DNA of 64,000 nt from Oikopleura dioica (lineage: Eukaryota; Animalia; Chordata). How positions within the stretch are numbered: position 1 is the first letter of the stretch; every line of letters starts with the position of its first letter. The stretch lies in NCBI GenBank assembly GCA_907165135.1, contig OU015568.1, positions 15,449,208 to 15,513,207 on the forward strand, read 5' to 3'. Positions 1 to 64,000 of this stretch are shown here, one piece after another. The translations under genes were made by a program, and so were the position numbers. The notes beneath the pieces were generated by a model. That model was not told the DNA's origin and searched no databases. It saw only the letters and a program-made list of their open reading frames with translations.

Positions 1-2763
1 GAATAAATCGGGCGAGAGCAAGTGCAAGTCCTTTTGATCCAGTCTTCTCCAACACAGTACAAACCTGTAATTCAGAGTTGTTTTAATTTGAGAAAAAATG
101 AATTTGAGTTATTGAAAAATTTTTTATCAATAATGAAAGAAAGAAAATCTCGGTAAAACAGGTTATGGCTGATTCGCAACAAGCCTCTTACAAGCCTTTT
201 GATTGGCTTGAAGTTAAAATCAAGCATTTTGATTGGCTAACAATATGTATTCGAACGATGTTATTGCAGATAACATTAATTCTGATAAATTATAAGAATG
301 GAACTTGCCTCTCCCTTTCTGCCTTGTTGGGGCTTTGAGCAAACGCTTGACCATTCTCCAGCATCGTATCGGTAATGAAATGCAATGTAGGGTCCATTGA
401 TGAACTTCTGCTGGAACTTTGTTGCGATTTCGCGAATGTACTCTGGCTTGCGAGTGTGTCCAACAATCTGAGAAAAAGAGTTAGTTTAACTGTTTCTGTT
501 ACATAGCCTTATGGAAGTCAAAGCAATGTTGACACCCTTATTTAGGCGCCAAAATATCATAAAAAAAGAAATTCGTATTATAAATTGAATATTTTTATAA
601 ATCTTGACCTCTCGATGACGTTTTATTCCGGTAAAAGTTGCTCTCAGCAATTATAAGTAGCATAATCATCAACAATCAAACACTGCTTTTTATGTTTTGA
701 GATTAAATAATTATAAAATGATTGGTCTGTTGTGTCAGTAAATTCAGTAAAGAGACCTTATTTACTTTACGCATTATCTTAGGGGCAATAGAGCTTTTAA
801 TAGGACTACTTTGTAAAGACGTGTTCTTAGATAGCAAACGCGATTTTATTACAGTAAAACTGCCTTTTCCACTGCTCGTTTTAATGTCAATTTTGCAAAA
901 ACAAAACACGGGATAAGAGTAAACCTCGGATATCCTCGACACGCGGCCGTTAAAGCTACGGAAATCGACAGTTAAGATTTAGAAATATTTAATAAAGCCA
1001 ATTAGGATCTATGACCGTCTTTCCAGATATTTCATTTTTTGGAGATTTGCAAAGGATAGATTCTAATCCTTGAAATACAGTTTGTTTGTTTTCGAACCGG
1101 TTACTCAAGAAAAAGAAGGGAAATCTTGCGGGTGTTTGCAAAATTTCAGCTTAGCTCGGAGCGGTTATCTGGCTAGCTTGATAAGTCGGGATCTCCTAGG
1201 GGATTATCCCACCCATCGGGCATGGTTATGTAACGCGCTTTTACCTGGTAGAAGAACTGCTCCCCCGATGTGAGCGGCGAGTCTTTTGCAGACCAAACAA
1301 CTGGGTATTTGTAAGTGTTGTACGGGAACAGCCAGGCGGCGCAGGGCTCAGTTGAGTTGTACAGACTTTGAACCAAGTCAGAACGGTAGCTTTTTAGGCG
1401 TTTTACAATGTTGATTTATCAATAGGAATAATATCAATCTTTAATTTTTGAGCAGAGCCAATGGGCTACTGTTTTGTAAGTATTCCGCTTATATTTTTAG
1501 TCTTAGTAAGGGAAGCTGTTTCAAAACCCAAAGCTTCCAATTTCCAAGTGCTCATAAAGCTAGTGACTTGGGTTAAAGGGACAATGCTCTCGTTTTTTTT
1601 GGAAAGAGTTATTACAAACGTGTTACGCGGGGTTGAAATAACTCAATAAACCAAGAATTGGAAATGTTCTAAAGCCCTTGGCAGCTTTTTAAATTCAGTA
1701 TTTCCTGAAATACGCGTGCTTTGGACAGTATTTTTCGTTAAAAAAATTGTGATTTTTCGTTTTTCAGTGAATTGTAAAAACGTTCCTAAGTTGAACTCCA
1801 GCGCCGGAAACCTTCGGAGATCGAGTAACGGGAATTGCAGTATCTAAGAAAGGTGCATTTTCGTCGAGCTAAAAATGATAATTAGTCTACTAAAGTGCTT
1901 TTTTATTCAATAAGGAAAAATTGCAAAAGGAAGATAATTTTAAATTAATCGTTTTCCGATTTTTATTTTATGAAAAATAAAGCTTACCTCATCATCGTCA
2001 GTTCTTCGTAAAACCTTCATGTGCGCCGCCTTCTCAAAATTTTCAATTCGCTTTACACGTTCAACCATGACAGCTGGATCAGTAGGCTTGTTGTATATTC
2101 CGCGGGCGAGGAACACAGCATCTGACTGGAGACATCTCAAGTCGTCGGTGAAGGCGATGGAGACGAGTTTGCGCAGTTTGGGAATGTCAAGGCGAATGTC
2201 GGTTGGAACTGGTTGGTCGTTGCCGAGCGGGTCGGACGAGTGAGTCAAAAAGGGAGGAAGAAGAAGGGTTCGGTTGAGACGGATTGCCACGCCAATCGCT
2301 TCTCGCAATCCCTATTCACGAATTTTATGGTTTTTGAAGAAAAAAAATGAAATATTGACTTCTCAGAATAAGTTTTCATCGTCTTTGTCAAACACTCAAG
2401 ATTTTCCTTGAAACTTTGACTTGAAAGTCCAAATTTGTCAGTTCTAGGATCGCGATCTTTAGATACTATGATAGTAAAGATAGTATAGAAAGAATAAGTA
2501 TATGTAACTAAACCCACAATCAAAAGAAAGATGATGATAATCCTTATTCGGAGAAGTAACTGAAGATTTTTTAGAAGAACTATTGTCTTTACTTGTAGTT
2601 GGGAAGAAGGTCCCCAGATATAAATAGGTGTGATAAATTTTTCAGGATCCAAGGGATACTTCGGCAGTATTTCCAAGTCTTGATCACGCTGATTTATCTG
2701 TGGACATGTCGAGTCCGCCGGAGCTGCGGCGCAAAGCGCCAGAAGACTGGCTAACACCAGCAT
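1..2763 (-). CDS. O-fucosyltransferase-family (O-FucT/POFUT-like) glycosyltransferase, multi-exon, 3' end outside window
   Basis: Exons about 2763-2593, 2311-1988, 1868-1786, 1389-1247, 467-310 and 65-1 splice in frame. Signal peptide MLVLASLLALCAA, motif WGPSSQLQGLREAIGVAIRLNRTLLLPPF and GPYIAFHYR typical of O-FucT enzymes. Includes one GC-AG and one GA-AG intron. Confidence 0.8.
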
Positions 2764-3777
2764 CGCGTTCAGTTTCGTTTTTTCTGTTTTCTTCTGTTGT
2801 TGATTTCTTTTTGTCGTTGAAAATAAATCAATCGCTGAGAAAAATAAAAAAACTTTTGATGGTATTCAAAACTTTCATTGAAAAGAAAATTGGCTTTTGA
2901 TTCGCTTGTAAAAAAAACAGCGCCTCACAGCGGACAACGTCAGAAACTTTCTGATTGGTAACTTTATTTATATTTTCAAAGAGCGCCACCATCTGGTCTG
3001 AGCTTGTTAATCTGTGTACAAACTATAAGGGCGAAAATAGCCATTTAGTTACTGCGTAAAAATCAAAAACAGTCTTGGATGGAAGTTTTGCAATTCCGCA
3101 TTTGTTAATGCTATTTCAGATCCCTTATTAAGGGTTTGTTCATTGGTAAATTATCGTTCACACACGCTTTTAAAATTATTTTTTACCAACTCGTCAAAGG
3201 GTATCGATCTTTGAAAAGAAATAGAGAAAGTTTTGAAAAAATCATTCTTATTCTCCACCACCGCCTCCTTTCGAATATGATTGAAAAAAATAAAACGATA
3301 ACAATAAGCGAACAGGAGTTTTCAATAAAAAAATTAAGAAGGAAATACGATAGCAGTAGCGCAAAAATAGCATGCAAAATATTTTTATATTTGTACTAGA
3401 CATGATATTTTGAAAAAAAAATTGTTGGGTTGATTGTTGGAATAACATTGAGTTGAAAAAAGAACGGGAAGGTTTTGGTTCAAACGTGAATATGTAAAAT
3501 ATTGCAAGAGAAGAAAAATAGAAAATAGTTGATTGGCAAGTTTTCGGACCCGAATCTCCGGTCTATTTTTCCCACTTTTTTCAAAAGATTTCAAAAACAA
3601 AAGGCACACTTCATAGTGAACCAAATTTCCAGAATTTTTTCGACAAAAAATTTGAGCCCTCCAACCCAATGAGTTCGTCGCGTGCTAAATAAATTGGTAA
3701 TGAAAAATGGTTATGTCAAACTTTGAAATATATTGAAGAGAACTCTACTGGTACCCATGACTACGACCCATGAGACT

Positions 3778-4412
3778 AGAGTGGTCGATTCGGCCCAAAG
3801 CAAAGCTCTTTGACTCTGGACTTATAAACTTCAGAGTTTACCATTGTAGCATCGAATGAATATCTTTTCTATATTAAATGAATAACAGAAGTATTTTACG
3901 ATAGGCTAAGGGAAAAGTTATTCTTGGATGTCTCAAAATTGATATCACGGCCAAAAAAGGGAAAAAAGCCCGTTTGAAAGCTCAAAAACGCAGAAAATTG
4001 CTTTTCGTTCGTCAAAATTCTAAATATTTTTTGGTTCACAAGACCCTTATCTAAAAAATGACAGAAATTTTTTTTTGATAATTTCTCGATAACCTGAGGT
4101 ACCGGTTTTCGACTCTTCGTTCCGATAAATTGTCCTGCGGGCATAACCCGGACGCCACAAGCCCTACGCTTCATAAATTCCCCGAGTTTGAGCTTTCTAA
4201 AAATGTATCATTTGCCAGTATTATAAAGGCCAGTATATGAAAGTTCAACACATCTGATTCTCCAACAAAATGCATTTATTCTCTTGTTTTACAGTCACAA
4301 TTTCCCCGAGATAGCTAAATAATCTATGAGGAATGTTTTCTTCCAGATAACCTGAAGAGTCCGAAGATGGGCGAAAATAAGAATCTCAGAGTTGACCAGA
4401 ATCGACCACTCT
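3778..4412. mobile_element. MITE, related to the element at 54026-54370
   Basis: Inverted ends AGAGTGGTCGATTC...GAATCGACCACTCT. Left end shares GTGGTCGATT.GGCCCAA.GCA.AGCTC...ACTCTGGACTTAT with the 54026 element. Confidence 0.6.
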
Positions 4413-4461
4413 CAGGTTAGGGTTGAATCGGCTTTATAGCGACTTTATAGGGATGAATCGG

Positions 4462-4763
4462 GGTGTAGGGCGGCCACTTTCTGCAGCAGAACGACGTTCT
4501 GCAATTGCAGAATCGCGTTCTGTAAATACAGAACGGCGTTCTGCACTTAAATAAATATATGTGCTTCGCGCCTGTCTTAAAGAAAATCCCAGAATTTCTT
4601 AAATCAGGAGTTACTCTTTAAGCTAAGCTGAATGCGTTAAAACTGATAAGAATCAAGTAACATCGTAAAGAAAATCCTTATACAGAACGCCATTCTGCAT
4701 TTGCAGAACACCGTTCTGTATTTGCAGAACGCCGTTCTGGCAGAACGTCGCCGCCCATCACCG
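4462..4763. repeat. Foldback element with internal palindromic CAGAAC..CGTTCTG units
   Basis: Ends GGTGTAGGGCGGC / GCCGCCCATCACC; about 3 palindromic units on each arm. Confidence 0.6.
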
Positions 4764-6866
4764 ATAATTCGGGCGTTCTTACAAAGATAGCATTTTTCAA
4801 TCAGGAAGATAACTTACGGTGAAATTGAATTTTATAAAAAGGATTCTTTTATGTTATTTATAAATACTATACGGCCCAAAGAGGGGGATTGAAAGGGCGG
4901 CTGTTTTGTGAAATAATTGGTAGAATTGTTGCGATATTTGAGGTTTTCAAGAATGCGGAGGAATCCAGAAAAACAGATGAAACATTGTGTGTGAAAACAG
5001 AATTTACTGATTAAGAAATCTTAAAGTTTTTAAGTTATTATTGATATATTTATATTCAGAGAAAAACCCCAATGATTTTTACAATTCCATTGGTCCGTTC
5101 AACAAGTACCCATCAGAAAATGACCATGAACGGGAAAGTTATAAGGCGAGACAAGATTTTTAATAAGTAACATAAATCACAATGAGTTATAGTATAATAA
5201 GAACGAATTGAAATGCCCTCATTTAAGAGCTAACATTACGGACACCTCAAATATTCGGTGATGATCCAACTTCGATCAATAGTTGTTCCGGAAGACTGAA
5301 TTAAAAGAAAGCATCATTTAGCTTTGAGATTATTCCTTTGAGCTTTTTTAATACATATTATATCAAAAGACACTTAAATACTTGTGTTATTGCTCATAAC
5401 TGTCTGAACTAAGGAAACACCTTATCGGAATTTTCAAAAGAAGCATTCTTCGTGAAAAATGCAATTTAAAAGGGAGAATTTAAGGATGTATGGCGCATAG
5501 GGTCTGCACGAAAAATGTATCAGAATTTTACATTAAGGGGGTTGTAGTCGCTTTTTGCGGTTTCGGGTATTTATGAACAGCCCTCAATGAAATTTGAGCT
5601 GAGGTTGAAGGGTAGAAACAGTGTCTTAAGTCCTGTTGCAGACCCAGAAAAAAATTTCTCGTCCGCATAAGGAGCTGTGGTGCCATATTAAAACTCCGAC
5701 CGCGCATAATAGCCATTTTGGCATTTTTTTAAAAACGTTCAAATCCGTTATAAGCTTGAAATAAATTTTAACCAAATATATTTTTCAGAAATTTATTACT
5801 CCGTCTACAGTTGCCAACCAACGAAATTAAATAATTTAAAAAAATTATTATGTAAAAGCTTCGATCAAAAGTTTGGTGTCAAAAACATATTCAAGCGAAT
5901 TATATTTCAAAAGTTTTTTCAGATTATTTTGGAAGAATCACGTACGTCGATGGGAGGATCCTTTAGCCTTGCACGGATATTGACCCACGAGTGAGCACAA
6001 AGCGACTTTCTACGAAAGAGCCGGCTTCAATAAACTTGAATTTTCTGACAAGTCCGATTTTCCCCTCGAAAAATTGAAGTTTGCATCAGGAAGCTAACTT
6101 ATTTTCCGATAGATTGAAACAAAGCATTTCCATGAAAAAAGGTTAAAACGAAGCGTGAGTCAAAAAACATAAAAATTTCATCCTTGCAACGGTTAGAACT
6201 TAGAAAAATAATTTCAAGTCAAGCCGTATGAGTCGGCCAATGTGTAAACCGATATTTGTTTTCCCCAACAGTCAAAGTTTTCGCCTTTTATTTTCGAGGA
6301 AAACGGGCTTAATATTTTGGCGAAAATTTCTGAATTTTCTAAACTATTTAATAAGATCTGAAGTTGTTTTAAGAGAAGGCTGTGTTATTATTTTATAAGC
6401 TGTTAAATGTATCCGAGAACAAAAAAAAATCATGAGAGATTTGAAGAATAACATTTTAAAAATCGAATTTGCCTTTTTTGACTCATTTGCGCCATCACAG
6501 ACCGTCACGAGCGCCCTCTGAGTAGCTTTAGCGAAAATTTTACGCAAACGAAATACGGATTGGTACAAAATGATATTGATGTTGATTTGGACTGATAAGA
6601 TATGATGATTCGATAATCATTTTAAGTAAAATATAATAGAATTTTCTGCTTATTTTAATCCTAGATTTTACTTAACGGCTTTGTTTAAATACACGAATGG
6701 TAAAGATTTTTCCTGTTGAGTTTCTGAATAACAATTTGGTGATAAATGTTAGAATTTTAAGTAGATTTCGGCAGACAAAGAAACTCTAAGTCTAAAGTTT
6801 AGTAGTTTTACTTCACCAAGCACTGAAGATGGTTATAAACCAAAAATGTTCTGCCGAAATCTATTA

Positions 6867-7034
6867 CAGCCGGAGTCCAAATTAAGGGACACCAAGATAA
6901 GGGACTTTTTGGCTCGAAATGCCGAAAATCTGCGCCCCGATTTGTAAGTTTTCTATGTTAAAATGAACCAATTTTAGGGACTTTCTTTCGAAAATTTGGG
7001 ACCGAAAAAATTCCCTTGATTTGGACTGCGGCTG
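6867..7034. mobile_element. Tc1/mariner-type MITE (TA target duplication)
   Basis: TA|CAGCCGGAGTCCAAATTAAGGGA ... TCCCTTGATTTGGACTGCGGCTG|TA. Confidence 0.7.
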
Positions 7035-8434
7035 TAATAAACTGAGCATTTTCTGCCTCATTTAAAATCAAAGAAGCATTCAATCACGCTATGTTTTCAA
7101 CAGACAAAGATGTAAGAATTTATCTAGAACAACTGTCTTTACTAAAGAATAAAGAGAAATTGGTTTCTTTTCTTTTGATTGATACGAAATGAGTAGATAC
7201 ATAGAACTTAATTTGTGATTGGAAGTATCAATATAATTCTCTTTGTTAATTTTTTGAAGCATGAATATTACTCTAATTTGGTATAAGGATGACAGCAGAG
7301 AAATCTGTTTTTGTCTATGTTGGCTCTACTTTAGCTTAAGGGTTTGGCTAGGGCTATGATAAAGGAAAGGCCAGAATAAAAATAATTTAAGAAATTTATG
7401 AACCAGAACCCTCAGCGTTAACGATCTTAACAATCAGATAAATTTTGATGGAATTGAAATTATTATTTGGATTCTCACTTTTTGTTTTTTAAGCTTTTTT
7501 TACTTCAAAAAAGCCCTTGGAAGTGTTAGTCTATCGCAAGAGTTTGCATCTAACAGCAAAGTTCAAGCAGAAAAGTGATACTAATCAAAAATGTCATACT
7601 AGGAGATAAACGAGCAAGAAACGTTCGAAATAGCAATTGGTATAAAAATGACGGTATTACAGACAAAATTTAAATTTTAACAAATAATTGTTTGCTTGTA
7701 AGTTCGATATATAATCATCTAAACATAACAAGCGCCCTTTTTTTCTTTAGTTGATAATTTCCATAAACAAAATAATCGAAAATATTTTGCAAAAAAAAAA
7801 TAATCTCCGCCGCTTTGCTTGAGAGATTATTTCTACAGTCAATTATCTTTCTGAATGCTTTTTTATAGGAAAGTTATATGAATAATTTTGAAGCATGGCT
7901 TAGTTTGGTTTTATCTAAAAATTTATAAAATCAAAGATAAAATTGACGTCAAAGTTATTGATGAAAAAAATAATAAAAAAATAAGTTTCTTTGAATACGT
8001 TCCTTGTATTTTTTCGCTCCTTAAAACCCCGTTTCTAGTTTTCTCTTTCAGATTTTCCGGGGTTGATCTTTTCTTCGTTTTCTCTTTGAGGCTTCAGCAA
8101 AAATATCTCTGTGTGGAGTGGCTCTTCTTTGGGCACTCCCTAGTATTAGGGCACACGAAAAAAATTGTGACGCCAAAAATTGAAAAGTTAGAAAATTAAG
8201 TGAACTTGAGCGGGAAACGCGCTTGGTAAGAGACAAAGCGGAAAAATCGTGAAAACTGAGAAATAGACCTCGCGCGCCACCCCTTTGCGGGAATAAGCGG
8301 CGCTACTTTTCCGCTAGGGCGGCGCTGGTGATTCAAGGCCGGCTTAATTCCGAAGCTATATGCACTCTTTTAATCACTGAACGTGCTAAAATTCAAGAAT
8401 AACGCTCTGAAATTTATAAAAAATCATTTCTTAA

Positions 8435-9091
8435 GGACCCCCCCATCAAGAATCGCGAAAATAGGGCATCTTAGTGAAAGTTTTTCTCCAAAACTATCTT
8501 AGCTAGACCCTTTATTTTAATTGCATCCTTTAGATCGAACCCTCTACTGCAACCGTTCCCCTTTAGATGATCTCTCGATGCCAAATTTAAGGTTATACAG
8601 GCCGTTAAAGGTAAAGTTGCTTAGTGAACGTTTTTTTCGGGGTTTTCGTTGGGGTATACCCTTAATTTTTTTTCATGGTAAAGTTAAGGCCCTAAGCTAC
8701 GACCGTTTGCTTTTTGAGGGTTTTTTGTCTACGAGCTTAAGGAGGACAGCCCCTTTAAAATTTTATAAGTCGAATGTTAGTCGAATTTCCAGATTTACAT
8801 TTTTAGTAATCATTGCCTAAATTGCCCTGAATTAAGTTTTTATACTCGTGTTTATGATAGAAATAGTTTTTTTTGGTTGGTATACCCTTAATTACCATTA
8901 AAAATAGCTTACTAAAGATTTTTATGAAATGTAAAATGTTAATATTCAATTTTTGAAGTCAATTTCTGCCAAAATTTTCTATAAGATCAAAAAAATTTTC
9001 TGAACAAAAGTTGTTCCTCGTGGTTAAAACTACCCAAAAAAGCAAAAAAATTTTGAAAATTTTGACTTTTTTCATCTTGATGGGGGGGTCC
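8435..9091. mobile_element. TTAA-flanked MITE with GG..CC ends (Kolobok-type)
   Basis: TTAA|GGACCCCCCCATCAAGA ... TCTTGATGGGGGGGTCC|TTAA. Confidence 0.75.
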
Positions 9092-10318
9092 TTAATCGTC
9101 GATTAATAATAGAGATACTAGGCAATTTTTCTGTTCTTCACTCTCAGTACTGCAAATTTATTTTCAATGTTCAAACTGATTTTCATGACCGAGCCTGAAA
9201 TTTATTTATAATGATGTTATAAGTTGTCCAAATCAAGAGTCTACGCCGCAGAAATAAATCTTTCAAGAAGCTTGAAGCTCGAAGAAAAGCTGGATTTTAT
9301 TTAGTAGCTTGAGTAGCTCGGTGGAACCACGTCACTTAAAGCGGCCAATTTGTGGCCGGCAACTGACGCTATCACAGCCGAAAGAGATAAAGTCAGAAAA
9401 GAGATCTGGCGTTTTTGGAGGAAATACGTATCCATTCATAAACACCTGATTAAACAGTCTTCTTCAATAAACACTGCTTTCAATTGAGCTTCTTTTGAAT
9501 TTCGGAAAAACGCGCAGTGTGAAATTAACGTTGGAAAAACTGAATGAACCGGGGGTTTTCTTCTTCTTGCGCAAGTCGAAAATTAAATCTTTCATTTCAC
9601 GCGCTCTGTTTCATAATTCTACGGCCCCATGTTCCAAGCGCTATTGGAGAATGTGGTTCATTAGACTGCCGCTCTATGCTCAATTTTTAGAGGACAAATT
9701 TTCCAATGACAGCAAATGACTTCTTAAAAGACATACTGAATATTGACGATATTATTTTCAAGTCGAGCCTTTGATAGATTATCGGCCAATCAGAGACCCG
9801 AATTCAGATTTCGTTATATTGAAGAGTCGCTGTAGATATTCATTTTGTTGCCTTTTACTTTTAATAGTACTAAATTATGGTTTTAAATAGCCGGAAACTC
9901 GTTCGACCGGCAATGATTGCAAAATATATTTGTTGCACTGTGGAAGGGTTTGAAGATGGCGTCTGGTTTGTATTCAAGAGCCCTTACCAAGTGACCCAAC
10001 ACTCGAGCAGCTACTCTTGTCTCCGATCCCGCTAGAAATAACATTTACCCGCCAATCACATAAACAAGGCAGCCAAGATGACATTTATAAATCTCTGAAT
10101 CGGTATCTTCAAAATTTACTGCTGAACAAAAATGCAGATTTTTTAAAACTCGATAAGCCAAAAATCAGAATTTACTCGGCAAATTTTCAATACAGCTCTA
10201 TCTCGACTGACTCAAATAACTTCGGCGGTTACTTATCAGGATTGCAAATATCAATCTGCTGCATAAAATCGAAAGTTTTTTCCCCATTTGACAGAGTGAA
10301 TTATTCTCGGTAGAAAAA

Positions 10319-10641
10319 ATGGGTTCTGAACGATTTGAAAAAGCTTTTGCCAAGGGAGATACCGATGGATCCGGAACTATTGGTAAGTTTTTGCAGTTAA
10401 ATATCTCAAGATGATTGTTCCCCTAAGAGATAAGCTAGTGACACCCTTATTTATTTGAGAACCTAGCAATATTTAAGATCTTGCCGAAGCAAAGGCGCTT
10501 GTGAAAGAGCTCGGCTTGGATTACACTGATGCTCAAATCGAAGAGTACTTCAAAAAGTTCGACGCTGACAACTCCGGAGAACTCGACAAGGAAGAAGCCA
10601 AGGCTCTCGTCAAAGCCATTCGACCAGACATTTTCGAGTAA
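10319..10641 (+). CDS. Small two-EF-hand calcium-binding protein (75 aa, 2 exons)
   Basis: Exons 10319-10382 and 10478-10641 (GT-AG intron). Two canonical loops, DTDGSGTIDLAE and DADNSGELDKEE. Missed by the ORF track because of the intron. Confidence 0.9.
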
Positions 10642-12980
10642 ACTGCTTATTATTTTGGTTTGATGGTAAATCACCGTCCTGCAAGAAAATAAGAATTAAT
10701 TTGAAGCAATTTCTCACTCTCATAATAGGTAGTAATGATCATGTAAATTGGCATTAAATTGGCAAAGAGGCAGATTCCTGAGGTCTTAGAGTTTTGAAAT
10801 ATTTCCTTATCTGCCACCTTGTGGCTTGTCAGCAGGACAATCTGCATTTTTCAGAATGCTGTACCGGTCGTTTGCACCGCCAATTTACGCGCAAAGAAAG
10901 CGCCTTAATCTTTTTAACAATTACTGCAGTCAAAGTCCAACTCTTCTTTTTAACAGTGAAAAGAGCGTCGAGAACAAGAAGCAGTCGTATTCGTGTGTAA
11001 ATATTTCTAGCGCGCTTTTTATCGTGTGCGCCCGTTGTGATGATTTTCCAAATTCCTTCAAATATAACCATTAGTTTTCCTGCGAACGGAACGAAGCCAC
11101 GTTGAATTCCGTTCAGTTCAACACTTGACGAGATTTTCTTAAACCGGGATCAACTCGTCAAAAAGTCAGATTTTATCTAAAAACCATTGATGATCGCAAA
11201 GGAAAAAAAATCGTTCACAAAATCAGCTGTCCTGGAAACATTAGCATTTCGCGAGTTTTTAAAAATTCCGATTCGAAATTCTCAAGTGCACACTTTTCCC
11301 AGCTGAGCCCCGTCTAATCCCGTCTGATGTTGCCACAAGAATCCGGCTGCTAAAATTTCACTCAGCTTTTGAACGATTCTAGCGCTGCTGAATCAGATTC
11401 GAAGCTGACGGATATTCGAACATTCCGGCGATTATTGGCGCAATTTAGAACACCCTTGATGCGCGAATCAGTTCCAGGCGCGAATTTTCGTGGAACTCAC
11501 GAAATTCTACATTGCCTCTTCGTTAAATAACCGCAAAAAATGCCACATTCCTTTCAATAGGAGCTTTCTGTTGCCTATTTCTTGACAGGTTTGTCAAAAA
11601 ATAGACCCCTATTTCATTTGACCCTATTTATTCTACCAGAAAGGAACTTAAAATTTTTGTCTCAGAAAACCAAAATTTGCAATTTCGAAGCTGACATTCC
11701 CAAAATTTTTAACTTGACTTTTTTTTTAATTTCGATTATTTATTATAAGTGAAATTTGCTTTACAAGTAAAAACAATTTATTTTTTGCTGTTCCGTTGTT
11801 CCCTTTTTGAAGTCACGGAATTTCCGTTGAGCAATATTTTTAAAAAGTTCCATTTCAATTCAATTTTCTTGAGCGGAGATGCCCTCGCCGGCGTTTTTCA
11901 TAACTGACTCTTGTATTGAGGGAAGTCGCGCCCTTTTATTTTCACATTCTTTCAATGCAATTAGAACAACGTTCGAAGGGTTGGGAAATCGCGCCCCGAG
12001 AATAATGTATTGAATTTGGCACAAGCGCTCCATTGCGGTTATTTTTAGTCTTCTCTGCAGCTTTTCTTGCATCAGATGCTCGACTACAGCGGAGTCACAG
12101 TACTTACAATTACGAAGCTCAAATGAAAATTGAGGCCGAAAATTTTTGGGGAAGGGTAAGGGTTAATTGATAGGGTGGGTCGAAGCAATGGCTTTTGATT
12201 GGCTGAAAAGGAACATGAAGGCTTATGATTGGCTCGAAATTTCAGTATCATCTTTCTTTCAAAAAGAGCTAGAAGAAGCCTTTTTTCGGACTTTGGAAAA
12301 CAGGGGAAACGCAGATGGAGCTGGCCATTACGGCTTGAGCGACCCGAGCACGCCGCACGACGAATGCAAACGTCGTGGAAGACATTAGAGTCTTGACTCG
12401 AGCGGCCACACATGTCACCTTTTCCCCTCAAATTTTCGGACGATTCTAAACTTCAATTCGCCAATAACGACGAGTATACCCCCAACCACGGAAGAAATAA
12501 CTGTATAATATATGCTCTAAAAAGTTCATAAAACGACATTTTCCCATGGCTCCGAACAAGGTGTGATTTCTTCCCTGACACGAGCCGGTACGAGCAGTCT
12601 ACTTCTACAACATTTCATTTTTTTTCGCGAGTGTCGCCACGTGATCAGTTTTTGGAGTGATAAGACAGGATTTTAGAAGTCGTGTTTTTGGGAAAAGAAG
12701 GAAGGCGAGAAAAAGTAAATCTGCGCAGTTGCGCAAGCGACACAGATTCCAACCGTTCGAGGAGATGTCGTGTTCGACACATCCGACAAACACGACTGCC
12801 ATCCGCCATTCCCTTTTTTCAATCTCCACTGTGGCAGAAGGTGCACGCTGCCACTGAAGGAATGTTTGATGACAAGTTCCGTAACTTTGCTTGAGAAAGA
12901 GATCCTCAGTTAGAAAAAAAAACAAACAGAGGAAATCGCAATCAACAGATTCTTTAGTCCTATTTTTATTGTTAATTCGA

Positions 12981-14253
12981 TCAGAAGAAAGAAAAGATAA
13001 AAGCGATGGTTGACAGCAAGAACTTGCTTCTTGTTTTTGAGCTTGAACTTGTTGTGGTGTCAATTGTCATCGTGATTGGTTCGTCAGTTGTTGATTCAAG
13101 TATTGTTGCACTCGTAGTTTTGATGGTAACTGGGTCAGTAGTTGGCTCAAGAACGCAAAAATCGGAGTCTGTCGCGTAAAGAACCGGGTTTAAGCTGTAG
13201 GTAGAATGGTGACCGATGACTTCTGAGCTAACGAACACATCGTCATTGATTTCGATTCGCTCAATTGGATACCCTCCCGAAAAATCTTTGTCACTTCCGG
13301 ACACAATATAGACAAATTGTCCATTTCTTATTGATGAGCAATAAGAACATCTCTAAAAATATTTTTACACACTGAGCACGTATTAAATTATATCTTCACC
13401 TCTTTGGTTTTTCCAATGATTGTCCATTCATTATCTTTTAATAGCCAGATATCTCTCGAGTCTCTAGATATAAAATCATCCGTGTAGTAATACCCACCGG
13501 TTAAGATCATTGCACCGCTTTCCAAACCGGTCAAAGTGTGGCACACTGACATTGGAGGATGATCCGCTAATGACAACCATCCGTTTTCTGAGAGACTTTC
13601 TACTTTGTGAAAAGCAATGACTTCGCTTCCATCACCACTGACCGTTGTTGGCTTTCCGTTGTAGTATCCAAGATGGCCATAACGATGGCCAAACTGCGAT
13701 GAGTGTGTTATAGTCGCTTGAATTGTGTCAAACTCTTCGCATTTGTTACTATGATTGGCAAGGCCAAAGCAAATCAAGGCTAGAAACGCATAAGGAAAAT
13801 CGAAGAGAAATTTCACCTTTTTCGCCGTTTTGAATCGTCAACGCTGCAGAACCTTCGGCATAATAATAATTCGATCGAACCGACAATTCTTCAAAGGAGC
13901 AGTCGACAAGCTTGACAATCTATAAACTAATTTAAGGCTCTCTCATTGATTTTAAGATAATTTACTTTATTAGTACCGGCTCCGTTATCTTCCCTGCCAC
14001 CAAAAATGTACAGCTCGTTTTTGATCACGGCAAATGCAACTTCTTTCGCCGAGTTAGAGGGCCCAGTAATTGTTGGGTATGTTTGAGTCAACCCATCGTG
14101 GGAGATTATGAAGGAGTTCGGCAATTTGTTGAGGAGGATCAAAAAATTAAAACTATAAGGTTCCGAATCGCTCTGTTTCTTGGTGGAATTGGTGCAAGTC
14201 TCTTGTAAAATCGCGGCAGAAGCAAAAACGGGGAGAAGAAGAAAATTTCTCAT
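12981..14253 (-). CDS. Secreted, probably GPI-anchored kelch-like beta-propeller protein (about 4 exons)
   Basis: Signal peptide MRNFLLLPVFASA; kelch-like LYIFGG, MILTGG..W and VYIVSG motifs; Thr/Ser-rich stalk and hydrophobic C-terminus; TATATAA about 35 bp upstream of the ATG. Confidence 0.75.
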
Positions 14254-16493
14254 CGTGTTCTACTGACAGTAGGAGCGAAATACGCTTATATAAATGGCCA
14301 CAGTATAAATATTAGTTGACTTGATATTTGCGTTTCTCATCTTTATGAGCCCTCTTTATTAGTATGCTTGAATTTCTCCAAGCAAGATTCTTGATCAATT
14401 AATAGACTTTACGAAAATTCTGTCTCTTCCGCGCATGAATTTTCATACAGAACCCTAGAGCCGATAAGTGGCACTACAGTAAACGTTGCATCAAACTCGA
14501 TAGAAAAATTTTCATTTCAGGAAAATGTGACGTAAAAATGTGGCATGGCATTTTCGCGCTTTTATTTCACTCCGTTCACACCGCCGCGCAATATGCCTTC
14601 TATTTCACTTATCACGTGATACATTCACTTCAGAATTCTACAGAGTGTTCTCATTATAGCGACTTGTTTCTTGTCCATTTGAGGCTTTTTATTGGTTGTT
14701 TCCATAGAAGAGGTCTTCGAAAAATGGTAAAAATCGTCAATTGAGTGAATACAGTCATGAAACCAATTTTTCGAAAAAGAAATCTGTCTTTCTCCTTAGA
14801 GCCAAAAACCAGAGACCGCAAAATAGAGCGGCACCTGGAGAAATGGGTGTTTAGAAAACGCACGCCGCTAATTTCGCGCGGATGGAACTGGCGAGAGTTA
14901 ATTTTATTTGCGAAACCGTTTCTTCGCGAAATGATCTTCTTTACCAAATTGCAATTCGAAAAGAAGATAATACCGGCGATGGGGTTCGTGTTTTTGCGAA
15001 AAAAATAAGCTGAGATCGTGGACAGCCGATTTCACTAGAACTTTTCTAGCTTCTCGAAAGAAATTTCACGAAAAATTTTATTCGGTCAAAAAAATTAAGG
15101 GTGTCACATCGTTCTCTTATTGTAGCTTCGAATCGAAGCCTTCGATGTTATATGTAGAGATTATCGTCTATTTGGGTGCATTTTGCTCTACTGTACTTGT
15201 TTATCTGATGTTTTTAAATCCCTTATTTGTGTTATCTAAACCTCCCGGCGTCTTATAAACGTTTAGAAATCCGAGTGTGCATCCTGCGAAGTGCCCTTTT
15301 GCTTGAGCTTCTTTTTTTTCGGAAAAAATCGGCGGGCCCGTTCGCTCTCGTTACGGAACACTCACATCCTGTTGGTGCACATCGACCCTGTACTTTTCGG
15401 GCCTTTTTTCGCAGCGCCAATTTCGCAAATATTATACAAGCAGCAAAAGACTACAATTACCAGCAACTAAAGGGGGCTTATCCTCAAGATTAGATCAGAG
15501 GAATACAGAGGGAGAGACAGAAGACATCAGAAGTTGGGTTTTAAATTGGACGATGACAGATTTTGCCAAGATTAAATGTGGATTTTCTGACGAAGTAAAA
15601 TCGACTTACGAGTGTGGTCAAACGTGCCAGGTGGAATTGAAGCCCCATAATTCGTAAATTGTATTTTAGCCCCGACAAGCTGCCACCACCAAACGGATGC
15701 TTGTCACCTTATCAGACGGAAAAAGTTCTTTCGATTTAGCAAATTGCCCACGTTTTGGACTCAGAATCTAATCACTTGACAAGGTTTCACTACTTTTGTG
15801 AACTGTTTACAGTATACTCTTTTTGAGAAGAGACTCAAGGTTCTTTCGGTTCATTCCTGATAAAAATCAAAGAGTTTATGCGCAAGATTAAATCTTAATT
15901 TGATTCTCCCTGAACCTGTCCCTTTCTCTTTAGAAAACGATTTTTTCAAAGGATCCACCCTTAATTTCATAAATCAAGTTGATTATCGAATATGAAAAGA
16001 AACTGTTTTCCCTTGATTTTGTACGCTTTTATTGCAAAATTATCAACGCAAATTTTATTGCGTTTGAAATTGCAGTTACCTTTGAAAGTCAAAAATTGAA
16101 TTAAAACCTGATAAAAAATGAAAAATCGAAACTTTTGAGCTTTCTTGCGTCGCATATTTTTTGAAGCTGACGTTTACAAAAATATTCGATTAGTTGTGAA
16201 CCTGTCTTTGTCGAATTGGGAACTTGACGGTTCCATTGTTTGATCACGTGAGGAAATATCGTGACGAGTGGAAGGCGCATTTGACGAAATCCACGATGCA
16301 ATGGGACCGGGCGGATAAAATTCCACGCAACAGTGGAATTCCTCTTTCCTAACTCAGGAATCCCGAAACGCCACGATACATCGATAGGATAATTCCACTG
16401 TTAGAATTTGACTGCAATCTTCATTACAGAAACAAGGATTGAGCTGAATTTAGTGTCGTTTTTTTTTTATTCACAGAATGAGATTATTTTTAT

Positions 16494-18682
16494 TCAATTT
16501 CCAAAATGGAGTTGATGATTAAGAAGTTGTTCTAACTTCTCCTCAGTATAGGAAAGAGAAATTGTATAAGCTTGAGGGAGTAAATACCACTTGTTTTTTT
16601 CCATGCTACTAACATTTTCATTAACCAGAGTCATAAATTCTTGATCTTTCCCAATATATCGGAAATCGCCCGTTTCTTCACTGTAGGATCTTGAAACCAT
16701 TTCATCATTGGCGTAATAAGGATTTCTTAGCGGTATTTTCACTGTCATTTTATCTGTTTTCAAATCGGTATTTTGAACGATGTATTCGTCGTTCTCAATC
16801 CTATCAACAACCATTTGATGAAAGTAGACATCATTGTCATCACGTAGATAAGCCGCTGTGACAGTAAGTGGACGTTCGAATTTGTAATTTTCATGAAGCA
16901 AAACTTCAAAACTATTTATATACGTTTAAACCGAATGTTAAACCTGATTCAAAGTCGAAAATAGTTTCTTCCAAGTCGGTTTTCAGTAATTTTATCATGT
17001 CCCAGCCACTTGGACAGATATATGTCTTGAACTTTAGCCGTCTAAGAAGTAAATCGATCTCACTTTGTTGAAAATCTTTCTCCAAGTCAGTCGGGTTAAG
17101 ATTGAGACCCGCCAAGCTTCGAGGATAAACAATCATTGTCAATGCAGAGAATATATATTCAAATGACCACATAAAATTTTCTTTAACACCAAGATCGTTT
17201 TTAATGGCGTGTCGTATAAGTGTTGTTATCGTTATTGGAACGCAGAGACTGGTGTCTCTCTGATCAAGTACATTTCTTGTTATATAATTGAAGTCTGAGC
17301 ATGTATATTTATTTAAGCTTTGACGAAGATCTGACATTCCAATAGATTTTGTCAGATTTGGATCGTCAAGCATCAATGATGGCGAAGCGTTTTTTAATGA
17401 TACTATTGAAGAAAATTGTCTCAATTGCCACCATGTTGCATATTTTCGTTTTAGCCACTGTGCATTAGAAGACTAAAACTTCGAAAATCATAAGGATTTA
17501 TCAAATAATTACTTCTAAAATTGATGAAATCTCCTCTTCCCCTTTCTCGTCGATTGGATTGAAAATAAGACTCCAAGCTGTTTTCCAATCGCAGAACATG
17601 AAAATCACCCAATTTGAAGACATTTCGGAGCCATAATTTATGCCGCAATTATTTTAGGTTCGCCATTTTTTAACATAACATTATCTGGCTTTATATCCCG
17701 GTGCGTAATGTTTTGTGCAAACAAATATTGTTCTGCCAAGCCAATTTTACTTGACATAGTTTTTCGTTCGAGTACGGTCAAATCTTCATCCTTGAGTCGC
17801 TTTCGTAAATTTTCATCGCAGAACTCCATTATTGTTATCCAACCTATGCAATCATCGCATTCAAAATCAAGACGGTAAAAAATTTCGACATTAACAAAAT
17901 GTTTGATGATATTATCATGATAAGGGATCGTATTTGGCCAGCTTTCAGTTTCATCGCAAAATGGTGTGTACTCTTAATGACTTTCTTGAACTTAATGGTC
18001 AATCAAGCATACCGGAGGAGAAATGAAATCGAAAATCTAAATCTTCAAAAGAAATTTGATTCGTGAATAAAGCTGGATCGAATGCTTGAACTCTTACTGC
18101 CATTTCAATTTGTCCAAATATCTGTTTGACGACTAAAGCTTCTCCTCCAACAGCTAAAACATCCACCAGTAATGAATTATCCAGAAACCATCTTCCTCGC
18201 TCCTCTTTCAACTCCGATCTGTATATGGTTTTATCCATCAAGGCTGGATTATTATTGAGAAGCGGAATTTGAAATCCATTGGGGTCTATCTCTGATTGCA
18301 TATTCCCAAAATTAGAAAACCCATAGAAATTTAAGTCTGCCTGCATATCTGGAATTCGCCACGCAACTTCTATCTTTGATGGAGCTTTTCCATTTGGGGT
18401 CTCTCCAGATTTAGCAAAAAGTTTGACCCAGCCTCCAAGTTGCATGAATCTTCTTCCAAGCTCCATTCGACCGATAGATAAAATAAGTCTATCCTTATCA
18501 TTTCTAGATGTCTCCCGTTTTATTTTCGGAAAAAAATTCTTCAACCAGTTTTCGACGTTCTCTTTAGTCAATGGCGGTGGGTGAGTTCCAATTTTACACG
18601 AAACAAGAACATTTTCGCAAGAATCATCTGATTCGTACTCAAAAAAATCTTGCCGCGGTCTTAGCTCATATTGACGTATCAT
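16494..18682 (-). pseudogene. Protein kinase-papain-like cysteine protease fusion, copy 1 (DFG/activation segment deleted)
   Basis: GGEALVV...MAVRVQ, HRDIKPDNVML, then DQRDTSLC and FHQMVVDRIENDEYIVQN. At about 17650 the sequence jumps from PKII into the CDWKTAW region out of frame, relative to copy 2. Start codon uncertain. Confidence 0.75.
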
Positions 18683-20473
18683 ATGGACTCCAGACAAAAG
18701 TGTAAACGCTGAACTCGCAAAACTTTCTTTGTTTTTCTCAACGAAGTGCGAGTTACATCTTAGCTCCTGTTTATTTTCATAGAATGCAAGTTTCTCTCGA
18801 AAGATTTGTAAAGACAAGTGAAAGTTTCGAAGAAAATTGTTGACTTTCTCGCCCGAAAACAATTTAAGAAATAACAAGCACGCGTGGATAAAGAATCTCA
18901 AATCTGGCGCGTGTTTAAACGTTGGGTTGGTGATTTTACTCTTACGACTTAGATTTCACGCTTCTCGTCGGGAGACGCGCGCCGCAGCAGAAAAGTACAC
19001 CCTTCGATAATTCCCTTGCTATTTTCTCTTGCATATGTATTTTGGCAGGGCATCGAATTTTCCGCTCGCAAATGCGCGCCTTTAGATATGCACAAATTTT
19101 GGAAATCAAATTCAAATCCAAGCGCAAATGATTCTTTATCCAATTTTCTTACTTGAAAGGAGCTAGCCGTAATTCTGTTTTTGATGCCATGATCCAACGC
19201 CGTCAAAATGACCTTTGCTTTCCGAGAAAGCGGCCCCTGTCACTTTCGAAAGCAATCGAATTTGCGGACAACTCAAAAAGTCATCGAATATCAACTTGGG
19301 CCGCTGTTCAAAATCAGCGAAAAACTGCAAAATCGCGATTTTAAGCAACTTTCAGTATATTCTCTTGTAAGCTTCTCGTGAGTTTGTTTTTCACCTTTTT
19401 AAATGAGCAAAAACGACTAATCTTTTCTATTAAATAATTTGTAAATATTCGTTAGAACGTGTTGGATAAGGTGACCGGATTGAAATTGACAAGGTAACGA
19501 GCAGCCGCTTGTTCCGCAAAGCAAGTGACAATTGATCATGTTATGTGTTCACTCGCTATTACAAGTATTTTTTGTAACAAAGCGGCGAACAGATCTTAGT
19601 TTACTTGTAACTCATTATCCATTGTAATAATTTGTTATAATAATTTATCCAACGTCATTATTTTTAATGATTTACGCTCAGCATTAAAACTTCTTGCTTT
19701 CCCTGACGACTTTTATAATCAAGAAACGGGAAATAAGCAAAGGTTGCACTTTTTCTTTTGGCCATGATAAAATTGCGAATGCAAGTTTCTTTTTCAAGTT
19801 GCATCTGCTTGTTACAAGAAAAGAAGACAAGATAAGTGGGAGAATAATTGGCGTTAAACGTATGTATCACAATAAGGGACATCGTCAATTACGTCCGCAA
19901 GACGGGAAGGGGGCAAAATCTCACGGCTCTTCTGACGTACACTTGCTGTATATTTCGCGGTTTACCGAAACGACGCAATTTTCACTTGAATAGCTTATTG
20001 AATCGCAATCTTCGGAAAACAGAGTGACACCCTTATTTCACTTCGCAAAATAAGGGCCTTAGCCTTACTCTCAACCTAACCCTAACCCTACGAAACTGAG
20101 TCTTGTTGGGCGGTGAGTAATTAAAGGTGTTTTAAATTAGGATGAACTCTCTCCTTGCGCCGTGGCGGGTGAAAACGAAAAGATGGAACTTCGCGACCTT
20201 TGTCGCTTTATCACTCCACCTGATCAGTGCACTCTCGGACCTAATGATTTTACGCTGAACTCGTCACTTCCATACTTATCCCATTTTCACCAGCGTCATT
20301 ATTTAGAAAGATTCTGGCATCGAGACAAAGTGAACAAAATGGCACTTTGTTTGTGCAAATCTTATCAATTAGAAATCTCAGTCTCTTTATTTGGTCTTTA
20401 CAGAATCGTTTTTAATGAAAAATAACAGTAAAAACAACATTGTCCAATGACAAATTCAGAAATTTTAAAAATT

Positions 20474-20671
20474 CTAGTTTTTCTTTGAGAAAAAATTCAA
20501 AATAGCTTTTTTGTAGCGCCTCCTGAATTTTCTTGCTTGCCGGTTTGTAGACTCGCTAGATCTGCGTCTCATACTGTAAGCTACGTTATTTCCAAGTCTG
20601 TTGTATCCAATCAAATCGGCGGCGACGAAGGTCGTGGATGATAATGCCAGGGTGATGATGGAAGGCTTCAT
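20474..20671 (-). CDS. Small secreted cationic peptide precursor (65 aa)
   Basis: Signal-like N-terminus, RRR sites, basic C-terminal segment; TATATAAA about 50 bp upstream and AATAAA at about 20386-20391 (minus strand). Confidence 0.65.
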   Translation of the reverse strand: MKPSIITLALSSTTFVAADLIGYNRLGNNVAYSMRRRSSESTNRQARKFRRRYKKAILNFFSKKN

Positions 20672-21925
20672 CTTGGGAAAATACTATTACAGTATAAATT
20701 CAATGGAAAAGCGTCTTGATTTATATACAAAAAGTTACATAAGAGTTCTTACGTAACACTTTATGATAATATCCTTCCATATGTCACTGCCAAGGATGCA
20801 GAATCGTCGCTGTTGTAGACAGGATATTCTTCCACCTTGATTCCATTTTTGGGATCGATTCTAACAGAAAACGAAGCACTGATCTCATCCTGTCTTGTCG
20901 ACGAGTTTTGCCATCTCTTTTATGTATGCTCAGCTCGATAAATTATTATTCTTAGAATTCTAGTTGATGTCCGGTCCAAACAAGTTCCACTATCTTATCA
21001 AAAATGGGATGAAAGAGTGTTGATCTTGTTCCAATCCTTCCAGAACAACTTCCTACTTACCCTTGGCTTTGGCGTGCAGACAGCAGATCGTCGAAAAATC
21101 CACTGCCCAAAGTTATTTTATTCCGTGGCATACATTTTTCTGGCGCTGGAAAAGCAAAATTCACTGTATTAAACTTTAAATTGAAATCTTGCCACTTGGA
21201 GTAATCTCTAAGGGCCATCGTCAAAAGGGTTCCAAAAGGAGCTTTCAGCATCCACGTATAATCCGATGCCGATCTGTATGTGATAATCTACCCATTAATA
21301 TTCACACACGAAGCTCATCCCTAAGTGCCCAGTCGTGGCGAGCTCCTTAGGTCCTTACCATTCCCCGGCCCGCTGCCAGTTTCAAACTTTTCTGACCCTA
21401 GCAACAGTTAAACTAGCAGAAATCAACAATCTTGATTTCCAAACGCACAAATGCAAATCGAGGCCATAGCTGGTGTGGACTAGGAAAGTTGGAGTGAGCA
21501 TGAATTTGCAAAATTATGGCAAGATGTTCTGCGCGGAATGCGTTTATACGGCCGTGGGAAAACCTCCAGCGCGAGAGATGGCAGCCAGACACTAAATCGC
21601 GCAATTTTTGTGTTTTCGAAAAATGTTCAGCATGATTTTGAACGATTACGAGCTGTTTTGAGCGCTAAAAGGGATACGATCGGTTTAATCAAATTTTTAT
21701 GACGTATTTTTAGTTTAGTATGTGCTTCGTTTTCTCTATAATCATTCGAAATATGAAGAAAAAAAAAGGAAATTTATAACATATTTTGTTGGGCGGATAT
21801 TGCCTGTCATGCGCACTCTATTCTGACTTGATTCAAGAGAGCACTAAAAATTCTTACAATGCTAATTTGCCTTTTCATAAGCGTGCGAAACGCCTATATA
21901 GAGATCAGTTCGTCAATTTTCGGAT

Positions 21926-22581
21926 ATGTCTGAAGTGATTGAAAATGAGTCCAGTGGAACAGAAGATCTCGACGAGACTATTGAGACGAGTACTAGAAAG
22001 CTGAAAACAGATAGAATCGCTTTGATAAAGAATAAAAACCGCCAAAGAAAAAGAAAAATGAGGGAGATTGACGCCGAGCTCGCAGAAACTCGGGATAAAA
22101 ATCAAAAGCTCGAGCATGATTTTAAAGAGAAACAGGATCAAATCGCTTCTTTGAGGGAAAATCTTCGTAAAAATGTGAAAGAAAAGGATGAAAATAACAA
22201 GAAGCTTGCGAAACTTCTCAATGATAAGAAAATTTTACAACTAGTGCATGAACGAGAATCGCTGGATGTTCTCGGTAAATACCGTTTTTCTTCGAAAGAA
22301 ACGGGGTAAAATCGTATTTTTAGAAGAGATTGACGAAGACTTCATTAAGGAAGCGGTTGATTGTAGAGTTTGTTTGGATTCATACAATTCTTCGACAAGG
22401 TAGGAAATTCAGTATTGGTCACATTTGCAGGTTGATATACTGTGAATTTTTTAGGCAAAAAGTATGTCTGATTTCCTGTGGCCACCAATTTTGCAATCAG
22501 TGCATCAACTCCTTAATCGAAAAATTTTGTCCCACCTGTAGAAGAGAATTCAGCGAAAATCAAATTCTAAAGCTTTTCTGA
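21926..22581 (+). CDS. Coiled-coil protein with C-terminal C3HC4 RING finger (3 exons)
   Basis: Exons 21926-22274, 22324-22399 and 22455-22581 with GT-AG introns give CRVC...CGHQFCNQC...CPTCR. TATA at about 21895, AATAAA at about 22584. Confidence 0.9.
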
Positions 22582-25013
22582 GCAATAAAATAAGCCTTTC
22601 TATGAAATAATAAGCAACAATTTTAAAAGTCAATTTAAGTATTCTATAGAACGAAAAATTGGTTGAGTAAGAGACCCCTATTTTAGACTCTTTCGTCAAG
22701 TATGCAGGCAGCTGACATTATCTAAACGGATTTAGGGATTTGGCCCTTTTGAGGATCTAGGAAGGTCATCGACTCGCTGCGGTCAGTCCAGATTTCACTT
22801 TCTAAGACGATAAGACTCTTCTAAGGCCCAGTTTCTAACGCAATCGTCCTACATCTTTACATTTTTGAAGCAATATTCAAAATTGCAAATGTTCAATTTC
22901 AGAAAAAAAAGAATAGATTACGTAAAACGGCGAATAATTGCTCCCCGTCATGAAAACAGTGATGGATGTCCGTTCATAGAAACATCAATCGACAGGTGTT
23001 GCTTGCGCTCATGGCTGACAGAAGTTGCGACTGCCGCGCTAAATTCATTATGATTAACAATTTGTGCATTACAAGGATGATCCCAGCTTATGCGCACCAG
23101 TCTGCCAAGAGCGTTGTCCGACGCAAAGTACCACTCGACTGTTATCTCCTTATTAAACCCTTACTCAGCCGAATTGTCATGCGCTGCTGATGTTGCCGTT
23201 CTACTGTACTGTAATTAAGAAATTGGGATATCGACAGTTTCTTTTTTGGTTGAAGCTCTTTGGATCTTATCTTGTTTTTTGACTGTATTACAGGCTGTTC
23301 AGAAGCTATGAAAAAGATTTACAAGTCGGCTTAGGGAATGCTCGATGACGTATTTTTTGCTTGTTAGAGCTTCAATTTTTCTGATAGCTTAGTATTTAGG
23401 AGGACTAAGAAGATTAAGTCTTTCTGAAAATTGGCTCATTTCTTAAAACAAACTTAAGGGTAGATGGCTCGAATCAACGAGAAATTAGGGCAATATTGAC
23501 CGAGATTTGGACCAAATTCTAGACAAATCAGATTTCCGCATTCGGCTGGTAGGCCAATCAGATTTCATAAAAAAAGTTAAGAGTTCTGTCTCGACCCCAA
23601 AATTAATGTCTTATTTTTTTCATGAAAAGCAAAAAAAAAATTTTTTTATCCTTTTTCTGACTCATATTTGAAGAAAATTTTCAATAAGTAAAAGTGTAAA
23701 TTGAATCAAGGAAGATGACTTTGGGTCGGTACGTTGCCAAAATGTTTGAAAAACATTGTTATAATGCAAATGCAAGGGATGAAGTTTCTTCCGCGTATTC
23801 TGCCACATCCTGACAACAAGCTGGACACCGTTGACCTTATCACGTGAACGTGTTCCCAGCGTTTTACATTTTATTTTGAAAAGATTCGATTAGGCCTCCA
23901 AGAAACTTTCCCTAACGGTCAATTAGTGATATTTAGCAGGTTGGAGGAGAAGCAAAAATTCGCTGAGTTTTAGAAATCTGAGACGAGAGGAACGACCAAA
24001 TTATGGGTTTATCAGCTCAATTTGGACAGTTTAGCTATTTTTCCTAAAGCAACTGTATCTTGCTTATTATTTGGCATTTGGAAAACTTCTCCTTTTTTAA
24101 AAACAAAAGAAATCAAAATGAGTTTTTTTCTGCTCTTGAACTTTAAATGACATGATTAATCGTCCTCAGATAAAATGTCGAAAAGTTAACTAATCTTACA
24201 AATCGGTCAAAGTATAAACACACGTTTTTGACATTGAGGTTCCGTTTCATTTGACGATAATTCATCATCAAAAATTTGATAAATGAGAAGCTTCTTTAGA
24301 AGAAAAAAACTACAGAATAGAAAACGCTCCATTTTGGTAACTACGGTCAGTGAAGGCTGACGGTTGAATCGAGCTTTATCTCCTTAATTTGCGGCGAAAT
24401 GGGCAGGCTCGGTTCTTTGAAACGTTCGAGCGCGGGACATTGGCGATGGAGTCCCCGAGTTCTAGTGGCGACGGGCTCTATCTGTTATTTCTGTCAAAGT
24501 GGCCGCCTCGAAAGAGCTCAACAACTTGGAAACAAGTGAACCGGCTGCGCTCAATTTACATTTCCAATTGCTTCTCTTTTTCTAATTGAAATTGAGTTTC
24601 GCGTTTAGAATAAAAAATCAGCTGTGAAAAGAAAGATCGAAAAAAGGGGGTAAAATTCTGCTGGAATCCGAATTCAAGCATCGTATCTCAGAAATAAAAG
24701 AATCCTTGCAATTTCCGTCATCACTTCGCAAAAATTCTTGATCGAAGATTTTCGTGATTTTCCCACGATTTTTTGGTACGACTCATTTCCCCGATTTTTT
24801 TCGTTGTAGCTAGTATGATGGTTTCAAAGCATCTTTATCAAGTGTCCTTGTTTTTTCGTATCAGCAGAGAGGTAATTAAAATCTTCTTCGTCATCATTTG
24901 GTGTCAACCTATAAAACCGGCTCTTTCGAGCAATAAAACCTGACGACAGTAAAAACTGATAGGAGGTTGTTATCATAGCGGAAAGCATTCGTATTCATCA
25001 TATATTTTCCAAC

Positions 25014-27418
25014 ATGAAGGTCACTTCTCACCAAAAAGAATTAACTAAAGAAAAAGTCGTGTCATGGTTAGAAAATTTTACAAAGAAATTGGAAAGATGG
25101 ACGAGCAGAGATGATTTGGATAGATTGATTTTATCCGCTGAGAGAATGTATTTTCAAGAAGAAGATGGTTCTGAGTGGACACAAATGGAAATCCAAGATG
25201 AAGAGGCGATCGTATTATTTTCAGGAGAGCGTGAAAAATTTAAGTTGAATTTGTTTCAGAAGAAAATTCTCGCTGAAAATCCTGAGTTTCGCGGAAGAAT
25301 TATTCGACGAACAGATTTAAAAGAAGAAGTTGGGGATTGGATTCTCGACAATTCTTTTCAGGAGAAATTACTATCAAGTGGTGGAGAAGCGATCGTTTTG
25401 AAAGAGAAATTTGAAGGACTTGAGCTTGCTGTTCGAGTTCAATGCTTTGATCCAGCGTTATTTACAAAGAAAAAGAATGAAGAAATGAAATTTGAAATCA
25501 ATCTTTCAAAAGACTTTGAAATCGCCGAAGATTTTATGCCATATAGTCCATCTCTAGGCCTCGGACGTAAAAAATCATCACCACCAGCCGGTCGTCGTAC
25601 GGTAACAAGAGTAGGCTCATTCGAAATCTCTTAAAAAGGGCTTTCTGTTAAGCTAATAAAAAAACTGGGCCCTGTCCTCCTTTTTCGAGATATTTGATTT
25701 TGAAGGTAAGCTTCGAAAAATATTTTTCAAAATAACTCGTAACAGAAAGGGACGTCTTTTTTACGTCCGAGGCCTATCCATCTCCCGAAGATCAACGGCG
25801 AAACGGACTAAATGGCATTCCATCGCATCCAAATGTGATCAAACACTTTTGCAATATAGAGATCTTCTCAACTATTGATGATGATCAGGAAGATTGCCTT
25901 GGCTGGGTGACAATCATGGAATGTTGTGATGCTGATCTAAGAAGCAGGCTGAAGGCGAATGACTTAACTTTAGATGAAAGAAAAAGAATTGCGATTGGAG
26001 TCTGGAATGGATTGGAATATTTCGGGAAAATAGGGATCAGGCATGAAGACCAAAAGCCCGAAAATATTCTTCTCAGAGATGGAGAAGCAATATGGATCGA
26101 TTTCGGCATACTCAGAGATGTAACGGGAAGAAAGAGTTATCGTCAAATGGGTTACACGCGTCGAGGAAGCAAGTACATGAGGATCAGTAGCCTTTGTGAG
26201 TTTGCAGTAGACGTATTCTTTTTATATTCGCTTTTTATCTAGATGCTGGCTCTGCCGCATTTGCTGGTAGTTACTCACTTTGTGGTAGGCCAGGTATTGG
26301 TGGTAATATCATGTATATTCTTATTCTTTGCGACTGGAAGACTGGATGGTATCTATGTTTTCATCCAATTGATGATGGTACACAAACAATGATTGGCGAA
26401 GAGCTCGAGGTAAGAGGATCACCTAAAATCGCTTTTAAAAAATACAAAAGGCCTGTAATGCAGAGTGGCTGACAGTTACTGAGCTAAGCAAATACTCAAA
26501 GCCAGTACAAAAAATAGAAAATGTATCGAAAATTGTTTCGCTCAAAAACATTCCTTCTCATATTTGTCTTGACGACGAGAATTTGACGAAGTCTTATGGG
26601 ATGGCATTCCTGAAACAACGTCTGACCAGATATCTAAATAAGGATTTTGAAAATTTGACAAAGAATGTTCTCGATCAAGGAGACAGCGATCTTTGCGTTC
26701 CCATTTCGGTCAGTGTTCTTATCCGATGGGCAATCAAGAATGATGTGAAGCTTGACGAGTCGTACATGGACTATATTCTGCAAACATATTTCAGTATTGA
26801 TATAATTTTCCCTACATTAACGATGATTGTTTATCCTCGGAGTCTTGCTGGATTTACTCTCAACCCGAAACGAGAAGAAAAAGGATTCCAAGAAAACAAA
26901 ATCGAGCTTCTTTTGAAGCGACTCAAGTATCCAACTTATTTCTTTGAAAGTGGATGGAATATGATCAGAAATTTTGGAACGACGATGGTCAATGCTGAGT
27001 TTGACTATGAAGAAGGTTCACTTTTAAGTAAAGTCTTTTATTTATTCTTGATTTAGTACTTCTTCACGAAAAATTTTCCTTTTCCCGTCCATTAACTGTA
27101 ACTGGCGCCTATCTTAACACTGACGGCAGCGTTGACTTTCACCAAATGACTGTAGATCGGATCGAGAATAAAGAGTATATTCTTCAAAATACTCTCACCT
27201 CTCATTCTCCATTCCAAATAAAAATTCCGCTAAAAAGACAATACTACGCTACATACGAAATGATGGAAGAGTGTTTAGATTTTTTCAACGATTATGTTTT
27301 CTATGGACCAAACAACGAGTTTTTAATGCTGGCTAACGAAGAATTCAACATGAAAGAAAAAACATGGTATCTTTTACCACAAGCTTACTCAATCGCTCTT
27401 ACCCCTGTACAATTGTAA
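25014..27418 (+). CDS. Protein kinase-papain-like cysteine protease fusion, copy 2 (interrupted by a MITE, otherwise intact)
   Basis: GGEAIV...LAVRVQ, HEDQKPENILL, IDFG, then DQGDSDLC and FHQMTVDRIENKEYILQN. Short GT-AG introns. Removing the MITE plus one target-duplication copy restores the frame (PYSPSPEDQRRNG). Confidence 0.8.
25555..25776. mobile_element. hAT-type MITE inserted in a coding exon
   Basis: TIR TAGGCCTCGGACGTAAAAAA; exact 8-bp target duplication TCCATCTC at 25547-25554 and 25777-25784. Confidence 0.92.
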
Positions 27419-27860
27419 ATAGAAGATCATTTTCAACTCATGAGAAGATCTAAGCACCTGTTACTTAAGAATTAAAGAGCGAAAGACACGAACGAAGCTT
27501 GTTAGGTGTCCATTTCTTAACTTAATACGCCCTTAATATCCTTAGGAGACGCATCTTAAACGCCTTCGCGCAATTCACGTTTTCATAATATTGCCCTTTC
27601 GAATTCGGTAAATTTTAAACAAATTAAGTGCGAGGGGGCGTAAACTAAATATGAAAAGAAAACCGAGACGATTATTAATTAAGAATTCTGCGCGAAATGC
27701 AAATTTATTCTATTTTCTTGCTGAAAAACATGCAAAATTACAAGCAAATTCTCAAATCATCATTTGAGTCAAGATTCGTTTGCTTCAAAAACAGCATCAT
27801 CGGAAAATCCATCAGATGGTTCTTCTTGCTCAGAGGTCAACTGACAGGACATCTTATTCT

Positions 27861-28019
27861 GGGGAGGTGTCTGAAACCGACAAAAAAATTTCGACAAATT
27901 TTGCGTGGAAATTTTCAACCAATCAGAAGCCTGGATTCAGCTCACCGGCCAATCAGCAGCCGAGTAGCCGCCCACGCAAAATTTGTCGAAATTTTTTGTC
28001 GGTTCCAGACGCCATCCCC
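27861..28019. repeat. Foldback (long inverted repeat) element
   Basis: GGTGTCTGAAACCGACAAAAAAATTTCGACAAATTTTGCGTGG and its near-perfect reverse complement about 60 bp later. Confidence 0.7.
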
Positions 28020-28387
28020 TTATTCTTGGCCAATTGACGGGATGTAGGACGAGATGTCTTAAATATCGATAATAAAGGCTTAAAAAACATAATACTGTAA
28101 TAACAATAATACAGGAAAAGGCCTAAACTCAGCGGTAACGGGATTCAAAATAATTCAAATCATCGCGGATATTTCGGGTCGATTGGGGTTTCTGAATTTG
28201 GCATTTCTACTTGTGGTTAGAGGGATGAGTCCAGAAGCGATTAGCGCCTGGATTGAGCGGCGATTATTACGCGCATGACGTTATGGCCGGTTGTAATTAT
28301 GCGTTACCTTGAAATGTTGACGTGAATTAGGCCGCGGTCGAGGGGTCGGCTCATTCCCTCATCATCAACGGCGATCGAGGCGGTGAG

Positions 28388-28845
28388 ATTCAACCCAGCG
28401 CCACGACTTCCAACTTTAATTTTATTCTGGCGTTGGACTCATTTTGAAATTGATGATGAGGGACTTTTTCCTGTTTCGACTTTTGAAGGCGGTTTTCGAT
28501 GGAGTCACTGTCGGATGTCGATCGTTGCCGTTCAAGACGAGCTACTGTTTGAGCCTGAAATATTAGATGAAAAAAATTTCATGCCCTTAAAATTTTTTAC
28601 CCTTCGATAATAGGGAGATCTATTTCTTGGACTCTTGATCGGCGAATTCTGAACGGGAACTGCAATAGATTGCCTTCGATTCTCCGTCTCCGATTGTTTC
28701 GCATTTGAAATTTGGCTCTGGTCAGATAAGACTTTGATATCTGAAATAGAGGATTCTAAATAAGCGGAATTATCCGCAGATGGAACTGACCATCGTCGGA
28801 TTCGCCGGTTTCCACTTTTGGCGAAAGCTGAATTTTAATCGGTCT
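28388..28845 (-). CDS. Short exons of a low-complexity basic/Ser-rich protein, possibly distal exons of the TMC gene beyond the retrotransposon
   Basis: In-frame exons DIKVLSDQSQ...SPYYRR and AQTVARLERQ...VALG-stop joined by a GT-AG intron. The link to TMC is only inferred. Confidence 0.35.
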
Positions 28846-29248
28846 TGATAAGGCTTTTCGAAGAAGAATAATATAAACGAAGTTAATAATTGATAAGAAG
28901 GAATTTAAAATTCTATTCTCTTTGGAGATAAACAAACATGCTATTTCCAAAGACGGTCATTCTGGGTCCAAGAGGTACTCGATTTTAAAGAAATCGAAAA
29001 GCCCATTCACTGTCGATAGGAGACGTTTCCTTCAAATCATTCAGCTGTCGATGGCTTATTCGGAGATTTCGCAATTTCAGGAAATTCAGCTGGGCGCGAA
29101 ATTCTCCTACGCCATACTGGCTTTAGAGCTTTCTTGCCGTGCCAGCTGATGATTACGCTTTACTACTGCCAGTTCTATTCAATTTTCCAGTTGCTGAACT
29201 CTACAGAGTCATCATTGAATAGTTGCGTTTTAATCTGGCCACTGATTG

Positions 29249-29483
29249 TGTAGTGCTTTTGCAAAGAGACTACAAAAGAGGCTTGTGAGTGTAAAAAGTT
29301 TATTTATTTGTGAATGTCGAGCGGTCTTGATTTCGCTAAAAGAAAGACAGTATATATATTGTTAACAGAAAAACAGTGAAGGAGTAACTCGCGCAGTGAT
29401 CGGTTCACTCGGCCAGTGATCAGCACTTGAGTAGCACTTGAGTTAGCATTGATGTTCAGTAGCTCTTATGTAAAGACACTACA
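29249..29483 (-). repeat. 3' LTR
   Basis: Direct repeat of 36018-36252 with no difference seen; AATAAA and a TATA-like tract on the minus strand. Confidence 0.97.
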
Positions 29484-29498
29484 TATCCTCCTTCTTTT
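29484..29498 (-). other. Polypurine tract
   Basis: AAAAGAAGGAGGATA immediately before the 3' LTR on the minus strand. Confidence 0.9.
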
Positions 29499-30325
29499 TA
29501 GAAACTGTTATCATCTGGTGCGTTGAGAAGATCGAGAAATCCAAAAGCGTCGAAGTTTGTTTCCTCGTTTGTCTCATTTGGGGCAAGAATTTCATCTAGT
29601 ATGTTGTTTATGTGCTCGTTTGAGGGTGGTGGAATCGCTGGATTCGGGCTGAGAAGTTGATCTGGGTCATCTTGCCATGTTTCAGTTCTCGCGGGAGAGG
29701 CTAAAATTGATGAAGTTGGTGTCGGAGGGTCTAGTGCTGGCTGAGCCGGTGCTGGTTGAGTATCAGGTAGTGGTGTTTCAGCTGGTGTAGCTGCGTGTTC
29801 AGTAACAGGCGGTAGAATATTCAGGGAGAATACGACTTCAGATTGGACCGGTTGTGGCTGGTCTTGGAGAATGTCTTCAACTAGAGTAGGAATCCAGCTC
29901 AAGGCGATTCGAATTTCGTTTCTTATGGTGTTTTGGTGTTCTAACCTACTCCAAATTCCAAGTTTTCTATTGAAGTTCCTTTCAAAATCTCGCAGTATAA
30001 CTTCTGATTCAGCAAGGTTTTTCGGGGAGAAGAATGTCCGTAAACTAGCAAGAATGATCCACTCTAGTAATCGAAGATTACCGTCATGCTTGAGTATAAT
30101 TGGCAATCCTTGCAAGCACAGCGTCGGGCATTGTTCTTGTATTTGCTGATTGATGGCGCGGAGATTCATCATAAATTCGTGGAATTCAGTTAAGAGGGCT
30201 CGAAATTTCGGAATATAATCGAAATTGGTTTCAATTCCCCACAAGCAGGGTAAACAATGCTTCTGAAATTTTCTTTTGAGGGGCTCGGACCTAAAGTAAT
30301 GGACATCTTGTTCAATCGCTCTCAT
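29498..30325 (-). CDS. Retrotransposon ORF3 (275 aa), unknown function, not env-like
   Basis: Intact ATG-initiated ORF between pol and PPT; helical N-half, Pro/Thr-rich linker, acidic C-terminus; no signal peptide or clear TM helix. Confidence 0.75.
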   Translation of the reverse strand: MRAIEQDVHYFRSEPLKRKFQKHCLPCLWGIETNFDYIPKFRALLTEFHEFMMNLRAINQQIQEQCPTLCLQGLPIILKHDGNLRLLEWIILASLRTFFSPKNLAESEVILRDFERNFNRKLGIWSRLEHQNTIRNEIRIALSWIPTLVEDILQDQPQPVQSEVVFSLNILPPVTEHAATPAETPLPDTQPAPAQPALDPPTPTSSILASPARTETWQDDPDQLLSPNPAIPPPSNEHINNILDEILAPNETNEETNFDAFGFLDLLNAPDDNSF

Positions 30326-30882
30326 TTTCTCTCCTTAGCTTGTTTTAAAAACTTCATCTGCCACATTCTGATATGGAACACTTTTTCCTTGTCAAGTATC
30401 ATGAGTAGTAGCCTTCTTTTGTTTAACTGTAATTGTTGTATACGATGAGCAGCTTGATGAGCGGCTTCGTTTCCGACAGTGCGCAAGTGCACTTGAGATG
30501 GGCGCGCGTTTTTCAAGGAATAAGCGGTATTCCTTCGGTGTTTGCAGTTAGTGCCAATTGGAACGTTAGCAGTTTATTGTTCCACAGTCGTGCTCGAACT
30601 GATTTTAACCAGGTTTCTCAAAAGCTCGAATGGCGCCGTTGAACATTTCGAGAAATTCCAGAAAAGAGATTCATTTCGAAGACTGGCCATTTTGACTTGT
30701 GTTGCAGGTATATTTTATCCAATGGGGTTTTGACGATTGGCAATTTCGGAGGTCCCTTCTCCATGAGCTACCATTTGGATATTTGCAAGTCGGACGTCCA
30801 ATGGGCTTTAATGTATTGGCAACCAGGTTTTTATATAGCTGGATTTTTGCAAGGGAGTTTAAGAGGTCCTTCCTCTCCCTTT

Positions 30883-33800
30883 TTATTTTTGGCGTTTTCT
30901 CGGTCGAAGCCGTTTCGACCAAGAATTTTCATTTTCGTCGTCGGAGTTGATTATTGTCTCGGTTGACAGAATTTTATCAAAACAATTTTGCGATTTTTTG
31001 ATTGGTTGTTTAGCTGGAAGATTGTTGGTTTCCATCTGTGTTATAGTTCCATTCGTTGAGTGTGCTTTCTCGATTTGACTGTTTTTGGTGTCATCATGGT
31101 CGTTTTCATTAAGCTCTATAATTTTACAAGGCCGAATCAGATTGATGTGTCTTCTGTATTCGCGTCCTGTATGAATGTCCTTGACAATGTACGAGTCTTT
31201 TGCGATGCGTTTATGGATCGTATAAGGACCGTGCCAAACTCTGCTGAGTTTGCCTAGAGCAGGTTTCCAGATCAAACATTTTTGATTAATTTTAAGGGTA
31301 GGGCAGCTGTTTTTGTCGGCGGCGACAAGTTTGCGGTGCTTTGCAATTTGGTGCGCTAGAATCGAAGGGTGGAGCTCTCTGAAGTAGCTTTCAATTGATT
31401 TTATCCAGGGTTTTCCAGGGCCTTTTGCGTCGAAATTTGTCTGGAATGGTGGATGAAAACTTCTTCCATAGTAGGCTTCATTTGCGCTGAGTCCATCCAA
31501 AGATTCTTTTGGAAGGTTATTGATAAAGTATTTGCTCATTGGCCACGCTGAGGACCAGTTTTTATTTGAAGCATTCAAGCTCTTGAGCTTCAGGTGTATT
31601 TCCCGGTGAACTCGCTCGAGTTGACCATTACTTTGGCTTCGATAAGCTGTAGTTGTTGTATGACGGATTTCAAAGCGTTTGAAGATTTCTGTGACAAGTG
31701 GTCCATTTAGCTCGGCTCCGTTGTCTGTAATTGCATCGCCGGTAATACCATGCGTCAGTATAAGATTGAGGAGTTGTTTTGCGACAACTTCATCAGTCTT
31801 ACGGCTTAAGGGTATACCATCGAGGAATCCTGTGAGTGAGTCCATTGCAGTAAGTAGGTATCTTTTTCCAGCAGCGTCAGGCCTGTAGTAGTCAACAAGA
31901 TCGAAGTGAGTTTTTGAAAACGGTGTTTCTGCGAAACGTCGATTTTCGATCATTGAAGGTTTCAACTTCGGCATTGGTTTTATCTGGATACATGTTGGGC
32001 AAAATCGAGTGAGTTGGCGAGTTTTGTGCTGGATTTGGTGGATGTAGAATTTTTTGCAGAGGATGTTTAGTTGTTTTGATCCACAGTGTCCTGTGATACA
32101 GTGTAAGTACTGTAAGAATTCTTCACTGAGATTATTTGGTAGCACAAGCCGATCATCTTTGAAGAGAACATTCTTTTTGATTTTAAAAGGAGATGTTGGA
32201 TTCCGTTTCACTTTTTCGATAATGTTACGCGTAGATCTGCATTCCATTTGAAGAGTATTCATTTCATCCTCGTCGAATGATCTGTCGCTGAACGTAAAAA
32301 GAATCTTCTTTTTGCTTTCTGGAACAGCTGTATGTAGCAGCAGGACAGTGTCCGGGATTCCATCAAAGTTTTCAGCATCTTTTTCGAGCTCAGAGCTTTT
32401 GTAGTCTGGAAGACGACTAAGCCAATCGGCAGTTGCCATAATTGGTGAGTTTCCTTCTCGGTGTAGAATTCGAAAATCGAATCGGAGGAGATAGTTTAAG
32501 ATATTCATCTTTTTTATATCATTCTTCTTCAATTCTCCTTGCTCCTTGAATAGGAAGAGAAGACTTTTATGGTCTACCACAGCTGTGAAAGTCGTGTTCA
32601 ACAGGTAGAATTCGAAAAAACTGATTGATAAACCGAGTGCGAAGAGTTCTTTTTCTCGCATACTTCGTCGGAGGTCAGGTCCTGTAAGGGCTTTCGAAAA
32701 GTATCCAAGCGGGTGAAGCTGATCATCTTCTTTTTGGTATAGGCAGCCGCCAATTTTTGATCCTGAGCTGTCGGTCACAAGGATAAGTTCGGATCCTTCT
32801 TTATAATGGGCTAAGCAGGGTCGTTCAAGAAGTTTCTTTTTGATCTCGGTGAATGCAGTTTGGTGTTTTTCTTCCCAGATAAAGTCACGATTTTTTGAAG
32901 TCAGCTCGTACAGCGGCTGAAGAATAGAAGAGCCGTTTCGTACGAATTTAAGGTTGTAATTTATTGAGCCTAACATTCGCTTGACTTCGTCACGGTTTTG
33001 GGGCGGTTTCAGATCTCGTATGACTTTTAAATGTTTTTCGCTTGTCTGAATTCCATCTTTGGAGATTGAATGTCCAAGGAAGTTGAGTTCTGGTTTGCAC
33101 AAAAAGACTTTCTTTTGTGAGAGAAGCATTCCGTGATCTTGGCATGTCTTTAAGATAAATTCGATTGTCGCAAAGTGGCTTTCAAAATCCCCATCGATTG
33201 CAATAATGTCATCTAGAAAGCATATGATAGACTTATGATTAAGGATTTTGGCCATGCATCTGGAAAATGCTGCAGGTCCAGTTGCTACTCCATAAAGCAT
33301 TCTATGCGCGGCATAGTGTTTGTTGTTGTGAGAGAACGCCATTTTTGGGCGATCTTTTTCGAGTGTTTGAAGTTGCCAGTAACCTCGGTGCAAGTCGAAA
33401 TTTGAGATAAAACATGAGTTTTTGTTGGAAAGACGTTTCCCGATTTCGTAGAAAATTTGTTGCATAGATGGTAGTGGAAACCTGTCTTTGACGAGTAAGG
33501 CGTTCAGGTTTCGGGCATCAGCTGAGACTCGGTGACTTCCGTCAGCTTTCTTGAGAACCAGCAAAGGCACGTTATTCGGTGATTGCGTTTCTCCAATAAC
33601 ATCGAGTGATTCCCAAACTTCGAATTGAGAGTCAACTACGGGTTGTAGGTGAATAGCAATAGGGCGCGGCGGTTGGTGAGTTGTTGCTTCCTCATTATGA
33701 AATGGCATAGAGAATCGGTATCCATGGATTTTGCCAAGGTCAGAGTCATCCATTGAATATGAAAGGCGATATTTACAATTAAGGGCGAAAAGTTTTTGTT

Positions 33801-34383
33801 TTTGGTCTTCGGTTGTCTGTCCATATGAACCAATTTCTGGCTGGAAATTGATTTTGGCTGCTTTTTGACTACGAAGTTTTTGGAATTTTTCTAAAGATTT
33901 TTTTTCGTTTTTATCATCGAGGTCGATTTCTACAATTGCGTTTAGGGCGTTGACTTTGATGTTTGAGTTTTTGTTGAGATCAGGATGTACAATTTTGATT
34001 CGTTTTTGATTAATGAGTATGAAGTCGTTGTCTGCGCTGATTTGTAGATCATGAAGGTGGTCCAGTCCAAGTATGATTGGGACACATAAGTGTTTGATGA
34101 TAAGCGGTTGTGTTTTCAGGTGTAGAGGACCATCCATTGTTTTTATTTCCATAAAAAGCGGCGTAGAGAGAACATCTGGAGTTATGATCTGGTTGTTTGC
34201 GCAATAGACTTGAAGTTTTGATTTTGTTGTTTTTCCTATGAACGGTAAAGAAGAGTCGATACATGTCCGGGAACAGGCAGAATCCACAAGGGCAGGGACG
34301 GTGTAGTTGCTGATCGTGACATTGACAAATTTAAGTGACTTTGGACAAGATAGGTAGTTAGGGCATGTTATTTCAATTCCTAG
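30883..34383 (-). CDS. pol: Pol polyprotein (aspartic protease, RT, RNase H, integrase)
   Basis: ALVDSAC protease site; FDLHRGYWQ and FLDD RT motifs; LVTDSS RNase H; HCITGH..CPTC and D..DNG..E integrase. Frame is open up to the gag stop codon. Confidence 0.97.
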   Translation of the reverse strand, partial: LGIEITCPNYLSCPKSLKFVNVTISNYTVPALVDSACSRTCIDSSLPFIGKTTKSKLQVYCANNQIITPDVLSTPLFMEIKTMDGPLHLKTQPLIIKHLCVPIILGLDHLHDLQISADNDFILINQKRIKIVHPDLNKNSNIKVNALNAIVEIDLDDKNEKKSLEKFQKLRSQKAAKINFQPEIGSYGQTTEDQKQKLFALNCKYRLSYSMDDSDLGKIHGYRFSMPFHNEEATTHQPPRPIAIHLQPVVDSQFEVWESLDVIGETQSPNNVPLLVLKKADGSHRVSADARNLNALLVKDRFPLPSMQQIFYEIGKRLSNKNSCFISNFDLHRGYWQLQTLEKDRPKMAFSHNNKHYAAHRMLYGVATGPAAFSRCMAKILNHKSIICFLDDIIAIDGDFESHFATIEFILKTCQDHGMLLSQKKVFLCKPELNFLGHSISKDGIQTSEKHLKVIRDLKPPQNRDEVKRMLGSINYNLKFVRNGSSILQPLYELTSKNRDFIWEEKHQTAFTEIKKKLLERPCLAHYKEGSELILVTDSSGSKIGGCLYQKEDDQLHPLGYFSKALTGPDLRRSMREKELFALGLSISFFEFYLLNTTFTAVVDHKSLLFLFKEQGELKKNDIKKMNILNYLLRFDFRILHREGNSPIMATADWLSRLPDYKSSELEKDAENFDGIPDTVLLLHTAVPESKKKILFTFSDRSFDEDEMNTLQMECRSTRNIIEKVKRNPTSPFKIKKNVLFKDDRLVLPNNLSEEFLQYLHCITGHCGSKQLNILCKKFYIHQIQHKTRQLTRFCPTCIQIKPMPKLKPSMIENRRFAETPFSKTHFDLVDYYRPDAAGKRYLLTAMDSLTGFLDGIPLSRKTDEVVAKQLLNLILTHGITGDAITDNGAELNGPLVTEIFKRFEIRHTTTTAYRSQSNGQLERVHREIHLKLKSLNASNKNWSSAWPMSKYFINNLPKESLDGLSANEAYYGRSFHPPFQTNFDAKGPGKPWIKSIESYFRELHPSILAHQIAKHRKLVAADKNSCPTLKINQKCLIWKPALGKLSRVWHGPYTIHKRIAKDSYIVKDIHTGREYRRHINLIRPCKIIELNENDHDDTKNSQIEKAHSTNGTITQMETNNLPAKQPIKKSQNCFDKILSTETIINSDDENENSWSKRLRPRKRQK

Positions 34384-35838
34384 TCACAATGTCTTAGCGT
34401 ATTCCTTAACATCAGATGGCGTGTTGTCAGAATCATGGATATATTTGCATGTTGCTCCATACGAGCATTTTCCGTCGCGGATAAATTTCATGCAGTAACC
34501 TTGTGTCTTTTCTTGGTCAATTGGTTGTCGCTTTTTCGGAGCTTGCTGTTTTTTCTTGCGCTCAGCATCAGCTTTTACCATTTTCTGCACGATTTCAGTC
34601 AAATTCTCGATTTTCTTCTCAAGATTCTCATGTGCTGCAACTTGAGGGATTGCAAAGTTGACTTCCTTTGTTTTTGTTTTCTGCGATCGTTCAAGCTCGT
34701 TTGCTCGGCGTACAATACTTTGCATATTCAGAGATCCTTTTTCTCGCAGCAGGAGCTCTTGAAGCTTGTCATCTTGTGCCTTGCAGAATCGTTCAATGAG
34801 AAGCTCTTGATCTGTGCGGCGCAGCTCTGTTATATCGTAACCTTGTTTGTAGTAAGAGGACAATTTTGCCATACAGACTCCGAACGAATCTGATCCACGC
34901 ATGTAGTTTTCAAATTCGTGCTTGTAGTGGTCACGTGTTTTTCCAAGAGTATCAAGAAGTTTGTTTTTGAAAAGCGTCCATTTGCAGAGCTCGTCGTTTG
35001 TGAGTGATTCGATTATGTGACTTCCCTCTTCTTCTGAAAGTAGGCTGCTTAGAGCAACTGTGATCAGGGATTCATCATCTAGGGATGATATTTTTCCGTA
35101 GATTTCCATGTTTCCAATCCATGCAGAAACAGGAAGGCTTGCATCGAATTTCGGGCTTTTCACTTTGACATTTGGGGTTCTTCTTGAAGGAGACTTTTGA
35201 GTATTCTTCGGAAGAATTTTTCTTGGTTCGGCTGCTGATCTGGTTTTTGTAGCTTCTGGTTCGCGGAAAGCACCTAGGAGAAGTCTTATTTCTTCTGGAC
35301 TTATTTTTCCTGTGTCGACAAGTTCCTGGATGTTTGTGATTTCAGCAGTAAGATTCTCGACAGTTTGAGACGTTTGTGGTACTGCTTCTTCTTTCAATGC
35401 AGTTGACTGAGCGTGGTTATCCTGAGCATTTTCTTCCCGAAAAGCTGTCAATAGAACTTCTAGCTCGGTCATGGAAATTTTTCCATCATCAACAAGCTTC
35501 GAGACTTCAGAAATTGTTTGATTTTTGGAGTCTTCTGGTGTCTCTTGATTTTCAAGATTTTCTTCCTTTTTGATTATTCTGACAGTAGCTGGTCTTTCTC
35601 TTTCAACGGAGAAGATCATTCCATCGCGCTCAGACTCAAGAAAGTTTTTGGCTTCTTCTGAGTTAGCATTTTGCTGGGTTTCGTTCATTGAAAGAAAGTC
35701 TACTGTAGGATTCTTGAAAATGAAGATCGCTTTTTCAGTACCGAGTCGACGTAACGGATTTCTGTCTGTTCGTTTAACAAGAGTTTGATCCTTTTTGACA
35801 AGCTCGCTGAGCTCAGTTTTCAGGTTTGCGTCGATCAT
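34384..35838 (-). CDS. gag: Gag protein with C-terminal CCCH zinc finger
   Basis: Position after PBS; PKFD capsid-like region; CMKFIRDGKCSYGATCKYIH (C-x8-C-x5-C-x3-H). Confidence 0.92.
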   Translation of the reverse strand: MIDANLKTELSELVKKDQTLVKRTDRNPLRRLGTEKAIFIFKNPTVDFLSMNETQQNANSEEAKNFLESERDGMIFSVERERPATVRIIKKEENLENQETPEDSKNQTISEVSKLVDDGKISMTELEVLLTAFREENAQDNHAQSTALKEEAVPQTSQTVENLTAEITNIQELVDTGKISPEEIRLLLGAFREPEATKTRSAAEPRKILPKNTQKSPSRRTPNVKVKSPKFDASLPVSAWIGNMEIYGKISSLDDESLITVALSSLLSEEEGSHIIESLTNDELCKWTLFKNKLLDTLGKTRDHYKHEFENYMRGSDSFGVCMAKLSSYYKQGYDITELRRTDQELLIERFCKAQDDKLQELLLREKGSLNMQSIVRRANELERSQKTKTKEVNFAIPQVAAHENLEKKIENLTEIVQKMVKADAERKKKQQAPKKRQPIDQEKTQGYCMKFIRDGKCSYGATCKYIHDSDNTPSDVKEYAKTL

Positions 35839-36003
35839 TTCAGCATCTAGAGCGAGGGGAACCCATTTTTCTTCAATGAGTTTTTTAGTTTTCCTTATCT
35901 ATGATTTTCATCGTGGAGCAGGATGTTGATTGGTGTGAAGACGGCAATTCTCTAGGTTTAATCTCTCGGTAATACGTGTTTTTCGGGTGGGTTTCGTAAA
36001 GAA

Positions 36004-36014
36004 CTCAGTCACCA
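36004..36014 (-). other. Primer-binding site
   Basis: TGGTGACTGAG, 3 nt after the 5' LTR; TGG complements the tRNA CCA end. Confidence 0.8.
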
Positions 36015-36017
36015 ATT

Positions 36018-36252
36018 TGTAGTGCTTTTGCAAAGAGACTACAAAAGAGGCTTGTGAGTGTAAAAAGTTTATTTATTTGTGAATGTCGAGCGGTCTTGAT
36101 TTCGCTAAAAGAAAGACAGTATATATATTGTTAACAGAAAAACAGTGAAGGAGTAACTCGCGCAGTGATCGGTTCACTCGGCCAGTGATCAGCACTTGAG
36201 TAGCACTTGAGTTAGCATTGATGTTCAGTAGCTCTTATGTAAAGACACTACA
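36018..36252 (-). repeat. 5' LTR
   Basis: Direct repeat of 29249-29483. Confidence 0.97.
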
Positions 36253-36344
36253 ATTGGTCTATATGAATGCGACCAATCAGAAACATGATTGAGAAAACCA
36301 ATATCTAAGAATGCTTCTGTTTTCCTTTTTTTTATGAAATCCGC

Positions 36345-45014
<8,670 letters not shown>

Positions 45015-45371
45015 CGCAAATGAGATCAAACAAAGGCAAACAACACAGCACCCAAAATTGGTTCTGCATTTTTGCTCAATTACTTAGACACACTTGCCTC
45101 CATGTTTTTACTTTGACGGCGATGCTTAATTTTACTAAAAGCTCGAACTTAATCGAGAACATAAAGTAGCATCTTCTAGTTACCAAAAATCAAACCAGTG
45201 ACCGGTCTCATCATAAAACGTCTTAGAAATTTCTTCAACCCTCGATGTTTACAAACAAGTATTCCACTGTTTGAAACCACAAAATTAAACAAAGTCATTC
45301 ACTTTTCATCTCTCCGCTAGCTAAACAACTCCTTCTTTTCGGAATTTCTTTATTCGGTCAGCTGAGTTTAA

Positions 45372-45439
45372 GGGTGTCAACATCGATTTTGGCAAATTTT
45401 TGGAACAGGTTAGGGTTAGGGTTATCGATGTTGACACCC
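45372..45439. mobile_element. 68-bp TTAA-flanked mini-MITE containing TTAGGG repeats
   Basis: TTAA|GGGTGTCAACATCGAT...GGTTAGGGTTAGGGTT ATCGATGTTGACACCC|TTAA. Confidence 0.7.
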
Positions 45440-45443
45440 TTAA

Positions 45444-45842
45444 GGAGGTAGATATCAAGAATCGCGATTTTCCGTTATACTTTTCTCCCAAAGTTAAAAT
45501 AATAACTCCCTTATTTTACTTAATAAACAAAAACTTTAGACCTTTCTCTATTTCCTATGGAAGCTGAAATTTCGAATTTCAAAAAAAATTTTAATTTACA
45601 AAAATAAATAACATTATTTTTTGTCAAAGATCGCTAACTTTCCTAAAATGGTCATTTTGGCGACAATGGAGGTGCCAGATTTGCATTGTAGCCCCTCGAA
45701 AGCTCAAGAAATCTTATTTTTGGCTTCCATAAGAAATAGATAATTGCCTAAAATAAATTTTCAGCAGAAAAAATAAGGGGGTCACTATGTTAAAAATTTG
45801 AGAAAACACTGACAGGAAATCCGATTCTTAATATCTACCCCC
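45444..45842. mobile_element. TTAA-flanked MITE (Kolobok-type)
   Basis: TTAA|GGAGGTAGATATCAAGAATCG ... CGATTCTTAATATCTACCCCC|TTAA. Confidence 0.75.
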
Positions 45843-47479
45843 TTAATAGCAGGCTATCTCAGATAGCCTATCTATTATCTTTTTCAAAATAAGGGTATCA
45901 CTCTAAAAAAAAATTTCATTGAGGATGTCTGCTCCATTAAATTTCTGGTAACGGCGTTTTCCTGAGTAAATAAGATTTGCGTTGGAAATACAAAATTCGA
46001 GGTCGGACACGTGTTTTGGAAAAGGAAGACGGGAGAACAGGATTGCGAGGGGGTTTTTAGACGTTGCGCGATTCCTCCTTGGGCTTAGCTGGATGGAGCG
46101 GGAGTGATGAAAATATCGTTCCTGCGTGAGGAAACTGTTGATGAAACGAGTTATTAATGCTTCTTTCGAAAATAAGAGAGGAGGAGGATTTTGTTTTAGG
46201 GAGTCCCCTGGTCCTTGTGAATTCGGGGCGCGATGATCCTCTTCGACGGGGAGCGGTGACTGGATTAACCGAACGCCACTTGCGAAATCTCAGTTTTTTC
46301 GACTCTTGTGAAACTTGCCAGCACGTGACACGGGCTACAGTACTTGTATTTACGAAAAACAGCCCGACACGTCCAAATACCACATTTTTTCTAGCGACGT
46401 AAAAACCAACAATTTCGTGAGCCTCAAGCATATGTTCAACCAGCAACGTTCAGTTACGCTTGTCGAAAACCAAAGTGATTACGATTCCCATGTTCAGACC
46501 AGTTTTTTTCAACCGAAAATTTCACTTGATGAAGGCTCACTTAAAAAATAACCAATTTACTGTACTCTTTTCTTCTTCTACAGGAGTAAATAAGGGTATC
46601 ACTTGCTTTTCTTTTGAAGCTGAGATCAGGTTTGAGATATTTTCTCAAAGGAAAAAGCGGTCGATAAGAATCAACAACAGACCTTTACGGAATCTGCATA
46701 ACAGATGACCTTTAAAAACAGCTGGTTAAATTTTGAGAGCATAAAAAAGACGGGTTTTCGGAATTTTTACAGAAAAAAGGAGACAAAAAGACAAGTGACT
46801 TGTGCTCCTGTATTGATTTTTTCAAACTGACATTTTTCGCGACGATTATTTTTATGAAAGTTAACAAAATGAATCTTATTACTCTTGCCAAACTGCGTAC
46901 ATCAGTTAAACATTTTAACTTTCGAAATAATAAAATACATAATGAAAGGAAGCGCCGTATTAAGGCTTCTCACGTTGAGTGGTCTTTAAAGTTGAAATGC
47001 GTTGATTTGCAGAGAATGTGCTCATGGTGTTTATCTGAGCCAAAGCCACTCTGGAAATTGGGGTTTGCTCCTAGGGAAAACGAGCGATTGTGGCTTTACC
47101 CGACGCCGAAAATCCGCAAAAAGCGGCTCCGGTTTCCAATCGGGTGCTTCTGATACGAGAGATGGCGCAGAAGGGGGCAGCTGGAGTCGTGCCTGCACGT
47201 TTCCGATGCCAGATTTTAAATGGCTTAATTTGTGCCTTCCTAGGAATCCTTTTAAGTGTATTCAGAGTGATTCATTTACGCGTTCTCTATTGCGGGGGAA
47301 CAGATCGTCGATCAAATTTTATGCTCATTTTAGCCGAATCATCATTCTACCGCCCTTATTTACTCTGACTCGTTAATCAACTCGTTCTCCATGACTTATT
47401 GGTGACTAGAAGAAAGCAATTGAAACTCTCTTAATCAAATATATTTATTGGTTCTTCTCCACAAAATGGAGTAAAATCA

Positions 47480-47984
47480 TCATTTTTCTTCATTAATTGC
47501 CACCAAATCATTATTTTTCTTCTCTTTGCTTGGCTTGCCACTATACCAATTATCGACATCTTCTTTTTTCTTTCCAAAAAGACCGAAGCATCCGAGAGAC
47601 TTTGACTTTTGAGCTTTCGTTTCTTCAGAAAAAATTTACGGCTCTGTATTTCTTTTGAACAGTCTCGTCATTGTTGCCCGCTTTTCCAAGAGGGCTGGTT
47701 TTCGGGAGCTTATCATTGGACTTGATTCTGGATCTTGGTAAGAGTTGACAAAAAACACTTTAGCGAAAATATGCTAAAGCCGTTTTAGCAACTCTTTCTT
47801 GAGTATTATTATTCAGGACGTTGTTGTTTGAAACCGTGGAATTGGTGTTTGTGACGCAGCAGCAGCTAGCACGGCGGAGGAAGAAGGAAATGAGAACTAC
47901 AGCAATGAAGAAGATCACAAGGCCGATAAGTCCAAAAGTTTCATTTTTGAAAACCGAGAATCGAATACCAACATCAATCTCCAT
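47480..47984 (-). CDS. Small single-pass membrane protein (3' part uncertain)
   Basis: TM helix FGLIGLVIFFIAVVLISFFL followed by RRASCCC; downstream region only partly open. Confidence 0.45.
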
Positions 47985-48550
47985 CTATTACGAAAAATGA
48001 AAGAGCCGCAGATTCTTGGTCAAAAGTCCATTTACCGTGAGGATAAATTCGACGAGAGCATCAACTTCTACTTCACCCGTCAGTTCATATTGGTTTTCTA
48101 TCTGGTTGATTATTTCTTGCTTGACTTCTTCAGTATGGCTCGATTGAGAACTTCCCATTTTTTGAAAACGTTAAAAATCTTGAACTGTCAAATTTAAAAA
48201 TTTGGTTCTCAGCGAAATTGGTTTGTAAATTTGAGAATTAATAAATGACGAAAAATTTCAAATGCGCAATCATTTTTTGGAAATATATTTAGTGTAAATT
48301 TTTATTCCCGCGTTAATTGAAGCATAAGAGGAAGACTCGAGAAATAGAGAAAGACGAAAATGTGTATTTTGTCGTTTCTCCCTTGGTGCGAAACGAAACA
48401 CGATATCGAGAACAGAGTTGTAACGCTGAAAGTTTGATTAAATTAGTGACAAAAAAACAACTCTGAAAGACATCGATACTTCTCACAGCCTCCACTTGGA
48501 TCCGCTTGAAGGCGATTTGAACGCAAATTCTGATGTCGACGTAAATCTTC

Positions 48551-48862
48551 ATGTCGATGACTTCGGTAAGTATTTCAACTTATTTTTTGGCCTCAAAAGT
48601 CGCCTTAGCCATTACGTTCAACGGATTGCATGATGAAAATCAAATTGAAATTTGGGAAATTGGACTTCTCTGTGTGACGATTATTATTGCTGTTCTTCTT
48701 CTTCGACGATGCTTTCACTGTATTTCGAACAAGAATGGCTCCTCCACTCAACAGGGGGATCTCCAGAATCCAAGCAGCGTCAATGATGATCCTCCAAGCT
48801 ACAGTTTCTTCAAAAATTGGAGCCAGAAGAAATCATCTGAAAACTCTCTTTTGCCAAAATAA
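48551..48862 (+). CDS. Small single-pass membrane protein with PPxY motif
   Basis: TM helix IGLLCVTIIIAVLLL, then RRCFHC and cytoplasmic PPSY; probable short intron at about 48566-48608. Confidence 0.55.
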   Translation: MSMTSVSISTYFLASKVALAITFNGLHDENQIEIWEIGLLCVTIIIAVLLLRRCFHCISNKNGSSTQQGDLQNPSSVNDDPPSYSFFKNWSQKKSSENSLLPK

Positions 48863-50693
48863 AAATTCAAAGTCTGAAATGAATTAAAAAATTGAGGAGG
48901 AATTAAAAGTCTACTTAGAACCGACTGCTCTTCGCGAAACTTGTGATATCGAAAGTAGATAAGATGAGATAAGGAAGCTGAGGAGAGTTGCGTATTCTTC
49001 TGCGGATGTAATTAAACCGCAAAGTTTGGATTATACACGGCCGATTATCTCCGCATCGCTTTACATAACTAACGAACCAGGGCTAAGTACTTTTGACTTT
49101 GATTAGATTTCGTCTTGACACAGACTTAATTACAGCTCGCTCCTTTAGCAGCCCAACTTTTTTGACGACCAAGAGTCTTGTAGCCTCAAAAAGGCGGTAA
49201 AGCAATTTTTCATTTACAAATTAAAAAAATATTTTTTTGGGAATTTTTTTTATCGGGTTGGGGTTCAAAGCCTTTTTGGAACGAAAAAAAAATTTTTTTG
49301 AAGCCAAAAAACTCATTATCGTAAATTAGCCACGATGGGATCCAAAGAAAAATCGTCAAAATTAAGTTTCTTCTTCGCGAAAAAAAAACGGCGCCGTTTG
49401 AAGCTCTTCTGACAAATTGAATCGCTCACTTGATTGGCAACGTGTGTTTCCATTTCATCTTGGAGCAAATTTTCGCGATGAAAATTTGATTTCTCAGCTC
49501 GCCCCGACACCTTCTGAACCGCAAGACAGAAAATTCAAATTCCTCACTTCTTGTTTTAGGAAAAGACATCATTTTTAAGAATGGAGGCTTTTGGCTGCGG
49601 ATTTACGAAAGATCCCTTATCGCGCTTTTTTGTTAGAAGAGATAAGGCCGGTTCGAAATGGAATCATTATGTTCTTGAATAGAATGGAGGCCACTCTTTA
49701 GAGCAAAAATACAGTTAAGGTTAGGGTTAGGGAGCAAAATAAGACATGCGAAAAAGCTAAAAAGTACAAAAAATTGGATAGACTAGCTTTTTTTGCAAAA
49801 TTTCTTGAGAAATTATTGACTGAAAATCTGATTGGGCAATCGGCCAAATCGAGGCTTTTGATTGGTTGAAAGTTGTCTCATCAAAAACCGGATCTTTTGT
49901 CGCACTTTTATGACGCTTCTCCTTTTTATAGGTCCAGGGAAGGCTTCAACTAAGGTTTCGCATTAGAAGTTGATGCTGCTAGAATACACAATTTGATTAG
50001 AACCCGTTCAAATTCGCTTCTGCGGTTGAACGAGCTATGTTTCTCGTCTAAATTGACGACCGTTTATTTTCGACCTAGACAATAATTATCATACGTTGAA
50101 TGATCCATCATTGTCACTTTAGATTGAATGATTCTTGATATCATTGCAATATCAACCCTTCTTTCTGTAAGTCATTTACATGGTCGAGTGCAGCTAGAAG
50201 TACTGTATATAGTGCTTTTAAAATATTTCACGACAAATTCTCGAAAGAAAGGTACTTATGCTTTACACCTAGCTTTAGCGGGATTTTTGGCGGCTTTACT
50301 TTCGTGAACCTGTCTTGTGCAATTTTGTGCATGAAACTGAAATCTGATCTCCAAAACCAAGCCTAAGTTACTTTTCTGCTCGAAGCTTTCTTCATAAAGC
50401 AGTGATTAATGACGGCACCGGTCTTCGGCGGCGCCAGATATTTTTAATCGTCTTTCGGCGAGCCTTTTTAAGACGGTATTGACTCTGATGCAAAAAAGTG
50501 GATGAGTGGAGCGAGTTTTCGGCGAAGAGGCGACCAAAAATAATTAGTGCCATGTTGCTAGAGCACGTTCAAGCGCAGTCCAACAACAAATTCCGATTGT
50601 GTTCATGATTGTGAGAAAACCGCAGCCAAAACCAGATTTGAAAGAGAAAACACGTTTCTGCTTTCTTCTCAACAATCATTGATTATCAATTAA

Positions 50694-51079
50694 GGGGGTA
50701 GAAACAGCTTTTTTCCGAAAAAGCCGATTTTTGACCGGCGCTACTGAGAAGAGAATCTTATATTTTCAAATTTTCTCTACAGGTTTAGATAGATACATCT
50801 TAGATCTAGGAACATCTCTCTCGAAATTTGTTTAATTCGTCAAATTTTTGAGTATACGGGCTCAGAAGCAACTCATCTCGCTGAAATTCTTAATTTTCGC
50901 CAATTTTCAACCACGAATATCTCGAGTCCCGTGATAGTTAAAAAAATTTCATACACATTTTTGTAAAGCTTAACCCCTTTTCTAGGAACATCTATAAGGA
51001 AATTCCGTTAACATATGTAAATCTTATGTTTTCTTTTATATAGCTACAGTTCAAAATCGAGAAAGCTGTTTCTATCCCC
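50694..51079. mobile_element. TTAA-flanked MITE (Kolobok-type)
   Basis: TTAA|GGGGGTAGAAACAGCTTT ... AAAGCTGTTTCTATCCCC|TTAA. Confidence 0.75.
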
Positions 51080-51289
51080 TTAACTTTAGAGTCTAAAGAC
51101 TTTTCTTTTTCACAATCAATTTTGATTATCTGTTCATCAAAAGTAAGCTTTTGGCCAGTAAAATAAATAAATAGAAATCAGTAGAGAGAGAATTGTTTTT
51201 ATTGTGCAAATAGAACCCCCGTATCTTTAGGAAACAAATAAGCAATAATTTCAAAACCAAGATCCGCACATTGAGATTTTGAAAAAAAT

Positions 51290-51763
51290 ATGAGCCAGAG
51301 GATCGCTTTTAGAGCCGGACTTAAAGAAATGGGAGCGAAGGGGGTTCTCCGGTTTACGACGGCTTACTTGAATTTGAATGAGGTTTTTTCTGGAAATGGC
51401 GGACTGAGTACTTCTACTGGTGTTTTCACAGCGCCAGTTGGTGGGCTCTATTCTTTCACGGTTACTGCACTTGCAGTTACTAACAAAGTTACAGGCATAG
51501 CACTTCGGCGTAATAGACACAATCTCGCATATGCTAGTTCAACGGTAATTTCCCATATTATTTTTTATAAATTATAAATTATAATGTATTATACAAGTAA
51601 TCAGGTTATTTGATTAAAAAATGTTAAGGATAATCAAATGTCAATGACAATTTCTACGGTTCTTCTTCTCAAAGCAAACGACAAGGTTGATGTTTATCTG
51701 GTACAAGGCAAAGTTAATGGTGGTTCATATAATACTCTTTTCTCCGGATTTCTTATTTCATGA
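51290..51763 (+). CDS. Globular C1q-domain protein (2 exons)
   Basis: Exons 51290-51544 and 51629-51763: IAFRA..LRF..TGVFTAPVGGLYSF..LLLKANDKVDV..FSGFLI; AATAAA right after the stop. Confidence 0.85.
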
Positions 51764-53042
51764 AAATAAATTTCATTTTATTGCAGAATATTGGTTTATT
51801 TAAATGGAACGTGCGGTGCAAAGAGTTCCTGTGGTTTCTTGCGGAAGTATTTCCTCGGCATTTGTGGATTATGTAATGTAGCTTTATCTGATTCCTTTAT
51901 CGAAACAAAGCTGGAAGTTATTTAACGCTGAGCGTCAGCCTGAAGGCCCAAGCGAGCTCAGCAGCGGCCAGCCGGAGCGATAAGAAAAAAACAAGAACAG
52001 AAGTAGTTTGGTGCCTTTATCAAAATGGAACTCAAAGAAGATAAAATAAACAGAACTGTTACTTTCGCCAGAAATATATTCAATTGATAAAGTATCCAGA
52101 ATGGTGATAAAAAAGGTTAAACCAAAATGATAAGGCTTCAATTATGTTCTGAAAATGAAGCACTATTTTTTACTTTCAAAAAATTTTCGTTGAAGTCGAA
52201 TTATTGTGTCACGTAAGATCTCGGAATTCGTCGAGGTCGACCGGTCGGTCCAGCGCTGATGCCCCTTGAGTCGTTAATTTGACGTGTTGCTCAATCAAGC
52301 ACATAGTTATTCGCATAGTTCCCACAATTGCGGAAAAACAAACCATCGAAAGATGACGCAGAGGTATGAAAACTGGCTTTTGCAAGTACGAAACTGGTTC
52401 TCCAAGAGTGTCAAACACGCGAGTATGCTAATGGAGCAGATTAAAAGCACCAATATTTGCGGTGCCGACACTACTCGCTCGGCAGCATTTTCTTGACAGC
52501 ACGTTTCCGAAAATTTCGTTTACAAATCTAATCAGAATTCATAATGGTACTCGAGCAGATTTTCTGACCAATTTCTAGGAGCTGTTTTAAATAAGGCTGC
52601 TGCAATTCGATTTACTGCTGTAGACTTCAAGTTGCTTTTTGGTGAGATAATGACTCAGTTAAAATGTTATCATAATTGTGCTCTTGCATATTCAGCTTCC
52701 AAACACGTGTTTAGGTTCTACTCAAATTCCCGACAAATGCGATGAACTCCAGACTCATTGATTGATAAGTTGGCTCTGATATTGGGCTGATAGTAGCTCC
52801 AATATTGCGAAAATGGCAGTGACGTGGAATGAGCAAATCTTTGTTTTCGTTTTACGATGCAAGCGTTGTTTTACATGACTATTTCTGCTTCAAAGATTTT
52901 CTAAATCAAACCAGTGCTTGTTAACAAAACTCACACCAGGCGCAAGGGGCTCCCCTCGGCCCTACAAAACAATCAAACACTCAACAACCGTATTTTTAAG
53001 TAAAGACACAGTTTTATTTTAAGATTATTATTCATAAACAGC

Positions 53043-53408
53043 TTAATTATTCGTTAAAGTGATTGAATAAGCTTGAGGCAGAAGATACCAACTTTCTGGG
53101 TCCATTTTTCCAAATTTTTCGTTTGCTAAATACAGGACGTAATTTCCAGAATCATTCCAACCAGTGTAAATATAATCGTTTAATTTCGGATTGAAGCAAT
53201 CACTCATCATTTGCTCAGAAGCATAATACCGGTTCTGTCGCGGAATTCGAAGAAGTGGACTGTGATTTTGATTATCAGAATTTTGAATAACGTATTCATC
53301 ACTTGGAATGTCGACGTCGTCAAGTACCATTTGATGAAAATACACTTCGCCGTCGGTAAAATAAGCGCCGGTGACTGTTACTGGACGATCGGTTATGAAA
53401 TTTTCATC
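53043..53408 (-). pseudogene. Last exon of a third kinase-papain fusion copy, cut off by insertions
   Basis: ENF..RPVTVTGAY..YFHQMVLD..EYVIQNS..WYLLPQAYSITL matches the last exons of copies 1 and 2. Confidence 0.85.
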
Positions 53409-54641
53409 CAGTGTTTGAAAAAAGAATGTGCGCGGGCAGCGAGCGGGCGAGCGGGGCGCGGGCGGGCGCGCTCGTCCATCCGACCACCTAAAATTTTGAC
53501 AAATTTTGCCCGCGCCCATCCGCCCATCAAAAAATCAAGCCTCATACTGCTCGCACGCGCACGTACCGCTCATGCGCCCCCGCTCGCCCGCCCTCCCCTC
53601 CCATGCTCGCCCCTTGCCCATGAGTGCATGTGATCGGACCGGAATTATCCACTAAAACGGACTCATTTTACACAGAACAAGGACTCATTTTACATAAAAT
53701 TGGGACTTATTTTACACAGAAAAATAGAAAAACGTTTATTTTCTGTGTAAAATAAGTCCGTATTCTATGTAAAAAAGGCCCCTTTTCTGTGTAGATTACG
53801 TCCGTTTTCTTTGTTGGTCGGTCGGTGGGTGGTGGGTTTTTGGTCCAGACAGTTTACTACCATCTACTACCAGCAAAAGTAGTTATTTTAAATAACTTAT
53901 CAAACAAGATCCGTCGTTTTCCCATTAACATTTTTAAATATTAAAAAGTAGATAAAAGAAAATAATGCGAAATAAGAGAATGCTACAACATACTACCATT
54001 ACTACCACCCGATTTAGTAATTTAAGGCTTGGGTGGTCGATTTGGCCCAAGCAGAGCTCATAAACTCTGGACTTATGAATGCTAGAATACCCAGTTATTG
54101 CTAAAAATAAAGATCTATCCTAGATCTTCTGAATTACAGAAGGTTTTTTTGTTCTGCCAAGATTTCTGCCAAATTTCGGAGTTTTTGAGCCTTAAATATT
54201 GGCCATTTTTGCGATTTTGGCCGAGATGCCAACTTTGAAGCCTCCAGAAGTGATTTTTTTCTTCAGAAGATCTAGGATAGATCTTTATTTTTAGCCATTA
54301 CTGGGTATTCTAGCATTTATAAGTCCAGAGTTGATGAGCTCTGCTTTGGGCCAAATCGACCACCCTGGCCTTAATGAATTCCTACGTTACTACGCTACAT
54401 ACTTTCAAACCCTGTTTTGGTCGGTTTTGTTCTTTTTACGCGTCTTTCTGTTGGTTTTCTTTGAGTAGAATTAAGCGCCCCGGGAGGGTGAGCGGGCGGG
54501 CGCGGGAGGGTGCCCGCGCACATCCGTCCATCCCAAAATCTGGCCTTTACGTGCCCGCTCCCATCCGCCCTTCCGAAAAATCGGACCCTTCGCGCCCGCG
54601 CTCGTCCGACCATTCGATTCTCAGGCTTTTTTCAAACACTG
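53409..54641. mobile_element. Non-autonomous hAT-type element (1233 bp) with GC-rich subterminal repeats
   Basis: 16-bp TIR CAGTGTTTGAAAAAAG; exact 8-bp target duplication TTTTCATC at 53401-53408 and 54642-54649. Confidence 0.92.
54026..54370. mobile_element. TTAA-flanked palindromic MITE nested in the hAT element
   Basis: Long near-perfect inverted arms (GGGTGGTCGATTTGGCCC...AAAGATCTATCCTAGATCTTCTGAA) flanked by TTAA. Confidence 0.85.
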
Positions 54642-54662
54642 TTTTCATCGTAGTCTGTGGTA

Positions 54663-54819
54663 ATTCGTCGGGGTCGCCCCGACAAATGAAATATGAAATA
54701 ACAGTCATTCGTCGGGGTCGATCCCGACAGATTGAAGACCAAAAATACACCAATTCGTCGGGGTCGAACAATTGAATACGACGAATCAGTGTTCACTCAA
54801 ACACCTATTCGTCGGGGTC
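54663..54819 (+). repeat. Four spaced copies of ATTCGTCGGGGTC(G), two forming hairpins
   Basis: Starts at 54663, 54707, 54753 and 54807; partial inverted copy CGACGAAT at about 54779. Confidence 0.85.
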
Positions 54820-54911
54820 ATTCCTTGCTATGACGCAATCCCTATCGTCAGCCTTAATACGAAAGAGAAAATTCCTCTTCTCGGAATGTCAAAAAGGGTT
54901 ACACTATATAT

Positions 54912-55156
54912 CTGGGGTCGGCAACTAGCCACAAAATGCCGTGGCTAGGCTAGGCTAGGCTAGGCTAGTTAACTAGCCATGGCTAGTTGGTCAATGGCTA
55001 TTTTGGCTAGTTTTTTGGCTAGTTTAAGCTAGCCAATGGCTAGTAAAATGGGTGATATTACGGTGGCTAGGCTAGGCTAGGCTAGTTCTAGCCTAGCCAA
55101 ACTAGCCATTTTACTAGCCATTGGCTAGTTGGCTAGTGGCTAGTTGCCGACCCCAG
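54912..55156. mobile_element. MITE rich in GGCTA repeats
   Basis: TIR CTGGGGTCGGCAACTAGCCAC; target duplication not clean. Confidence 0.8.
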
Positions 55157-56027
55157 CTAACATACCCCCCCCCTAAATTTCCGCGCAATTCGTGGTATTT
55201 CGCCCAAGTTTCCGTTTCCTAACTTTTCTAAAACACCCAAAATTTACGCTTCCTCGCGTTCCCCCGCGTTTCCAAATTTCTTTCCTAACTTTTCCGCGTG
55301 CGCCAAAATTTACTCGCGCGCCGCTGAAATGCGCGTCAACGCTAATGATTCATTAACGGGCGCGTTATCCAATCATAGCGCCAAATTAAGCCAAGGGATT
55401 TCAGTCTTTTTTTTTCCAGAGGAAGATCAATTGTAGAAGTTTAAGTCCAGAACTTAGTTAGAGAAATTACATTTTGGAATATATTCTGACACTGACCTTT
55501 GATACACCTTTACCTTTTTAAACATTGTTATTTTTTAATTTTTAAATATTGTCTGTTTTATTGAAGCGATAAGAATGACAGTAAAATTTATGATTTTCAG
55601 TGGTTTATGGTGGTGGAGTAATGACGTCATCAATAGCTGTACATCGAGTTTGCGGCGTGAATCGACATAAAATCGCGAGTTTTCTTAGCAGGTAAATCAA
55701 CGGCAGTATTTGAGAATCTTTAAAAGAAATTGAATAAGTTATTCAGAATAGCGTAAATATTATTGATTCTTACCCTTTCTTCAATCGTTTTTCTCCACTC
55801 TGGCATATCTCTGTGCTGTCGGCTGGAGAGATCCTTTTTGGAAGCTAATTAGCGATTTTAAAAGAATACTCTGTTCATTAATCAAAAAAAGTGAACAGAT
55901 GCTTACTATCCTTTTAACAATTAACCGTTTCAGGAAATAATGGACACGAACAGAGAGCAGATTCCACTTCACTTTATTGTGCCGACAAAAGAATACAGAC
56001 AGCCGCACCACGAATTCTACCTTGTTC

Positions 56028-56343
56028 AGCAGAACCATTTTCCATCCTCAATTCAGTCTACTCGTCACTGCTTTCGAAGACTCGCAAATCAAGTAACGAC
56101 TTCTCTCTTTTACTCCATTTTAAAGCGATCTAGATTTAGGAATTTAAAAGTGGCGAATTTGAGAGGACGCTAAAAGGACAAACAGACACCGTTCAAGACT
56201 GCGCATTTGATTCCACGGGAAAATAACTCGGTAAAAATCGCCAACTAGGATCATTTGCTAAATAATTAATTGATAGCTTCATGTCCCGCTAATCTAACAA
56301 TTAAACTATGGAATTTATCGACTACGAATGTATAAAATCATTG
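56028..56343 (+). pseudogene. PAFAH1B1: LIS1 WD40 fragment with introns, stops and a frameshift
   Basis: RTIFHPQFSLLVTAFEDSQIK / [29 protein letters not shown] / ASCPANLTIKLW resembles LIS1 [21 protein letters not shown]...[20 protein letters not shown]...ASCSADMTIKLW (recalled). Confidence 0.85.
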
Positions 56344-56957
56344 ACAATGTCCTGCTTGCAGCGGAAAGCTACGAGAAGCAACGTCGATGGATGAGCGCAT
56401 TGTCCACTGCGTCTGGAGCTTACCAAGCTATTCCCGGAAATATCAGCGTCCCAAAAGATTCGCCAAAAAAGTAATGACAATTTTTGCAATTCCTTCATTG
56501 TTAATCCTTCGTAGAAACTTGAACACACGGCGAGACGTTCTCCCAGTCGCGAAGCGTTCAATGTCAGTCGAGAATATTTCGCGCAAGATGAATGCGATCA
56601 ATATTGACGTGCTTCGATCTTCAAGTACCTCTACGCCACCCGCAACAGTAAGTTAAAATTTCCGTTTGTCTTCTTTTACTTTTGGTTTATAGAGCGAGGT
56701 GGTTCTGCGTCCCAAATCTTTTGAAGAGCAAAAACTACTCCGTCTTCTATCGACATCCCGCCCATGTCGAGTGGCAACATCGAAAAGCAAACAACTGGCG
56801 AAACTCGTTTCCAAAGCGCGAGAATTCCCTCGAAACGCGGAAGATTGCAGAGGATAAGGAATGGGGCAATGCTCTTCACATCTTCAGCAATCATTTATAC
56901 AAAAATGCCGGATACTTCATGTAAACTCAGTCTTGTTTAAAACACTGCTGCTTGTAC

Positions 56958-57359
56958 TAAAATAGGTGGTGGTCTAAACTTTGAAGTTCTTACGTGCGAT
57001 AAGAACTTTGTGTGGCCTAAACTTTGATTCTTCCCATGTGTGATTCTATGAGAAAGTGGCCTAATCTTTGATTCTTTCCATGTGTGAAAGTGGTCTAAAC
57101 TTTGAATTTCCCCTGAGGCGCTCTGACTAGTTCCATGTGTCATCACCCTGAATGAAAACCGTAAACCTAATTGGTCTGATTAAAGCGTAGTGGCCTTAGC
57201 AGGCAGAGCTCTAGTCACCGATGGCAGAAGCGCCTCCGGGGAAATTCAAAGTTTAGGCCACTTTCTCAAAGAGCCACACATGGGAACGATCAAAGTTTAG
57301 GCCACCCGAAGTTCTTATCGCACATACGAACTTCAAAGTTTAGACCACCACCTATTTTA
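56958..57359. mobile_element. Foldback MITE with internal GTGGYCTAAACTTTGA repeats
   Basis: About 110-bp inverted arms beginning TAAAATAGGTGGTGGTCTAAACTTTGAAGTTC. Confidence 0.8.
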
Positions 57360-57844
57360 TTTACGACTCGTTCTGCCGCACCTTTGTCTCGCAATAGATA
57401 TTCTCCGTTAATCATCGACCACTATATTTATTTCGCTCGTTATTGATTTGTCTTTCTGTAGGAATGTTTCCGCGTGATATTCTGAAAACTCAAACAACTG
57501 TCTAAAAATATTCCAGCCATTTCTCTTAATCTATTAGTCTGTTTACCCTTTTTAGTGGCATGACATCAACATTCTAAGCTTTTTCCTGTCAAATCCCTTT
57601 ATTCACTTGAAGAAGAGCTCCCAAAACGCGACTTCGCACAACATCACTCGCTATCTCCGAGAAAACGGGGCTATCAATTCAGCGAGGTATAAAAGCAAGA
57701 ACTGCTCATTTTTGAATCAATTAAAGACTGGCTTAGTAAGTCTAATCTGACTGAAAGATCTAGACGGCAAATTTGTAAAAAAAAGACGTTCATCTTCCGC
57801 GAGTTCCACACATCCAGCTTCTACACCTTCACGGATCAGTACTC

Positions 57845-59181
57845 TCAGCAAGCTCTCGAAGGCCAAAAACGCACTTTCCGGGAACGAAAGAACATTGCTG
57901 CTTTCATCAAAAAAGAATTCGACAAGAAATCAAGGTAAATTATAAATCGCTTTCCTAGACAATCCGCAAAGTGACAAATCCACGGACCACAGGAGTGTCC
58001 ATCCAATTGCATTGTCGGTAGCTCTGCGCATTTCGATCGCCATTTTCCAGTTGACGGGCTCGCAATGTTCTTGTCCAGAAATGTGTTTTTGATGAATCCA
58101 CGGGCAAATTGTTCGTCAAATCGTTGTCCAATGAAAGGTAGAAGCAAGTCCAAAATTTCTTTTTTCTTTTTTTTAGCATCGGATTTTTCTTGAGAAGTTC
58201 CATAGAGATTTGCAAGGCTATCAAAGTAGGTACATTCCTGTAGAGCAAGATCGAGTTGAAGTAGAGAATAATGACCAATAGGATCACTAGAATGAAATTT
58301 AATTAGGAAGAAGTCCATTAGTGCATAAAAATAGATATTTATTTAACTTACGATTGATGGATTGGAATCAGGATTCTTTCCTTTGTCTCGAACAATCTTC
58401 CACTGAAAAAATTCTTCGCCATTTCCGGTGATTGACTGGCCAAAGAAATCTTAGAAAATAGTTATTCTTTAAAAAATTTTATAGACTTACAGATACATTC
58501 ACGGATATTGCCGCAATTTCAGGATGTTCATGCTCAAGAACACGGTAAAAAGCGTCGACTGCTGTGCTGAAAAACCATCGATTGCCTCTGATGCTCTCGA
58601 AATCCGCTGGAGTGAGCAATTGACCCAGGACATATCGGTTCCGTGGCTCCTCCCTTGGGATCTTTCTTTCTGGTTCCTCGGCTTCGGATTCGACTTCTTC
58701 TTCCTTCTCCTCTGGTGCTTTTTCAGGCTCATCGGGGATCGGGTTTTTCTTGGTTTGACTTCTTTCCATTTTCCTCTTTTTCTTCGTTTCGGCGCATTTT
58801 CGAGCTTTTGCTGCGTTTTTCAGTTGAATAATCTTCTTCACTCTCTCTTCCAATTCAATGTCGGGTTCCTAAAAAAAGTTAAAATCAGAAAATATCTCTC
58901 AAATTAATTACCTTCAGTTCTATTCGCGTTTTATAAGAAAAGCGATCGCTTTCGATAATCGGGTCCTTATAAAGAAAGTCTTGCAAAACTTCTTTGCTGT
59001 AGAGCTTGTAGAGTGATTCTTTTCCTTCTCTTCGTTTTTTTCGCGCCTTTTCTTCTTCTGGGGCCTTTGGAAGTTCTCGATTGACGTGGTTTTTCTCCTC
59101 GTTGACGAGATCAGCGTGAAGAAGTCCGCTTTTATCATTAATTTCACTTTTTATTACTTTTAATTTCATTTTTAGGATCAA
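57845..59181 (-). CDS. Ulp1/SENP-like (C48) cysteine protease with charged N-terminal region, multi-exon, 5' end unclear
   Basis: DFESIRGNRWF..AVDAFY, ILIPIHQ..GHYSLL..TYFDSL..QLDGHSCG: His/Asp/Gln/Cys in C48 order; GT-AG introns in frame. Confidence 0.75.
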
Positions 59182-59616
59182 ATTGAACGAGTGCTGCCTG
59201 TATCAAGAAGAATATGCGTTCAAACTCTGCCGGCTCTTACAAAGAACTTTCGAAAGAAAACTGATCAGGAGAAATGCACTAGGTACTGTTTCTAAAAGTT
59301 ATAGCTCTCACATTCTTTTGAATGCAAAATTAACTTTCCTTCTTGCATAAGAACCAATGATGCAATCTGGGTGAATACAGTAGACCGCTTCATTGACTTT
59401 GAGGACTGCGTCAGCTCGATTCGGTGGTTCATCATTTTTCGCGTACTGCTCTGTCACCCATGATCGCATCAACTTGCCGAGAGTTGCGTGATATCCCTGA
59501 TCCGCCGGCTTAAATTTATTTAGAAAGAAAAAATCAACGAAGAAAATTCGAGAGCTCAACTACTCAAGATGATTTCCCAGAAACCAGCGATCAATATGTG
59601 CCAATGACAACAATCC

Positions 59617-60806
59617 GTAGAATGTCTGTCTTATTCTTCACATCCTTCAATAACCATTTCTGACCACAAACCAATCCTTGCCAGTTTCATCGCCCGAACC
59701 GAGAGGATCAACAAAGAAATCTACTACTCCGTGTACAAAGAAGTTACCAGTTGGCTAGACAAGCACGAGATTGAGCTTATTCCGCAAAGGCTGTTTCAAG
59801 CAAAGCAATCGACTTTGGAAAGCTGAAATTTTGGAACGAGCGATCGCAGAATACGGGAAAGACGCTGGCGCAGTTTCAGATCATCGATTCGAAAGTGTTC
59901 TCGCCGGACAAGGACATCTACGAAGCTTTTAATTCAAACATCGGCTTGTGGATCGATCCAAATAAGGTAAATTGCAATGAAAATCCATGATTTGAAGTTA
60001 TTTTCAGGTAATCTTACAGCCAGATAGTGGAGATGCCTCAATTTATACAATAGGATTCGATCTCAACATCAATAAAGAAGTCGTCTCAAAGTTCAACTTC
60101 GGTGTGAAGCAAGGAGACAAGTTCGTGAATCCCGTCGACGATCTCATTCTCATCCTCAAGTTGAAAAACGGGCCTGATCATTACATAACTCTTTCCGGAA
60201 ACTGAACATACTCGGCGTTTGGAATGCCATTCATTGCTCTTACACATTCATTCTTCAAAAAAGCTTCCTTTATATCCTGCGACTTCTCTAGTTCTCAATC
60301 AATTAGGTACTTTCAAGATAAATTCGAGACCCTCAACATTTTTTCTCAGAAAAGAATGCCTCAAACGATGCTTCGATGAGGGAGCAGAATTTCAACCTGC
60401 TTTCTACGTTTTACTGAATCACATCGTCAACCATGGATTTACAGAAAACTACTTTTAGATCGAGACACTTCCAGGTTCAGTTGCTTCCGTGGCAGAAGTA
60501 TTGTTGCTCTTCCACAATTCGAATCCCTTCCCAATAATCTTATGTTCGCATTTTGAAATTTGCCTTGTCATCGTGGACCACGTGAGGCTTTGTAAAAATC
60601 TCGTTGAAAAGCTCGACCTCAGATCGCAAAACAACTTTCAATATTTAGTAAGTCTCCAAATCTCATCATTCAACGAACAACTTTGGTTAGATAATGTTCC
60701 TGAAAGAGGTTCTCAAGCATGGTAGCATCAATTGATGTACAAGTGAATTCCTAGCTGGACTATTTGCTGGATGCATTTTACGCCCTCAACTTCCTAGTCA
60801 TAATCG
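59617..60806 (+). pseudogene. OCRL: OCRL/INPP5B fragment (end of 5-phosphatase, ASH and RhoGAP domains), decayed
   Basis: ISDHKPI..WLDKHE..IP; LILKLKNGPDHYITLSGN*..FG; ETLPGSVASVAEVLLLF; LAGLFAGCILRP; stops and frameshifts; introns retained. Confidence 0.85.
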
Positions 60807-60864
60807 TAAGTTTCTATGAAATATGGTTTAATTGAACACTATTGAAGGCGAAAAAGTTCGACCC

Positions 60865-61010
60865 TCGAAGTCCTCAACGTCTGCCCCAATGCAATCGTTG
60901 ACTTCCAGTTCGGCTCTTCTGGCCAGTCAGATGCTGCAGCGATTCAGTTCTAGTTCAACTCCTTCCTTTTCCCAAATGCTACTTCTGGAACTTACACCAT
61001 GAGCTGCGAC
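60865..61010 (+). pseudogene. Zona pellucida (ZP) domain C-terminal fragment
   Basis: NVCPN..IQF*FNSFLFP..TYTMSCD followed by a GTAAG donor; internal stop. Confidence 0.5.
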
Positions 61011-61060
61011 GTAAGCGTTTTTTTTTTGAAAATTTGAAATGTTCTTATCTCTAAAACAAG

Positions 61061-61424
61061 GCGCCGAATCGTAAACGACGCGATAAGGATTCCGATCTCC
61101 CACGACGCTCGCAGAATCCGCGGAAGAAAAACAAAGGAGCTCGGACTCAATTTCAACAAGAAACGAGTGAAAACGAGGACGACGACGAGGATGTTGACGA
61201 TGATGGACCTTGCGTTGCTGGTAAGATGGATAAAGTTTTTGTGTTTTCACGCATTTTTAGGCCAATGCAAGCGTCCAGACGGCAACAAATTCGAGCGGGT
61301 CTATTTCGAGCGCTGCGCAAAATGGTACCACATGTTCTGCCTCAACGTTAACCCGAAAGACGTCCGCGACGACCCGAAGTTCGTCTGCTCCGACTGCCAG
61401 ATCCTCGAAGCTGCAACAAGTTAA
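61061..61424 (+). pseudogene. C-terminal PHD finger fragment, KDM5/lid-like, degenerate
   Basis: Acidic tract, then CVAGQCKRPDGNKFERVYFERCAKWYHMFC...FVCSDC-stop; the expected W and one Cys are replaced by R and F. Confidence 0.65.
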
Positions 61425-63579
61425 CACTCTCGTTCTCAAAAAAGCTCGAGATGACCACCCGCTGCTCCGCCCGCACGACCATTCTTCGGAAACCTTCGAA
61501 TTCAGCTCCATTTTCAAGCGAAGATTCTTTTTCTTATTTTACCAATTTTCAATTTCAATTTGTTTGCAACTTTTATCAACTAAAAGCTTACTCTCTTTGC
61601 ATTTTTGTACAAAATCCTTTGTTCCTTTGTGCGCTTGAATCTTGTTTATCGACAAATTAAGACATTTATTGAACCCATCACTATCTTCATTATTCCCCAT
61701 AAAGCCTAACTCACGATCGCTGAAAAAGGAACGATACAATTAATACATACAAAAATAACCAAACATTTACAGATTTACTCGTCTCTTTATGAATATCCGT
61801 CTTGTTGTTTTCCAAAACCTATTTTCCTTTTTTCCGGCCTATCTTCGAATACAGTACCTTCGGCTGGCTCCAGTTTTAGTCTCATTTTATCTCAGCTCCG
61901 GTTTTTCCAATTTCTATTTTTCGAAGCCATTAATTAAAATTGAAGTTTTGAATTTCGAGTTAGAAAATTGTTCATTTCATAAATTAGGCAATTTGTCATT
62001 TAGATTTAGCTCCATTCACGTCAGTACCAAAGCTCACTCAATCTCTTACCACTCATCTTCGGAAAAATTACCTGACAGAGATCAGTGGAATTAGCCAGCA
62101 GAAAGGCCATTTCGATGTTGGAATGCTCAGCGTCCATTCCTTTCAAGAAGCCGTGCTGGGACGCGTTGTCTTAAATAGTTTTAATAATTCATTATTTTTT
62201 TTAATAAGATAAAGAACCCAATAAAAGTAAAATGTGCTGATTATCTTCCACCAGTTCAGCATTCCATCTCGTGATCATGTGCGTCCAAATCACATTGGTC
62301 ATCGAAGCCTTGCTACTTGTGTATAGATGTAGATCCTTCGGGCCATCACACGTCATCGTAACGATATTCATATAATAATATGAAAAATTCTCCGTCTTGT
62401 AGATCAGCTGTTTTTTGGCGACTTTAGTGAGCTCCTTCGGGATATTCGCCACGATTACTTGATATTTTTTATAAATTTTATAAAAGAAAAATTTTAGATG
62501 ATCCGGTATGAATGGAAAAAGTCGTTAAAAGCAGCCGAGAAGAAGGAAAATCTGATCAAAATCAACAACTACTCGGAGAGAGCGATGCAAAAAGCTGAAG
62601 ACGACAAAAAAAGAATTCAACGACTGGTTGGAGAAAACTAGAACTGCCGAAGCTACTAAAAAGGTTTATCTTTAAGATTAATATTTATAAAATTTCCTGT
62701 TGACCATCTTCTTGAACCATCAGCAGCAATCGCAGTAAGGCTCGTCGCTCCGATACGCTTGTTTCCGAGCTGCTTTCTATTCCAATTCACCTTCTTGGAG
62801 CCCCATCCTTTGGAATGTGCACGTTGTAGCTCTACTTTCTTCTCGTCTATATTCATAACATCTTTTAAAGGTTTCATTTTGTATTTTTAACATTACAATA
62901 AGAGTAAATGAAGCCGTTCCTGACGGGTTACGATTATTAATTTTATCGACAAGTTCAGCTGTATGACCGGCAAGTTTAGAAAATTCGATTGGTTTCTTTT
63001 GCTCCGTTTGTTTTTCCATCCCAAAGCCAAGTCGTTTGACTAATGAAACAGTACTTCCTCTTCGGTTTTTTCCGGTATTGCCTTAATTTTGGTTAATATT
63101 TAAAAGGTAGGTCACTTATTACCAACTAAATAAGTACTTGAATATGTTCGACTGTTGTTTTTGTACTCCTCAGGACAGGTTTTTCCATATTGAATTGCAT
63201 GGTTGTTTACTCTAGCTCTGAAACAGTCTAATGGACGTAAAACTTTTCCATTGTCAGCATCTAAGGCTCTGCGGGAAATGTTCGTGAGTTCAGCTTCTTC
63301 GATGATGTCATCCTCTTTGTCAGCAAGAGAGAAATGGATGGTTCTAAAGTTATAAGAATTAATTAGAGAATTGTTATTAGGCTACTACTTCTCGAAATCA
63401 ATTCTTCCAGCGTTATAAACTTGTCGATTGTCTTCAGTTCCATGCACTTCGAGGCTCGCGTATGTCTTGTCCTTGTGATCATACCAATATCGTACTTTGT
63501 CTTTGTGTATACCAAGGTCATTGCCAATCTGGACATATCTTAACGTAATTTTAAGGCTCTGATCGTTGGAAAAACGAAA

Positions 63580-63970
63580 GTGGTCGTCATCAAGCTCAAT
63601 GGTGGTCGCGGTACTTCCACGGGCTTCACTTGTCCCAAGTCGATCATTTCCGTCAGATCTGGATTGAACTTTTTGGACTTGACTGTTCAGCAAATCGAGC
63701 ACTTGAACAAGACCTACGAGACCAACGTCCCCTTGGTTTTGATGAACTCCTTCAACACCGAAGAAGACACCCGAAAGATCCTCCGAAAGAACAACAACTG
63801 CCAGGTCGACATCAAAATGTTCAACCAGCTTCCAACGAATCAACAAAGAAACCCTTCTCCCCGTCCCCACCAAGGATCTCTACAACCTCAAGGATGGTAC
63901 CCACGGTGACATCTACATGGCCCTTTACGACTCTGGTTTGATTGAAGAGCTCATAAAGCAGGGCAAAGTA
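63580..63970 (+). pseudogene. UGP2: UDP-glucose pyrophosphorylase fragment, decayed
   Basis: VVIKLNGG(R)GTS..PKS..VRSGLNFLDLTVQQIEHLNKTY..VPLVLMNSFNT; frameshift near FNQ; deletion in WYPPGHGD; no N-terminal part. Confidence 0.9.
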
Positions 63971-64000
63971 ATAATAAGCGAATTTGGTTTAAGTCTCAGG

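What the first reader, a model, noticed from the sequence alone, without database searches (positions are those of the whole stretch)
16494..27418. Multicopy protein kinase-papain-like cysteine protease fusion family
Seen: a kinase domain followed in the same spliced gene by DQxxxxxC and HQMxVDRIENxEYIxQN. The Q-to-C spacing is 6 and H-to-N spacing is 16, the same as papain Q19/C25 and H159/N175 (established). No signal peptide or propeptide, so probably cytosolic. His/Asn are conserved in a third copy at 53043. I know no characterised animal protein with this architecture. Inference: a lineage-specific signalling or defence module coupling phosphorylation or ATP sensing to proteolysis or deconjugation.
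Basis: partly seen in the sequence, partly recalled or inferred. Interest (0 to 1): 0.8.

Follow-up and report, generated by a model that had tools for sequence, protein, structure and literature searches.

The report
Kinase fused to papain-fold protease
The window holds two head-to-head copies and one fragment of a large, unpublished gene family of the tunicate Oikopleura dioica that joins an odd protein kinase to a very divergent papain-type cysteine protease, but both full-length copies here carry damage and their function is untested.

Summary
The motifs are real. Both copies (16494-18682 minus; 25014-27418 plus) have a Pfam-significant kinase segment followed by DQxxxxxC and HQMxVDRIENxEYIxQN, joined by 40-56 nt GT-AG introns.

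The kinase part has a protein-kinase fold. It keeps HxDxKxxN and DFG but always has Arg in place of the beta3 Lys.

The genome (O. dioica OKI2018_I69) has at least 130 exon matches. Outside it I found only O. dioica proteins and short marine-metagenome fragments.

Both local copies are damaged. Copy 1 has lost the DFG/activation segment, with a frameshift and a stop. Copy 2 has a young 222-bp MITE inside exon 1, and three poly-A RNA runs showed no reads on it. The third copy is a lone last exon.

The scan has reported this family many times on other DNA of this genome. Function is untested.

The parts
18013..18682 (-). Copy 1 exon 1: putative ATG at 18682, N-terminal extension and kinase N-lobe (VGGEALV at 18131-51; MAVRVQA with Arg at the beta3 position at 18083-18103)
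   Evidence: It retains 85% of family-conserved columns, which is the low end for the family.
17973..18012 (-). Copy 1 intron 1, 40 nt, GT-AG
17641..17972 (-). Copy 1 exon 2: kinase hinge to catalytic loop (HRDIKPDN at 17680-17703). It ends ...GEPKIIAA and then runs into a stop.
   Evidence: Pfam Pkinase 36.3 bits, E 5.4e-9.
17638..17650 (-). Copy 1 lesion: the DFG motif and activation segment (P0001 residues 285-332) are missing, the frame changes, and there is a TAA at 17638-17640
   Evidence: tblastn frames -2 to -1 with a gap in the query. About 40 other copies keep this segment. There is no AG dinucleotide between the stop and the conserved FCDWK.
17513..17638 (-). Copy 1 kinase C-lobe remnant (WVIFMFCDWKTAWSL...), in a different frame from exon 2
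16944..17457 (-). Copy 1 linker plus first half of the papain-fold domain (Gln 17260-62, Cys 17242-44, YPRSLAG motif)
   Evidence: 97% of family-conserved columns kept.
16494..16903 (-). Copy 1 last exon: beta half of the papain-fold domain (His 16818-20, Asn 16770-72, WYLLPQAY), stop TGA 16494-96
   Evidence: 95% of conserved columns kept.
25014..25554 (+). Copy 2 exon 1, part a: ATG 25014, N-terminal extension and kinase N-lobe (SGGEAIV 25377-97; LAVRVQC 25425-45)
25555..25776 (.). 222-bp MITE inside copy 2 exon 1: perfect 20-bp terminal inverted repeats and an 8-bp target duplication TCCATCTC (25547-54 and 25777-84). Removing it together with one duplication restores the frame.
   Evidence: I1, D3. 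At least 20 copies at 94-97% identity elsewhere in the genome.
25785..26195 (+). Copy 2 exon 1, part b: kinase hinge, catalytic loop HEDQKPEN (26042-65), DFG (26093-26113) and the SYRQMGYTRRGSK segment
   Evidence: Pfam Pkinase 41.5 bits, E 1.4e-10.
26243..26409 (+). Copy 2 exon 2: kinase C-lobe (AGSAAF..., LCDWKTGWYL), flanked by GT-AG introns 26196-26242 and 26410-26465
26466..27015 (+). Copy 2 exon 3: linker plus first half of the papain-fold domain (Gln 26676-78, Cys 26694-96, YPRSLAG)
   Evidence: 97% of conserved columns kept.
27057..27418 (+). Copy 2 exon 4 (after the 41-nt GT-AG intron 27016-27056): His 27140-42, Asn 27188-90, WYLLPQAY, stop TAA 27416-18
   Evidence: 100% of conserved columns kept.
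53043..53411 (-). Third copy: a lone last exon of a family member (FHQMVLDDVDIPSDEYVIQN ... WYLLPQAY). No kinase or Cys exon was found upstream within the window.
   Evidence: 21 of 21 conserved columns kept.

Best explanation
These are members of a large multigene family known so far only from Oikopleura and unassigned marine DNA. Its intact members encode one cytosolic chain of about 640-700 residues with three parts:
1. An N-terminal helical/beta extension that packs on the kinase.
2. A very divergent protein-kinase-fold domain. It keeps the catalytic-loop Asp, Lys and Asn and the DFG Asp. It always has Arg where kinases have the ATP-anchoring beta3 Lys, and the model shows no alphaC helix.
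3. After a linker, a very divergent papain-fold (clan CA) cysteine peptidase domain. It has an oxyanion Gln, a nucleophile Cys at a helix N-terminus, and His plus Asn on a beta-hairpin.

Shown here: the folds, the motif conservation, the copy number, the restricted range, and kinase and protease parts sharing one ORF in paralogues.

Inferred: the peptidase domain is most likely an active thiol (iso)peptidase working in the cytosol. The kinase-like domain most likely acts as a nucleotide-binding or regulatory module, or a weak atypical kinase, for that peptidase.

In this window both full-length copies are impaired. Copy 1 is most likely a pseudogene or encodes truncated products, because of its kinase deletion, frameshift and stop. 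Copy 2 is intact only if the young MITE in exon 1 is spliced out. The third copy is a relic exon.
For: Kinase:
- Pfam Pkinase scores above its cut-off on both copies and on the single 635-aa ORF of paralogue L031.
- The AF2 model of P0001:1-400 has pLDDT 87.4 and pTM 0.87. Foldseek gives probability 1.0 and E 1e-7 to ULK2, PKR, GAK, DAPK and IRAK4.
- Family conservation: Asp 38/38, Lys 36/36, Asn 36/36, DFG Asp 34/35, Arg at beta3 40/41.

Peptidase:
- The AF2 model of L029:1111-2049 has pLDDT 82 and pTM 0.72. Cys78 starts helix 78-93, His224 lies in strand 221-231, and Asn240 follows strand 235-239.
- The alignment starts (model 70 to caricain 17, cathepsin B 21, ComA 9) put Gln72 and Cys78 on those enzymes' catalytic Gln and Cys. 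The residue numbering of those enzymes is from my own knowledge.
- The nearest ESM Atlas neighbours are C39, C39_2 and BtrH_N.
- Conservation: Gln 59/62, Cys 56/62, His 44/46.
- Weak, in-register sequence echoes of family C1B: PF03051 in 5 of 97 members, best E 0.0011; aminopeptidase C at E 1.2.

Family:
- 130 matches in the 64.3-Mb genome, many in clusters.
- Only 101 hits among 1.84 billion representative proteins. All named ones are O. dioica.

Fusion:
- L031, L032 and P0078 carry kinase and peptidase parts in one ORF.

Local lesions.

Paralogue transcripts: reads whose loose ends I translated as ...DQKSSNLCVPIS.
Against: - No sequence search reaches any curated peptidase family at a significant level.
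- Foldseek against the PDB gave nothing below E 0.05.
- I could not inspect model coordinates, so the Cys-His geometry is unverified.
- The fold was predicted on a paralogue whose ORF reads through a 14-residue in-frame intron, not on the window's own spliced products.
- The third catalytic residue varies (Asn 38/50), and five members have Ser for Cys.
- Arg at beta3 is the classic kinase-dead substitution, and the model has no alphaC helix. Phosphotransfer is therefore doubtful.
- No reads on copy 2 in three poly-A RNA runs. Those runs carry only the same species label, so they may come from another lineage, and only about half of each was read.
Confidence: 0.7

Rival explanations
1. Pseudoenzyme scaffold. 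Both domains are catalytically dead binding modules: a pseudokinase of the KSR kind and a peptidase-like recognition domain. The proteins would act as adaptors or decoys rather than as enzymes.
For: - The beta3 Lys is Arg in 40 of 41 copies, and the model shows no helix between beta3 and beta4.
- Several members have Ser in place of the nucleophile Cys, and the Asn varies.
- No curated family is matched.
Against: The kinase Asp, Lys, Asn and DFG Asp are invariant. The peptidase Gln, Cys and His are 90-96% conserved across copies only about 50% identical overall. That pattern is what purifying selection on catalysis would give.
Confidence: 0.2
2. The peptidase domain is a deconjugating isopeptidase (for ubiquitin or a ubiquitin-like modifier) rather than a general endopeptidase. 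The kinase-like part would provide targeting or regulation.
For: - The protein is cytosolic, with no propeptide.
- An earlier scan note, which I did not check, reports one paralogue with a UBA tail.
- A RING-finger gene lies between the two copies. This may be coincidence.
Confidence: 0.25
3. Copy 2 is still functional because the MITE in exon 1 is removed as a new intron, as this species does for many non-canonical introns.
For: - The MITE plus one target duplication is 230 nt, and several in-frame NN-AG or GC-AG excisions are possible.
- 11% of this assembly's introns are non-canonical (PMC8008620).
- Copy 2 keeps 93-100% of the family-conserved residues.
Against: No RNA read covered copy 2 or any joint there. 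The MITE family is young, at 94-97% identity between copies, so retained conservation is equally expected for a freshly broken gene.
Confidence: 0.3
4. The family is cargo of a mobile element rather than a host gene family.
For: - More than 100 copies, many of them fragments or broken.
- The neighbourhoods are rich in transposons.
Against: - Copies are typically only 45-60% identical in protein, far older than active transposon copies.
- They share intron positions.
- They sit in tandem clusters.
- No shared terminal repeats were seen around the two local copies. This was not searched systematically.
Confidence: 0.05

Closest known systems
Papain family C1 (C1A: papain, cathepsins, Der f 1; C1B: bleomycin hydrolase, aminopeptidase C)
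   Same: - The same order and spacing of Gln-6-Cys and His-16-Asn, with the Cys at a helix N-terminus and a long helical left lobe (Cys to His about 146 residues, against 134 in papain).
- Like C1B, it is cytosolic, with no signal peptide or propeptide.
- Weak in-register similarity around (N/D)QKxSxxC.
   Different: - 9-13% identity.
- No significant Pfam hit: none for PF00112, and at most 16.6 bits against a 22-bit cut-off for PF03051.
- No CGSCW or NSW motifs.
- Family-specific invariant motifs instead: YPRSLAG-NLNP and WYLLPQAY.
- It is the C-terminal domain of a kinase-like protein.
Peptidase C39 / C39_2 (bacteriocin-leader peptidase domains of ABC exporters such as PCAT1 and ComA)
   Same: - Nearest ESM Atlas clusters, with TM 0.69 by the target.
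- The same Gln-6-Cys and His-16-third-residue spacing (the C39 spacing is from my own knowledge).
- Also fused in one chain to an ATP-binding machine.
   Different: - Bacterial, with about 80 residues between Cys and His.
- The third residue is Asp.
- The domain sits N-terminal to a transporter.
- No Pfam PF03412 or PF13529 hit.
EDR1-domain (PF14381) Raf-like kinases of plants (EDR1/CTR1 type)
   Different: - The EDR1 domain is N-terminal to a canonical kinase, whereas here the papain-fold domain is C-terminal to an atypical one.
- No PF14381 hit in any of 97 members.
- A different subgroup of the superfamily.
KSR-type pseudokinases
   Same: Arg replaces the beta3 (VAIK) Lys while the catalytic loop and DFG are kept. 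The KSR comparison is from my own knowledge.
   Different: No detectable specific relationship. The nearest folds are spread over many kinase groups. The model lacks an alphaC helix and has an N-terminal extension instead.

Membership tests
Eukaryotic protein kinase superfamily (Pfam PF00069) | Profile match above the curated cut-off | tested here: met
   Copy 2 exon 41.5 bits and copy 1 exon 36.3 bits against a cut-off of 31.7. Only the hinge-to-DFG part matches; the N-lobe is not detected by sequence.
Eukaryotic protein kinase superfamily (Pfam PF00069) | Bilobal kinase fold | tested here: met
   Model of paralogue P0001:1-400 (pLDDT 87.4). Foldseek probability 1.0, E 1e-7 to many kinases. 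Tested on a paralogue, not on the window's own product.
Eukaryotic protein kinase superfamily (Pfam PF00069) | Catalytic loop HxDxKxxN and DFG | tested here: met
   Invariant in the family. Copy 2 has both. Copy 1 has HRDIKPDN but its DFG is deleted.
Eukaryotic protein kinase superfamily (Pfam PF00069) | Beta3 Lys paired with an alphaC Glu (active-kinase hallmark) | tested here: not met
   Arg in 40 of 41 copies at the beta3 position. The model has no helix between beta3 (149-157) and beta4.
Clan CA papain-like fold | Nucleophile Cys at the N-terminus of a helix, then a beta-sheet lobe carrying His and then Asn/Asp, with an oxyanion Gln before the Cys | tested here: met
   [not shown]
Peptidase family C1 (PF00112 / PF03051) | Profile match above the curated cut-off | tested here: not met
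   No PF00112 hit. PF03051 appears only below threshold, in 5 of 97 members (best E 0.0011; 16.6 bits against 22).
Peptidase family C1 (PF00112 / PF03051) | Signal peptide and inhibitory propeptide (subfamily C1A) | tested here: not met
   The domain follows a kinase and a linker in one ORF. The N-termini are hydrophilic.
Peptidase family C39 (PF03412) | Profile match; Cys/His/Asp triad; N-terminal to an ABC exporter | tested here: not met
   No Pfam hit. The third residue is Asn and the context is a kinase. Only the fold is shared.
EDR1 domain (PF14381) | Profile match | tested here: not met
   It is not among the families hit by any of the 97 members at E up to 10.
Active cysteine peptidase (any family) | Cys-dependent hydrolysis of a peptide or isopeptide bond | not testable with these tools
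   Needs recombinant protein and activity-based probes.

The most novel reading that the evidence does not exclude
The family is an expanded cytosolic surveillance or conflict system of a chordate with a much reduced classical immune gene set. In each member a nucleotide-sensing, kinase-derived switch would gate a papain-fold protease that cleaves or deconjugates host or pathogen targets. The many diverged, clustered and often broken copies would reflect an arms race.
Probability: 0.15. Interest if true: 0.8.

Novelty: new variant of a known kind. Interest (0 to 1): 0.55.

Why it matters
If the proteins are active, they would be an undescribed way of wiring a kinase-type switch to a thiol protease in one animal protein. 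Oikopleura carries more than a hundred copies, and the family is absent, at the sensitivity of a single-sequence HMMER search, from every other named organism in a library of 1.84 billion representative proteins. It would add a new family to the papain superfamily. It would also give a tractable case of rapid lineage-specific gene-family growth and decay in the smallest free-living chordate genome. The two local copies add a concrete picture of how members die or are remodelled: an internal deletion in one and a fresh MITE insertion in the other.

Tried and rejected
- Pfam and PDB sequence searches of the protease exons found nothing significant.
- Foldseek against the PDB with the protease model gave nothing below E 0.05, although the weak rows were already papain-like.
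- The word-based protein search with a 635-aa paralogue ORF found only two O. dioica proteins.
- A search for a canonical bleomycin-hydrolase gene (PF03051) in this genome found none. I therefore had no local C1B sequence for a profile comparison.
- RNA evidence:
  - No listed run holds the stretch.
  - Laying three poly-A runs and one single-cell run on 24700-27700 at 90% likeness gave only 36-nt partial matches from paralogue transcripts.
- I looked for a splice that could rescue copy 1. There is no AG between the stop and the conserved FCDWK, and the only GT donors before the stop are in the wrong phase.
Searches were run exon by exon by reference. The folds used a paralogue ORF (L029:1111-2049, which reads through one 14-residue in-frame intron) and a database protein (P0001:1-400).
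- dN/dS was not attempted, because the nearest paralogues of both copies are only about 56-66% identical in protein and synonymous sites would be saturated.
Full report
**What is there**

The window is animal DNA of 39% G+C with very short introns. It lies at G000:C1:15449208-15513207 of a 64.3-Mb, 19-contig genome. Database proteins that match the family are named Oikopleura dioica. One of them (CAG5112304, an OKI2018_I69 gene model) sits on a contig of exactly the length of G000:C5. The genome is therefore the Okinawa O. dioica assembly described in PMC8008620. That paper reports a median intron of 49 bp and 11% non-canonical introns.

Two genes face each other head to head. Copy 1 is on the minus strand (18682 to 16494). 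Copy 2 is on the plus strand (25014 to 27418). A small RING-finger gene lies between them. A third, partial copy lies at 53043-53411 on the minus strand.

**Checking the observation**

- Both copies have a segment that Pfam scores as Pkinase above its cut-off: 41.5 and 36.3 bits against 31.7.
- Downstream, each has DQxxxxxC and then HQMxVDRIENxEYIxQN.
- I mapped every exon by tblastn with a full-length family protein and by reading the sequence.
- All six introns are GT-AG, 40-56 nt, at equivalent positions in the two copies.
- The motifs are not chance. In a 97-row family alignment the Gln is kept in 59/62 rows, the Cys in 56/62 (Ser in five), the His in 44/46, the following Gln in 45/45 and the Asn in 38/50.

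The phrase 'the same spliced gene' does not hold cleanly for either copy here.

- **Copy 1.** The residues matching P0001 285-332 (DFG motif and activation segment) are absent between 17650 and 17638.
  - The frame changes and a TAA follows at 17638-17640.
  - About 40 other copies that I fetched all keep this segment.
  - There is no AG acceptor before the next conserved block. I see no splice, canonical or NN-AG, that could rescue the frame.
- **Copy 2.** A 222-bp MITE sits inside exon 1 at 25555-25776.
  - It has perfect 20-bp terminal inverted repeats and an 8-bp target duplication.
  - The genome holds at least 20 further copies at 94-97% identity, so the insertion is young.
  - Removing the element and one duplication restores the frame. 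Read through, the frame stops at 25632-34.
- **Third copy.** It is only the last exon, and its beta-hairpin is two residues longer.

**The C-terminal domain**

Its exons match nothing in Pfam or among PDB sequences. Instead I used a paralogue whose whole domain lies in one open frame: L029:1111-2049. It is 52% and 64% identical to the two domain exons of copy 2, and 46% and 48% to those of copy 1. Its ORF reads through one 14-residue in-frame intron. I supplied a 97-row alignment of exon pieces and database fragments.

The AlphaFold model has mean pLDDT 82 and pTM 0.72:
- the Cys opens helix 78-93;
- the His lies in strand 221-231;
- the Asn follows the next strand.

Fold searches gave the following.
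- Foldseek against the PDB found nothing significant. Its weak top rows were staphopain, AvrPphB and C39 domains.
- The alignment start points (model 70 to caricain 17, cathepsin B 21, ComA 9) place Gln72 and Cys78 on the catalytic Gln and Cys of those enzymes. Their residue numbers are from my own knowledge.
- The nearest ESM Atlas clusters are C39, C39_2 and BtrH_N.

At sequence level there is only a faint echo of family C1B, in register with the catalytic residues.
- PF03051 appears below its threshold in 5 of 97 members (best E 0.0011).
- A family profile finds aminopeptidase C at E 1.2, aligning DQKDSNLCVP with NQKQSGRCW.

So the fold is papain-like. Membership of C1, C39 or the EDR1 domain is not established.

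**The kinase part**

A model of P0001:1-400 with a 92-row alignment is confident (pLDDT 87.4, pTM 0.87). It matches many protein kinases at Foldseek probability 1.0, with no favoured family.

Across the family:
- the catalytic-loop Asp, Lys and Asn and the DFG Asp are invariant or nearly so;
- the beta3 position is Arg in 40 of 41 copies;
- the model has no helix between beta3 and beta4, where alphaC should be;
- the first 130 or so residues form helices and strands that are modelled as one unit with the kinase.

I read this as an atypical kinase or pseudokinase that probably still binds nucleotide. That reading is inference.

**Is it one protein?**

In paralogues, yes.
- L031 has one 635-aa ORF that holds both a Pkinase match and the Gln/Cys half of the peptidase domain.
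- L032 is similar.
- The divergent metagenome protein P0078 has the kinase C-lobe and the whole peptidase domain in one ORF.

For the window's own copies I have no transcript evidence. No listed run holds the stretch. Laying three poly-A RNA-seq runs and one single-cell run on 24700-27700 gave no coverage. The only matches were 36-nt stretches of reads that run on into other sequence. I translated one such loose end as DQKSSNLCVPIS, so at least one paralogue is transcribed. The runs carry only the same species label and may come from another lineage, so absence of reads is weak evidence.

**Family and range**

- The Cys exon of copy 1 finds 130 places in the genome. Many are clustered, for example about a dozen within C1:16.13-16.36 Mb and about 18 within C2:11.65-12.69 Mb. 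Some have stops or are fragments.
- Copies are typically 45-60% identical in protein.
- A full HMMER scan of 1.84 billion representative proteins with the peptidase domain found only 101 hits, mostly short.
- Every named hit is O. dioica. The rest come from marine metagenome contigs of 1-3.7 kb with similar G+C. They include a Tara Oceans contig and a JGI contig with two family genes in tandem.
- I found no paper on the family.
- A 2023 survey of papain-like enzymes notes that the plant EDR1 domain, another papain-like fold, is often fused to a kinase (PMC10318531). The general pairing therefore has a precedent, in the reverse order and from another subgroup.

**State of the local copies**

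Both copies keep 95-100% of the family-conserved positions in the peptidase domain. Copy 1 keeps only about 85% in the kinase part, which is the low end for the family. This fits recent damage in both copies, with earlier relaxation of copy 1's kinase.

**Mechanism, and how sure I am**

*Shown:* the folds, the motifs, the copy number, the restricted range, and single ORFs spanning both parts in paralogues.

*Inferred, at about 65%:* intact members are cytosolic thiol (iso)peptidases.

*Inferred more weakly:* the kinase-like part regulates or targets the peptidase rather than acting as a conventional kinase.

*Speculation:* a defence or conflict role, based only on the expansion, clustering and decay.

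**Earlier work of this scan**

The scan has already reported this family on many other stretches of this genome. My independent tests agree with those notes on species, family size, fold and the altered lysine.

Noticed in passing
window:25547-25784: A young 222-bp MITE with 20-bp perfect inverted ends (TAGGCCTCGGACGTAAAAAA) and an 8-bp target duplication (TCCATCTC). At least 20 copies at 94-97% identity lie elsewhere in the genome. In those, the two matching parts lie about 96 nt further apart, so this copy looks like an internal-deletion derivative. It could be a broken exon or an intron in the making.
   Followed up: partly
window:21926-22581: A small gene on the plus strand between the two head-to-head copies. 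It has a coiled-coil exon followed by a C3HC4 RING finger (zf-C3HC4 22.7 bits against a cut-off of 21). Any link to the flanking genes is unknown.
   Followed up: partly
window:53393-53633 and 54374-54775: G+C-rich stretches whose ORFs read like Ala/Arg/Pro-rich repeats lie just upstream of the lone last exon of the third copy, and again about 1 kb further on. They look like fragments of a repeated element that may have cut that copy off from its other exons.
   Followed up: no
G000 whole genome: No match to Pfam PF03051 (bleomycin hydrolase / aminopeptidase C) at E up to 0.01 in a six-frame, exon-by-exon search. The usual cytosolic C1B peptidase may be missing or very divergent in this genome.
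   Followed up: no
L013, L027, L032 (G000:C4:5411706, C5:15523998, C4:3231039) and proteins P0004, P0043: Several otherwise well-conserved paralogues have Ser in place of the nucleophile Cys (LSVP instead of LCVP). This may be a recurrent switch to a serine nucleophile, or to inactive forms.
   Followed up: partly
L002 (G000:C1:5969849-5970343) and L003 (G000:C16:2604-3098): Two places gave identical scores and identities for the Cys exon, one of them on a small contig. This is probably the same locus assembled twice (a haplotig) rather than two genes.
   Followed up: no
L075:94-1889 (JGI metagenome contig, 3659 nt): A marine metagenome contig with 39% G+C carries the end of one divergent family member and then the start of another (N-terminal part and kinase) in tandem. 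It probably comes from another appendicularian or another Oikopleura lineage.
   Followed up: partly

Follow-up and report, generated by a model that had tools for sequence, protein, structure and literature searches.

Pack-MULEs of plants are non-autonomous elements with Mutator terminal inverted repeats (TIRs) and a 9-11-bp target-site duplication. In animals, the median duplicated size of the reported Pack-TIRs is 224 bp, and multicopy cases are explained by later transposition of the loaded element (Tan et al. 2021, PMC8277862); Oikopleura, Ciona and tunicates are unmentioned in that study. For Turmoil-1 of C. elegans, two coding sequences are reported inside the terminal repeats (PMC2572040). 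For the pogo superfamily of cut-and-paste elements, Gao et al. (2020, PMC7386202) report lengths of 1.2-5.2 kb, a DD29-56D signature, and one or two ORFs.

The mosaic described here, element P, lies in a window of 64,000 nucleotides of Oikopleura dioica DNA (contig OU015568.1 of assembly GCA_907165135.1, forward-strand positions 15,449,208 to 15,513,207) and extends past its right edge (Table 1). P is probably one 11.84-kb cut-and-paste DNA transposon of the IS630-Tc1-mariner group, most like pogo, with a transposase on the minus strand and cargo acquired by templated repair; judged from its sequence, it seems to be a pogo-type element that is autonomous and bears Pack-type cargo. P resembles Pack-TIRs (PMC8277862) in holding host sequence between cut-and-paste TIRs, in having parents that are still present, and in its template-switch joints, but differs from those reported in carrying about 6.3 kb from 14-15 loci, in retaining an apparent transposase, and in keeping its cargo in introns, uniformly antisense. 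With pogo elements (PMC7386202) it shares a TA duplication, TIRs, an ORF count of one or two, and, as far as its putative DDE_1-type transposase goes, a DDxD triad (DD34D in P, inside the published range but dependent on the splice model), whereas its length, a transposase with eight introns of which two are 2.5 kb, the absence of a detected HTH, and a second gene for a C48-like protease set it apart. The multi-fragment, intron-retaining capture from several loci and the Ulp1-like protease aboard a DNA transposon recall Pack-MULEs and the ULP-carrying MULEs (KI-MULEs) of plants, yet P belongs to another superfamily, has neither Mutator TIRs nor a 9-11-bp duplication, and resides in an animal. 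To Turmoil-1 as reported (PMC2572040), P is similar in being an animal DNA transposon that has taken in host protein-coding sequence (transduplication), and dissimilar in carrying many fragments, placed in introns and tail.

Table 1. Features of element P and its left flank (window positions; those above 64,000 lie outside the window; C1, C2, C4 and C5 are scaffolds)
Feature	Position	Strand	Details
X, left half of another TIR element	54642-54911	.	98% identical to C4:2206647-2206861, collinear with C5 copy
MITE, 245 bp, hAT-like	54912-55156	.	20-nt perfect TIR, 8-bp target-site duplication
Left TA target-site duplication of P	55158-55159	.	from nested-site reconstruction
Left end of P, TIR and subterminal sequence common to MITE family	55160-55411	.	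93-94% identical to MITE left ends, e.g. C2:10416837-10417093
Piece of gene at C2:10971771-10971899	55891-56019	+	91% identical; in 3' tail
LIS1 (PAFAH1B1-like) piece	56026-56346	+	90% identical to C2:1139587-1139910
PH-domain gene, 3' part	56346-57527	+	89-100% identical to C2:6986525-6987531; parent ORF matches PH
Piece of unnamed gene at C5:9581417-9581919	57527-57868	+	92% then 69% identical; 114-bp internal deletion
Ulp1/C48-like protease gene model	57845-59169	-	four exons: 59169-58912, 58868-58491, 58449-58352, 58286-57845
pogo/DDE_1-like transposase gene model	59265-64000, on to ATG at 66167	-	9 exons, 444 open codons
Transposase exons X5, X4, X3, X2	59265-59291, 59335-59508, 62072-62169, 62218-62457	-	inside window
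Transposase exons X1, Eb, Ea	62697-62861, 62920-63081, 63123-63343	-	inside window
Transposase exons N2, N1	65838-65930, 66013-66167	-	outside window
OCRL/INPP5B-like gene, 3' 1.4 kb	59607-60856	+	89-92% identical to C1:11124346-11125748; in transposase intron 7
KDM5-like gene, 3' part with PHD finger	61030-62064	+	93-98% identical to C4:9405668-9407110; in transposase intron 7
Piece of gene at C5:5820318-5820854	62467-62667	+	84-88% identical; 329-bp internal deletion; in 239-nt GA-AG transposase intron 5
UGP2 (UDP-glucose pyrophosphorylase) piece	63581-64000, on to 64450	+	86-88% identical to C1:15126809-15127792; in transposase intron 2
PIP5K piece	64452-65198		in transposase intron 2
Right end of P	66511-66999		TA at 67000-67001

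A preliminary description had placed the mosaic at 54648-64000. The mosaic is real, but it is a single TIR element that starts at 55160 and ends at about 66999, approximately 3 kb beyond the window edge, and extension of the window to this far end brought in the PIP5K piece and three more. The termini are imperfect inverted repeats of 168 nt that are 77% complementary, with the outer 14 nt identical, and they start with ACATACCCC. The sequence to the left, element X, is the target of nested insertions and lies outside the mosaic. The 245-bp MITE entered X earlier than P did: removing P and one TA at this site (locus A) regains the second copy of the MITE's 8-bp duplication, followed by the remainder of X, and comparison of this nested site with an uninterrupted copy of X identifies the TA duplication that borders P. 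The search for other copies with shared ends yielded a second copy of P and about 17 Stowaway-like MITEs of 0.7-2.3 kb; the terminal 23-mer of P occurs at 17 sites genome-wide, and TA is present on both sides in all nine inspected copies of the family.

These ends bear on the nature of the vehicle, for which Helitrons, Pack-MULEs or CACTA elements had been proposed. Multi-fragment, intron-retaining capture is typical of such elements (PMC8277862), but that one of them did the capturing is extremely improbable, as P has TA-flanked TIRs with the start given above, lacks a 9-11-bp or 3-bp duplication, CACTA ends, or the 5'-TC/3'-CTRR hairpin end of Helitrons, and Pfam scans of its ORFs returned no MULE, Rep-helicase or TNP-type ORF. 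Thus, membership in the Pack-MULEs is rejected on the TA duplication and on TIRs that are not of the Mutator type, membership in the Helitrons on the presence of TIRs and a TA duplication, and membership in CACTA/EnSpm on the terminal sequence and the lack of CACTA ends and a 3-bp duplication. What stands of the proposal is a mobile element with captured DNA in a compact chordate genome.

Approximately 53% of P consists of pieces that match 14-15 loci on four scaffolds, amounting to about twenty decayed pieces from at least fourteen host genes, with identities to the parents of 69-100% (most 84-93%). The search for parent loci thereby bears out the claim that P is built of abutting, plus-strand pieces of unrelated host genes. 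Named parents are LIS1, a PH-domain gene, an OCRL-like gene, a KDM5-like PHD gene, UGP2, and PIP5K, and the identifications made earlier from the window itself hold for the first five: the LIS1 parent has LisH_PAC1 and WD40 domains, the PH-domain parent matches PH, the OCRL-like piece contains the phosphatase end and ASH domain, the KDM5-like piece matches PHD and its parent carries a PLU-1 domain, and the UGP2 piece matches UDPGP (E 1.5e-38). The exception is a ZP domain called at about 60865, for which there is neither a Pfam match nor a parent locus.

The alignments run across parental introns, which are retained in P, and pieces start mid-exon and contain frameshifts and internal deletions, in agreement with the earlier reading of capture at the DNA level. 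For instance, the LIS1 piece stops 1 nt short of the parental splice donor, the PH-domain piece has an internal deletion of 198 bp and was later split by a 403-bp MITE (56958-57360), and the OCRL-like piece has frameshifts and an internal deletion of 110 bp. In the case of the KDM5-like gene, it is the parent that has since acquired a 402-bp MITE, flanked by TTAA, that is absent from the piece in P. Joints between pieces are blunt or show 1-3 nt of microhomology. All ten pieces that can be oriented are sense on the plus strand, and hence antisense to the transposase model.

The minus strand is predicted from the gene model to encode a nine-exon DDE_1-type transposase with a DD34D triad, and the minus-strand runs of exons at 59308-59520, 62090-62450 and 62690-63560, which the preliminary description listed as exons of unnamed genes, fit this model. 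Its introns measure 82, 2494, 41, 58, 239, 48, 2563 and 43 nt, six of them GT-AG and two GA-AG; splice sites were picked so that the frame stays open, and GA-AG introns are frequent in O. dioica (PMC7072748). In the predicted spliced product, the motif NIDE lies in X1, the codon of the second Asp is split between X2 and X3, and the third Asp follows 34 residues on, in X4.

Evidence for homology comes from several profile comparisons. With a profile built from DDE_1 ORFs of the same genome, the X2 and X3 ORFs rank first and second of the 308 ORFs of P (E = 5e-4 and 7e-3), matching adjoining profile positions 100-186 and 186-217; with a second DDE_1 profile, the top three are X3, X1 and X2, again collinear, as they are in hhalign comparisons with DDE_1 (8e-4 for X3, 5e-3 for X2, and 0.14 for X1). 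Of the 30 neighbours of X2 in a protein language model, 27 are DDE_1 clusters, and those of X4 are Tc1-like DDE fragments. The transposase homology is of moderate strength. In Pfam searches with single exons, none reaches threshold for DDE_1 or an HTH domain; exons N1, N2 and Ea show no HTH (CENP-B_N, HTH_psq, HTH_Tnp_Tc5) even at E up to 10, the resemblance being at the level of motifs, and a six-frame DDE_1 scan of the whole genome does not include P among its matches. Metagenome contigs likewise yielded no relatives.

P might instead be a non-autonomous, Pack-type MITE, that is, a Stowaway-like MITE of about 750 bp filled with captured DNA, in which the 'transposase' is a defunct remnant or an accidental run of ORFs and movement, if any, occurred in trans. 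The ends that P shares with the MITE family, the insensitivity of Pfam to the transposase exons, and the non-canonical donors needed by two introns are compatible with this, as is the lack of visible expression: one poly(A) RNA run has zero reads on the last 3 kb of P, including the first two transposase exons, and the public predicted-protein collection holds none with exon X2. Such an origin is nonetheless unlikely. The three best of 308 ORFs against DDE_1 profiles adjoin on one strand in profile order, the three catalytic Asp motifs are all present, with the 34-residue spacing, the frame is open over 444 codons alongside captured genes riddled with frameshifts, and no copy of the same transposase sequence that could act in trans exists in the genome outside P.

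Under the favoured reading of P as an element with its own transposase, a second gene, the C48 model, begins 95 nt past the stop codon of the transposase, and the two may be co-transcribed in an operon-like arrangement. The model is open over 391 codons and is split by three introns (43, 41 and 65 nt), all of them GT-AG. Its Peptidase_C48 match (E 9.9e-6) scores 26 bits, above the curated cut-off of 20.7, and spans profile positions 95-182 of 217, leaving the last 35 unmatched; exon 4 shows motifs with His, Asp, Gln and Cys in the order of the family. An AlphaFold prediction of exon 4 alone was unusable (pLDDT 46). Genome-wide there are just two copies of the gene, both in copies of P, and no relatives of the protein occur among 1.84 billion representative proteins. 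At both C-termini, there are short matches to other loci, overlapping the short final transposase exon and about 45 C-terminal codons of the protease ORF, and thus both proteins may be truncated.

Nearly all identified cargo occupies three transposase introns, both 2.5-kb ones among them, or the tail that follows the protease gene; the three pieces after PIP5K (up to 65757) lie in intron 2 as well. The exceptions are a 52-bp match within the last protease exon and the end of one fragment, derived from C5:9581417-9581919, that abuts or overlaps the end of the protease ORF at its stop. Thus, according to the gene model, neither reading frame is interrupted by cargo. The cargo was probably acquired when breaks in or beside P, left by excision or by the stalling of a fork, were mended with short ectopic stretches of chromosome as templates; repeated template switching during repair would have produced the blunt or microhomologous joints and the internal deletions. 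Surviving acquisitions would be those in introns or tail and in antisense orientation only, presumably because sense pieces would add splice and poly(A) signals to the transposase pre-mRNA. It is also conceivable, if distinctly unlikely, that the introns of the transposase gene act as cargo bays and that the uniform antisense orientation is functional. If so, each P transcript would include sequence antisense to at least ten host genes, among them LIS1, OCRL, KDM5, UGP2 and PIP5K. Such RNA would enter a double-stranded or small-RNA pathway, which would tune the parents or let the host recognise and silence P. In that case, an autonomous animal transposon would double as a natural antisense array with multiple targets and as a vehicle for exon shuffling, its own mobility intact.

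Once laden, P would have moved at least once. The second copy, B (C1:14737288-14749133), is inverted and 755 kb from copy A, the one in the window, and the two show 0 mismatches and nine one-base indels over 11.85 kb, suggesting that the loaded element likely transposed at least once, very recently. This would not be established if there were one P only, with copy B the product of haplotype merging, contig chimerism, or a rearrangement with a breakpoint at the left end of P. The indels, the sole differences between the copies, are of the homopolymer type; the right flank adjoining copy B is sequence of locus A (swapped), its own right flank being absent from the assembly; and there are gaps near both copies, copy A stopping 2 bp short of a 500-N gap and copy B lying 2.4 kb from another. 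In addition, HaploMerger2 and 3D-DNA were part of the pipeline published for an assembly of such size and scaffold number (PMC8008620). A single P is nevertheless doubtful, as the left flank of copy B diverges from copy A precisely at the TA-flanked terminus, and a contig ending exactly where the repeat does suggests that the reads continue in two ways from there. In two DNA runs, which may share their source animal or stock with the assembly, P-specific contigs have a word depth of 1.6-2.2x that of the adjoining single-copy gene flank. The possibility raised earlier of a single-copy region with no defined termini and no resumption of the host gene is likewise at odds with the locus: P has defined termini and a second copy, and the third kinase-protease copy resumes past P, with its flank misplaced in the assembly.

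The mosaic of adjoining, unrelated host-gene pieces belongs to P, an 11.84-kb element with terminal inverted repeats (TIRs) that starts at position 55160 of the window. A block of identity with a second locus spans 55157-67003, thus extending 3 kb beyond the window, and its first 255 bp and last ~490 bp are both ends of a MITE family whose uninterrupted members measure 0.69-0.84 kb (for instance, C2:10416837-10417590; C1, C2, C4 and C5 are scaffolds, and the window lies at C1:15449208-15513207). The left and right terminal 23-mers occur at 17 and 18 places in the genome, respectively, and pair up in 12 short copies, two copies of 1.4 kb, one of 2.35 kb, and two of 11.85 kb. The ends of P form a 168-nt inverted repeat (77%) in which the outer 14 nt are identical, and all inspected family copies have TA on both sides with no common sequence further out. 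Termini of this kind, 168-nt TIRs with a TA duplication, rule out the Helitron, MULE or CACTA vehicle that the preliminary description had named. The other copies with shared ends that it proposed to look for exist as the MITE family and a second, inverted P, and the far end of the element could be placed ~3 kb past the window.

To the left of P are one half of X (54642-54911), another TIR element that hosts nested insertions, and then a 245-bp MITE (54912-55156), with the remaining half of X lying to the right of the second P, 755 kb off (C1:14736805-14737287). For the empty site, an X copy on scaffold C4 that contains no interruption was used. Deleting P together with one TA on the right side of the 245-bp MITE brings back 8 bp that repeat those on the MITE's left side, and the rest of X follows. 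Thus, the 245-bp MITE (8-bp target-site duplication) inserted into X before P did (TA duplication). The MITE is hAT-like and rich in GCTAG repeats, and its TIR is perfect over 20 nt. X has inverted ends of ~140 nt and is present in two copies on C4 (~1.29 kb each, 14.4 kb apart, 98-99% identical) and one of ~0.75 kb on C5; its right half contains a very high-copy MITE of ~200 bp.

A search of window 54648-64000 against its own genome (64.3 Mb, 19 scaffolds) returned pieces 78-100% identical to other loci together with several MITE families, in agreement with the mosaic as first described, and focused searches and local alignments yielded the map of adjoining pieces in the table. Counting two more short matches (52 and 35 bp), the parent loci number 14-15 on four scaffolds, and ~6.3 kb, or 53% of P, is host-derived.

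Captured host-gene pieces in P, with parent loci
Piece	Position	Parent locus	Identity
Cargo	55891-56019	C2:10971771	91%
LIS1 cargo	56026-56346	C2:1139587	90%
PH-gene cargo	56346-57527	C2:6986525-6987531	89-100%
Cargo	57527-57868	C5:9581417-9581919	92%, then 69%
59-bp cargo	59532-59590	C5:8872378	97%
OCRL-like cargo	59607-60856	C1:11124346-11125748	89-92%
KDM5-like cargo	61030-62064	C4:9405668-9407110	93-98%
Cargo	62467-62667	C5:5820318-5820854	84-88%
UGP2 cargo	63581-64450	C1:15126809-15127792	86-88%
PIP5K cargo	64452-65198, past window	C4:14176970-14177721	90%
Cargo	65210-65466, past window	C1:3716923	90%
Cargo	65472-65657, past window	C1:1935046	78%
Cargo	65678-65757, past window	C1:11776013	96%

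Pfam searches on pieces or parents confirmed UGP2, PIP5K, LIS1 (LisH_PAC1 and WD40) and the PH domain, and identified a PHD finger in cargo whose parent has a KDM5-type PLU-1 domain, as well as a phosphatase end and an ASH domain in the OCRL-like piece. Among the genes named earlier from the sequence, LIS1, PH, OCRL-like, KDM5-like PHD and UGP2 are confirmed, and the ZP domain, with no Pfam match, is not. The alignments between parent and cargo are unbroken over parental frame changes, that is, introns, as the earlier proposal of intron-retaining capture at the DNA level would have it. Pieces start in mid-exon (for instance, the OCRL piece opens within a 256-codon exon), and the captured copies contain frameshifts and internal deletions of 110-329 bp, the latter not being introns. 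Where pieces of different parents meet, the joint is blunt or shows microhomology of 1-3 nt or a small number of filler bases.

Two MITEs are associated with captured genes. A 403-bp MITE (window 56958-57360; 114-nt TIRs, at least 25 genome copies) entered the captured PH-gene piece after capture, its parent locus being free of the MITE. Directly left of it, 71 bp (56889-56959) match the parent at 100%, as against ~90% in the adjoining stretches; this perfect identity may reflect gene conversion. The KDM5-like parent contains, at C4:9405713-9406114, a MITE of 402 bp with TTAA on either side (piggyBac-like ends). It is absent from the captured copy, so that its insertion in the parent postdates capture.

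On the minus strand of P, nine exons (N1, N2, Ea, Eb, and X1-X5) can be chained into a predicted gene of 444 open codons that starts with an ATG (66167) and ends in a TGA (59267-59265). The introns of this model are 82, 2494, 41, 58, 239, 48, 2563 and 43 nt long; six are GT-AG and two GA-AG, a type unusually frequent in O. dioica (PMC7072748). The model has a candidate catalytic motif NIDE in X1, a second Asp whose codon is split between X2 and X3 (LLLL-D-NASQH), and a third Asp 34 residues on, at the start of X4 (Q-PADQG). This DD34D arrangement falls within the DD29-56D range of pogo elements (PMC7386202).

Homology searches were conducted with single exons, one by one. Among the ~45 stop-free ORFs of P the transposase exons had no Pfam match, none was found for 59311-59559, 62204-62524, 62780-63082 and 63115-63381 when scanned singly, and a genome-wide six-frame scan with PF03184 (DDE_1) did not report P. 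With a first profile made from six DDE_1 ORFs of the O. dioica genome itself, the X2 and X3 ORFs ranked first and second among 308 P ORFs (E of 5e-4 and 7e-3), at adjoining profile positions, and with a second profile the top three were X3, X1 and X2, in profile order; hhalign was in accord with these results. The language-model neighbours of X2 were DDE_1 clusters, and those of X4 were Tc1-like DDE fragments. A word search with a genome pogo ORF recovered no more than 2 proteins, insufficient to build a broad profile, and exon X2 had no homologue by word search and none in metagenome contigs. No further copy of the transposase exons was found in the genome outside the P copies, and one poly(A) run had 0 reads over the final 3 kb of P, including exons N1 and N2. 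The sequence comparisons provide moderate evidence, short of proof, that the minus-strand gene encodes a DDE_1/pogo-like transposase.

On the same strand, 95 nt downstream of the stop codon of the transposase model, an ATG at 59169 opens a four-exon frame of 391 codons with three GT-AG introns. The Peptidase_C48 match of the last exon exceeds the curated cut-off, and the His, Asp, Gln and Cys motifs follow one another in the order typical of the family. Over its final ~45 codons the frame overlaps with short matches to other loci, and the C48 domain is thus possibly truncated at the C-terminus; the AlphaFold model of exon 4 has a pLDDT of 46. In the genome, this Ulp1/C48-like gene is limited to the two P copies, with no paralogue of exon 4, and among 1.84 billion representative proteins exon 4 had no detectable relatives, the sole match being a spurious repeat protein. 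By tblastx, P had no match in the remainder of the window, in the window's extension or in the flanks of the second P, and its C48 gene is therefore no copy of the neighbouring kinase-protease family. Scanned against Pfam at E up to 0.01, ORFs of that family (16551-18595, 25005-27403, and 53053-53412) matched nothing.

The cargo is distributed over three introns of the transposase model and the tail behind the protease gene. Intron 2 holds the UGP2 and PIP5K pieces and three more, intron 5 the piece from C5:5820, and intron 7 the KDM5-like, OCRL-like and 59-bp pieces, and the tail (55412-57844) contains the C2:10971, LIS1, PH-gene and C5:9581 pieces along with the later 403-bp MITE. The coding strand was judged from the parent locus, with the count covering parents other than C1:3716923, C1:1935046 and C1:11776013. 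All ten orientable pieces are sense on the + strand, as had been noticed for the recognised ones, and are antisense to both P genes (two-sided binomial p ~0.002).

The P in the window (copy A) and the second P (copy B, C1:14737288-14749133) differ by nine single-base indels and 0 substitutions over 11.85 kb. A plain segmental duplication is rejected as the source of this identity because it stops on the left at the TA-flanked terminus: exactly there, copy B gives way to a left flank with no relation to the one beside copy A. Mismatch-free copies point to very recent movement of P. In two DNA runs from one study, possibly from the assembly's own stock, P-specific contigs had word depths of 177 and 74, against 113 and 33-43 for an adjoining single-copy gene, a ratio of 1.6-2.2, word depth being approximate. 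In a run from a different study, the flanking gene was present at ~95% identity, but contigs internal to P were absent. At the right junction, the P-X junction and a second right flank were unread in short-read contigs, every one of which was broken by high-copy MITEs; loose contig ends at 6999 and 7006 came from other copies of X and the MITE family.

The right flank of copy B and window 53053-53412 are consecutive parts of one kinase-protease family gene, collinear with an unplaced contig and with the two family copies elsewhere in the window, at 16.5-18.6 kb and 25.0-27.4 kb. Thus, the host gene interrupted by P, kinase-protease copy 3, does resume, as the preliminary description anticipated, but is joined to copy B in the assembly; its missing 5' part was not found on either side. 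In all, ~2.4 kb of the gene is misplaced 755 kb away (C1:14734899-14737287), ending at a 500-N gap, and another such gap (67004-67503) starts on the window's scaffold 2 bp past the TA duplication of P. Canu, HaploMerger2 and 3D-DNA were used to build the published Okinawa assembly, in which gaps have an arbitrary length of 500 bp (PMC8008620). There are probably two real P insertions, with the true right flank of copy B absent from the assembly, and the displaced part of the kinase-protease gene is a practical correction to make in it. The left flank of copy B also contains a foldback of ~975 bp (C1:14749205-14750186), 90% self-complementary and 71 bp from the insertion site.

Gene fragments captured by DNA transposons contribute in a major way to new gene structures in plants, and the events documented in animals are mainly small and, for the most part, single-copy. 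O. dioica is a chordate with a genome among the smallest in animals. Here, P seems still to be autonomous, and to have more than doubled in size through host DNA stacked in its introns. The median captured size in animal Pack-TIRs is 224 bp, in a survey where tunicates are unmentioned (PMC8277862), whereas P contains the ~6.3 kb of cargo. Pogo elements are 1.2-5.2 kb (PMC7386202), whereas in the larger, pogo-like P the cargo exceeds the genes, sits in introns, and is antisense throughout. Capture likely proceeded via the repair of breaks in which the template was switched repeatedly, much as in the gap-filling and fork-switching models put forward for animal Pack-TIRs (PMC8277862). Cargo would be kept only where, and in such a way that, the transposase message is unharmed, and a recent transposition may have been carried out by P's own enzyme. 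If confirmed, P would represent a tractable system for the capture of host DNA, with joints fresh enough to read, and could address why antisense cargo alone persists, as well as exon shuffling or antisense RNA against the parent genes.

Elsewhere in the window, a perfect 235-nt direct repeat (29249-29483 and 36018-36252), 6.8 kb apart, surrounds long minus-strand ORFs, and looks like the LTRs of a retroelement.
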